DNA of 45,033 nt. It comes from a virus (lineage: Duplodnaviria; Caudoviricetes). Both the position numbers and the translations under genes were made by a program. Shown in pieces: positions 1-45,033 of this stretch. Numbering within the stretch: position 1 is the stretch's first letter; each line of letters opens with the position of its first letter. The notes under the pieces are model-generated. The model was not told the DNA's origin and did not search any database. It saw nothing but the letters and a program-made list of their open reading frames with translations. Location: positions 1-45,033 of IMG/VR virus record IMGVR_UViG_3300049049_000047; one strand, 5' to 3'.

Positions 1-127
1 AATATCTGGATCGCAGACCGCAGAAGACGAAAGCGGCTCTGATGGGCATTCCGCGTCAAGTATTCTCGCAGCGCCTGCTGTGGATTCATGAGCAGTTGAA
101 CTTTACGATGTTTGGGAGGTGATATGG
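1..127. repeat. Terminal direct repeat, identical to 44907-45033 (probable circular assembly overlap)
   Basis: Exact 127-nt match at both ends; it cuts through the Q-like ORF. Confidence 0.95.
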
Positions 128-948
128 GGAAGCGTCGATACAGCGGGAATGACAAGCATTGGGGGCCGTTCACTTTCAGCAAGCACAGCAATGAAGGCTG
201 GCGGCCACTTGGCTTCATGTTGGATTCTGGCGGTCGAGAAGACTGCGATGATGGATGCAACATAAAGCTTCATGGCTTCGGGTACACGCTCATTTGCGAA
301 CTGCCGCAGGTCATCCAGCCATTCCGCATCAAACACATCGCTAACTCGTGGGACGCCGCTACGGTTGAGCGGATGGGCCGTAATTGGTATTACGAGACTT
401 CCCCCCGCGAGTTTGGCTTTACCGCTGGCGATGGCTCAGTGCATGTCCACTATGGCCCGCAAACTCATGACAGCACGACCACGAAATCCAAAGTGTTCTT
501 CTTGCCGTGGCGTCAATGGAGGCACGTTCGCCATAGCTTTTACGACTTGGACGGCAATCACTTTTGGACCGAGGGAAAGCGCGACCATTACAAGGCAAGG
601 TGGGCGGTGGAGGCGGCATGCCCTACCGTCAGCTTTGAATTTGATGACTACGACGCACGTCGTATTCAAGCCAAGACCCGCATCGAGGAGCGTGAATGGC
701 GTTTCGGGGATGGCTGGTTTAAGTGGCTGAGTCTTTTTCGCCGCCCGCAGGTTCGCCGTTCGCTTAACCTTGAGTTCAGCGAAGAAGTAGGGCCTGAAAA
801 GGGATCATGGAAGGGTGGCACGATGGGGCACAGCATAGACATGCTGCCCGGTGAGTTGCACGAGGCCGCATTCCGCCGCTACTGCGAGCAGGAGCATCGA
901 TCGAAATACCGGATGTTTCGCATTACGTACGTCGGCAAAGTGTCATGA
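124..948 (+). CDS. Hypothetical phage protein (274 aa, Trp/Arg-rich)
   Basis: Long ORF; GGAGGT SD before ATG 124; directly follows the Q-like gene stop. Confidence 0.8.
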   Translation: MGKRRYSGNDKHWGPFTFSKHSNEGWRPLGFMLDSGGREDCDDGCNIKLHGFGYTLICELPQVIQPFRIKHIANSWDAATVERMGRNWYYETSPREFGFTAGDGSVHVHYGPQTHDSTTTKSKVFFLPWRQWRHVRHSFYDLDGNHFWTEGKRDHYKARWAVEAACPTVSFEFDDYDARRIQAKTRIEEREWRFGDGWFKWLSLFRRPQVRRSLNLEFSEEVGPEKGSWKGGTMGHSIDMLPGELHEAAFRRYCEQEHRSKYRMFRITYVGKVS

Positions 949-959
949 CAATTTAGCCG

Positions 960-988
960 TTGCGTGAGTGTCATGCACGCAATACCAT
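960..988 (+). promoter_or_regulatory. Putative late promoter (pR'-like)
   Basis: TTGCGT-17 nt-TACCAT, overlapped by inverted repeat TTGCGTG-N9-CACGCAA; between Q region and terminase. Confidence 0.55.
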
Positions 989-1035
989 CAAATTAGTAGA
1001 CTCGCGTTCTTACGCGGTTTGAATCCGGAGGTCAT

Positions 1036-1164
1036 ATGCGTAAGCTGACCAAGCGCCAAGAGCGCGAACAAATGCTCAAGCTGATGGAAAAGCGAGAGCG
1101 CAAGACCCCGGAGCATCACTCGCCGGACTGGGTGGCGGCTTATTGGCGGAGGATCGCATCATGA
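1036..1164 (+). CDS. Small hypothetical protein (42 aa, MRKLTKRQER...)
   Basis: GGAGGT SD; ATGA overlap with next ORF; not in ORF track. Confidence 0.6.
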   Translation: MRKLTKRQEREQMLKLMEKRERKTPEHHSPDWVAAYWRRIAS

Positions 1165-1334
1165 CGAACGCCGAAATCCGCCGCGAAATGAGCTACGGCA
1201 TAGGCCCTGCCAAGTCATTGCAGGACATGCAGTTCCGAATCGTGGAGAGAGTGCCCGATCCGGAGAAGATCCAGGATGCTCTGCTGGAGGGGATTGTGAT
1301 CTGCATGCCGGGCGAACCGGCTGAGCCACAATGA
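1161..1334 (+). CDS. Small hypothetical protein
   Basis: GGAGG SD, ATGA coupling. Confidence 0.55.
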   Translation: MTNAEIRREMSYGIGPAKSLQDMQFRIVERVPDPEKIQDALLEGIVICMPGEPAEPQ

Positions 1335-1409
1335 CCTTCTTTGTTTGGATCTGGGCGCTGATCTGGTATCCGCCGAAGCGAATCTCCTGAGGAAGTTAAA
1401 CCCCTCTTT

Positions 1410-1432
1410 GCCCGCCAAGTGCGGGCTTTTTT
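1410..1432 (+). terminator. Rho-independent terminator (tR'-like)
   Basis: GCCCGC-CAAGT-GCGGGC followed by T6. Confidence 0.7.
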
Positions 1433-1443
1433 ATTTCTGGGCC

Positions 1444-1989
1444 ATGCCTTTAACCGCCAAACAACAACGCTTCGTCGATGAGTACCTGATCGACTTGAAC
1501 GCGACAGCTGCTTATAAGCGGGCTGGATATGCCGGCGAGGGCAATTCGGCTGAGGCTGCGGCGTCGCGTCTGTTAAGCAATGTTAAGGTTTCTTGGGCCA
1601 TTCAAGCGGCAATGAAAGAGCGTGAAAAGCGCACCGAGATCACCCAGGATAGGGTGTTGCAAGAGTACGCAAAGCTGGCGTTTCTAGACCCTCGTCGGTT
1701 CTACAACGAGAAGGGCAACCTGATCCCTGTCCATGAGTTGGACGCTGATGTGGCCGCCGCCTTGGCCGGCATGGAGATCGTTACTCAGCGAGCTGGCAAG
1801 GACGAAGACGGTAATCAAGAGTATGAGGATGTAAAGAAGATCAAGTTTATCGACAAGAAGGGCGCTCTGGACAGTGTTGCCCGCCATCTTGGGATGTTCA
1901 ATGACAAGGTGGCGCTGACAGGTAAAGACGGTGGCTCGATCGATATGAACTGGACGATTAACTTCGTCAATCCGGCCGGTGAACGTTGA
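1444..1989 (+). CDS. terS: Terminase small subunit
   Basis: LTAKQQRFVDEYLIDLNATAAYKRAGY N-terminal motif; precedes TerL. Confidence 0.93.
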   Translation: MPLTAKQQRFVDEYLIDLNATAAYKRAGYAGEGNSAEAAASRLLSNVKVSWAIQAAMKEREKRTEITQDRVLQEYAKLAFLDPRRFYNEKGNLIPVHELDADVAAALAGMEIVTQRAGKDEDGNQEYEDVKKIKFIDKKGALDSVARHLGMFNDKVALTGKDGGSIDMNWTINFVNPAGER

Positions 1990-3253
1990 TCTTCCGGGAA
2001 AGCTTAGCTTCCTGCTGACCAAGCGGGCTAGATACAAGGGAGCCAAGGGCGGGCGAGGATCAGCTAAGTCGTGGAGCTTTGCCCGCGCCCTCCTGATCCT
2101 TGGCACCACCCGCAAGCTGCGCATTCTGTGCACTCGCGAGGTGCAGAAATCAATCAAGCAGTCGGTACATAAGCTGCTGAAAGACCAGATCGAGAGTCTT
2201 GACCTAGCAGGTTTCTACCAGGTACTCGAGACTGAGATTCGCGGCAAAAACGGCACTGAGTTTGCCTTTGCTGGACTGGCAGAGCAGACGGTCGATTCGA
2301 TCAAGTCCTTTGAGGGCTGCGACATCGTATGGGTGGAAGAGGCCCAGACGGTGAGCAAGCGTTCTTGGGCGGTGCTAATCCCGACGATCCGCAAGGACGG
2401 TTCCGAAATCTGGATCTCGTTCAATCCAGAGCTGGAAACAGATGAGACGTACGACCGGTTCATTACGAACCAGCCGGAAGACGCAATCATCGTTGACATG
2501 AATTACACGGATAACCCGTGGTTCCCTGAAGTTCTGGAAAAGGAGCGGCAGCACGCGAAAGCAACTTTGCCGAAGACTGAGTACGAGAACATCTGGGAAG
2601 GCAAGTGCATGCCTGCTGTGGCGGGCGCGATCTACTTTAACGAGGTCGCAGCAACAGAAGCAGGCAAGCGTATCTGCAATGTGCCGTATGACCCAATGCT
2701 TAAGGTGCACGTGGTCTTTGACCTTGGCTGGAACGATTCGATGGCGATTAGCCTGGTGCAGGTGAATGCGTCAGAGATTCGGGTGATTGAGTACATCGAG
2801 GATAGCCACAAGACGCTTGATCACTACTCATCGCTCTTGCGCGAAAAACGCATGAATTGGGGAACGGTTTGGCTTCCTCATGACGCCAGACACAAGAACA
2901 TCCAGACCGGCAAAAGCGCTCAGGAAGTAATGGAAGCGCTGGGGTGGGATGTGGCTATTACGCCAAACATGAGTATTGAGGATGGCATTCGGTTGGTGCG
3001 GATGACATTCCCGCGCATCTATTTCGACAGGGCGAAAACCGAGCGGTTGGTGCAGTGCGCCAAACGTTACCGCCGCAGCGTAAATCAGCAGACGAACGAG
3101 CCCGGAGCCCCGATGCATGACGAATGGTCGCACGGTGCCGATAACCTTCGTTACCTCTGCGTCAATGCGGAAAACATGACAAATGAAAGCTGGATTGACG
3201 ATGATGACGACTACCGCGATCACCAGGGCAGGAGCAGCGTAGGTGGCTACTGA
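1979..3253 (+). CDS. terL: Terminase large subunit (PBSX-like)
   Basis: Walker A GGRGSAKS, Walker B IVWVEEAQ, nuclease DLGWND and SHGADNLRY. Confidence 0.95.
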   Translation: MNVDLPGKLSFLLTKRARYKGAKGGRGSAKSWSFARALLILGTTRKLRILCTREVQKSIKQSVHKLLKDQIESLDLAGFYQVLETEIRGKNGTEFAFAGLAEQTVDSIKSFEGCDIVWVEEAQTVSKRSWAVLIPTIRKDGSEIWISFNPELETDETYDRFITNQPEDAIIVDMNYTDNPWFPEVLEKERQHAKATLPKTEYENIWEGKCMPAVAGAIYFNEVAATEAGKRICNVPYDPMLKVHVVFDLGWNDSMAISLVQVNASEIRVIEYIEDSHKTLDHYSSLLREKRMNWGTVWLPHDARHKNIQTGKSAQEVMEALGWDVAITPNMSIEDGIRLVRMTFPRIYFDRAKTERLVQCAKRYRRSVNQQTNEPGAPMHDEWSHGADNLRYLCVNAENMTNESWIDDDDDYRDHQGRSSVGGY

Positions 3254-5315
3254 ATACGACATGGTCGAGTCTGACGCCGAATACAGCGAGGAAGGCCAAG
3301 AGGCGCAGCCGGCCGGTACGATTGCGCAGTTCATTGACGTGCCTAATCTCGTCCCGATGCTGGGCGAAGAAGTCGTCAAGAAGATCGGCCAAGAGGTTGT
3401 AAAGGGCTACAACATCGACAAGGCCAGCCGTAGTGATTGGGAGCGACAGACCAAAGACGCGATGGATCTTGCCATGCAGGTCGCGCAAGAGAAATCCTGG
3501 CCGTGGGCGAAAGCTGCAAACGTCAAGTATCCACTGATTACGTCAGCAGCAATCCAATTCAGTGCACGCGCCTATCCGGCTATCGTAAGCGGTGAGGGCG
3601 TGGTGCGCGGCATGGTGAGCGGTCCCGACCCAGACGGATCAAAGAAGCTGCGCGCAGAACGCATCGGGCACCACATGTCCTACCAGCTCCTTGAGCAAAT
3701 GCAGGACTGGGACGAGGATACGGACAAGCTCCTGCTGCAGATCGCGATCGTAGGCTGCGCGTTCCGCAAGTCCTACTTTGACAGCGGCATGGGCCAGAAT
3801 TGTTCGGATCTAGTGCCGGCCAAGCATCTGATCTATAACCACGCAACGCCATTCCGCAAGCTGCGCCGTATAACCCAAGAGCTATTTCTATACAAGAACG
3901 ACGTAGTCGAGAAGGTGCGCGGCGGTATTTGGGAGGACATCGAACTCGGCCTTCCGTCCGGGACAGACAACGACGAAGACGGTCATTTCGAGTTTCTGGA
4001 GCAGCATTGCTGGTATGACCTGGACGAGGACGGCTACAAAGAGCCGTACGTTGTCACGGTGCGCAAGGATACGTCAGAAGTGGTGCGCATTGTTGCACGC
4101 TTCGATCGTGATGGAATTCTGCTCAACAGCAAAGGACAGATTGCCAAGATCGAGCCGGTTGAGTTCTTCACCAAGTACGCCTTCATGCCGAACCCGGACG
4201 GTGGAAGCTATGACATTGGCTTGGGCGCGCTGCTGAACCCGATCAATGAGACGGTCAACACCGTCTTAAACCAGATGCTGGACGCCGGCACGCTGGCAAA
4301 CACAGGCGGCGGATTCATTGGTAATGGCCTTCGCATGAAGTCCGGGCCAGTCAAGTTTGCTCCAGGCGAATTCAAGCCAGTCGACAACAAGGGCGGCGCT
4401 ATTCGGGACAACATCTATCACATGGAGTTCGCCGGGCCGTCTCCGGTCTTGTTCCAGCTGCTCGGTATGTTGATCGAGGCGGGCAAGGATATTTCGTCGG
4501 TCAAGGACATCATGACTGGTGATCAGCAAGCGAATCAGACGGCGACGACTACGCTAGCCCTGATCGAGCAAGGCCAGAAGGTATTCAGCGCCATTTACAA
4601 GCGTGTGCATCGCTCACTCAAGGCTGAGTTCCGCAAGCTGTACCGCCTGAACAAGCTGTACATGCAACCGGAAGAGTATTACCGCTTCCAGGACAAGATG
4701 GAGCCGATCCTGCTGGAGGACTACCAAGGCGACGATACAGACGTTGCGCCTGTATCCGATCCAAATCTGGTGACAGACGCTCAAGAGATGATGCGTGCGG
4801 AGGCGCTGATGAAGTTCATCGGCGACCCGATGGTCAACCAGATGGAAATCCGCAGGCGCTACCTCGTGGCGATCAAGGAAGAAAGTCCCGAGTCGTTGCT
4901 GCAGGAGCCACCGGCCCCGCCTGAAGACCCGCGGATTGGCGAAATCGCGGCAAACATCCAGATCAAAGAAGCCGAAACAATGGCGAAGATCGAGAAGATG
5001 GAAGCCGAAGTGGCCGACATCAAAGCTGGCGCGCTCCTCAAGCTGGCGCAGGCTGAAGCGCAGGAAATCGGCAATCAGATGCAGCTTTATATGAGTCAGA
5101 TGCAAGCGCTAATGCAGCGCATGGAGGCAATGAATGGACAAAGCGGAGTACGAGGAATGGAAGCACCACCCGCTAACGAAGCAGTTCCACCAGTTCCTGC
5201 TGGACTACCGGAAGAAGTTGATGGAGGACTGGGCGGAGGGGAGTTTCAGCAATCCGGACTTGACGGCGGGAGCGCTGAGGAACTCGGAGGCGGTGGCGAG
5301 ATGCCAGGTCTATAA
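3243..5315 (+). CDS. Portal protein (690 aa)
   Basis: Follows TerL; size, PW..AANVKYPLI motif and C-terminal coiled coil typical of podovirus portals. Confidence 0.88.
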   Translation: MATEYDMVESDAEYSEEGQEAQPAGTIAQFIDVPNLVPMLGEEVVKKIGQEVVKGYNIDKASRSDWERQTKDAMDLAMQVAQEKSWPWAKAANVKYPLITSAAIQFSARAYPAIVSGEGVVRGMVSGPDPDGSKKLRAERIGHHMSYQLLEQMQDWDEDTDKLLLQIAIVGCAFRKSYFDSGMGQNCSDLVPAKHLIYNHATPFRKLRRITQELFLYKNDVVEKVRGGIWEDIELGLPSGTDNDEDGHFEFLEQHCWYDLDEDGYKEPYVVTVRKDTSEVVRIVARFDRDGILLNSKGQIAKIEPVEFFTKYAFMPNPDGGSYDIGLGALLNPINETVNTVLNQMLDAGTLANTGGGFIGNGLRMKSGPVKFAPGEFKPVDNKGGAIRDNIYHMEFAGPSPVLFQLLGMLIEAGKDISSVKDIMTGDQQANQTATTTLALIEQGQKVFSAIYKRVHRSLKAEFRKLYRLNKLYMQPEEYYRFQDKMEPILLEDYQGDDTDVAPVSDPNLVTDAQEMMRAEALMKFIGDPMVNQMEIRRRYLVAIKEESPESLLQEPPAPPEDPRIGEIAANIQIKEAETMAKIEKMEAEVADIKAGALLKLAQAEAQEIGNQMQLYMSQMQALMQRMEAMNGQSGVRGMEAPPANEAVPPVPAGLPEEVDGGLGGGEFQQSGLDGGSAEELGGGGEMPGL

Positions 5316-5418
5316 GGATTTGGTCGAGTTGGATGCTGGTTATATCAGTGAGTTCTACAGTAAAGGGACAGCAAATGAGCAATATCACCATGCAAGGCAA
5401 GAAGTTTCAACCGATTGA
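5134..5418 (+). CDS. Small conserved head-module protein
   Basis: EEWKHHPLTK motif; GGAGG SD; overlaps the acidic portal C-terminus. Confidence 0.65.
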   Translation: MDKAEYEEWKHHPLTKQFHQFLLDYRKKLMEDWAEGSFSNPDLTAGALRNSEAVARCQVYKDLVELDAGYISEFYSKGTANEQYHHARQEVSTD

Positions 5419-5713
5419 ATACAAGGTTGTTGTTCTCCCAGACTTGATCGAGGAAACAGACGACACAATCAAGCGCTTCAAGGCGCTCGGCATGGAATTG
5501 CCAGAGGCCGAAAAGGAGCGCGAAATGCTGCGCCAGATCACTGGAACGCTTGTTGCCGTTGGCGGCAAGGCGTTCGAGGACTTCGGCGATCCGTCACCGA
5601 AGGTTGGTGACAAGGTGTACTTCGCCAAGTATGCGGGAATGCTGCTGCGGGCCGATGACGGCGAGGAATACCGGCTGATGTGGGATAAGGACATCACGGC
5701 GGTGTTGGTGTGA
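5375..5713 (+). CDS. groES: GroES/Cpn10-like co-chaperonin
   Basis: FQPIEYKVVV..., GTLVAVG, KVGDKVYFAKYAG, GEEYRLMWDKDITAVL match the Cpn10 pattern. Confidence 0.88.
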   Translation: MSNITMQGKKFQPIEYKVVVLPDLIEETDDTIKRFKALGMELPEAEKEREMLRQITGTLVAVGGKAFEDFGDPSPKVGDKVYFAKYAGMLLRADDGEEYRLMWDKDITAVLV

Positions 5714-5790
5714 TTTGGCTTGACCGCGCACTAGTGGTTTCACCCTACTACTAAGCGCTCTGCCTTTGAAAAAAGAAGTAGCCAAGTCAT

Positions 5791-5814
5791 AAGCCACCTT
5801 CGGGTGGCTTTTTT
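5791..5814 (+). terminator. Rho-independent terminator
   Basis: AAGCCACC-TTCG-GGTGGCTT plus T-run. Confidence 0.8.
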
Positions 5815-5832
5815 ATTGCGCGCGAGGAAAGC

Positions 5833-6126
5833 ATGAAGCAATACACACCATACGACGACAGCACAGCACAGCAAGTTGTGGCATTCGTCAAACACTACAC
5901 AAATACGAAAAAGCGTGTCAGCGACTTGACGCTGTTTGCCAACAAGGCGGACAAGGAAGGTGGCGTTCTTACGCTGAGTCTTGAGGCGCACCAGGATGGC
6001 ATTGCGCTTGATGTCGGCCCGGGTTTTTTGATGCCACGCCTGCTGGAAGAACTGGAAGCACAAAAGGTGCTGGCAGCGAAGCTTGAGCGCAAAGCCAAGC
6101 AAATCATTGGCATTCTCAACAGCTAA
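5833..6126 (+). CDS. Hypothetical protein
   Basis: ORF with GAGGA SD in the head operon. Confidence 0.65.
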   Translation: MKQYTPYDDSTAQQVVAFVKHYTNTKKRVSDLTLFANKADKEGGVLTLSLEAHQDGIALDVGPGFLMPRLLEELEAQKVLAAKLERKAKQIIGILNS

Positions 6127-6135
6127 GGAAAGCAA

Positions 6136-6978
6136 ATGTTCTATCTAAGGAAGCAGCACACGTACCGTAATGAGGAGGGTGGTGAGGGTGACGGCGGAGC
6201 CGCTGGCGAGAGTAAGAACGAGCCGCAAGCCAACCACAACGCCGAGGTGGAGGAAAAAGCCCGCAAGATGGGGTGGACTCCGAAGGAAGAATTCAAGGGT
6301 GACCCTGGGAAATGGCGTGATGCTGCCGAGTTTGTGGAGCGAGGCGAGAACATGGTTCCGCTGTTGCGCTCACAAGTGCAGCGTCAGACCAAGCAAATTG
6401 ATGAGCTGAAAAAGACTATTTCCGAATTTGCTGAGTTCCACACGAAAGTGGAGCAGAAGGCGTATGAACGCGCATTCCGCGAGCTAAAAGCTAAGCAGAT
6501 CGAGGCTGTAGCGAAGGGCGACGCGGAAGCATTCATGCAAGTCGATCAGGAGATGGCCGCACTCCATAAGGAGGCTTCAGAGGCCCCGAGGATCAAGGTT
6601 CCGCAGAACGATGTGGTGCACCCGGAATATGCCGAGTGGGTGGCGCGGAATACATGGGCGGAAACCGATCCGGAACTGGCTGCATACGCCGAGGCACAAG
6701 CGCAATTTTTGCGCGCACGCGGCGATAAGCGCGAGGGCATGGAATTTCTGGATGCTGTGAAAGAGCGCGTGAAAAAGGAATTTCCCGAGCGCTTCGGCAA
6801 TCCCCGTCGAAATTCAGCGCCTGCCGTGGAAGGCGCAAGCGCGCCAGCGAAGAAGGGCGGCAAAACATATGCCGACCTGCCGGCAGAAGCGAAAGCCGCA
6901 TGCGATCGGTTCGTGAAGAACTCCGGCGGCAAGCTGACACGCGAAACCTACGTTAAACAGTATTTCGAGGGAGAGTGA
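6136..6978 (+). CDS. Probable scaffolding protein
   Basis: Charged helical protein (ARKMGWTPKEEFKGDP) upstream of capsid genes. Confidence 0.75.
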   Translation: MFYLRKQHTYRNEEGGEGDGGAAGESKNEPQANHNAEVEEKARKMGWTPKEEFKGDPGKWRDAAEFVERGENMVPLLRSQVQRQTKQIDELKKTISEFAEFHTKVEQKAYERAFRELKAKQIEAVAKGDAEAFMQVDQEMAALHKEASEAPRIKVPQNDVVHPEYAEWVARNTWAETDPELAAYAEAQAQFLRARGDKREGMEFLDAVKERVKKEFPERFGNPRRNSAPAVEGASAPAKKGGKTYADLPAEAKAACDRFVKNSGGKLTRETYVKQYFEGE

Positions 6979-7424
6979 CCATGGCACGTGAAGACCGAGT
7001 TTCAAGCAGGGAAGATTCAGGCAGAAGTAAGCGCGTCCCATTGGGCGTGTCGCGCACCAAGTTGGCGGTTCCGAGCAGGGCCGGCTACGTCCGTCGTTGG
7101 GTCAATGATTCCGAGGGAAGACTGCAACAGGCGGAGCAGGGTGGGTACCAGTTCGTAGAAGACCAGAAGCTGCAGATCGGCGACCCGGACATCGACAACA
7201 CGAACCGCGACCTTGGTGCGAGAGTGAGCCGCGTAGTGGACAAGTCCACCGGCAAGAAGGCCTATCTCATGGAGATCAAGGCCGAATTCTATGAGGAAGA
7301 TCAACGGATCAAGAAAGCGTCTCTCGATGAGACTGACGCCGCGATCCGCAAAGGCACGCTGCACGATGCTGATAACCGCTACATCCCAGAAAAGGGAAGC
7401 GGGATCAAGATCGAAACGAAGTAA
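6975..7424 (+). CDS. Conserved head-module hypothetical protein
   Basis: GYVRRWVND..GRL..A..GGY motif; synteny. Confidence 0.75.
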   Translation: MTMAREDRVSSREDSGRSKRVPLGVSRTKLAVPSRAGYVRRWVNDSEGRLQQAEQGGYQFVEDQKLQIGDPDIDNTNRDLGARVSRVVDKSTGKKAYLMEIKAEFYEEDQRIKKASLDETDAAIRKGTLHDADNRYIPEKGSGIKIETK

Positions 7425-7461
7425 TTCAATCGTGCCGGCCTCGCGCCGGATTTGTTTATGT

Positions 7462-7485
7462 AAAGCCGCCTTTGTGCGGCTTTTT
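7462..7485 (+). terminator. Rho-independent terminator
   Basis: AAAGCCGC-CTTTGT-GCGGCTTT plus T. Confidence 0.65.
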
Positions 7486-7502
7486 CATTTGGAGATTCAC
7501 AA

Positions 7503-8081
7503 ATGGCAAACGTTGATAGCCCGTTTGGGCTGAAGCCTGTAGCCCATCGAAACGGCGCGCCTTATAACGGCTCGTTTCGGTACTACTCCGTCGCTGCCGG
7601 CGACGCTACCGCAATCATGATTGGCGATCCGGTAACCCTTGCCGGTACCTCGCAAACCATCAATGGCCGCATCTACAGCGATGTCGTTCGCTCCGCTACT
7701 GGTGATGTATTCCAGGGTGTGTGTGTCGGTGTCGTACCTGTTACGGCCGATTCGCTGCGCTACCGCGCCGCTTCGACCCAGCGTGTGCTGATGGTTGCAG
7801 ACGACCCGGATCTGATTTTCGAGATCCAGGAAGTTTCTGGCGGCACCGCGCTGACGGCAAATGATGCTGGCCTAAACGCCAACATCGTTGTTGCTGCTGG
7901 CAGCACGGTAACGGCACTGTCTGGCGTCGAGCTGAATAACGCCACTGAAGCCACTACCAACACCTTGGATGTGCATATCGTCGGCCCGGTCAATCGGGAA
8001 GACAACGCAATTGGCGAGCACTGCAAGTGGCTGGTGACGTTCAACCGTCATCAATTCCGTAACCAAGTAGCCGGCATCTAA
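7503..8081 (+). CDS. Putative capsid decoration/cement protein
   Basis: MANVDSPFGLKPV N-terminus; immediately before major capsid gene. Confidence 0.7.
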   Translation: MANVDSPFGLKPVAHRNGAPYNGSFRYYSVAAGDATAIMIGDPVTLAGTSQTINGRIYSDVVRSATGDVFQGVCVGVVPVTADSLRYRAASTQRVLMVADDPDLIFEIQEVSGGTALTANDAGLNANIVVAAGSTVTALSGVELNNATEATTNTLDVHIVGPVNREDNAIGEHCKWLVTFNRHQFRNQVAGI

Positions 8082-8091
8082 GGAGAACAGC

Positions 8092-9003
8092 ATGTCAGTC
8101 ATCAATACGGGCAACCACCCGAAACATCTCTGGCCTGGCGTCTTTGCCTTCTTTGGCCAGACCTACGAGCAGCACGGCGAAGAATGGCGTGATCTGGTCG
8201 ACGTCGTCACGTCGGACAAGAACTACGAAGAAATGGTGCAGAACAATGGCTTTGGCCTGGCTCCGATCAAGGAGCAGGGCGCATCCATTGCCTATGACAC
8301 CGACTCGCAAGGCGGCACGGCACGCGCAACCCACATCACGTATGGTCTCGGCTATATCGTGACCCGTGAAGAAATCGAAGATAACCAGTATGAAAAGGTC
8401 GCAATGGATCGCGCCCAGGCACTGAAAATCTCGATGATCGAAACCAAGGAAAACGTCGTTGCAAACTTCCTGAATCGCGGTTTCGACTCCAACTACACGG
8501 GTGGCGCGGATGCGAAAGAGCTTTTCAGCGCCTCGCACACGACCTCCGCCGGCAATCAGAGCAACATTCTTGCCACAGCAGCCGATCTTTCGGAAGCTGC
8601 GCTGGAAGACATGATCATCCAGATCATGGGCGCTCAAAACGATCGCGGCCTGAAGATCAAGCTCATGCCGCAAACCCTGCATGTGCCGCGCCAACTGGTC
8701 TACGAAGCAACGCGCATCCTGAAGTCGATCAACCAGAACGACTCCGCCAACAACGCAATCAACGCGCTGCGCGCAATGAACGCGCTTCCCGGCGGCGTGA
8801 AGGTCAATCACTACTTCACCGATCCGGATGCCTGGTTCATCAAGACCAACGTTGTCAAAGGCTTGACCCTGTTCCAACGTCGCGCCCTGGAGTTCACCAA
8901 GGACAACGACTTCGGCACAGAAAACGCCTTGGCAAAGGCCACCGAGCGCTACTCGGTGCAGTGGGGTGACTGGCGCACCTACTTCGGCTCTGCCGGCGCG
9001 TAA
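8092..9003 (+). CDS. Major capsid protein (HK97 fold, Mu gpT-like)
   Basis: 303 aa, AAGGAG SD, NHYFTDPDAWFIKT and ATERYSVQWGDWR motifs, followed by terminator. Confidence 0.9.
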   Translation: MSVINTGNHPKHLWPGVFAFFGQTYEQHGEEWRDLVDVVTSDKNYEEMVQNNGFGLAPIKEQGASIAYDTDSQGGTARATHITYGLGYIVTREEIEDNQYEKVAMDRAQALKISMIETKENVVANFLNRGFDSNYTGGADAKELFSASHTTSAGNQSNILATAADLSEAALEDMIIQIMGAQNDRGLKIKLMPQTLHVPRQLVYEATRILKSINQNDSANNAINALRAMNALPGGVKVNHYFTDPDAWFIKTNVVKGLTLFQRRALEFTKDNDFGTENALAKATERYSVQWGDWRTYFGSAGA

Positions 9004-9020
9004 TCCAGCAGTAACAACTA

Positions 9021-9048
9021 GCGGCCCCTTCGGGGGCCGTTCTCTTTT
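9021..9048 (+). terminator. Terminator after capsid gene
   Basis: GCGGCCCC-TTCG-GGGGCCGT plus pyrimidine run. Confidence 0.7.
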
Positions 9049-9068
9049 CAGAACGCTAGGAGATTCAA

Positions 9069-9800
9069 ATGCCTACCCCTACACGCTACACCAGCGGCAT
9101 CTCGACCGCCGCAAAGAACAACCCGCTCGGCATGTTCGGCATGCCCGACCCAACCAAGTGGCACGTCTACTTTAATGACTTCGACCATTTCGCTACGGCC
9201 GACTGGACCATCACCACGACTGAGGCTGGCGCTGGCAGCGCAACCGAGGCGCTGACCGATGCAAATGGCGGCGTACTGCTGATCACCAATGACGCTGCCG
9301 ACGACGATTGCGATTGGTTTCAGAAGGTCGGCGAGTCCTTCCTGCTGGCGTCCGGCAAGAAAGCCGTTTTCAAAGCACGTTTTGCAGTGAGCGATGCTAC
9401 CCAGTGCGATTGGGTTATGGGCTTACAAGTCACCGATACCACTCCGCTTGCTGCTGGCGGCGATGGCGTCACCGATGGCATCTTTTTCCAGAAGGACGAC
9501 GGCGACACCAACATCGACTTCTACGTTCAAAAGAACTCCACCACCGGCCAACTCACCAGCACTGCAATCACCACCGCAGCGGCTGCTGACACTTACATGA
9601 GCCTGGCCTTCTATTTCGATGGCAAGCGCTACGTCGAATGCTACAAGGATGACGCGCTGGTCTACACCGCCGACCTCACGGCAACCCTGTCCACCTACTT
9701 GCCGGATACCGAGCTGACTATCAGTTTTGGCATTCAGAACGGTGAAGCTGTGGCCAAGACCATGAGCGTGGACTACATCTTCGCGGCCATCGAGCGTTAA
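9069..9800 (+). CDS. Virion structural protein (beta-rich, lectin-like inferred)
   Basis: Thr/Asp-rich beta composition; position after capsid. Confidence 0.7.
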   Translation: MPTPTRYTSGISTAAKNNPLGMFGMPDPTKWHVYFNDFDHFATADWTITTTEAGAGSATEALTDANGGVLLITNDAADDDCDWFQKVGESFLLASGKKAVFKARFAVSDATQCDWVMGLQVTDTTPLAAGGDGVTDGIFFQKDDGDTNIDFYVQKNSTTGQLTSTAITTAAAADTYMSLAFYFDGKRYVECYKDDALVYTADLTATLSTYLPDTELTISFGIQNGEAVAKTMSVDYIFAAIER

Positions 9801-9837
9801 TCAAATTGGGCTACGGCCCAATTCTTTGGAGGCTTTC

Positions 9838-10236
9838 ATGGCTGACACAGTAGACGTAACCGCGCTGTTCGTAGGTCGGCGCAGGGCGGCATATCGCCTC
9901 ACCAATGTTTCGGACGGGACTGGTGAAAATGCCGTGGCAAAGGTGGATATATCCACGTTGACGGGCCCTAATGGCGTATCGGCGACAACCAAAACCGTTG
10001 TTGAACAAATCGAGTGGTCCATCCAGGGCTTTACCTCTGTCCGCTTGTTCTGGGACCACACAACGGACGACGAGATCGCAGTTTTGTCCGGTGCTGGATT
10101 CAAGGACTACCGGGATTATGGCGGGCTGGTCGATCCGGGATCAACTGGAGGGACCGGTGACGTACTGCTGACGACTGCAGGCGCGGCCGCTGGTGCAACG
10201 TATGACATCACGATCACGCTTCGGCTGAAAAACTGA
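9838..10236 (+). CDS. Virion structural protein
   Basis: GGAGG SD before ATG 9838; ends TGDVLLTT...YDITITLRLK. Confidence 0.75.
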   Translation: MADTVDVTALFVGRRRAAYRLTNVSDGTGENAVAKVDISTLTGPNGVSATTKTVVEQIEWSIQGFTSVRLFWDHTTDDEIAVLSGAGFKDYRDYGGLVDPGSTGGTGDVLLTTAGAAAGATYDITITLRLKN

Positions 10237-10358
10237 TGTTCCGGCTCAACTGGTTCTTTACGTGGGCGGATGACGCGGCGGCTGAAGTATCGGCTGTCGT
10301 ACCAATCATGGCGCGGCATGGGCGCTCGCGTGCCGGTGTTGGTTCGAGGGGGCGGTGA
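10236..10358 (+). CDS. Small 40-aa protein (MFRLNWFFTWADD...)
   Basis: TGATG coupling at both ends; fills the gap exactly. Confidence 0.55.
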   Translation: MFRLNWFFTWADDAAAEVSAVVPIMARHGRSRAGVGSRGR

Positions 10359-10597
10359 TGGCATCCGTAACGATACAAGTAACCGCAGTCTGCGCCGGCG
10401 GCGACCATGCCACGGTCAGGCTGACCAAGGATGGTCAGTCGCGCACGTTGCCCATGCTGGTGCAGGAACTGCGCGGATCGATCACGCAAGAGGATGTCGA
10501 GGCGTTCGCAAAAGTGGCATTCCGCTTGCTGGCTGAGGGTAAGACTGCGGCGCAGTTCAAGACGGCGGCACAGGCCGGGTTCACGGTGACGATATGA
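10358..10597 (+). CDS. Hypothetical protein
   Basis: Coupled ORF in structural cassette. Confidence 0.65.
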   Translation: MASVTIQVTAVCAGGDHATVRLTKDGQSRTLPMLVQELRGSITQEDVEAFAKVAFRLLAEGKTAAQFKTAAQAGFTVTI

Positions 10598-11748
10598 GCG
10601 CGCTGACTCTGCTCTCTGGTGATGGCCCGCTGTTGCTGGATGATCTGGCACAGACCGGTGTCCCCAGTTTTTTGACGACGGCAGTGATGGATGCGTCCAC
10701 TGAAAAGCTGGCCATCGTCGGCTGCGTATGGCATCCAACGGTCAAGACTGGAACGATCAACATCCGCAAAGTGCATTTCCGCGTCGGCGCACTGACATTC
10801 AATGCAGCATCAACCATCCGCGTGTCTCTACAGAACGTGAGCGCAACGGCTGGTCCGCCCTATCAGCCGGATGGATCACAGGATCAGATCTACGATTTTG
10901 CTTCTGGCGCCGGTCTGACGGCGAATGCATGGAACGCCACCGGTAATTTGTCAGCCGACCGCACTGTTTCCATGAGCGCCACGAACATAGCAGATGCAAA
11001 TTCGCGTTGGGTGGCTGTGGTGTTTGAGTTCCAGGCTTTCACCGCCGCAGATTCCCTTGTGCTGAGCGCCATGTCAGCCAACTCCGGCAACGGCGCACTT
11101 GAGCATCTGATTGGCGGAAGCATGTTGCTTAATACGGGCTCTTGGGCAATTGCTAACTGTCAGGCTTCTGTAGTAGCTCTGGAATGTGACGATGGTTCCT
11201 TTGCTTTTCTCACCGGCTCCCGCCCTGTCAGTGCGATCAGTAGCGCCACGATAGGCAGTGGGTCCGCCATTCGTGCCGCAGGAATGAAATTTCGCTTCCC
11301 CATGGAAGTCCAGATTGACGCCATAGGCTTGATGCTGACGGTGCAGAACGGCGCGGACGGCGACCTTATTTTGTACGACAGCGACGGCACCACGGTACTG
11401 GCCTCAGTTGCAGTGGACAACGATGCGGTCTTTTCGACAGCGGCGCGGGTGGCCGTTGGGCAGATTCCAGCTATTACGCTGGCTGCCAACACGTATTACC
11501 GGCTGGTGTTCGTATCATCGACCGCGACGACGGCAACGATGAACTATGTGGAAGTCAATACGGCGGCACTAATGGATGGTTTTGTGGGCGGTCAGAACTT
11601 CCATTGGACCCAAAGAGACAGCGGCGGTACGTGGACGGATACAACCACGCGTCGCCCGCTGTTTGCCATGAAGCTGTGCTCTGTGCATGACGGCACAGGT
11701 GGTGGAGGTGGCAACACCTACAGCCGTGGGAGGATCGTTAATCCATGA
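10594..11748 (+). CDS. Putative head fibre/spike protein (beta-sandwich)
   Basis: 384 aa, Ala/Thr/Ser rich, ITLAANTYY motif, poly-Gly C-terminal linker. Confidence 0.6.
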   Translation: MSALTLLSGDGPLLLDDLAQTGVPSFLTTAVMDASTEKLAIVGCVWHPTVKTGTINIRKVHFRVGALTFNAASTIRVSLQNVSATAGPPYQPDGSQDQIYDFASGAGLTANAWNATGNLSADRTVSMSATNIADANSRWVAVVFEFQAFTAADSLVLSAMSANSGNGALEHLIGGSMLLNTGSWAIANCQASVVALECDDGSFAFLTGSRPVSAISSATIGSGSAIRAAGMKFRFPMEVQIDAIGLMLTVQNGADGDLILYDSDGTTVLASVAVDNDAVFSTAARVAVGQIPAITLAANTYYRLVFVSSTATTATMNYVEVNTAALMDGFVGGQNFHWTQRDSGGTWTDTTTRRPLFAMKLCSVHDGTGGGGGNTYSRGRIVNP

Positions 11749-12512
11749 GGCTACTCAAACAATCAACGGCGCGTGACATCGTCGTCTTTATGACCGACTC
11801 TTCCGACCATGTGAGCGGAAAGACCGGCCTGACGCTGACGATCACGGCCAGCAAGAATGCTGCCGCTTTCGCGTCAATCACACCGACCGTCACTGAACTG
11901 GCAACCGGCTGGTACAAGCTTGCGCTGACTACGTCTCATACCGACACACTTGGCGATCTCGCGTTGCACATCACGGCAACCGGCGCCGATCCTACTGACA
12001 CGCTCATGCAGGTTCTGGCGCTGTTGCCAGGCGATGCGGTGACGCTTCAGTCTGGGCAAGTGGTTGCGAGCGTCACCGGTGCCGTCGGCTCGGTAACCGG
12101 AAATGTCGGCGGGAACGTTGCCGGGTCGGTTGGCTCGGTGACCGCAGGCGTCACGGTGTCGACCAATAACGACAAGACTGGCTATGCGATCGGAGCAGGG
12201 GGCATCGAAAGCGCGTCGTTCGCGGCGGGCGCGATCGACAATGCGGCGATTGCAGCCGATGCCATCGGATCGTCTGAGCTTGCACAGTCCGCGGCGCGTG
12301 AAATCGCTGACGAGGTGCTTGACCGCAATCTGGCCGGCGGCGGCTCTGGTGATTCCAGAAACGTGCGGAACGCCCTTCGCTCGCTGCGGAACAAGGCGTC
12401 CATCGCAGGCGGAACGCTGACCGTGTGTCAGGAAGACGATTCGACAACCGCGTGGACGGCGGCGGTAACCACTGCGGCCGGCGATCCCATCAACTCGATT
12501 GACCCGACATGA
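11745..12512 (+). CDS. Putative fibre protein with VGSVTG repeats
   Basis: SVTGAVGSVTGNVGGNVAGSVGSVT repeats. Confidence 0.6.
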   Translation: MRLLKQSTARDIVVFMTDSSDHVSGKTGLTLTITASKNAAAFASITPTVTELATGWYKLALTTSHTDTLGDLALHITATGADPTDTLMQVLALLPGDAVTLQSGQVVASVTGAVGSVTGNVGGNVAGSVGSVTAGVTVSTNNDKTGYAIGAGGIESASFAAGAIDNAAIAADAIGSSELAQSAAREIADEVLDRNLAGGGSGDSRNVRNALRSLRNKASIAGGTLTVCQEDDSTTAWTAAVTTAAGDPINSIDPT

Positions 12513-12769
12513 TGAAAAAGTACCTCTACAAGCTCGGCGTGTGGCTGGTTGAGCGCTTTGGCGAGCCCATCAAGCCGCAATACGTGCCGGAAGTTGACAA
12601 GAACATCGTGCGTGCGGCCGGTGAGATTGTGGCCCGATGGCATGCACAGAAGGCTTCCGGCGAGTACAAGCGCCATGCCGCGCTCGCTGAACTGATCAAG
12701 GCATTTCCGGACGCGGAGAAGAGGGCGCTGTCGATGGCTATTGAGCTGGCCGTGTGGGGGATCGAATGA
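12509..12769 (+). CDS. Hypothetical protein
   Basis: Coupled ORF. Confidence 0.65.
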   Translation: MMKKYLYKLGVWLVERFGEPIKPQYVPEVDKNIVRAAGEIVARWHAQKASGEYKRHAALAELIKAFPDAEKRALSMAIELAVWGIE

Positions 12770-13008
12770 ACGACGATTTTGTTCTTGGCGATTCAAACGC
12801 GATTTGCGACGTGTGCGGATTCAAGTTTAAAGGAAGCCAGCTGCGTAAGCGGTGGGATGGCGCGATGACCTGTTCGAAGGACTGGGAGTCGCGGCACCCG
12901 CTCGATACGCTCAAGTCCCGCCAGGAGCGCCAAAACGTCAAAGACGCACGACCCGAGCCCGAGTATCGGTTTTTGACAACGAATGAAGTTCAGCCGGAGG
13001 ATCTGTAA
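12766..13008 (+). CDS. Small Cys-motif protein of the head-tail region
   Basis: AICDVCGFKFK...C..DWESRHP. Confidence 0.75.
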   Translation: MNDDFVLGDSNAICDVCGFKFKGSQLRKRWDGAMTCSKDWESRHPLDTLKSRQERQNVKDARPEPEYRFLTTNEVQPEDL

Positions 13009-13934
13009 TGCCAACGTCTGGCTCTACTAATTTCACTGTAAGCAGCGGCGAAATCGTCCGTGACGCTATGGAAATGGTCGGCGTCGTCGGTGTTGGTCAA
13101 ACGCTGTCCGCAGACGATTCGGCCCTTGGCTTCCGCAAGCTGAACATGATGATTAAGGCGTGGGCGGCACAGGGCATCCACCTGTGGGCGGTCAATGAAG
13201 CCACGCTTTTTCTGAATGTTGGCCAGCAGTCCTATACTCTTGGCACCGCACACTGCACGGACAATTATGTGCAGACGACGCTCAGCACGGATGAGGCAAC
13301 TGGCTCCACAAGCCTTGGCCTAACCTCCACGTCCGGTATGTCCGCAAGTGACAACATCGGCATTGTGCTGGATAGCGGCACGATTCATTGGACGACCATC
13401 AGCGGAGCGCCGGGAAGCCCGACGACGATTGCCGATGCGCTGCCAAGCGCCGCTTCGGCTGGATCCGTAGTGTTTGCCTACACGACCAAAATTGGCAAGC
13501 CGTTGCGCGTGCTGTCGGCATATCGCCGCGACATCAATGGCCAAGACACGCCGATTGAAATGATCGCTCGCGAAGACTATGCGCGGCTCGCTAGCAAATC
13601 GACCGCCGGTAAGCCAATCCAAGCCTTCTATCTGCCGCAACTCACCACCGGAACGCTTCGGATTTGGCCAACTGCTGATCTTTCGACAGATGTTGTGCGG
13701 TTTTGGTACGAACGCACACTCGAAGATTCTGACGTGGCTGGAGATGATCCGGATTTTCCGGTTGAGTGCGCAGAGGCGATTGTCACGAACCTGGCAGATA
13801 GGCTTGCGGCTACCTACGGCCTACCGATGGGGGAAAGGGCTGCACTTAAGGCGGATGCGGCGCTGGCACTCGATGCAATGTTGAGCTTCGACCGTGAAGA
13901 CACGTCTCTCATGTTCCAACCGGATATTCGGTAA
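13008..13934 (+). CDS. Head-tail adaptor (P22 gp4-like position)
   Basis: LNMMIKAW...GIHLW and DFPVECAEAIVTNLADRLA motifs; precedes gp10-like gene. Confidence 0.75.
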   Translation: MPTSGSTNFTVSSGEIVRDAMEMVGVVGVGQTLSADDSALGFRKLNMMIKAWAAQGIHLWAVNEATLFLNVGQQSYTLGTAHCTDNYVQTTLSTDEATGSTSLGLTSTSGMSASDNIGIVLDSGTIHWTTISGAPGSPTTIADALPSAASAGSVVFAYTTKIGKPLRVLSAYRRDINGQDTPIEMIAREDYARLASKSTAGKPIQAFYLPQLTTGTLRIWPTADLSTDVVRFWYERTLEDSDVAGDDPDFPVECAEAIVTNLADRLAATYGLPMGERAALKADAALALDAMLSFDREDTSLMFQPDIR

Positions 13935-15349
13935 TGCGCGTCCCGCTCCTATCCGCCAGCTACAGCGCTGAATCGCTGATTGCGTCCGCGCAGCGCTGCA
14001 TCAATTTGTATCCTGAGGCGAATCCGCCTGACGCATCAGCGCCGACGACGTTCTACGGCACGCCAGGATTGAGCCTTTGGACGACGATTAGCGGCGCTGG
14101 CGGGCTCCGCTTGCTGTTCCGCTCGAGCAATAACATCCTGTTTGCGGTTCGCGGTAACACGCTGAGCCGCTACAGCGCCGGCTCATGGGTCGATGTGACC
14201 ACGCTTTCGACAAGCACAGGTCGCGTGGTTGCTGCTGACAACGGCAATACGGCCGTGTTTGTAGACGGCACGACGACCGCCCCGACTATCGATTTGTCCA
14301 CGTTTGCAGTAGGCGCGATGTCCGGAGATGGTTGGTATGGTGCCGATTTCGTTTACTACATCGACGGCTTCTTTGTATTCAACAAGCCTCGAACGCAGAC
14401 TTTCTATAAGACGGCCGCCCTGGCCGTGACGCTTGATCCGCTGGACTTTGCGAGTGCTGAGTCCATTCCTGACCAGCTTGTGTCAATGATGGTCGATCAC
14501 GGCGAGATTTGGCTGTTTGGTGAGTTCACCACGGAGGTTTTCGATAATAGCGGCGCGTCTGATTTCCCGTTCCAACGCATCGGCAGCGCAATCATGTCCG
14601 TTGGCTGTGCTGCAAAGCATTCGCCTGCTGCGATCGACAACAGCATTGTCTGGCTCGGTCGCGATCAGAACGGCGAGGGCATGGTCTGGCGGGCGCAAGG
14701 TTACAACCCTGTCCGGATCTCCTCACACGCGCTGGAAGTTGCGATTCGTGGGTATTCCCGCATCGATGACGCCGAGGCCTATGTCTACCAGCAGAACGGC
14801 CATGCGTTCTATGTGCTGAACTTCCCGACCGCTGACAAAACGTGGGTTTGGGACGCGGCCACTGGCTTGTGGCATGAGCGGGCCTATCGCGATTCATCCA
14901 ACAACCTGCATCGTCATCGCTCGTGCTGCCATGTGCTTTTCGATCGAATGAACCTAGTTGGCGACTGGGAGAACGGCAACATCTACGAATTTGACCTCGG
15001 CACGTACACCGATAACGGAGACGCAATCCAGCGCATCAAGTCATTCCAGCATCTTCAGGCAGACGGCAAGCGCATCCGGATAGACCGGTTCGAGCTGGAC
15101 ATTGAAGTCGCGGTCGGATCAGAGGCTGGGGAAGACCCAATGGCCTCGATCAAGCTCTACGCCGACCGTGGCAAGACGCTTGCGGCTACGAATGTCCGCT
15201 CGCTCGGCAGGATTGGAGCTTATGCCACACGGGTGGAAGTGCATCGCTGTGGCACGCATCTTGACCCGGTTTTTGAGGTTTCGACCACGGCAGACGCGAA
15301 GATTGCATTCCAAGGCGCATTTATTGACGCTGTTCCGATGCTGCGATGA
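13934..15349 (+). CDS. Packaged-DNA stabilization/tail hub protein (P22 gp10-like)
   Basis: 471 aa; DPLDFASAESIPD, RISSHALE, FYVLNFPTADKTWVWD motifs. Confidence 0.88.
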   Translation: MRVPLLSASYSAESLIASAQRCINLYPEANPPDASAPTTFYGTPGLSLWTTISGAGGLRLLFRSSNNILFAVRGNTLSRYSAGSWVDVTTLSTSTGRVVAADNGNTAVFVDGTTTAPTIDLSTFAVGAMSGDGWYGADFVYYIDGFFVFNKPRTQTFYKTAALAVTLDPLDFASAESIPDQLVSMMVDHGEIWLFGEFTTEVFDNSGASDFPFQRIGSAIMSVGCAAKHSPAAIDNSIVWLGRDQNGEGMVWRAQGYNPVRISSHALEVAIRGYSRIDDAEAYVYQQNGHAFYVLNFPTADKTWVWDAATGLWHERAYRDSSNNLHRHRSCCHVLFDRMNLVGDWENGNIYEFDLGTYTDNGDAIQRIKSFQHLQADGKRIRIDRFELDIEVAVGSEAGEDPMASIKLYADRGKTLAATNVRSLGRIGAYATRVEVHRCGTHLDPVFEVSTTADAKIAFQGAFIDAVPMLR

Positions 15350-15729
15350 GCACTATTTCATTACCGCCGCGGCGCGAAGCCATTGTCCAGGCGAATGGTC
15401 AGGTTAGTCCGGTCTGGCTGCGCTGGTTCAACGACGTTTTGCAGCGCTTAGGCGGGGGCGAGGTTGACACAGATCTTGCGGCCATCGTTGCCCTGCTGAC
15501 TGAGGCCGGTGCGGAAATCGATGAATTACAGAGTGAGTACGCGCCGGAACCGGTCGCAGTCCGCGAGGCGCTGCGGGCTGTTGAGGAACTACGCGGGGAG
15601 CTGGCGTCTGTCCGCATGGCAAACGACGAATTGCGCGGCCAAATCGAGGATTTACACAGGCAAATGCAGCAATCGCGAGGCGAGGACTTGCGCAACCGTA
15701 TTGAAACCATAGAAGGAAGGCTAGGCTAA
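15346..15729 (+). CDS. Coiled-coil tail accessory protein (needle-like position)
   Basis: VSPVWLRWF followed by heptad repeats. Confidence 0.65.
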   Translation: MSTISLPPRREAIVQANGQVSPVWLRWFNDVLQRLGGGEVDTDLAAIVALLTEAGAEIDELQSEYAPEPVAVREALRAVEELRGELASVRMANDELRGQIEDLHRQMQQSRGEDLRNRIETIEGRLG

Positions 15730-16070
15730 TGGCAATCTCCTACTCCAAACTGTTTGAGCCGACCGTGCTCACCACCAGTGCAGCAACGCTCTTTACCGTG
15801 GGCGCTACGCCGACATCGAATCTCCTGCGCGGTGGCCGTGTGCGCTTTACCAACACGACGGCGGGCGCTGTCACCGTCACGGCGTATGCGATCGCATCTG
15901 CCGGCGCTGCTGCAGACGGCAACGCAATCCTGAAAGCGAAGTCCATCGGCGCGAATGACTACTTGGACGTTGACCTGCCGACCATGAAGGCTGGCGACTT
16001 CCTCCAGGCGCTGGCGAGTGCTGCGACCTCGATCACGGCGCACTACATCACCGGATCGGTGTTCTCCTAA
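15729..16070 (+). CDS. Small virion protein
   Basis: Coupled ORF, beta-rich. Confidence 0.7.
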   Translation: MAISYSKLFEPTVLTTSAATLFTVGATPTSNLLRGGRVRFTNTTAGAVTVTAYAIASAGAAADGNAILKAKSIGANDYLDVDLPTMKAGDFLQALASAATSITAHYITGSVFS

Positions 16071-16087
16071 TCCCCGTAGAGGATCTG

Positions 16088-16567
16088 ATGACACCAAGCT
16101 ATGCACCAAAGACGGTTTACACGTATGGCGTACGGGCGCCAGAACCAATCAAGGTGCGGGAAAACCTCCTTCGCCTTGAATCTGAAATGAGGCGGATGGA
16201 GCAGGTTGACATTGCCGTCACGCATCACTTTGCTCCGGGCGCCTATGCTCGGGAAATCTTCATTCCCAAGGGCGTTACCTTGGTCGGCAAGCTGCACAAG
16301 ACGTCCTTCCTTTGCATTATCTCGAAAGGGCGTGTTCACGTGGTGACGGAGCACGGCAAGGAAGTGTATGAGGCGCCGTATACCTTTGTTTCACCAGTGG
16401 GCGCAAAACGCGCGATCTATGCCGAGGAAGACACGGTATTCACAACTTTCCATGTAACCGAGGAAACGGACGTAGGAAAGATAGAAGAAACCATTATTGC
16501 AAAAAGTTACGACGACCTGCCTGCGCTCGACGAGTCCGCCGAGCCTTTGAAATTGAAGGAGATTTGA
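16088..16567 (+). CDS. Cupin-like protein preceding ejection genes
   Basis: HHFAPGAYAREIFIPKG..VGKLHK...APYTFVSPVGAKR. Confidence 0.7.
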   Translation: MTPSYAPKTVYTYGVRAPEPIKVRENLLRLESEMRRMEQVDIAVTHHFAPGAYAREIFIPKGVTLVGKLHKTSFLCIISKGRVHVVTEHGKEVYEAPYTFVSPVGAKRAIYAEEDTVFTTFHVTEETDVGKIEETIIAKSYDDLPALDESAEPLKLKEI

Positions 16568-16568
16568 T

Positions 16569-17495
16569 ATGACATGGGTAGCAACAGCTGTCATTGGCAG
16601 CGCAGTCGTCGGCGCTGGCACATCGGCGTATGGAGCAAATAAGGCAGCGAATGCGCAGGAAAGCGCTGCGAATCAGGCTAATCAATTAAGTCGCGAGGCG
16701 CAAATTCAAGCGCGGGCTGATCAGGCCCCTTGGCGACAGGCAGGCGGCGCCAGTCTCAACCGACTGAGCATTCTGTTGGGGCTGGACCCGAAAATGTCGG
16801 GGGTGATGCCGACTCTTGAAAACTCGTCCGACATCCGCGCCCGACTCGCGCCGACTTACCGCAGCTTAAAGCTAGCGCCAACTGATTACACAAGTCGCCT
16901 TAATCTTGCGGTGCGTGCAGAGCAGCAAAAGCAGCGTGACGCACTGGCCGAGTACAAGAAAAATCCGGTCACGAATAACGTGACACATCCTGAGTTCGGC
17001 TCGTTGATGGACGACTTTACGCTCGCGGACTTCGAGAAAGATCCGGGCTATGAGTTCCGATTGGCCGAGGGAATGCGTGGGCTGGAAAACAGTGCTACGG
17101 CTCGTGGCGGGTTGCTGTCCGGTGCGGCACTGAAAGCAGCTGCCCGGTTTAGTCAGGACTTTGCGTCAAACGAGTTTGGTAACGCATGGAATCGCGACAG
17201 CATCAATAAGACAAACAAGTTCAATCGCCTTGCTTCGCTGGCCGGTGTTGGGCAAACAGCGGCAACGCAGATGGGCAATACCTCTCTGCAAACTGCGCAA
17301 ACGATCGGCAACAACACGACCGGCGCTGGAAATGCACGGGCATCCGGCTATGTCGGCACGGCGAACGCCATCAATAACGGAATTTCGCAGGGGATGAATT
17401 GGTGGCAGGGTAATCAGCTGATAAACAAATTAGGCAGCGGTGGCGATTGGTGGACAACGCCGGCCGGCATTAACGCAAATGGCGGAGGTTTCTGA
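16569..17495 (+). CDS. DNA ejection protein (P22 gp7-like)
   Basis: Hydrophobic Gly/Ala N-terminus; PGYEFRLAEG...ARGGLLSGAALKA motif. Confidence 0.8.
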   Translation: MTWVATAVIGSAVVGAGTSAYGANKAANAQESAANQANQLSREAQIQARADQAPWRQAGGASLNRLSILLGLDPKMSGVMPTLENSSDIRARLAPTYRSLKLAPTDYTSRLNLAVRAEQQKQRDALAEYKKNPVTNNVTHPEFGSLMDDFTLADFEKDPGYEFRLAEGMRGLENSATARGGLLSGAALKAAARFSQDFASNEFGNAWNRDSINKTNKFNRLASLAGVGQTAATQMGNTSLQTAQTIGNNTTGAGNARASGYVGTANAINNGISQGMNWWQGNQLINKLGSGGDWWTTPAGINANGGGF

Positions 17496-18817
17496 TGCCA
17501 ATTGATCCTCGTATCGCCCTTGGCATCCAGCCGGTGCAGCTTGAAAACCCGCTGGACGCTTACGCCCGCGTCTCCCAAGTGCAGGCCATGCAGCAGCGCA
17601 ACCGGTTGACGGATCTGATGTTTCGGGACAAGGAGCGAGAGTTGCAACAGGAGAATGCTCTTGCGGGCTTGTATCGTAATGCCATCGGCGCGGATGGTAA
17701 GGTTGACCGGTCTAAGGTTCTGACGGGCGCTGCTTCTGGCGGCCTTGGAGCGAAGATCCCGAGCCTGCAAAAGGGCTTTGCGGAGCAGGACAAGTCTGAG
17801 GCGGAGTTGCACAAGATCAGGTACGAGGCCGTTACAAAGGCGGACGCTTTCCATCGTGATTTGCTGTCGAACGTGAACGATCCGCAAGCGGCTGCGCAAT
17901 GGCTGCAGGCGACATATAACGATCCGCTGCTGGGGCCGATGTTCGCACGCGCACGCCCGATTGACCAGGCATTGGCCGCAATTCCGCAAGACCCGGCCGG
18001 GTTCGCAGATTGGAAGCGACAAAGCGCACTTGGTGCGACGAAATTTATCGAACAGAACAAGCCGACGATCCAGACGCGCAATCTTGGAGGCACAACCGAG
18101 ACGATGGCAATCAATCCGTTCGATGGCTCTACCAAGGTGACGAATAGCGTCAAGAACACGATGTCGCCGGATACGGCCGCCACTACTGCTCTCGGATTGG
18201 CAAACAACAAGGTGGCGCGGGATCGGCTGGACTTTGATCAGAAGCAGCCGAAGGGCCAGTACGACGCTGATCGTGGCGTCATCGTGGATACTCGAACAGC
18301 TACCGCTACGCCAGTAAAGGGTGCAGATGGTCAGCCGATCGGTGGGAAGGACAAGCTTCCGGAGGCGCAACAGAAGCAAGTAATTGGCGTACAGAACCTG
18401 AGCAACGCGATTCAGGAGTACCGGGACGAACTGAAGAACTTCGGATTCGGCTCCGGGCTGAGCCCTGATAAGCGGGCCTTGATGGGTACGAAGTACAACA
18501 ACATGATGCTGCAGGCGAAAGAGGCCTATAACCTTGGCGTCTTGAACGGCCCAGATCTGGAGATCCTAACCAGCGTGATCACCGACCCGCGTTCACTGAA
18601 AGGGACATTTACCTCAAACGAAACGCTAGACAAGCAGGCGTCAGAGCTCGATCGCATCATGCAGGGCGTTGGAAAGGTGGCAAGCCAGCCGAAGCCACGG
18701 GTAGACGGATCGAAGACCCCGGCCACAAGCGCAGGGCCAAAAGCCGGCACAGTAGAGGGTGGCTACAGGTTCAAAGGCGGCAATCCTGCCGATCCTAACT
18801 CATGGGAGAAGGTGTGA
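17495..18817 (+). CDS. DNA ejection protein (gp20-like position)
   Basis: MPIDPRIALG start, helical Gln/Ala-rich; C-terminal GYRFKGGNPADPNSWEKV. Confidence 0.7.
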   Translation: MPIDPRIALGIQPVQLENPLDAYARVSQVQAMQQRNRLTDLMFRDKERELQQENALAGLYRNAIGADGKVDRSKVLTGAASGGLGAKIPSLQKGFAEQDKSEAELHKIRYEAVTKADAFHRDLLSNVNDPQAAAQWLQATYNDPLLGPMFARARPIDQALAAIPQDPAGFADWKRQSALGATKFIEQNKPTIQTRNLGGTTETMAINPFDGSTKVTNSVKNTMSPDTAATTALGLANNKVARDRLDFDQKQPKGQYDADRGVIVDTRTATATPVKGADGQPIGGKDKLPEAQQKQVIGVQNLSNAIQEYRDELKNFGFGSGLSPDKRALMGTKYNNMMLQAKEAYNLGVLNGPDLEILTSVITDPRSLKGTFTSNETLDKQASELDRIMQGVGKVASQPKPRVDGSKTPATSAGPKAGTVEGGYRFKGGNPADPNSWEKV

Positions 18818-20661
18818 TGGCCGGACCTTGGGAAAAGTACGCAGCGCAGACGGAAAGCGGCCCGTGGACGAAGTACCAGAGTGCTGTCCCTCAAAAGGCA
18901 GAAACCAGCCTTTCCGACGACATTAAGCAGGGCGCTGGCAACATTGCCGCCGGTCTCGTTCGCGGCGCTGGCTCCATTGGCGCGACTATCCTTGCACCAG
19001 TTGATGCCGCTGCCCGTGCCGTCGGTGTTGAAAACAGTTGGATCGGACGCAAAGATCGCCGCGAAGCGATGAATGCGGGACTGGCGTCAATGGGCGCTGA
19101 AGCCGATTCCTTCGGCTATGGCCTTGGGAAGCTGGCCGGAGAAATCGCTGGAACGGCAGGCGTCGGCGGAGTTCTCGCTAATGGCGCTCGGTTTGCCGCT
19201 CCTTCTGCCATAGCTGCATCTCCGCGACTCGCTCAGCTTGTATCGGCCATTGAGTCAAGCGGCTTCACTACAGGCGCACCTGCAGCGACAACAACTATTG
19301 GCAGGCTTGGCAATATGCTGACTCGGTCGGCTGGTGGGGCTGCAACAGGTGCTGGCGCTGCTTCATTAATCAATCCCGACGATGCTGCAACTGGCGCGTT
19401 AGTCGGTGCTGCAATGCCGCCAGTAATTGCGGGAGTTGGACGCGCAGGGGATTATGCATCACGGGCGGTTGGCTCAGTTGTTAAGCCGTTCACCCGCGCA
19501 GGTCAAGATGAAATAGCGGGTAACGTGATTCGACGCTTTGCCGAGGGTGGGCCGGCCACAATCAATTCAGCGAAATTTGTTCCGGGATCGGTTCCAACTT
19601 TAGCCGAGGCAACCGGCAACGCGGGAATAGCCACGCTGCAGCGCGGCGCTCGGGATCTTCGCCCTAATGCGTTTGTTGAGCGAGAGGCGCAGAACGCCGC
19701 AGCTCGTTTGACGGCTTTCGATGATGTGGCGGGGGATGCTGGGAAACTTGATTTCTTTAAAGCTTCTCGTGGACAGACCGCCGGAGAATTGTATGACGCC
19801 GCGTTGAATCGGCAACCTGAGCCGTTGACGCCATACATCAAAGGGCAAATCACGCAGTTGCTCAAGCGGCCGTCGATTGATGCGGCAAGCCGTCGCGCCC
19901 AGCAGTTGGCAATGGAGCGCGGCGAGAAGCCGGCGGCAGTGGGTAGCCTTCGCGCCTTGCATGATGTGAAGACCATACTTGACGATGACATTGCTGAAGC
20001 AGTCAGGGCCGGTAAGGGAGGTCACGCCGAGGCGCTTCAAAAGACAAAGGCAAAGCTTCTGGACGTGATGGAGAAGCTCAGCCCTGAGTATGGGGAGGCT
20101 CGCGTGACCTACGCGGAGATGAGCAAGCCCATCAATGCGATGGAGACGCTGCAAGGGCTGCGCCTTACTGATGCTCAGGGGAACATCACTCTGGCAAAGA
20201 TTCAGAACGCTATTCGTGGCCTTGAGCAGGCGCGTTCCGCTCCTGGCGCAAACGCAGCAAAGTCTGTGGCTGACGATCAGTTAAACACGTTAATGGCGAT
20301 CCGTGACGACCTTCTGCGCCAATCGAATCTTGGTGCCGGCAGGTCTATTGGTTCCAACACGTTCCAGAACCTTGCAACTGACAATATCTTGAATTCGATG
20401 GCCGGGAACACATTGACCCGACTTGCTGAAAAGACGGGTGTTGCTGGCGCTTTGGGGCAGGTTGGAAGGTTGGCTTATAGCGGGCCGAACGAGGCAATCC
20501 GCAACCGATTGGTTGACATGATGTTAGACCCGCAATTGGCAGCACCGGTATTGTCTGGTGCGCCGCAGCTGCCGCCTAACGCGCTGACCCGTCTTCTGAA
20601 TGATCCTCGCGTTCAGCAGCCGCTTTACCGCGTAGGTCCTCTTCTAACGAGCGACCGGTAA
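18817..20661 (+). CDS. DNA ejection protein (gp16-like position)
   Basis: MAGPWEKY...GPWTKY start; Ala/Gly rich; third ejection-gene position. Confidence 0.7.
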   Translation: MAGPWEKYAAQTESGPWTKYQSAVPQKAETSLSDDIKQGAGNIAAGLVRGAGSIGATILAPVDAAARAVGVENSWIGRKDRREAMNAGLASMGAEADSFGYGLGKLAGEIAGTAGVGGVLANGARFAAPSAIAASPRLAQLVSAIESSGFTTGAPAATTTIGRLGNMLTRSAGGAATGAGAASLINPDDAATGALVGAAMPPVIAGVGRAGDYASRAVGSVVKPFTRAGQDEIAGNVIRRFAEGGPATINSAKFVPGSVPTLAEATGNAGIATLQRGARDLRPNAFVEREAQNAAARLTAFDDVAGDAGKLDFFKASRGQTAGELYDAALNRQPEPLTPYIKGQITQLLKRPSIDAASRRAQQLAMERGEKPAAVGSLRALHDVKTILDDDIAEAVRAGKGGHAEALQKTKAKLLDVMEKLSPEYGEARVTYAEMSKPINAMETLQGLRLTDAQGNITLAKIQNAIRGLEQARSAPGANAAKSVADDQLNTLMAIRDDLLRQSNLGAGRSIGSNTFQNLATDNILNSMAGNTLTRLAEKTGVAGALGQVGRLAYSGPNEAIRNRLVDMMLDPQLAAPVLSGAPQLPPNALTRLLNDPRVQQPLYRVGPLLTSDR

Positions 20662-20743
20662 AGAGCCGATAAAAGAAATTGGCGAAAAACGCCAAGATTG
20701 CAAGGACGATCAGTTTCGTCCAGAGATAGTCCGTAAATTCCAT
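20576..20743 (-). CDS. Small membrane protein (55 aa), candidate superinfection exclusion moron
   Basis: MEFTDYLWTKLIVLAILAFFANFFYRLF...; AGGAGG SD; TGnTATAGT extended -10 upstream; not in ORF track. Confidence 0.65.
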   Translation of the reverse strand: MEFTDYLWTKLIVLAILAFFANFFYRLFTGRSLEEDLRGKAAAEREDHSEDGSAR

Positions 20744-20833
20744 AACCCCCGCCTCCTGCGGGATCTAGCGTTTTAGCCAGAAAACTATACCACAGGCCAG
20801 AAATAGCCTTATGAAGTAGCGCAGCGCCAAAGC

Positions 20834-20905
20834 AAAAGCCCCGACTGTTTGCAGCAGATCGGGGCTTTTTATTTCCCCTCGTATCTCACCTACGAAAGGA
20901 CATGA
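20834..20905 (-). ncRNA. Putative sar-like antisense RNA
   Basis: Bidirectional hairpin AAAAGCCCCGA...TCGGGGCTTTT; minus-strand TGnTAAACT -10 in the start of the downstream ORF; would cover its SD. Confidence 0.5.
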
Positions 20906-21049
20906 GTGAAGTTTACCAAAGAGATGACACGAATGTTAGAGCTATTTGCCCAGCATAAGTCGTTACGAGCGATGTACTACGCCGGTCTTGGTATCGGTTA
21001 CATGCTCGCCGCCGCCGCACTACTTCGGGCCATCGCAGCATTCCAGTAA
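20906..21049 (+). CDS. Small hydrophobic peptide (47 aa), type I toxin-like
   Basis: GAAAGGA SD plus GTG; C-terminal hydrophobic helix YYAGLGIGYMLAAAALLRAIAAF. Confidence 0.55.
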   Translation: MKFTKEMTRMLELFAQHKSLRAMYYAGLGIGYMLAAAALLRAIAAFQ

Positions 21050-21068
21050 TCCACAAAACACCCATTTG

Positions 21069-21127
21069 AGCCGCCCCGAGCGGCTTTTTTTTCGCCTCAA
21101 GCCCGGTTCGTCCGGGCTTTTTCTTTT
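21069..21127 (+). terminator. Two tandem Rho-independent terminators
   Basis: AGCCGC/GCGGCT plus T-run and AAGCCCGG/CCGGGCTT plus T-rich run. Confidence 0.75.
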
Positions 21128-21140
21128 GGAGCGCCCAAAA

Positions 21141-23462
21141 ATGGCCGGAACTCTTCTTCCGCTGGCAAAACAGATCATCCCTGACAACTCGTTCAATCCT
21201 GGCGTCGGTTGGAAGATCTACACCTATGAGCCGGGCACGCTGACGCCCAAGGCGACGTACCAGGACGCGGCGCTGACGACTCCGAACGCGAACCCGGTTG
21301 TGGCGGATGCGCGCGGCGAGGTCATCATGTACGGCTCGGGCCTGTACCGCGTCATCCTGAAAAACGCGGCCGACGTGACGATTTACGATCGCGATAACGT
21401 AGGGACGCCGGACCTTTCCGGGAGCAGCGGCTCTAGTCTCGTCGGATTCATTCAGGACAGCGATGATGCAGTCGCCCGGACGATGCAGGACAAGGCCCGC
21501 GAAGTCTTTAGCGTGACCGACGTGATGACCGCCGCACAAAAGACGGACGCGCTGCTGCCCAGCCCCACGCTTGACCTGCAAGCCAAAATTCAAGCAGCGG
21601 TAGACGACATCACATCACGAGGCGGCGGCAAGCTGATCTTCCCCGCTCCTTACACCTACCGCATGGACAGCGGTGTTACCGGCATCGGAAGTGATGTTGA
21701 GCTGCATATCGAGGCTGGGGCCGTTATCTCCCTCGCAAATGCGCCTACCAGCACTATTGCCTTTACCGCAGCAGGCACCGAAGGCACGGCTTACAGCTTG
21801 AGCGTCAATGCTACGGCGGGAGCCTTTACCGCGACGATCAGCGCGGCCAACCTCGTTTCCTCTGGTATCGCGTCCGGTGACTGGGTGCGCATCGCCTCAG
21901 ACGAAATCTTTGATCCGGGCCGCACTGACTCCGAATGCGGCGAGCAAATCCGTGTGGCATCTGTGAACACCGGAACTGGCGTCATCACGTTCTACACGCC
22001 TCTTGCGGACAGCTACGCGACAGCCGACAGCGCGACGATTTCCAAGATCACGCACGTCCGCAATGTTTCCCTTACCGGAAGCGGCGAGATTCGCGGCGCG
22101 GGCAACAACGCAAAACAATGCGGTATTGCCGTGTATCTCGGCTACCGTCCGCACGTTGGAAACATCCTGTTCCGCAAGACCGATGGCCGCGCCATCTGGT
22201 ATCGCGACGTAGTGGGCGGGACAGGTCACTTCCCGCGCTTCGCTGATTACGACCTGGTCGGGACTTCTGGCTATGGCATCAGCGTTGACAACGCCACGCA
22301 GGATTGTGTGTTCGTCGGTGCCGTTGGCGAGCAAGTTCGCCACCTCTTCACCACCAACAATTCCACGGCCACAAAGGGCATCCCGCGCCGAATCCTCATG
22401 GCAAACTGGAATATCACCAATAGCGCCCCAGCCACGGAGGGAAGCGCGGGCGGTGGCGACGCAATTGATACCCATGCAGCAGCGGAAGACATCCACCTGT
22501 TGAACGGTGTCATCCAGGGGGCGACAGGACAGGGCGTCAATTTCGAGTGCCGGTCGGGCTCCATTGTCAACGTGTATATCTATGACGCTGCCGACAACGG
22601 TGCCGCGGTTCATAACGAAACGGGCCGCGACGGTGATTACGTATTGAAGAATGTCCGTGCGTACCGCTGTGGAGGCGATGGCGTAAAAATTACCGGTGTT
22701 AAGAGTGGCATCGAGCGTCTCGAAATGGACGGCGTGTCTGGCGACGATTGCGATGGCTTCGCCATATCGGTTAATTCCCTCTCGAGCTCAATAGCTGTTG
22801 ATTACGCACTACTGAGCAATCTCTCGGGCGCAAGGAATGGAAGCGCCAGCGGCTGCATTTATCTCAGCAAGATCAACGGCGGCGGCCTTAAAGGTGCATA
22901 CAGCCTCGAACCCCCTGCTGCCGGTTATGGTGTCCGCCTAAGCGATTCGACTAACTTTTCCATTAATGGCGTGGGTGGCAAGTTGTCGTCTGCCGCTACC
23001 GGTGCGCTGCTCTTTATTGATGCGACATCGTCCGGGCTGACGACTGACATCACTGTTGACGACGTGATTGGCGAGAGCCCTTCTGCAGCCTCATCGTTTG
23101 GCATTCGCGTTAGCTCCAATGCAAATAATGTCACCGTAGGCCAAAACTGGCATCTCAGCACCTTCACCACGCCAATAAGCTGGGGCACCGGAACAGGACA
23201 TAAGGGCGGCTATCTCACGGGTTCAGCGACTTATGACCCGGCATCGATTGCCAGCGGCTCCGGCGTCACAACATCAGTCACGGTTACGGGTGCGGCAGTA
23301 GGCGACAAGGCAGAAGCTACGTTCTCCAACTCCTTGCAGGGCATCGTTTTGACTGCCTATGTGGGCTCTGCTAATTCGGTTTCCGTACGCTTCCAGAACG
23401 GAACGGGCGGGGCGCTTGATCTCGCAAGCGGCACATTGAAGGCCGTTGTTACGAAAATCTAA
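21141..23462 (+). CDS. Tailspike/receptor-binding protein with beta-helix (polysaccharide depolymerase-like)
   Basis: True start MAGTLLP at 21141 (GGAG SD); KIYTYEPGT..PKATYQD head-binding domain; VARTMQDKARE, IQAAVD..GGGKLIFP, DAIDTH motifs. Confidence 0.88.
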   Translation: MAGTLLPLAKQIIPDNSFNPGVGWKIYTYEPGTLTPKATYQDAALTTPNANPVVADARGEVIMYGSGLYRVILKNAADVTIYDRDNVGTPDLSGSSGSSLVGFIQDSDDAVARTMQDKAREVFSVTDVMTAAQKTDALLPSPTLDLQAKIQAAVDDITSRGGGKLIFPAPYTYRMDSGVTGIGSDVELHIEAGAVISLANAPTSTIAFTAAGTEGTAYSLSVNATAGAFTATISAANLVSSGIASGDWVRIASDEIFDPGRTDSECGEQIRVASVNTGTGVITFYTPLADSYATADSATISKITHVRNVSLTGSGEIRGAGNNAKQCGIAVYLGYRPHVGNILFRKTDGRAIWYRDVVGGTGHFPRFADYDLVGTSGYGISVDNATQDCVFVGAVGEQVRHLFTTNNSTATKGIPRRILMANWNITNSAPATEGSAGGGDAIDTHAAAEDIHLLNGVIQGATGQGVNFECRSGSIVNVYIYDAADNGAAVHNETGRDGDYVLKNVRAYRCGGDGVKITGVKSGIERLEMDGVSGDDCDGFAISVNSLSSSIAVDYALLSNLSGARNGSASGCIYLSKINGGGLKGAYSLEPPAAGYGVRLSDSTNFSINGVGGKLSSAATGALLFIDATSSGLTTDITVDDVIGESPSAASSFGIRVSSNANNVTVGQNWHLSTFTTPISWGTGTGHKGGYLTGSATYDPASIASGSGVTTSVTVTGAAVGDKAEATFSNSLQGIVLTAYVGSANSVSVRFQNGTGGALDLASGTLKAVVTKI

Positions 23463-23488
23463 CCCGCCCCCGCCTAGAGCGGGTTTTT
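23461..23488 (+). terminator. Terminator after tailspike
   Basis: AACCCGC...GCGGGTT plus T-run. Confidence 0.65.
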
Positions 23489-23513
23489 CATTTTCTCCAA
23501 CAAAAAGAAAGCC

Positions 23514-23690
23514 ATGAATATGCCAAACATAGACCCTGAAGTTCAGAAGCAAGCAGTAAAGGAGGCGCTGCGCGAGTGGCTTAACGATCAGTTTGCCGCC
23601 TTCGGTCGGTGGACGTTCTACGGCCTTATGTCGGCTGCTTTTGCAGGATTGGTGTATCTGGCACTGACAGGTTCGGGGTGGCACAAGTGA
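23514..23690 (+). CDS. Single-TM lysis-module protein (holin/antiholin-like, 58 aa)
   Basis: MNMPNIDPEVQKQAVKEALREWL...FYGLMSAAFAGLVYLAL; GTGA overlap with endolysin. Confidence 0.7.
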   Translation: MNMPNIDPEVQKQAVKEALREWLNDQFAAFGRWTFYGLMSAAFAGLVYLALTGSGWHK

Positions 23691-24097
23691 ACCTCGATCT
23701 GCTGGAGAAGGAACTAACCCGTGACGAGGGTAAGAAGGCCAAGCCCTACAAATGCACGGCGGGGAAAACGACCATCGGCATAGGCCGGAATCTTGACGAT
23801 GTAGGCCTTTCGGAAGAGGAGATCCGCTTTCTCTTTAAGAACGACATTGCCAGGGTTTGCGCCGATCTGGACAAGCGCCTGCCGTGGTGGAAGTCGTTGA
23901 GCGAAGCCAGGCAGAGAGTGCTTGCCAACATGGCCTTCAACCTCGGGATAGAAGGCCTCCTTGGCTTTAAGAACACGCTGGCAAAGATGCAGGCCGGCGA
24001 TTACGTTGGCGCTGCCGGTGGCATGCGGGCATCCCTTTGGGCAAGGCAGGTTGGCGCACGGGCTGAGCGGCTGGCGCAGATGATGGAGGCAGGATGA
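23687..24097 (+). CDS. Endolysin, T4-like lysozyme (GH24)
   Basis: DEG....Y.CTAGKTTIGIGRNL, VLANMAFNLG, SLWARQVGARA. Confidence 0.92.
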   Translation: MNLDLLEKELTRDEGKKAKPYKCTAGKTTIGIGRNLDDVGLSEEEIRFLFKNDIARVCADLDKRLPWWKSLSEARQRVLANMAFNLGIEGLLGFKNTLAKMQAGDYVGAAGGMRASLWARQVGARAERLAQMMEAG

Positions 24098-24294
24098 ACA
24101 AGCTGAAGAAGATACTGAAGTCCAAGACGATGCTGTTTTCCTTGCTGCTTGTCGTGTTTGGCGTCGTTGAAGCCAATTTAGCGCTGTTCCAGTCTTTCAT
24201 CCCGCCTCAGTACTGGGGCTTGGTGGTTACTGGTATCGGCATCGTCACGGCCGTTCTGCGGTTCGTTACCACTACCAGCCTGGACGAGAAATGA
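24094..24294 (+). CDS. Holin-like protein (2 TM)
   Basis: Two hydrophobic segments; basic N-terminus; lysis cassette. Confidence 0.75.
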   Translation: MNKLKKILKSKTMLFSLLLVVFGVVEANLALFQSFIPPQYWGLVVTGIGIVTAVLRFVTTTSLDEK

Positions 24295-24773
24295 ACGCCC
24301 GGCTTGCAGCGGCGCTCGTGGTGCTGATTGCTTTAGCCGGCACGCACTGGAAAGCCTACGACTTCGGCAAGACGAAGATCCGGGCGGAATGGCAGGCTGA
24401 AAAGCTGGAGGCGGAGAGCCAAGCTGAAGTCCTGCGCCTTACCCGCCAATCAAGCGTCAACAGATCCGCCAAAACATTCGCCACGAACGCCGCAAAGGCC
24501 CGCCAAACCACGCAATCCAATCTCGCAAAGGTTGAAGAATATGCGCCATCTACTCATCCCCATCTGCCTGGCACTTTCCGCCTGTGGCACGACGCAGCCG
24601 CTACCGGCGAAGCGCTTGACGGTGCCAGCGGAGCTGATGCTCCCAGCGTCCCCCTTAAGGAAGCTGCCAGAACTGTTGCCGAAAACTATGCCGACGCCCG
24701 ATATGACCAACAGCGTCTAGAGGCGCTGCAGCAAATCGTGAAGGATTCCGGCTGTTTTGATGTGGGGGAGTGA
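24291..24773 (+). CDS. Rz: Inner-membrane spanin (Rz-like)
   Basis: N-terminal TM helix, helical periplasmic part, embedded lipoprotein ORF. Confidence 0.8.
   Translation: MNARLAAALVVLIALAGTHWKAYDFGKTKIRAEWQAEKLEAESQAEVLRLTRQSSVNRSAKTFATNAAKARQTTQSNLAKVEEYAPSTHPHLPGTFRLWHDAAATGEALDGASGADAPSVPLKEAARTVAENYADARYDQQRLEALQQIVKDSGCFDVGE
24541..24720 (+). CDS. Rz1: Outer-membrane spanin lipoprotein (Rz1-like), embedded in Rz
   Basis: MRHLLIPICLALSA-C lipobox, Pro-rich mature part, +1 frame. Confidence 0.8.
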   Translation: MRHLLIPICLALSACGTTQPLPAKRLTVPAELMLPASPLRKLPELLPKTMPTPDMTNSV

Positions 24774-24976
24774 TGGCAACTCGCAAGAAGCCTGTAATAC
24801 CGATAGCAGCGGCGGAGTATTGCGGCAATTGCCGGTTCTACCGCAAATCAGAGGATGGCGGGCAATGCCGGCTTAACCCTCCCGTCATGTATGCGGAAGG
24901 GGAATCTTTATTCGCGGTGCGTCCGATTGTTGATGAGGACGATTGGTGCGGACAACATCAGCATCCCATTCAGTGA
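24773..24976 (+). CDS. Small Cys-rich protein
   Basis: CGNCRFY...C...PP...DDWCGQH. Confidence 0.7.
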   Translation: MATRKKPVIPIAAAEYCGNCRFYRKSEDGGQCRLNPPVMYAEGESLFAVRPIVDEDDWCGQHQHPIQ

Positions 24977-24982
24977 GGGCGC

Positions 24983-25747
24983 ATGAAGATCCTGTTTATC
25001 CCAGACTCCCAAGTTCGACCCGGCGACGACTTCGAGTTCCTGCGCTGCATCGGCAGGTACATCGTGGCGAAGAAGCCTGATGTGATAGTGCATGCCGGCG
25101 ACTTCGCGGATATGGCGAGCCTGTCTAGTTACGACAAGGGGAAGAAGTCGTTCGAGGGACGTAGATACAAAGCTGACGTGAAGGCTGCGCATGAGGCCAT
25201 GGAGGCCTTGCTTGGCCCAATGCGTGAGTACAACGAGATGCAGTTCAGGAACAAGAAGGGGCAGTATCGCCCGCGCATGGTCCTGACACTCGGGAACCAT
25301 GAGGAGCGCATCCTCCGCACGATTCAGGACGAGCCGATGCTAGACGGCGCAATCGGGATCGACGATCTGAAGTATGCGGAATATGGGTGGGAAGTGCATG
25401 ACTTCCTAGAAGTGGCGGTGATCGAGGGTATCGCGTTCTCGCACTACTTCACGACAGGGGCCATGGGGAGGCCAGCGTCGTCTGCGTCAGCGATGCTGAA
25501 CAAGAAGCATATGAGCTGTATTGCCGGCCACCAGCAGGGTAGGCAGTCGGCAACGGCGGTTAAGGCAGATGGCAGGCAGATCACGGCGATCATTGCCGGC
25601 TCATGCTACGAGCACGAGGAGGGCTATCTTGGACCGCAGGGGAACAAGCACTGGCATGGCATCATCATGCTGCACAACGTAACAGACGGTCAGTTTGACG
25701 AGGTGTATATTCCGCTGCATTACCTAAAAAGCAAGTACGCAGCTTAA
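24983..25747 (+). CDS. Calcineurin-like metallophosphoesterase
   Basis: D-x-Q, GDFAD, GNHE, GHQQ motifs. Confidence 0.88.
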   Translation: MKILFIPDSQVRPGDDFEFLRCIGRYIVAKKPDVIVHAGDFADMASLSSYDKGKKSFEGRRYKADVKAAHEAMEALLGPMREYNEMQFRNKKGQYRPRMVLTLGNHEERILRTIQDEPMLDGAIGIDDLKYAEYGWEVHDFLEVAVIEGIAFSHYFTTGAMGRPASSASAMLNKKHMSCIAGHQQGRQSATAVKADGRQITAIIAGSCYEHEEGYLGPQGNKHWHGIIMLHNVTDGQFDEVYIPLHYLKSKYAA

Positions 25748-25935
25748 AACTTCACCGCCGCCGGCCACCACTCGAACACCTCGGCGTGAGGGACAAACCT
25801 GACCTCGCCGGGTGGGCGCAGGTAAAAGCCTCGATTGTGCGGCGACCAAGTAGCCTCGCGCTTCGTCCCGTCGTGGAGGACAACAACGCAGATTTCGTCT
25901 CGTTGAAGTAGGTCCAGGGCCGAATCACTCATCAT
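25744..25935 (-). CDS. Hypothetical protein (last gene of leftward operon)
   Basis: Overlapping convergent stop with the phosphoesterase. Confidence 0.55.
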   Translation of the reverse strand: MMSDSALDLLQRDEICVVVLHDGTKREATWSPHNRGFYLRPPGEVRFVPHAEVFEWWPAAVKF

Positions 25936-26116
25936 CCAACTCCTCAAATCTCTGCGTCCTGACTGATAGGCTTTCCGGCTTCACATTCCGCTTAGCCGTC
26001 CGCTCTCCAAGCAGGGCTAGTATCTGCACGCGGCTTTCGGTTATCCCGATGACCACGGCAGGGACTAGCTGTAGCTTGTGGCGGTACATTACCTTGTCGC
26101 CTTGTTTCCAGTTCAT
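25925..26116 (-). CDS. Small SH3/KOW-like hypothetical protein
   Basis: WKQGDKV...VKPESL pattern. Confidence 0.6.
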   Translation of the reverse strand: MNWKQGDKVMYRHKLQLVPAVVIGITESRVQILALLGERTAKRNVKPESLSVRTQRFEELDDE

Positions 26117-26319
26117 TTAGCGTCTGCAATGGCTTCCATTAAAGCGGCCACCATCTTTCTGCCTGCTCGCCGTTCTTTCTTGATTCTCTTCATCTTGCCT
26201 ACAACTTCGTCCGCGTCGTAGGTGGTGTTGCACTTGGTGCAGGTCAAAGGCTTGACCGGTTCAATTAGCTCTCCACAGCAGTGGGGGAGGCAGGATGGGT
26301 TGTTGTAGTCGATAGGCAT
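26113..26319 (-). CDS. Small Cys-rich protein
   Basis: HCC...CTKC. Confidence 0.6.
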   Translation of the reverse strand: MPIDYNNPSCLPHCCGELIEPVKPLTCTKCNTTYDADEVVGKMKRIKKERRAGRKMVAALMEAIADAK

Positions 26320-26328
26320 GCCGTCATT

Positions 26329-27000
26329 TTAGCCGTGCTTCTGACTGACGGCTTGCGGGCAATCCTCGTCATGTTCGCCGTGAACCTCCGCCCGGCAGAA
26401 AAGGCATCGGCGGGAGAGCAGGTGCGTTGCGCATTCAGCGGCTTTCTCGTTGGCGTAGGCTGAATCATGGGTATAGCCGGCGTCCCAATACCCGGCGCAC
26501 CATGCCGCCTCAATCATCTGGCGCACCTCGTCATCCCTTCGCGCCTCTTCCAGCTCTGCCCGCAGCCGCTCCAACTCCTTGGCAGCGGGAATCCGGTCAA
26601 CAGGCAGATCAGGCCGCTGGGAAAGCAGGGCATTCTTCGCCACCATGTTGTCGTGATTCGCTTTCCAGTGGTCGCGCTCCCGCTCAAGCTCCCGAATCGT
26701 CACGTCCCGGCAGTCGATGCCGTCGTAATTGTGGCGAGGATCTATTTCAAGTCTCGCCTTAAGCCGCGCTATCTCGGCAATCAGCGCAAGGACGGCTTGA
26801 GGATTGGCGGCGGCGATGAACGTTGCGTCTTCCAGCTGCATGGTGCCTGCGACGGCTTGACCTGACTCCGTTGCTACTCCTGCATCAATTGGCTCATCAC
26901 ACGATTGCCAATCTGTCTGCTTCCACGGCCCCGGCGTTGCCGCTTCCGCAAGCCTCTTCAGCTCTTCCACATCTGCGCCGGTAGTCGATTGGTCGGTCAT
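26329..27000 (-). CDS. Ead/Ea22-like protein
   Basis: LAEAATPGPW...DATFIAAANPQAVLALIAEI; start at MTDQ (27000). Confidence 0.8.
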   Translation of the reverse strand: MTDQSTTGADVEELKRLAEAATPGPWKQTDWQSCDEPIDAGVATESGQAVAGTMQLEDATFIAAANPQAVLALIAEIARLKARLEIDPRHNYDGIDCRDVTIRELERERDHWKANHDNMVAKNALLSQRPDLPVDRIPAAKELERLRAELEEARRDDEVRQMIEAAWCAGYWDAGYTHDSAYANEKAAECATHLLSRRCLFCRAEVHGEHDEDCPQAVSQKHG

Positions 27001-27001
27001 G

Positions 27002-27253
27002 TCAGGCTCCCTCGGTCTCTGGCTTCTTGGCAAAAAGGTCGTACAGCGTCTTGATGGTATCGGGCAGTAACGCCCACGCGCAGTAGAAGTCGCTGGAAAC
27101 GATGTGCGCAGGCCAGATGCAAAAGCTCTGGAACTCTCCATCTTCAAACCATGCCTCGGCGATGTGATAGCCGTCGCATTGGTTGTAGAGCAGGTAATCG
27201 CCGGGTTGCGTCGGCGTTTCGCTGGCCGGGCGGAAATCGAGGTCAAATTTCAT
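27002..27253 (-). CDS. Hypothetical protein
   Basis: GGGAG SD before MKFDLDFRP. Confidence 0.65.
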   Translation of the reverse strand: MKFDLDFRPASETPTQPGDYLLYNQCDGYHIAEAWFEDGEFQSFCIWPAHIVSSDFYCAWALLPDTIKTLYDLFAKKPETEGA

Positions 27254-27272
27254 AGATTCTCCCTTATGCTGG

Positions 27273-27722
27273 TTAAGCGCTAGTCTTTGGTGGGGGGGGC
27301 TCGACAATCTTCTTTGGGAAATCGGCCATCATCTCCGCCATTTCCTCGGCGCGCTTTACTTCGTCCTTGACCCACTGCGGTGGATCAACGTTCGTCGGCT
27401 TCAGGAATGGCGTATCATCGCGCAGATAGATGCGGCCATTGGCAAAGTCGTGCATCTTGTGGCCGAGCGATTCGAACATGTCGATGCGATGATTGTGAAA
27501 TGGGCGCTCTTCGCCGCCCATCGACGGGTAGTAGCCGATGCTTTCAAACTCATCCCCGTTCTCATTGGCTCGCACGACGGCGCAGCCATACTTCCCGCCA
27601 CGGTGATGTGTTTCGTTCTCGGCCAGCGCATGGGCCTTGGTTTCGTCACTTCCGGCATAGACCAGATACCAATGTGCGTTCAGGTTGCCCCAGCGGTATG
27701 CGATCGCGATATAGGTTTGCAT
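27273..27722 (-). CDS. Hypothetical protein
   Basis: GAGGGG SD before MQTY. Confidence 0.65.
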   Translation of the reverse strand: MQTYIAIAYRWGNLNAHWYLVYAGSDETKAHALAENETHHRGGKYGCAVVRANENGDEFESIGYYPSMGGEERPFHNHRIDMFESLGHKMHDFANGRIYLRDDTPFLKPTNVDPPQWVKDEVKRAEEMAEMMADFPKKIVEPPPPKTSA

Positions 27723-27723
27723 A

Positions 27724-28152
27724 TCATTCCCCCTCAGCTTGGGCAGGATGGACGAGAGCGGCGGCGTCCCATTCGTCCGGATCAATGTAAGGCGATTCCC
27801 ATCCAACAATCAGCCCGTCCGGTCCGACCTTGAAAATGATGTAGTCGCCATACCCGTTGTCGTTGACGCACAAAAAATCGTTCGGGACGTAGTAGCCGCG
27901 CCACTTGGCAATGCGGTTCTCGGACTCGTTGAGCAGCCAATATTCCCCGGCATCGCACACTTTGTAATGGATGTCGGCTTCTGTGCCTTTCGGCCAATTC
28001 ATGATGCGACCGGTTGCCAGTTCAATAACCGGCTCCCAAAGGTCACCGTTGTGGAACGGGATCTTGCCTTCCGTATCCTCTCTCCCATTGACCGTGGCGT
28101 CCTCCCAATAGCGAACGCCTGCGCTTACCTCGATGTATCGTGCTTCCATCAT
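27724..28152 (-). CDS. Conserved hypothetical phage protein
   Basis: GGAGG SD; VRYWEDATVNG...HYKVCDAGEY...GYGDYI. Confidence 0.75.
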   Translation of the reverse strand: MMEARYIEVSAGVRYWEDATVNGREDTEGKIPFHNGDLWEPVIELATGRIMNWPKGTEADIHYKVCDAGEYWLLNESENRIAKWRGYYVPNDFLCVNDNGYGDYIIFKVGPDGLIVGWESPYIDPDEWDAAALVHPAQAEGE

Positions 28153-28170
28153 CCCTCCCTGCCTTGCGGC

Positions 28171-28440
28171 GGTGAAAAGTCAGACGCGCATAAGCGATGC
28201 GCAACGCGAGGGCGTTGGAAAATCAGAAAAAGCGTTGGAAATGTGAGCGGGTACTACTGCGGGAACTGCGTGGGAGTGGGGTGGCCGATGGGACTCGAAC
28301 CCACGACGACAGGAATCACAATCCGGCCCTCAATTCACCGCAAACCCGCATCAAATCTCACTTTCCTACTTCTGACTTTCCAACAGACTCAAAGTTATCC
28401 ACACGTATTCATGCGGGTTTCCGGCCTGCCGTTGGAAAAT
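28171..28440. repeat. Putative integrase arm-type sites GTTGGAAA(A/G)TCAGA around attP
   Basis: Copies at 28171, 28214, 28234, 28431 (+) and 28356-28369, 28371-28384 (-). Confidence 0.7.
28277..28324 (-). mobile_element. attP: attP core: 3' half of tRNA-His(GUG)
   Basis: Minus strand GGATTGTGATTCCTGTCGTCGTGGGTTCGAGTCCCATCGGCCACCCCA (anticodon arm to CCA), no 5' half, 120 nt from int stop. Confidence 0.92.
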
Positions 28441-28444
28441 TTTA

Positions 28445-29554
28445 TCATTCAGTCGCGCTCGCTTTCTTCACTTTTCGCCGGTCATAATGCCGGTGTGTGG
28501 TTGCAGGATTTGCATGCGCCGCGAAGTCGTAAAGATCGGCTGCGCGTTGCTCGGCCTTCTTCGTGATTGCTGCTGGGCGAATGTCCAACAACGAGAAATA
28601 CATCGGATGCTCCACCAGATCGGATGCTTTGCAGCCAAGGTAAGCAACCATAGCGTCCTGCCACACAGAGCCCCATCCCGAGCGGGTGTAGGCTTTCCCG
28701 TGTCGGTTTGCGAACAAGTACAAGCGCTCCCGCCCATGCGCCTGCTGCGCCCGCTTGACCACCGTTCGCAATTTTCGTGACCACTCCCGCACCTTCGTAA
28801 TTTCCTCTTCGCCCTTCTTTCGTTTTGCGTTCAGCACCCGCACACCTTCATCAGTTAAGCCAGAAGCATGGAATGGACGCACCTCTGCGGCACGGTAGCC
28901 GGTCAGATAGGTGAAGAGGGCAGCACAGCCCATTGTTTTGAATACTTGATTGTCCTGGCGCTGGCTCCACAGATAGAAGCGGATAACGTGGCGCCGCTCG
29001 ATCGTTCGAACGTCCTTGTCTCGCTTGTCATGCTGCATGCCAACGAACGGGTTCCGCTCCATCAGCCCCCATTTCACGGCCCTGTGGCAAATGGTGGTCA
29101 TCAGCGCCATTTCCTTGACCGCTTTTGCCGGTGCGCCTGCCTTGGTCCGCGCCTCGATGTACTGGTAGCCGTGCAAGGCCTTCAGGCCCATCGGGTGCAT
29201 GCCGCCGAAGAACTTGATCAGATTGGCATACGTGCCTTTGCGTACCGCTTTGCCGTCCTTTGACTGGTCCTTATAGTGCGTCGGATCAATGTCCTTCTCA
29301 AAGCGGTCAATCATGTCGGCCACAGATCCAGCAATGACTTTTCCTTGTTGGATGTCCATCGCCTTGCGCTTTGCTGCGCGCTCAGCCTCTGCAATTGCCT
29401 GCCGATCCCCAAGCGGCGCGGACGCAAGCGTTTCGCTGCTGCCGTTTGGGTACTGGTAATAAAACGACACTTTTTTGGCCCCGGTGTACTTATAAAGCCG
29501 GTCCACTCCGGTTCGCTCTTTACGCAAAGGCTTCGAGGTTTGGCGCGTCGGCAT
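28445..29554 (-). CDS. int: Tyrosine integrase
   Basis: TGYRAAEV, LDIR, AAH...HY catalytic pattern; adjacent attP; start probably MPTRQ. Confidence 0.9.
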   Translation of the reverse strand: MPTRQTSKPLRKERTGVDRLYKYTGAKKVSFYYQYPNGSSETLASAPLGDRQAIAEAERAAKRKAMDIQQGKVIAGSVADMIDRFEKDIDPTHYKDQSKDGKAVRKGTYANLIKFFGGMHPMGLKALHGYQYIEARTKAGAPAKAVKEMALMTTICHRAVKWGLMERNPFVGMQHDKRDKDVRTIERRHVIRFYLWSQRQDNQVFKTMGCAALFTYLTGYRAAEVRPFHASGLTDEGVRVLNAKRKKGEEEITKVREWSRKLRTVVKRAQQAHGRERLYLFANRHGKAYTRSGWGSVWQDAMVAYLGCKASDLVEHPMYFSLLDIRPAAITKKAEQRAADLYDFAAHANPATTHRHYDRRKVKKASATE

Positions 29555-29750
29555 ACTTGGCGGTTGTTTTGTCTTCGGAAATTCCGAGTTTTCGATCACG
29601 GTAGGCTCGCATAACGATCGGCAAGCCGTTTGCGTCTATCTCATACTTCCAGTGGTTCTTGCGCAACCAGGCGGCCATACGGCAACGCTGATTCGGCTTG
29701 AGCCCCATCATCTCGGCCATTTCATTGGCGCTGAGTCGGTCGCTCATCAT
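29520..29750 (-). CDS. xis: Excisionase-like protein (DUF4224-like)
   Basis: LSANEMAEMMG...WLRKNHW.Y.IDANGLPIV...PNLEAF; overlaps int start. Confidence 0.75.
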   Translation of the reverse strand: MMSDRLSANEMAEMMGLKPNQRCRMAAWLRKNHWKYEIDANGLPIVMRAYRDRKLGISEDKTTAKYADAPNLEAFA

Positions 29751-29781
29751 TCACTCCTTTGCTGCCATGGTGATTGCTCCT

Positions 29782-29874
29782 TCACTTCGTCGTCGTCCCA
29801 TCCCTGACGCCATACTTCGGCGCGAGCTGCTCAAACGCTTCCCTCATGCTTGTCTCTTCCTTGGTGGTGGTCAT
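29782..29874 (-). CDS. Small hypothetical peptide (MTTTKEE...)
   Basis: AAGGA SD; ATGA coupling. Confidence 0.4.
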   Translation of the reverse strand: MTTTKEETSMREAFEQLAPKYGVRDGTTTK

Positions 29875-30248
29875 GGGTGGTCCTTGTTCAGCTTGTGTTG
29901 CGCTTTGGTGAGGCCGCGCCACGCGGGGTAGTCTCCGACCTGTCGCCAGTGCGGTTGGCCATCTGGCCTTACTCGCCAACATTCTCCATCCCAATACTGC
30001 ATGGACAGGATGCCGATGCTCATCGAATCGGTGAAGTGCCTTTCGTACCATCCAACACGCACTGGCTTCGTCATGCCATCGAACCAATCCGTCGTGAATG
30101 GAAGTCGTGGCATGCGCTCATTTGCAACTGTCACCCATGCAAACGGATTGATGGGCGATAGTTCAACTCTTGCAGCAGGAGCGCCACGGCAGACGTGCGC
30201 CATGTCATGAGTCCCTTGGTCGTCATATCCGCAGTGTTGGCACTTCAC
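29871..30248 (-). CDS. Hypothetical protein
   Basis: TDWFDG..KPVRVGWYER...WDG..W...WRGL motif. Confidence 0.7.
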   Translation of the reverse strand: MKCQHCGYDDQGTHDMAHVCRGAPAARVELSPINPFAWVTVANERMPRLPFTTDWFDGMTKPVRVGWYERHFTDSMSIGILSMQYWDGECWRVRPDGQPHWRQVGDYPAWRGLTKAQHKLNKDHP

Positions 30249-31258
30249 TTCCCTTCTCCTTTCGATCCCTGCAGAAGGGCGCGAGCGAATTGCTGCAGTT
30301 CTTGGTACGTCATGCGGACATAGTTATCCACGGCTGAAAACACGGATGTAGGCGGTACACAGTCGGCGAGGAAGTCCGGTGTGATCTCCTCTTCCGTCAA
30401 TTCCCGCGCCTGTGCTGGCGGGTGGGCTAGCATCCGTTTGGCGATCTGAGCGATCACCTTGCTGTGTGCCTGCGCTTCCCAGTGCTTGACGGTCTGCAGG
30501 TATTGCGCCACCGCGATCAAGTTTCCGATGTCGTCCGCTACCGGCTCCACCTTCTCCTTGGTGTCCGCTTGCTGCTCGACCTTGGATTGCAGGGCGTCGA
30601 TCATTGAAATGATTTGGCGGCAATAGTCGTCAGCCAAAAGGCCGTGGCACATTCCCTGTTCGGCAAGGGCGCGGATTCCAGCTAACGTGGCATCCCGGTC
30701 GCATCCTGCTGCCTTTCCCTTACCCACCATCTCCCGAAGAATCACGACGACCTTGCCATCCTTAAGCAGCAATTCGTCTCCGTCGTGGTTACGGGAAAAG
30801 CTATACCCGTTAGGGGTGGTGTAGCTCGGGGTGGTGCTGATGGAGGCGCGGGCTTGCCAGCCTTGCCATGCGTAGTTAGTGGTAGGAAGAACGTAATATC
30901 CGCGCTCATCCCTTTTGCAAAAAGGCTTGATCCAGGGAAGTTGCTCAAACCTCTCCCGCTCCGTCGCATCCTCCCGCTCCAGTGGGGCGGCATACGCCGA
31001 TAGAGCTTGTTGTGCAAGGTTTGCCCCGACCACATCCAGTTGTGCATGTGCGTGGTCGCGAATGGCGGCAAGGATATTGCCGAGTTCGTCCCCCTTCCCT
31101 GCATCCGACAGGGCGGCATCAGGCGCAGGCGCGGCGAGAAGGGCATCAATGCGCTCAATGGCTGCGTAACGCTTCTCTCGAATTTCCCAATCGCGCAGGG
31201 CTTCCCGTGCTTGCGTTAGCACCTCTACCGGCACAATCACTGTCTTTGAGGTGGTCAT
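30245..31258 (-). CDS. Mosaic hypothetical protein (Ea-region type)
   Basis: AWQGWQARA, ELTEEEI...FARAL modules. Confidence 0.7.
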   Translation of the reverse strand: MTTSKTVIVPVEVLTQAREALRDWEIREKRYAAIERIDALLAAPAPDAALSDAGKGDELGNILAAIRDHAHAQLDVVGANLAQQALSAYAAPLEREDATERERFEQLPWIKPFCKRDERGYYVLPTTNYAWQGWQARASISTTPSYTTPNGYSFSRNHDGDELLLKDGKVVVILREMVGKGKAAGCDRDATLAGIRALAEQGMCHGLLADDYCRQIISMIDALQSKVEQQADTKEKVEPVADDIGNLIAVAQYLQTVKHWEAQAHSKVIAQIAKRMLAHPPAQARELTEEEITPDFLADCVPPTSVFSAVDNYVRMTYQELQQFARALLQGSKGEGK

Positions 31259-31272
31259 TGGGTGTCCTTAAT

Positions 31273-31653
31273 CTATGGCCGGTTGTCAGCGCCGCACTTC
31301 GGGCATTCGCTTCCGTAAACCTGCTCGACGTTCATGAAGCTGCCGCACGCATGACAGTTCCAAACTTCGCGCCGTGGTTTCGGTGGCTTGCTCAGGACGA
31401 TTCCTGTCCCTGCCAGTGCCTCATCGCGCTTGATGTACTGCATATCCACGGCTGGTCGCGTCTTCCCGTCGATGTATTCCTTCGGCCATGGGATGTCCGT
31501 TCCCCTAGATTCGTGTCGGCTGACTGCTTCGGCCTTCGTGAAAATGTGCGCCTTGCTCAGATCGGTTGTGTAACCTTTGCCGTCCTTTGCCCACCACAGA
31601 ACGTCGTTGCCGACGTAGCTTCTGCTGTCTTGAAGGTAGTAGAGGTCGCTCAT
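31273..31653 (-). CDS. Conserved phage hypothetical protein with C-terminal zinc ribbon
   Basis: YVGNDVLWWAKDGKGYTTDL; CHAC...CPKC. Confidence 0.75.
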   Translation of the reverse strand: MSDLYYLQDSRSYVGNDVLWWAKDGKGYTTDLSKAHIFTKAEAVSRHESRGTDIPWPKEYIDGKTRPAVDMQYIKRDEALAGTGIVLSKPPKPRREVWNCHACGSFMNVEQVYGSECPKCGADNRP

Positions 31654-32072
31654 TTCCCTTGTCCCTTCTCTGCTAGGGCGGCATCGATCCGATCAGCCAT
31701 TGAAGTCGCAAGATCAGTCGATGCATTGCCGTACTGATAGCTGCGAAGTGTGTGTGGCTTGCCGCGCTCAACAGGGGGAGAGGCGTAGAGGGGAATCGTG
31801 TAGCGTTCAGCAGTTCTTGCGGCCACCGAAAACTCTCCGCCAAGGCCACGCGATTCAAGCAGCCTTTGCTTTGCTGAGGCAGGGATGATGTTCGACCCTG
31901 ACTTGTTCATCCATGCCACCGGTTCTTGTGCTTGTAGGGCAGAGAGGGCGGCAAGGGCTTCGCGAGCCTTTTCGATCGGCTCTGAAGGAAACGACTCCCA
32001 TGAGTCAACGCTCTCGGCAAGAGAGATGAGTTCGTCAAAAACAGCTATCGCTTCTTTCAGCTTGTCCATCAT
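31650..32072 (-). CDS. Hypothetical protein
   Basis: QEPVAW...IPLYASP module. Confidence 0.7.
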   Translation of the reverse strand: MMDKLKEAIAVFDELISLAESVDSWESFPSEPIEKAREALAALSALQAQEPVAWMNKSGSNIIPASAKQRLLESRGLGGEFSVAARTAERYTIPLYASPPVERGKPHTLRSYQYGNASTDLATSMADRIDAALAEKGQGK

Positions 32073-32102
32073 GGTTTCCTCGATAGGGGAGGTCAGAAGG
32101 GG

Positions 32103-32606
32103 CTACTTGATTTCCAAGCGCTTGCCCTGCGCCAGCATCGCTCCCGGCACTTCGCGGCCAGCCTGGATCGCTTCCTTGATCGCCGTCTTGTCGATCTGCG
32201 GGGGCGGCGGCTCCGGCTGCTTCATGAACTCGGCCGGGATCAGCTTTTCCTCGAATACGTCAACGCTCGGCGGGTTGTTCTTGATCGACAGTCGGAAGTG
32301 CGGGCAGTCAATCTTCGTCACGCCGGCAACCTCCATGCAGGTCTGCAAGTAGGTCTTGATGTGCAGTGCGCGGCTCTCAAGAGACTTGCGGCGGGCGGCC
32401 ATTTCCTGCTCTGCGGCCTTGATCGCCGCTGCTGTCGCTTCGAGGTTCTTGATCGCATACGCCACGTTCTGCGCCTTCACTTCGAGCGGGTAGGATTCCG
32501 CCTCGATGGTGTCCGCAATCGTCTGGCTGTCGTTATCGGTCGCCATCAGAGCATCCACCATGCGGCGATGCTCGGCGGCGATGACGTACAAAGAGAGTGC
32601 TGTCAT
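32103..32606 (-). CDS. Siphovirus Gp157 family protein
   Basis: SLYVIA...IKNNPPSV...IDKTAIKEAIQAGREVPGA.L. Confidence 0.85.
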   Translation of the reverse strand: MTALSLYVIAAEHRRMVDALMATDNDSQTIADTIEAESYPLEVKAQNVAYAIKNLEATAAAIKAAEQEMAARRKSLESRALHIKTYLQTCMEVAGVTKIDCPHFRLSIKNNPPSVDVFEEKLIPAEFMKQPEPPPPQIDKTAIKEAIQAGREVPGAMLAQGKRLEIK

Positions 32607-32618
32607 GTTGTGCTCCGA

Positions 32619-33056
32619 TCAAAAAGGCACATCGTCCGAAACGAAGTTGTTCGGCGTCGAGAACTGTGGCTTTCCAGCTGGTTTGCCGGCGACTGCGGGC
32701 GCATCATCGCCTGTCGATTTTGGCCCACCTCCCAGCATCTGCATGGAGTCGCAGACAACCTCGGTCGTGTAGCGCTCCACGCCGTCCTTATCCGTCCATT
32801 TGCGGGTCTGCAGCTTGCCCTCAACGTAGACCTGGGAGCCTTTCTTGAGGTACTGTCCGGCGACTTCGGCGAGCTTGCGGTAGAACACCAAGCGATGCCA
32901 TTCGGTCTGCTCTTTCTTCTCGCCTGTGTTCTTGTCCTTCCAGCTTTCGGTCGTCGCGAGAGCTGCGTTCGTGATCGCGTCGCCGCTGGACGTATAGCGG
33001 GTTTCCGGATCGCGTCCGAGATTTCCGACGAGGATGACCTTGTTAACCGATGCCAT
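32619..33056 (-). CDS. ssb: Single-stranded DNA-binding protein
   Basis: [18 protein letters not shown]...TEWHR; C-terminal DDVPF. Confidence 0.97.
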
Positions 33057-33059
33057 GAT

Positions 33060-33653
33060 TTACGCTACCTTTCTGAGTTCTTGCATACGTGCGTTGAAAT
33101 GACCTGTGTACAGGCGCCTTTGGTCTTGCGGGAGGGAGTTCATCACCTTGGTCAGTGCTTGCACATCCTTGGCGGCGTTGAACTGCGCCAAAATCGTGGC
33201 GTCTGGCTCGGGATCGCCTTCTGCATGAGCTTTCGGTGCTGCCTGCGTCTTGCCCGCCCCAACGTTGCTGGCAGCATTGCCGTCGTCGTCGTCCTGATAC
33301 AGCCCGGTAATCGCTGCTAGGGCATAGCGCCGAGCGTATGTCATTGCAGATCCGTAGCCCTGCGGGTCGTTCTTGGGCAAGGGCAAGGTTGCGGTGTCTT
33401 CAATCCACTCTCCCGACTCATGAACGAGCCTGGTTGTCAGTGCGAGCGTTCCCGGCTCGGACGGCGAGGGGGTTTGCATGAACATGACGCCGGCTTCGTT
33501 GAGGGCCGGCTTGATTGCCTCAATGACGGCTGGCAGGTCTGCATACTTATTGCGGAAATGCGGGTTAGTTGCATCCTTCGATGCGAAGGTGATCGCCTTT
33601 TGTGCTGTCACCAAAGCGGCTGAGATCTTGCTGATTGACTCGCTGGTTTTCAT
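33060..33653 (-). CDS. erf: ERF-family single-strand annealing protein
   Basis: NPHFRNKYADL...HESGEWI...QGYGSAMTYARRYAL...DDDGN. Confidence 0.93.
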   Translation of the reverse strand: MKTSESISKISAALVTAQKAITFASKDATNPHFRNKYADLPAVIEAIKPALNEAGVMFMQTPSPSEPGTLALTTRLVHESGEWIEDTATLPLPKNDPQGYGSAMTYARRYALAAITGLYQDDDDGNAASNVGAGKTQAAPKAHAEGDPEPDATILAQFNAAKDVQALTKVMNSLPQDQRRLYTGHFNARMQELRKVA

Positions 33654-33724
33654 CGTTCTTCCTCTCGTTTAGCTTGCGCCTAAGTTCTGCTTCCTGTTCT
33701 TGCCGATCCATTAGGAGGCAGTGT

Positions 33725-33919
33725 TCAAAGAAACTGCGTTTTGCTCCGCTCATCCCGTCCTCCAGACCGGTTATTCAAGATGTTCTGTACTGCTTCGAGC
33801 TTTTGCTTTTCAGCGTATGCCCGTGCGCTCTTAATCCGCTCCCTTGCCTCTGCTGCGTAGAACTGCGCTTGCAGCAGGCGGAGTTCCATGGGATAGCCGT
33901 ATTGGTCGCGGGTTAGCAT
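33725..33919 (-). CDS. Hypothetical protein
   Basis: AAGGAG SD; coupled. Confidence 0.55.
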   Translation of the reverse strand: MLTRDQYGYPMELRLLQAQFYAAEARERIKSARAYAEKQKLEAVQNILNNRSGGRDERSKTQFL

Positions 33920-34209
33920 GCTGGCTCCTTGATCTGCTCGTCGGTGGTTTCGGTTTCAAGAAGACCGCGAATCGGGCGGAGCCATGAGGCTGGTGCTGCG
34001 CCTTCCATGAAGCTTCCCATCCGATATTGGATTGGCGAGCCAAGTGATTCGATGACAAAGCAAGGCTCATTTATTTGCCCTGACACCCAAATACGGCCGC
34101 CGATTTCCTCCGGTGGGTTAAACTTGCGAATCACGCGCACCAGCTTTCCAAGGTTCACGCCGGTCGGCGATACAACGAAAATAGCCAAATCTCCCGGTTT
34201 CACGTTCAT
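33913..34209 (-). CDS. Hypothetical protein
   Basis: MNVKPGDLAI...WLRPIR; GGAGG SD. Confidence 0.7.
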   Translation of the reverse strand: MNVKPGDLAIFVVSPTGVNLGKLVRVIRKFNPPEEIGGRIWVSGQINEPCFVIESLGSPIQYRMGSFMEGAAPASWLRPIRGLLETETTDEQIKEPAC

Positions 34210-34211
34210 GC

Positions 34212-34367
34212 TCACCCTCCAAAGAAGAAACCAGCAACTGCGCTGACGATCCGCCACATGAACTGCGCGTAGGCGATCAGGCGCTCTGCAATCCATTCGA
34301 CACTCGCAGCCATCAGCACAACGAGAGCTGCGGCTACTACCTGGTCGCGGTGGTCGAGGTAGATCAT
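34212..34367 (-). CDS. Small hydrophobic protein (51 aa)
   Basis: GGAGGAG SD, ATGA coupling; MIYLDHRDQVVAAALVVLMAA... Confidence 0.55.
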   Translation of the reverse strand: MIYLDHRDQVVAAALVVLMAASVEWIAERLIAYAQFMWRIVSAVAGFFFGG

Positions 34368-34567
34368 GACTCCTCCTGCTCGCTCATGAGGCGCAGCGCC
34401 TCTGCCTTTTCTGCTTCAGTTGCAAATACGAGCGGAGCGATTGATCCAAGGTAGCCACCGGAGCCGCTGATTCCGGGCGGGTTTGTCACGACTTCTCGCA
34501 GGTAGGAGATATACGTTTCGCGCTCACGGTCGCTGAGCGCCCACAGGGCTTTGTCGATGATGCTCAT
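34364..34567 (-). CDS. Hypothetical protein
   Basis: Coupled ORF starting MSIIDK. Confidence 0.55.
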   Translation of the reverse strand: MSIIDKALWALSDRERETYISYLREVVTNPPGISGSGGYLGSIAPLVFATEAEKAEALRLMSEQEES

Positions 34568-34677
34568 GCCATCCCCCAAACACGAAAGAACATCGGAACA
34601 ATGATTGGCGCGATAGCGTCACTGAAGGCGTACAGAGGCCATGCAATGACTGCGCTGATCAGGAAGGTGCGCGTCAT
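34564..34677 (-). CDS. Small hydrophobic peptide (37 aa)
   Basis: GGAG SD; MTRTFLISAVIAWPLYAF...; fills gap, ATGA coupling. Confidence 0.45.
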   Translation of the reverse strand: MTRTFLISAVIAWPLYAFSDAIAPIIVPMFFRVWGMA

Positions 34678-34678
34678 G

Positions 34679-35275
34679 TCAGGCTCCGGCCTTCAGGCTG
34701 TCCCGCAAAGCCTTCAGCCATGCATTGCGACCATCCGTGCGCTCGATTTCCTCGCGCTGGCCCTTGGTGTGATACTCGATGTCCTTGTGAGCATCCTTGA
34801 TCTTTTCTGCCTTCCAATCGGCAGTGGACTTACTGACTGGCTCGGTGTAATACTTCGTGCTGCAATCGAAGTCGATAGAGTCCCTGATCTGCTTCAGCAT
34901 GAATTCCTTGAAGCCTTCATGGTCATGGCTCGGCGGCTGCCATTGGAGGACTTGCGCGAGCATGGCGTTGTACTTGTTGCGCAGTTCGTTTGCGTCTTGC
35001 AGGCGCTTTTCATGCTGCTCGCACTGCGCGTTGAATTCTTTCTCGGCCTCACGTTCAGCTTCGGAATCGGCCATATTCGTGTACCAAGCCAGATTCTTCT
35101 GCGCCTCAGCCAGCTTCTTGGCGTGGTAGTCGGACGGCTCAAAGCGCTCCGGGATCGGTGCATCCATTGGATCATCGCGCATCATGACCAGCGCACCCAT
35201 CGCACGAGAGCAGCGCATCACGAACTGCTCAAACGTGATTCCATCCTTGATTTCTGCTGTGTATCCAGTTGGCAT
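34679..35275 (-). CDS. Conserved phage hypothetical protein (MPTGYT type)
   Basis: MPTGYTAEIKDGITFEQFVMRCSRAMGAL; GGAGG SD. Confidence 0.8.
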   Translation of the reverse strand: MPTGYTAEIKDGITFEQFVMRCSRAMGALVMMRDDPMDAPIPERFEPSDYHAKKLAEAQKNLAWYTNMADSEAEREAEKEFNAQCEQHEKRLQDANELRNKYNAMLAQVLQWQPPSHDHEGFKEFMLKQIRDSIDFDCSTKYYTEPVSKSTADWKAEKIKDAHKDIEYHTKGQREEIERTDGRNAWLKALRDSLKAGA

Positions 35276-35322
35276 TTCCCTTCCTCCCTGTTATTGGTTG
35301 TTGGCGGCCAAAATTGTTTGTT

Positions 35323-35503
35323 TGCCGGGGGCTGGATTTGAACCAGCGACCTATCGGTTAAGAACCGATTGCTCTTCGACTCGGAGAATTCCCGGATTTC
35401 TTGGCGGGTAGCTATTCCGCCAATCACCCGTTTCCTCTCTTCGCCTGCCTTGCGCTCGGGGGGATCAATCCCTTGCCTCGGCTGACCACTGAGCTACCCC
35501 GGA
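35323..35503 (-). tRNA. tRNA-Lys(CUU) interrupted by a 108-nt insert in the D-loop
   Basis: TCCGGGG-TA-GCTC-AGTGGTC|insert|A-GAGC-A-ATCGG-TTCTTAA-CCGAT-AGGTC-GCTGG-TTCAAAT-CCAGC-CCCCGGC-A; 73 nt after removing the insert; no encoded CCA. Confidence 0.8.
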
Positions 35504-35521
35504 AAGCAAACAACTTCATTC

Positions 35522-35705
35522 GCCAACAAGTTGAGGCTGTCGTGTTGCCTCCCGTGCTATTGCCGTCTGCCGAGGGCTTAGTAACGGGCGCTCAAACAGC
35601 CTCAGCTTGTTGGCTCCGGTGACGAGTTCCGGATCTGCTCTATCAGTGCAGACGGTTTGTGTTCATTGGCTCGTTTTCGGGAGCCACGCGGCTGCATGTA
35701 GCAGC
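35522..35705. ncRNA. Structured non-coding block upstream of the tRNA
   Basis: 19-bp inverted repeat 35522-35540/35596-35614 (one mismatch) plus four small hairpins. Confidence 0.5.
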
Positions 35706-35718
35706 ACCTAGGAGCGTC

Positions 35719-36054
35719 TTAATGCGTTTCGGGCTGCATTTCTTCCACATGCCGCACGGCCCTCAATTCAGCAGTACGCTTCACGCTTTCATCAATGGCC
35801 GACAGAACGAACTGACGCGCAACGTTGGCCCCGCTGATGTCGCCACGCAGGGCGCAGCGCATGATGTGAACCATCGTCTCGGGCTCCATGAAGCCAAGAA
35901 TGTCGCCAGCGATTTCAAGTGCCTCGTCGTCCTTGCGCAGCAGGTCGCCGTAAATGTCACGCTCAATGCGCTTGGCCGTCTGGTCGATGTAGCGCTGGCG
36001 GTCGGCTTCGCTGTGGCGGGTATGCTTGAAGACTTGTTCGCTGACTGTGTTCAT
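35719..36054 (-). CDS. Hypothetical protein
   Basis: GGAGG SD, ATGA coupling. Confidence 0.7.
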   Translation of the reverse strand: MNTVSEQVFKHTRHSEADRQRYIDQTAKRIERDIYGDLLRKDDEALEIAGDILGFMEPETMVHIMRCALRGDISGANVARQFVLSAIDESVKRTAELRAVRHVEEMQPETH

Positions 36055-36299
36055 TTGAATGCCTCCAGCGCCTGCATAAATTCTTTCATTGATGCCTCCT
36101 CAAGTTCCCGCTCGTGCGCCTTGTAGTAGTCCGCCAGCTTGATTGCCAGATCTTCGTGTGATAGGCCGACAACAAGTGCAACTCCCGAAATAATCTTGCT
36201 TGCATCACAGCGATCGATTTTTGTGGACATCCCGCTGCGGCTTGCAAGTCCGCGAATGTAGTCGCAGGCGTATGTGTATGGATAACGTGAATCACTCAT
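36051..36299 (-). CDS. Hypothetical protein
   Basis: MSDSRYPYTYACDYIRG; ATGA coupling. Confidence 0.65.
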   Translation of the reverse strand: MSDSRYPYTYACDYIRGLASRSGMSTKIDRCDASKIISGVALVVGLSHEDLAIKLADYYKAHERELEEASMKEFMQALEAFK

Positions 36300-36616
36300 G
36301 CCACACTTGCCGTCCACTGCGCATACAACTTGATGAGCTTTGCCGGCTCCCACTTCGCCCACGAATCAAGGTGAGCAATCAGGGCTTTGTGCGTTACACC
36401 AAGCTTTGCCGCCTTCTCGTCAAGTAGGGAGGTGTTCGCAGCGATCGTGGCAAAAATAGTCTTCGCTTCTGCCTTTTGCGCTTTTAGGGTGGCTGCGTTG
36501 GCCTTGCGGTCTGCTTGAGCCTTCGCTGCTTGCTGTGCCTTGTGAGCATCAATCTGCTTATCAATGTCGCCGCGCTTGGAAAGCGGAAGATTCAAAGTGC
36601 CGTGATCCAGTGCCAT
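36296..36616 (-). CDS. Hypothetical basic protein
   Basis: AGGGAG SD. Confidence 0.7.
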   Translation of the reverse strand: MALDHGTLNLPLSKRGDIDKQIDAHKAQQAAKAQADRKANAATLKAQKAEAKTIFATIAANTSLLDEKAAKLGVTHKALIAHLDSWAKWEPAKLIKLYAQWTASVA

Positions 36617-36638
36617 CGTCGTTCTCCCTGTTCTCTCT

Positions 36639-36827
36639 CTACTTCAGACCCCAGCCCAGCTCACGCCGCACCTCTGCCCGCTCATTCCGCGATGCTTCAA
36701 GCGCCTGCAAGAACGTGATCTCGCCCTCAACAAACGACTTCGCCCGATCCCATTCGCCGAAGCGCATCGCTTCAATCACATCGCGCGGCTGACTGGCGTA
36801 CTCGTGGAAACGCTGCATCGTGGTCAT
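36639..36827 (-). CDS. Hypothetical protein
   Basis: GGGAG SD, coupled. Confidence 0.6.
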   Translation of the reverse strand: MTTMQRFHEYASQPRDVIEAMRFGEWDRAKSFVEGEITFLQALEASRNERAEVRRELGWGLK

Positions 36828-37252
36828 GGCTGACTCCCTATCTTGGAAAGGGCTTCGTGCGCGTTCGCAATGGCGCGACGGAATTCGGGGCGATAGTCCA
36901 GTGACAAGGCTGCCTGCTTTTCGAGTTCGCGCAGAGCCTGAGCAAGGTCATCATGAGCGTCGAGTTTCATTTGCCGCTCCGCATCAAGAGCAGCAAAGAA
37001 GGCATCCTTCTCGGCTTCAGTCGGCTCTGCTGTTTCAGCCTCTGCCGCAAGACGCTCAAAGTTCTCTGCTCGGTCGTGCTGACCATACTTGCGAGCTATG
37101 GAAGCGTTCATCAAATGCTGATCTTGCAAGCTCACGTTAGAGAAGCATTCGAAGCAGAGTCCGAGATCAATGTCAGCATCCCCGCAACCGCACTGATTGC
37201 ATGTGCGGGCATGCTGCAACTGTTCTTCGGATGCGTTTAACCACCAAGTCAT
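36824..37252 (-). CDS. Hypothetical protein with zinc-finger motif
   Basis: CNQC...CFEC; AAGGGGG SD. Confidence 0.65.
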   Translation of the reverse strand: MTWWLNASEEQLQHARTCNQCGCGDADIDLGLCFECFSNVSLQDQHLMNASIARKYGQHDRAENFERLAAEAETAEPTEAEKDAFFAALDAERQMKLDAHDDLAQALRELEKQAALSLDYRPEFRRAIANAHEALSKIGSQP

Positions 37253-37262
37253 GTCAACCCCC

Positions 37263-37457
37263 TTACAGGTAGCAAGGGCCGGTAACTTGGCCGATAACAC
37301 CACTCGAGCAGTTCGCGATGAACGTCAGTTCGTCACGCGGGTACATGGAAGGCACGGAAGAAAGCGCCTCTTCGCGAGCATCTTCAAAGCGATCTGCTTC
37401 TGCAAAACCGATTTCCGCGTCTTGGTACAGAACCGTGTATGTGTAAGTGGATTCCAT
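37263..37457 (-). CDS. First gene of pL operon, hypothetical
   Basis: AGGGAG SD just downstream of pL. Confidence 0.6.
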   Translation of the reverse strand: MESTYTYTVLYQDAEIGFAEADRFEDAREEALSSVPSMYPRDELTFIANCSSGVIGQVTGPCYL

Positions 37458-37497
37458 CACCATCTCCCTGTTCGCTTGGTAACGATTGCTTGAGGGA

Positions 37498-37559
37498 ATA
37501 GTAGCATCGTGCTTCGTTAAATGCAAGCACTGAGCTTCATAAAAGTAGCGTGGAGCTAC
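37498..37559 (-). promoter_or_regulatory. pL promoter with three operators (OL)
   Basis: TTGCAT-17-TACTAT; operators GTAGCATCGTGCTTC, CAAGCACTGAGCTTC, GTAGCGTGGAGCTAC. Confidence 0.85.
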
Positions 37560-37589
37560 AAATAGTTTTAAAGGGTCGTCCTAAGGACG

Positions 37590-37615
37590 AAAAAAATCCC
37601 GCACGAGGCGGGATT
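37590..37615 (-). terminator. Terminator of the immunity operon
   Basis: AATCCCGC/GCGGGATT stem, T7 on minus strand. Confidence 0.75.
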
Positions 37616-37640
37616 GATGCGATGTGTGTGAAGTGTGATG

Positions 37641-37874
37641 TTAGCGGTTTGCGACCCTGTACCAGCCCTTGCCTTCCATGCAGGAGGTAAAGACGATGGC
37701 TTTCTGAATAGGTGGCCCATACAGCGACATCGCTTGCGCACGGCACTGCCCGGAATCCATGTGAAACTCCTGACTAGATGCCCCTTGCCGCTCCCAGTGC
37801 CAATCGCCATCTGTCGCGCAGCCAAGAAGTGCAAGAGTCGCAATAACAGCCCAAGGTAAAGTCCTAATGTTCAA
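37641..37874 (-). CDS. Small lipoprotein (immunity-region moron)
   Basis: LLG-C lipobox; C...CMEGKGW; GAGGAGG SD with TTG start. Confidence 0.75.
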   Translation of the reverse strand: MNIRTLPWAVIATLALLGCATDGDWHWERQGASSQEFHMDSGQCRAQAMSLYGPPIQKAIVFTSCMEGKGWYRVANR

Positions 37875-37885
37875 TTGGCCTCCTC

Positions 37886-38149
37886 TTATTGTTTGTTCCC
37901 GACAATCAGCTTATCAATCAGCTGCATGAGTGCCCCGTCACGCCGAAAGCGCTTTACGAGTTCGTCAATCAGTTCGCCATCTGTATAGTCCGCCAGGCCC
38001 TGCTTCATAAGGCTTTTCTCAAGTCGTTCGGAAATCTCCGCATTGAGTGAGCGCGGGACTTTTTGTGCCTGCGCCTCTAGTTTCGCCCTAAGGTCGGGTT
38101 GTAGTCGGAGCCCGAAAGGTGCAATGTTTTCTAGTTTTGTCTTTGCCAT
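37886..38149 (-). CDS. Arc-family ribbon-helix-helix DNA-binding protein
   Basis: PFGLRLQPDLRAKLE...RSLNAEISERLEKS. Confidence 0.85.
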   Translation of the reverse strand: MAKTKLENIAPFGLRLQPDLRAKLEAQAQKVPRSLNAEISERLEKSLMKQGLADYTDGELIDELVKRFRRDGALMQLIDKLIVGNKQ

Positions 38150-38285
38150 CCGACAATGGTACGTATCCCATTGTCGTAAAGTGACTACAGATCTGTAACT
38201 ACCTTGGACAAGAAATTGCCACAGGTCATGGCAATGCGCTTTTCCCATAAATATGGGGTATACGCCCATTCCACTTTGCAATACA

Positions 38286-38301
38286 CTGTTTTTGCATCCA
38301 G
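38286..38301. promoter_or_regulatory. Putative LexA (SOS) box
   Basis: CTGTTTTTGCATCCAG fits CTG-N10-CAG; overlaps a TACACT -10-like hexamer. Confidence 0.6.
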
Positions 38302-38418
38302 TGGTTTCTGCTCTCCGCTTGGCCCCACCCGCTCAGAACCGCAGAACCGAAGTTACATTTCTTTACTGTAACTTTGTAGTACAGGCGTAATCTAAGACCA
38401 TGGGGACAGGAGGGAGAA

Positions 38419-38667
38419 ATGACGCTGCTAGAAAGGATGGGGCACGACGAGCTGGAGGGGCTTGCGGTCGATGCTCTGCGCAGAATGGACGAGGGAAAGC
38501 TTAAGTTTGCCGTCGCGTTTCTGTTAGATTTTGCCCCCAAGCGGCAAGAAGTCCAGCTTCTCAAGTTGATCCCCAGCAGTGGCGGGGATGTTCTGCCTCG
38601 CGATCTTCATTGCAGATCTCATTGCCTCCCGCCCAAGCTCGTTCGTGTGACAAAAAACGGCGATTAG
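38419..38667 (+). CDS. Putative antirepressor, convergent with and overlapping cI
   Basis: AGGAGG SD; downstream of SOS box; function inferred. Confidence 0.6.
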   Translation: MTLLERMGHDELEGLAVDALRRMDEGKLKFAVAFLLDFAPKRQEVQLLKLIPSSGGDVLPRDLHCRSHCLPPKLVRVTKNGD

Positions 38668-38988
38668 CTCGGCCAAATCCGTAGCAATAGCCGGCGCGGC
38701 CATGGACGTTCCTTGCGTTTCATGCTCATTGTCCATCCAGCCGCGCTCAAGCCTCAAAGCGTCTTCAATTTCCCTGGCGAGGTCATCTCCAACATTTCTG
38801 GTTGCTCCGCCGGAAGTCTTCTTTTTCGTAAGTATCTGGTAAAGCGTGGGCCTGCTTAGATCCTTGCCGCGCTCGGCGGCTAGGTCCACTAGCTTGGACA
38901 ATCCCCTGCCCAGGTCACCACCTTCCCCGGCGGCTTTCATCACCAAGCGTTCCAAGTTCTCGTAGCGAATTTCCTGAACCGTTTTCAT
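38524..38988 (-). CDS. cI: CI-like repressor lacking S24 peptidase domain
   Basis: IRYENL...RNVGDDLAREIE..L.LERGWMD HTH; divergent from cro; start MKTVQ. Confidence 0.85.
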   Translation of the reverse strand: MKTVQEIRYENLERLVMKAAGEGGDLGRGLSKLVDLAAERGKDLSRPTLYQILTKKKTSGGATRNVGDDLAREIEDALRLERGWMDNEHETQGTSMAAPAIATDLAELIAVFCHTNELGREAMRSAMKIARQNIPATAGDQLEKLDFLPLGGKI

Positions 38989-38990
38989 GC

Positions 38991-39071
38991 GGAGCATTCT
39001 GCTACTTTTTTCTGGAGCTTGGTGCTTGTAGTCAACGAAGCGCGGTGCTACACTATGTAGCATGAAGCTAT
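38991..39071. promoter_or_regulatory. OR region: four operators, pR and probable pRM
   Basis: Operators at 38991, 39014, 39037, 39057 (consensus AGC-N5-GCT); pR TTGTAG-17-TACACT. Confidence 0.85.
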
Positions 39072-39325
39072 CTGAATACTTATCCATTGAACGTGGGCGC
39101 GGGGCTGCAATTGCGGCGGTTCTCAACGTTGCTCCTCAGCAGATCTACCAGTGGGCGTCGGGGAGTAGGGGGATCCCCGTCGAGCGCTGCGTGGAGATTG
39201 AAAGAGCTACTGACGGGGAGGTATCGCGCAAAGACCTGCGTCCAGATGATTGGGAAAGAATTTGGCCGGAACTAACGGATTCAGGGAAGCGCCGCCGCAT
39301 GTCAGACAAGTGCAGATCAGTGTAA
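39062..39325 (+). CDS. cro: Cro-like regulator (YdaS family)
   Basis: IYQWASG.R.IPVERCVEIERATDGEVSRKDLRPDDW..IWPEL. Confidence 0.9.
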   Translation: MKLSEYLSIERGRGAAIAAVLNVAPQQIYQWASGSRGIPVERCVEIERATDGEVSRKDLRPDDWERIWPELTDSGKRRRMSDKCRSV

Positions 39326-39336
39326 ACCCCAGCTTT

Positions 39337-39367
39337 GCCGGTTGGCTTAGGCCCACCGGCTTTTTTT
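39337..39367 (+). terminator. tR1-like terminator
   Basis: GCCGGT...ACCGGC plus T7. Confidence 0.7.
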
Positions 39368-39485
39368 GCGGCTGAAATCCGTTTGTTGATTTTTATCAGA
39401 TGTGTACCAGAAACAGATTTCATCGCAGCTTCCCCTGAGGTTTGTAGTTGTTGGGGACAGGTTAATAAAAGGGAGATAACAAGTC

Positions 39486-40085
39486 ATGCGTAACGATTCG
39501 TACAAAACCGTCATTAACCGAATCTCTGAGTACATCGACGACTGGCGCAAGGCTACTGGCATGAGCCAGATCACCGTCGTAGACGAGATCGTGAAGGCCC
39601 ACGAGCGCATCGACGGCCCCGCCGCTACTGGTATCCACTTCGAGAAAAGCACCGACGAATGGAACCGCCAAAAGAACAATGCGGATCGCGTCTGGCGCTG
39701 GCTTGACGACAAATCCAAGGACCGCAACCTCCTGCCGGTCAACTTCCTCCCCTCCATCCTGGCAGCAATGCCGGAAGAAACCCGCCGTGCATTCCTGACC
39801 GAGATGCTGGCGCCGCTTGGCTTGAAAGTGTCGGCAATCGATCACGCTGACGACGGCAATTTCGACTTCGATCACGTCTGCGATACGCATGTGGTTGCTG
39901 TAAATACCGTCCAGCTCCTGAACGTGGCGCTGAAAGATCCGACCGAGGAAAACCTGCTGAAGGCCGAACTCGCAGTGCAGAAAGCCGCCGAGAAGTGGGG
40001 CCGCACACGAAAGCTGCTTGCTGGCGCTCGTGCGAAATGCTCTGGCCTGTTCAAGAAGTTCCGCAAAGAGAAGGTGACGCCATGA
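39486..40085 (+). CDS. CII-like regulator
   Basis: Position after cro; ADRVWRWLDD...LLPVNFLPSILAAMP. Confidence 0.6.
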   Translation: MRNDSYKTVINRISEYIDDWRKATGMSQITVVDEIVKAHERIDGPAATGIHFEKSTDEWNRQKNNADRVWRWLDDKSKDRNLLPVNFLPSILAAMPEETRRAFLTEMLAPLGLKVSAIDHADDGNFDFDHVCDTHVVAVNTVQLLNVALKDPTEENLLKAELAVQKAAEKWGRTRKLLAGARAKCSGLFKKFRKEKVTP

Positions 40086-40468
40086 AGATGCCTTTGCCAA
40101 CCACGCACCGTTACAAGGTCTGCCTCGCACTCTTCCAGCATGGTTCCATGACTGCCAAGCAGACGAAGGCGGCAATGCCCGATCTGACAATACACAACGT
40201 CCACCAAGCACTGAAGGGCGCTGCTGAAACTGGCTACGTTATCCGCATCGGCCACACCTACATGCTGACTCAGCAGCTTGTCGAGCACTTCAAGGCGTTA
40301 CAGGAGCCGAAGGAAGTCTATGTGGGTCAGATCGTTCCCGCGCCGACGTTCACGGTCAACCGCCCGTTGAAGTCCCTGCCTTGGGCTGCCGTCGCTGATC
40401 GACTGCGTGACTGGAGCTACAAGAACGGCTCTACGGATGTGAAATCGCTGGTCGGGTATCAGGCATGA
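40082..40468 (+). CDS. Winged-helix hypothetical protein
   Basis: HGSMT...VHQALK...GYVIR; ATGA coupling. Confidence 0.65.
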   Translation: MKMPLPTTHRYKVCLALFQHGSMTAKQTKAAMPDLTIHNVHQALKGAAETGYVIRIGHTYMLTQQLVEHFKALQEPKEVYVGQIVPAPTFTVNRPLKSLPWAAVADRLRDWSYKNGSTDVKSLVGYQA

Positions 40469-40920
40469 ACCCGCAAGCAATCGCATTCGAAGGCGAAGTG
40501 CAGCTTCTGCGCTGGTCGGAAACAAGTAACCAGGGCGCGACGATCACGCTGCAACTTGCTGACGCGGCAGACCTTGAACGCTTCAAGACGATGACGCTTG
40601 CAAAGGGTAAGCAGGCTGGTCAGCGTCTTGCGGCTGTCATGGTTGAAGTTGGCGATAACGAGCAGCCAGTGATTCAGCCCAAACAAAAGGTTGGAGAGCT
40701 TTGCATCATGGCCTGCAAATTCTGCGTGGATAAGACCTTCTGGAAGTGGCTTGAGCGTCACTTCAATGCCGACTGCACAAGCGAATCAGAGGCCGCAGAC
40801 ATCATTTATGACCTGTGCGAAATCACATCGCGCAAGCAGCTTGACACCGATCCGAGCGCTGCCGAGCGGTTCCATACCGTTATTCGCCGTCCGTTCATCG
40901 CATGGAGGGAAGCTCAATGA
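40465..40920 (+). CDS. Hypothetical protein
   Basis: LCEITSRKQLD motif; coupled. Confidence 0.75.
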   Translation: MNPQAIAFEGEVQLLRWSETSNQGATITLQLADAADLERFKTMTLAKGKQAGQRLAAVMVEVGDNEQPVIQPKQKVGELCIMACKFCVDKTFWKWLERHFNADCTSESEAADIIYDLCEITSRKQLDTDPSAAERFHTVIRRPFIAWREAQ

Positions 40921-41195
40921 CAGTCGCAGAAACTAGCATCCAGGCATACGCCGATCTAAAAGACAGCGGCACTCTCGGCCGTCAGCAAACGCTGATCCTC
41001 GCCGCAATCATCCCCGGCGGCCGCTATACCCGCTCTGAACTGGCTGACATCACCGGCCTGCCGATCAACGTCGTCACCGGTCGCGTCAATGAGCTGGTCA
41101 AGGCTGGTCGTCTGGATGACGGTGCACCGCGCCAGTGCCGCATCACCAAGCACACGGCAAAGACCGTGCGCCGACCGGAAGTGGATGGAGCTTAA
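40917..41195 (+). CDS. Winged-helix DNA-binding protein
   Basis: TRSELADITGLPINVVTGRVNELVKAGRL. Confidence 0.75.
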   Translation: MTVAETSIQAYADLKDSGTLGRQQTLILAAIIPGGRYTRSELADITGLPINVVTGRVNELVKAGRLDDGAPRQCRITKHTAKTVRRPEVDGA

Positions 41196-41213
41196 CTAAA
41201 AGGAGAGGAAACC

Positions 41214-41564
41214 ATGACTGCATTTTGCGTGTTTGGCGTCACCTACGACTCTTGTGTAAAGCAGGTCCAAAAGAAGCTTGAGCCGCACGTCAAGGAGGGC
41301 AAGACGACCCGCACGATGACTCGCGAAGAATACGAGTGCGCCGTAAAAGAAAAGGCAGATGCGCTGTTTGAAAAGATGAAAGCAAGGCAAGTGAGCCCCG
41401 CGTTCGATGCGCCTCAGTTCGCAAATGAATGGTTGGCCATTGCCAACAGGTCCAGGGCTCGCGCGCTGCTCGTGATGCGAAAGGGGGAGAAGGTTGACGA
41501 GAAGGGCGCGCCAGTGCTCCGCAATGGGAGGCCCGTAATCGGCTGGATTCCCTACAGGGCTTGA
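41214..41564 (+). CDS. Hypothetical protein
   Basis: AGGAGAGG SD. Confidence 0.7.
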   Translation: MTAFCVFGVTYDSCVKQVQKKLEPHVKEGKTTRTMTREEYECAVKEKADALFEKMKARQVSPAFDAPQFANEWLAIANRSRARALLVMRKGEKVDEKGAPVLRNGRPVIGWIPYRA

Positions 41565-41565
41565 A

Positions 41566-41868
41566 ATGTTCCGCAGCCAGCGCCTTCTTCAATCCGCACG
41601 CGGCCAAGACTGCCAAGTATCGATTCCGGGCGTCTGCAACGGCAACCCGGAAACGACTGTGGCCGCTCACGCCAACTGGACGGAATACGGCAAGGGTGGG
41701 GCATTGAAGGCGCATGACTGCTATATCGCGTGGGCTTGCAGCTCCTGCCACGCAGAACTCGATCAGGGCAAGAACCTGACATACGAAGAGAAGAAAGAGT
41801 ACTGGCGCCGCGGATTCGAGCGGACGGTGCTGGCGATGTTCAATCAGGGATTGGTAAGGGTGAAGTAA
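41566..41868 (+). CDS. DUF1364/YbcO-like zinc-binding nuclease-domain protein
   Basis: ARGQDCQVSIPGVCNGNPETTVAAH...KAHD...ACSSCH. Confidence 0.85.
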   Translation: MFRSQRLLQSARGQDCQVSIPGVCNGNPETTVAAHANWTEYGKGGALKAHDCYIAWACSSCHAELDQGKNLTYEEKKEYWRRGFERTVLAMFNQGLVRVK

Positions 41869-42848
41869 TGGCGCGGATTCGGACAATCAAGCCGGATTTC
41901 TGGACTGACGAGAAGTTGACGGAGTGCTCCATTACGGCACGCCTCTTCTTTGTCGGCACCTGGAACTTCGCAGACGACAACGGCAATCTGGTCCGCTCCG
42001 CAAAGAAGCTGAAGATGCAGGTTTTCCCAGCTGACATGATCGACTGCGAGCCGCTGATTCAAGAACTGATGGCAATCGGCCTGCTCATTGAGTATTCAGT
42101 AGGTGCTGAGAAATTCCTACATATCAAGGGCTTTAAGAAGCATCAAGTCATCAATCGCCCGTCCAAATCATCGATTCCTCAACCCCCATTCACTGAAGAA
42201 AACGAAGTTCTCCCTGATGACTCAGTGAGTCTTCAGGGAGAACTCACGGACGGAAGGGAAGGGAAGGGAAAGGAAGAGGAAGGGAAGGGAAGTTCCGTAC
42301 CTAACGGTACGGGCGGCGAGCCGCCGAGCGGACAAAGCGAAACGGCCAAAGACCCGGCGCAGATGACCAAGGACGAGCTTTGGGCTGCTGGCAAGTCTTT
42401 GCTTGCCCAGCAGGGTTTGCCTGCGGCGCAGTGCGGCTCTTTCGTTGGCAAGCTCGTCAAGGACTACGGTCCGGAGATTGTGCATGCCGCCGTACTGGCT
42501 GCAGTTGTCGAGCGCCCTGCTGATGCCGTGTCGTTCCTGAAGGCCTCGTGCATGGCCCGCAAGGGCGAGGGCGGTAAGACCCTGATTCCGTGGCACGCGA
42601 CGGACGCCGGCGTAACTGCCAAGGGCGCAGAACTCGGCCTGACTGCCCGTCCTGGCGAAACGGCTATCCAGTTCAAGGCCCGGGTGATCGAGGCAGTGGA
42701 CAACGGAGGCAAGCCTCCCGCAGTTCGCGCCAGTCCAGCGGTAACGGTTCAAGGTGAGCTTCAACGGGTAGCGGTAGACAACTCGCCGGAGGCAAAGGCC
42801 AAGCGGTCTGAGGCGCTTAAGGCGGCATTGAAGAAGGAGGCGGCATGA
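41868..42848 (+). CDS. Replication initiator (O-like)
   Basis: MARIRTIKPDFW...FADDNG...FKKHQVINRPSKS; internal iteron-like repeats. Confidence 0.85.
   Translation: MARIRTIKPDFWTDEKLTECSITARLFFVGTWNFADDNGNLVRSAKKLKMQVFPADMIDCEPLIQELMAIGLLIEYSVGAEKFLHIKGFKKHQVINRPSKSSIPQPPFTEENEVLPDDSVSLQGELTDGREGKGKEEEGKGSSVPNGTGGEPPSGQSETAKDPAQMTKDELWAAGKSLLAQQGLPAAQCGSFVGKLVKDYGPEIVHAAVLAAVVERPADAVSFLKASCMARKGEGGKTLIPWHATDAGVTAKGAELGLTARPGETAIQFKARVIEAVDNGGKPPAVRASPAVTVQGELQRVAVDNSPEAKAKRSEALKAALKKEAA
42189..42314. other. Putative replication origin inside the initiator gene
   Basis: About 11-bp spaced TCA(C/G)(T/G)GA-like repeats, pure-purine GGGAA tract, palindrome CCGTACC-TAAC-GGTACGG. Confidence 0.55.
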
Positions 42849-42930
42849 GCGACGGAGCAATTGTGCAACTTGTGGTTCAGCTAGGGCTAATCGCGTTCGG
42901 TGCGTTTTGTGTTTGGTGTTTTACGAAGCT

Positions 42931-43074
42931 ATGAAAGCCCAGCCCGGCCACCTAGCCCACTCGGCCCTTCACCTAAAGCAATCCGAGAAGGTACACAAGG
43001 AACTGAGCAAGGCTGCGAAAGCGCACTACGCACTGAAGAAGATCCAACCTGTTCTGGACTGGAGGCGGAAATGA
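42931..43074 (+). CDS. Small basic protein (47 aa)
   Basis: ATGA-coupled chain. Confidence 0.4.
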   Translation: MKAQPGHLAHSALHLKQSEKVHKELSKAAKAHYALKKIQPVLDWRRK

Positions 43075-43178
43075 ACGACGACGATCAGCAAGACCTGTAC
43101 TTCGAAGCTGGCTTTGCGCTGGTGGTGATTGTGTGCGTGATGGCCTTTGCTGCGATGGCCTACTGGCTGCAGGCATGA
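43071..43178 (+). CDS. Small membrane peptide (35 aa)
   Basis: GGAGG SD; single TM. Confidence 0.5.
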   Translation: MNDDDQQDLYFEAGFALVVIVCVMAFAAMAYWLQA

Positions 43179-43384
43179 GTGATCGCTTCCGGTGCGAAGT
43201 CCGCCATGTTCTGGCACTCCGCGCTAAAGACCGGCAGTCGGCTATCCAATACCTGGAGCTGGTCGAGAAGCGAAGAGGCAAGCCAGAGGCGGACAGATTG
43301 AAGGCAGCGGCAGCGGAACAATGGGCGGCAGGGAACCGCGGAACTTGGGGAGATTGGCGTGATAGAGAACCAATTGCAGCTTAA
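43175..43384 (+). CDS. Hypothetical protein
   Basis: RCEVR...VEKRRG...QWAAGNRG..GDWR. Confidence 0.7.
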   Translation: MSDRFRCEVRHVLALRAKDRQSAIQYLELVEKRRGKPEADRLKAAAAEQWAAGNRGTWGDWRDREPIAA

Positions 43385-43394
43385 GGATCAGCAC

Positions 43395-43760
43395 ATGGCA
43401 GAGACATTTGGAGAAGTTGACCCTACTGGTAAGAAGCCAAGCGAACCGGGTGCAAAGCTTGATGCAGGAAAGGCGCCGGTTCGTCGCGGGCTGTTGGAGC
43501 AATTCCCGCGTGCTTGCCTCGCTGTTGCCGAGGTGACGGCTTTTGGTGCGGCAAAGTACTCATGGGGCGGGTGGCAGACGGTCCCGGGTGGTGTGGATCG
43601 CTACGGAGATGCAGAGGCGCGCCACATCTGCAAGAAGGCCATTGAGGGCGACAGGGACGCGGATTCAGGCCTGCTTCACGCAGCGCATGAGGCGTGGAAT
43701 GCACTGGCAAGGCTGGAATTGATTCTCCGCGAGTGGGAGTCTGTGAAGAAGGTCAACTAA
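43395..43760 (+). CDS. dATP/dGTP diphosphohydrolase-domain protein (DUF5664-like)
   Basis: GAKLDAGK...V..FGAAKY...W...RY..A..RH...DADSGLLHAAHEAWNALARLEL. Confidence 0.85.
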   Translation: MAETFGEVDPTGKKPSEPGAKLDAGKAPVRRGLLEQFPRACLAVAEVTAFGAAKYSWGGWQTVPGGVDRYGDAEARHICKKAIEGDRDADSGLLHAAHEAWNALARLELILREWESVKKVN

Positions 43761-43771
43761 AGGAGGGTGGG

Positions 43772-44038
43772 ATGGAAATCGGACTGGAGCAAACGGGCTG
43801 GCCGCTGATAGAGCTTGGCTACGGAAAGATTGAAGTTGCAGAAGGCACGCAAGGCGACAAGCTTGCACTTATCTTTGGGCGCAACGGCACCGGGACGATT
43901 GGCGAGGCCACCCCTCCAAGCCGCCAAGCTACGCAGGGAGAGACGCTGGCAGTTGTCACATTTGCCAACGTGGAGAGCTTGGACGTGGTGTTGGACAAGC
44001 TGGTGGTCGTCCGAGACAAACTGATTAGCAGAGCATGA
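43772..44038 (+). CDS. Hypothetical protein
   Basis: AGGAGG SD. Confidence 0.65.
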   Translation: MEIGLEQTGWPLIELGYGKIEVAEGTQGDKLALIFGRNGTGTIGEATPPSRQATQGETLAVVTFANVESLDVVLDKLVVVRDKLISRA

Positions 44039-44379
44039 GCAAAAGCCAACTAGAAGAAGACTTCGCTCTGCAGGTCAAGGCAATCGGACTGCCAGATCCG
44101 GTGCGCGAGTTCAAGTTCCACCCGAGTCGGAAGTGGAAGATCGACTTTGCGTGGCCTGATCTGAAGCTGGCCGTCGAGCTTGAAGGCGGAATCTGGACGG
44201 GCGGCAGGCACACAAGCGGTGCTGGCTGGATAAAGGACGCCGAGAAGTACAACGAGCTGTCCCTGATGGGCTGGCGGCTCCTGAGGTATCACGGCGGAGC
44301 GGTCAAGGATGGATCGGCAATCGCTCAGGTTGAAGTGGCAATCAGGTTACTGGAGAAATTCGAGGGAGGGGCGGCGTGA
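44035..44379 (+). CDS. PD-(D/E)xK endonuclease (DUF559-like, resolvase position)
   Basis: EFKFHPSRKWKIDFAW...AVELEGGIW..GRH...D.EKYN...GWRLLR. Confidence 0.85.
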   Translation: MSKSQLEEDFALQVKAIGLPDPVREFKFHPSRKWKIDFAWPDLKLAVELEGGIWTGGRHTSGAGWIKDAEKYNELSLMGWRLLRYHGGAVKDGSAIAQVEVAIRLLEKFEGGAA

Positions 44380-44540
44380 TACCAGCGACACCGGAAAGAT
44401 TGCGCGAGAGGCGCAGAGAGCGGGAGATAGCGAAGGGGAGGCGCATGTTTGATGAGGCTGTGCTGAGGATACGTGAAGAGTTGAGCCTAAGCATGAAGAT
44501 AGCAGAGGCTTGGCGTAATGCAAAACTCGGGGATGGGTAG
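44376..44540 (+). CDS. Small basic protein (54 aa)
   Basis: GTGA coupling, GGAGG SD. Confidence 0.45.
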   Translation: MIPATPERLRERRREREIAKGRRMFDEAVLRIREELSLSMKIAEAWRNAKLGDG

Positions 44541-44692
44541 TGGTAGTGACCAAAACGAAATCCCTAGAAGCCATGCTCGCAGCCCTGACCGTGGGCGGGA
44601 GGCTGAATCCGGAGAAGAGCAGGGCGCAGGAGAAGCGGTATTAAGGCGATCCGGCAAACCACATCAAGTTCGACAGAGAGAAAGGGGCATAC

Positions 44693-45028
44693 ATGGATCA
44701 AATCAAGGAACTGCTACGCGAGTGGGCAAGCTGGCACCATGATCGCGTAACAGGCGGCTATCCGAGTCAGTCGGCGTTTGCGACTGAGCGGGTGCAAAAC
44801 AGTAATCGCTCGACGGACACGTACCGAGCAATGCCGGCGGAAATTGTGAAGTTGGAAAATGAGATCGAGCGCTTAGCACCGGGCTTTAAGAGAATCCTTG
44901 CCTTGGAATATCTGGATCGCAGACCGCAGAAGACGAAAGCGGCTCTGATGGGCATTCCGCGTCAAGTATTCTCGCAGCGCCTGCTGTGGATTCATGAGCA
45001 GTTGAACTTTACGATGTTTGGGAGGTGA
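44693..45028 (+). CDS. Q-like late antiterminator/regulator
   Basis: LLREWASW..., C-terminal HTH-like segment; last early-right position before the late promoter. Confidence 0.65.
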   Translation: MDQIKELLREWASWHHDRVTGGYPSQSAFATERVQNSNRSTDTYRAMPAEIVKLENEIERLAPGFKRILALEYLDRRPQKTKAALMGIPRQVFSQRLLWIHEQLNFTMFGR

Positions 45029-45033
45029 TATGG

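Follow-up and report, generated by a model that had tools for sequence, protein, structure and literature searches.

A phage tRNA-Lys(CUU) with a two-helix arm in its D-loop, and an apparently undescribed family of armed tRNAs rich in palindromic loop tips

Few features in biology are as conserved as the size and shape of tRNAs. The phage-borne tRNA-Lys(UUU) of T5, which lacks the UAAU site of the AriB nuclease, neutralises the PARIS system (PMC11464382; PMC12409363). The tRNAs targeted by AriB have U36-A37-A38-U39 in common, the D-loop substitution U16C impairs cleavage by this nuclease, which is predicted to touch the D-loop, and PrrC needs the modification of A37 (PMC12409363). Archaeal tRNA introns exist at position 20/21, with lengths of 11-129 nt, and eubacteria are described as having no protein-spliced tRNA introns (PMC4090602). 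Lak megaphages contain unexplained ("enigmatic") tRNA introns, 14/15 of which, in the rows of Table S6, start at positions 37-41 in the anticodon loop, one being listed with no position and none in the D-loop (PMC6784885). Phage T4 carries RNA C and RNA D in its tRNA region (NC_000866), both of them tRNA-framed stable RNAs of 120-140 nt. A review of non-canonical tRNAs describes extra-long arms elsewhere in the molecule and, in the part of its text available, no D-loop arm (PMC7609411), and the main text of PMC7162821 mentions neither an intron nor the D-loop. No description of natural tRNAs with large D-loop arms was found in the titles and abstract openings of a literature collection with few subscription papers.

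Self-assembly is known from RNAs of other kinds. The homo-oligomers OLE, GOLLD, ROOL and manA show palindrome switching in their apical loops (10.1101/2024.12.08.627333; PMC12990946; 10.64898/2026.07.01.735769), and in OLE and GOLLD this switching has been taken as intermolecular pairing (10.1101/2024.12.08.627333). GOLLD and ROOL are found near phage tRNA clusters, and some GOLLD RNAs contain a tRNA. HIV-1 DIS dimers are driven by palindromic apical loops with a 6-nt palindrome, and the phi29 pRNA forms chains (PMC7357161).

The window analysed here, a complete 45-kb virus record with direct terminal repeats (IMGVR_UViG_3300049049_000047; 45,033 nt), was confirmed to hold a split tRNA-Lys(CUU) on its minus strand (Table 1). 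As a sequence-only reading had proposed, a 5' half and a 3' part are separated by a 108-nt insert (35483-35376), with a repeated AG at the junction. In silico removal of the insert gives a cloverleaf with paired acceptor (6/7 pairs), D (4/4), anticodon (5/5) and T (5/5) stems, which ARAGORN calls as tRNA-Lys(CUU) with a score of 119.4; the U1xC72 mismatch and the lack of an encoded CCA, noted in the same reading, were borne out. U8, A14, G18-G19 and the T-loop consensus are all present, and in these, in all four stems and in U35-U36-A73 the RNA is like canonical tRNA-Lys (RF00005) and the tRNA-Lys(UUU) of T5, with which it also shares the lack of the AriB site. The anticodon (35362-35360) is accompanied by U33, A37-A38 and C39, and the variable loop has 5 nt. 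The window RNA differs from canonical tRNA-Lys in its U1xC72 mismatch, in its D-loop of 116 nt (canonical D-loop about 7-11 nt, total 70-95 nt) and in escaping or misleading ARAGORN and Rfam: in the raw window both detect the 3' part alone, with a false 5' end, the RF00005 match scores 26.9 bits (cut-off 29) and the Rfam gathering score is reached nowhere in the window. A contig of run X2, from a different study, spans 34638-36051 with 0 differences from the window, so the element is not an assembly artefact; run X1 may be the source sample, and the pieces of runs X3 and X4 over the insert are short and carry little information. No second copy was found in the window genome, and against 50,697 cultured-phage records only tRNA 3' parts matched, with no full-length relative.

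Table 1. Features of the armed tRNA gene and its flanks in the window.
Feature	Positions	Strand	Description
5' leader	35504..35529	minus	predicted pairing with trailer, extends acceptor stem, -26.2 kcal/mol; candidate processing stem
tRNA body, 5' half	35484..35503	minus	acceptor 5' strand (U1), U8-A9, D-stem, D-loop to G18-G19-U20-C
Insert domain A	35447..35482	minus	stem-loop, GCC/GGC closing
Insert domain B	35378..35445	minus	long stem-loop with three purine-rich internal loops
Domain B apical loop, 9 nt	35408..35416	minus	perfect palindrome UAGCUA (35414-35409); predicted kissing loop
tRNA body, 3' part	35323..35375	minus	A21, D-stem 3' strand, anticodon arm, T arm, acceptor 3' strand, A73
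3' trailer strand of leader-trailer duplex	35298..35322	minus	predicted pairing
Upstream long imperfect hairpin	35522..35614	minus	3' strand competes with leader-trailer duplex by pairing trailer

On the minus strand the insert folds at -40.6 kcal/mol (z -2.1), against -34.7 kcal/mol (z -0.3) on the plus strand, in agreement with the strand preference claimed earlier, and the full 181-nt RNA has a folding z of -2.7. Domains A and B are separated by one nucleotide and are predicted to stack coaxially. Of the hairpins originally described the long arm is present, whereas the first is better drawn as the full domain A, whose loop in the minimum free energy (MFE) structure has 9 nt and is not a UUGA tetraloop, both pairings being possible. 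That description had overlooked the main feature of the insert, the self-complementary tip of domain B, which reads AA-UAGCUA-C and whose hexamer forms a modest self-duplex (-5.1 kcal/mol). The loop of domain A contains a hexamer that is self-complementary through G.U wobbles (35469-35464) and is predicted to be weak (self-duplex +0.6 kcal/mol). No close homologue of the window insert was found, and its own stems therefore show no covariation.

The gene content of the window fits a temperate podovirus (terminase, portal, ejection proteins, integrase, repressor, Erf, SSB and Gam). Its best portal-protein matches are 41-45% identical, and its host is most likely bacterial. The sequence was found in soil and rhizosphere metagenome runs, with no RNA run among the public runs listed for it. 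Within the leftward early operon, the RNA gene stands between two ORFs without a Pfam family, and since 7/7 phages with relatives of the downstream ORF have no such RNA upstream of it, the armed tRNA gene is accessory cargo. No clear promoter was found directly upstream of the RNA. Elsewhere upstream in the early operon there is a strong intrinsic terminator-like site (37595-37615, minus), and several short hairpins stand right behind the upstream ORF (35640-35720). The upstream hairpin and the leader-trailer duplex of Table 1 form a possible processing switch, as judged from predicted pairing. Codon counts in 17 phage ORFs (AAG 272, AAA 85) show that the CUU anticodon matches the preferred Lys codon. 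No neighbouring protein common to members was found among 124 ORFs (117/145 around long members and 7 from the window). A TROVE (Ro60) gene is absent from the window genome and present in 1/5 records, and with no Rfam match the RNA was not recognised as a YrlA RNA.

Viral, genome and metagenome collections were scanned with patterns in which a gap stands between a tRNA 5' half and a tRNA 3' part, two of these scans covering 19/64 and 53/64 parts of the collection, and a filter kept the matches in which all four stems (acceptor, D, anticodon and T) pair and neither half belongs to an intact tRNA. The filter returned at least 97 distinct split-D-loop sequences in at least 471 loci; after four long calls (L077, L281, L356 and L466) were dropped as tandem-tRNA or duplication artefacts, at least 29 had a D-loop of at least 55 nt and at least 64 a shorter one. 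Two sequences that had escaped the filter, L024 and L349, were recognised by eye and included ahead of the final tests, giving 31 long members with distinct tRNA bodies and inserts of 53-145 nt at the same D-loop site. All inserts follow G18-G19 and precede A21, a position that the scan pattern fixes only loosely. D-loop lengths run from 16 to 72 nt and then from 110 to 152 nt, and the gap at 73-109 nt, which coincides with tandem-tRNA spacing, the weakest zone of the scans, may be a search artefact or may separate two unrelated classes. Matches in genomes and metagenomes were mostly tandem tRNAs. A scan with gaps of 150-210 nt gave 77 matches, none with longer inserts, and a scan for non-U33 loops (21/64 parts) gave 122 matches that included at least one new member, L607 (D-loop 54 nt). 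Among cultured-phage records the insert of L308 had no match, and a short-class query retrieved ordinary tRNA-Lys only. Most long members lie in tRNA clusters of large phages and three are cellular (L278 and L295 in Pyrinomonadaceae MAGs, L299 in an Aenigmarchaeota MAG); in-silico insert removal yielded a tRNA in 29/29. The finding of same-site inserts in 31 long and 64 short sequences, with covarying stems at the site, excludes a one-off decayed pseudo-tRNA, the case named at the outset as refuting.

The short class consists mostly of canonical tRNAs, with U33 kept in 62/64, and is dominated by Lys(UUU) (26/60, against 47/460 intact tRNAs in the same loci). Its small hairpins have changing stems, 23/57 being GNRA-capped by MFE. 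Those in canonical tRNA-Lys(UUU) measure 10-13 nt, have covarying stems and are often GNRA-capped; among the examples are L227, L233, L385, L406, L419, L441, L396 and L420. Because hairpins of this size are too small to self-splice and eubacteria are without protein-spliced tRNA introns, the D-loop site very probably tolerates a retained arm.

Several other loci were noted in the course of the scans. The tRNA of L141 (1954-2059, plus) has a D-loop insert that resembles an additional anticodon arm, its loop reading amber (CUA), and a UAUUUAA arm follows. Ser-type anticodons (GCU, ACU) occur in L433, L447, L455 and L370 together with a D-loop arm of about 35-65 nt and no long variable arm; tRNA-Gly(CCC) with a D-loop hairpin of about 30 nt was seen on several contigs (L366, L395, L418, L439, L450), and tRNA-Thr with D-loop insertions of various sizes in L324, L362, L281, L305, L313 and L334, of which the partly duplicated L281 comes from a CPR bacterium. 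A permuted tmRNA (L307 970-1175), a group I intron (L132 770-1005) and a GOLLD RNA (L323 1441-1863) lie near long members. Suppressor-type tRNAs (CUA/UUA) and peptidyl-tRNA hydrolase genes occur near or among the armed tRNAs of L006, L342, L372 and L433, which are possibly from recoded phages.

Long inserts have little sequence in common and can be aligned only within small kin groups, yet their architecture recurs. Two abutting stem-loops, with a joint of 0-1 nt, fill 14/27 of the inserts of at least 100 nt (1.55 expected from shuffles), and two separate exterior stems are found in 22/31 long members. Palindromes of 6 nt occur in the loops of 18/29 against 3.3 expected from dinucleotide shuffles. 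With redrawn loops and the closing pair allowed, the figures are 20/31 against 3.5 expected, or 13/22 against 2.3 once kin are merged; strictly inside the unpaired loop they are 14/31 against 1.46, or 7/22 against 0.82 with kin merged (P 5e-6). Mirror repeats, used as a control, were seen in 0/31, and only 1/57 short inserts has a loop palindrome. The hexamers vary between lineages, so that a self-complementary apical loop kept despite sequence change is seen at the level of the family, on predicted folds. The loop CGUACG is retained by five members on five unrelated stems, UAGCUA occurs in four (the window, L031, L349 and L455), and L031, L044, L307, L349 and L455 have two perfect palindromic tips each. 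A perfect loop palindrome is missing from 11/31 long inserts, among them those of L218, which most resembles the window RNA, and of both copies linked to an isoleucyl-tRNA synthetase (IleRS). These counts should be read bearing in mind that the palindrome hypothesis was formed post hoc on the same data and that the loops are those of MFE folds, many of the inserts having weak z-scores; in the held-out scans the lone new member, L607, is self-complementary only via a G.U pair and failed the strict test. Pairing between different loops was found in only 1/31 long members, and complementarity between insert and anticodon loop showed no excess (3.7 against 4.1 nt).

The tRNA bodies of the long class are distinctive in several respects. 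Their anticodons are those of Lys, Ile, Arg, Asn, Ser and others, and NCCA, which the filter did not demand, is encoded in 22/29. U36-A37-A38 is present in 12/13 long members from anticodon-blind scans (the other scans required it and are left out) against 199/460 intact tRNAs (P 4e-4). U33 is kept in 17/29 and absent from 12/29, against 444/460 and 16/460 in intact tRNAs, a loss that is inflated by one scan having selected non-U33 loops. Position 39 is U in 6/26 long members against 81/190 in the background, and the window has C39 where AriB requires U39, a difference more in keeping with resistance than with a decoy. All three 1:72 mismatches are U1xC72 (the window, L218 and L303), and a strong leader-trailer duplex of like design and different sequence occurs in L218 and L317; since these features recur, the oddities of the window RNA would be selected and not signs of decay.

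Two bacterial members, L278 and L295, stand in an operon with a synthetase gene. In two Pyrinomonadaceae MAGs an armed tRNA-Ile(GAU) is first in a RiPP-like operon (L483 6812-13338, G001:C63; L482 15438-8742, minus strand, G002:C1), followed by a short Cys-containing ORF, an MNIO/DUF692 protein, an RRE-methyltransferase, an IleRS and a methyltransferase, and in both a sigma70-like promoter was read by eye before the tRNA. Both genomes have another IleRS besides that of the operon, and G002 also carries a normal tRNA-Ile(GAU). A cognate synthetase encoded so close to an armed tRNA suggests that the tRNA body is charged and serves outside normal translation or in self-resistance; both copies lack a palindromic MFE loop and so support charging, not dimerisation. 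The armed RNA was not found in 150 other genomes of the family (a tally that includes the unpublished G131), nor the operon protein in 400 genomes of the phylum, and no literature joining MNIO, IleRS and RiPP was found.

Set against the systems described above, the armed tRNAs apparently form an undescribed class that lies outside every known family tested and resembles a kissing-loop RNA built on a tRNA. The inserts of the window and of 34 member loci match no Rfam family in the search proposed for them, and covariance models of GOLLD, ROOL, OLE and manA match neither the window element nor the inserts; resemblances to the T-box, RNase P and K-turns seen by eye were dropped, there being no Rfam match. 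Palindrome switching in apical loops is shared with OLE, GOLLD, ROOL and manA, and one GOLLD lies 1.1 kb from L323. Assembly of armed tRNAs is predicted from sequence folds, and they would carry the assembly module inside the tRNA where some GOLLD RNAs instead contain a tRNA. The hexamer of L238 is the DIS hexamer of PMC7357161, and armed tRNAs with two such loops could chain like phi29 pRNA; a retroviral use of a matching hexamer, not found in that review, was dropped. In contrast to the DIS and pRNA, the sequence and context of armed tRNAs are unrelated, and their palindromes are more AU-rich, weaker and homotypic, not formed by two complementary loops. Archaeal 20/21 introns share the position and similar lengths, but armed tRNAs lack the bulge-helix-bulge (PMC4090602). 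The Lak introns are phage tRNA inserts of similar size located in the anticodon loop (PMC6784885), and T4 RNA C and RNA D, by sequence and fold, do not show the canonical D-stem and anticodon arm kept by armed tRNAs.

On the observed anatomy, family, two-stem architecture, palindrome enrichment and anticodon-loop bias we build an explanation whose chances, taken whole, are about even: that a tRNA-Lys-shaped RNA keeps its 108-nt two-helix arm, that the palindromic tip pairs copies of it, and that the dimers or assemblies serve as a decoy or shielded store and not as a routine decoder. The RNA would be transcribed within the leftward early operon, released by a cut in the leader-trailer duplex, trimmed by RNase P and completed by CCA addition, and charging by the cognate synthetase is plausible. 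Its arm would project at the elbow from position 20/21, leaving G18/G19 free for the T-loop, and kissing through UAGCUA would give dimers, members with two palindromic tips being able to chain or ring. As the weakest step, the assemblies would serve as multivalent decoys for host enzymes that target tRNAs, or as a store shielded from them. Judged from sequence comparison, retention of the arm in the RNA is likely, and the earlier suggestion of a tRNA-scaffolded RNA displaying an extra domain gains support from homologous architectures at the same site and from covarying stems. If the arm is retained, the predicted fold makes self-pairing through the tip of domain B rather probable. A role against tRNA-targeting defence, taken alone, is more tentative; it fits the U36-A37-A38 bias, but this bias is family-wide and not Lys-specific.

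The main rival to this explanation is a shielded working tRNA, which is charged, reads AAG and whose bulk at the elbow blocks anticodon nucleases, self-pairing being incidental or a matter of storage. The window RNA has C39, which avoids the AriB site, and it keeps U33, A37, A73 and an intact CUU anticodon for the main Lys codon of the phage; contact of AriB with the D-loop is predicted (PMC12409363), and short D-loop hairpins are enriched in canonical tRNA-Lys(UUU). We nevertheless consider it unlikely, given that a 108-nt elbow arm would probably clash with the ribosome, that activity in translation is usually lost when tRNAs are engineered into fusions with aptamers (PMC7590224), and that U1xC72 is present in the window and U33 is often lost in relatives. 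The arm might instead be cut out, which would leave the tRNA nicked in two pieces and set free a small RNA able to pair with itself. RNase III-type cutting without religation is how intervening sequences of 23S rRNA are removed, and here too long helices abut the D-loop and sequence conservation would not be required. The two exterior stems of 22/31 members, however, form no single helix closing both ends, so that clean removal needs extra cuts, and the window helices are interrupted by purine-rich loops; such processing is quite improbable.

A true intron of new type, self-splicing or removed by an endonuclease and ligase to yield a normal 73-nt tRNA-Lys, would account for the high-scoring tRNA left by insert removal and has a precedent in the archaeal introns at 20/21 (PMC4090602). 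The original observation that the window insert has neither GUGYG...AY ends nor a bulge-helix-bulge holds, and it extends to the family: group II ends were found in 0/29 long members, with no domain V or Rfam match, and a bulge-helix-bulge in 0/29, or 2/29 under relaxed rules (L299 and L329). The group I core (RF00028) matched no insert, and its model matched elsewhere in L132. A register with an exon U and a terminal G exists in the window and in 10/29 members, about chance over up to 11 registers by a rough, uncomputed estimate. PF09414 (Rnl2-type) RNA ligases are encoded by 3/4 large-phage carriers, but the window phage encodes neither these nor RtcB, which is absent in 5/5 carrier records tested. 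With 12/29 long members lacking U33, splicing often would not restore a normal decoder, and protein-spliced tRNA introns are absent from eubacteria (PMC4090602). The minimal intron suggested earlier is thus not supported, there being no conserved ends or core and small GNRA hairpins occurring at the same site in canonical tRNAs, and we regard it as decidedly improbable for the window. One member may be a case apart: in L299 (2994-3213, plus), a tRNA-Thr(CGU), the 145-nt insert repeats tight hairpins (z about -5), has no palindromic loops and may represent either an archaeal 20/21 intron or an inserted repeat. A last rival, that the tRNA gene is decaying and has neutrally taken up a palindromic repeat or a mobile remnant, would agree with an insert without homologue, with the seven downstream-ORF relatives that have no RNA, and with U1xC72 and the missing CCA. 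It is largely refuted, and very improbable, in view of a single insertion site over 90-odd sequences, intact stems, the recurrence of U1xC72 and of the flanking duplex, loops conserved on diverged stems and the lack of a second copy in the genome.

The family thus grows an arm of 10-145 nt at position 20/21 of a molecule of otherwise conserved size and shape, marking a site where natural tRNAs tolerate cargo. Since standard finders miss or mis-call armed tRNAs, phage tRNA sets are under-annotated, and the finding is relevant to the question why unusual tRNAs are carried by phages. Should the palindromic tips function, these would be natural self-assembling tRNAs of less than 220 nt. The broadest reading, which is doubtful at present, is that of a widespread, unannotated class of tRNAs that can be charged and that may assemble, through one or two kissing loops on the D-loop arm, into rings, filaments or cages displaying many anticodon arms and aminoacyl ends; phages would use them to absorb or withstand tRNA-cutting defences, and bacteria as amino-acid carriers excluded from the ribosome, as in the RiPP-like operon with its own IleRS. 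In this last respect, the copies linked to IleRS suggest that peptide biosynthesis has a tRNA of its own, dedicated to non-ribosomal use.
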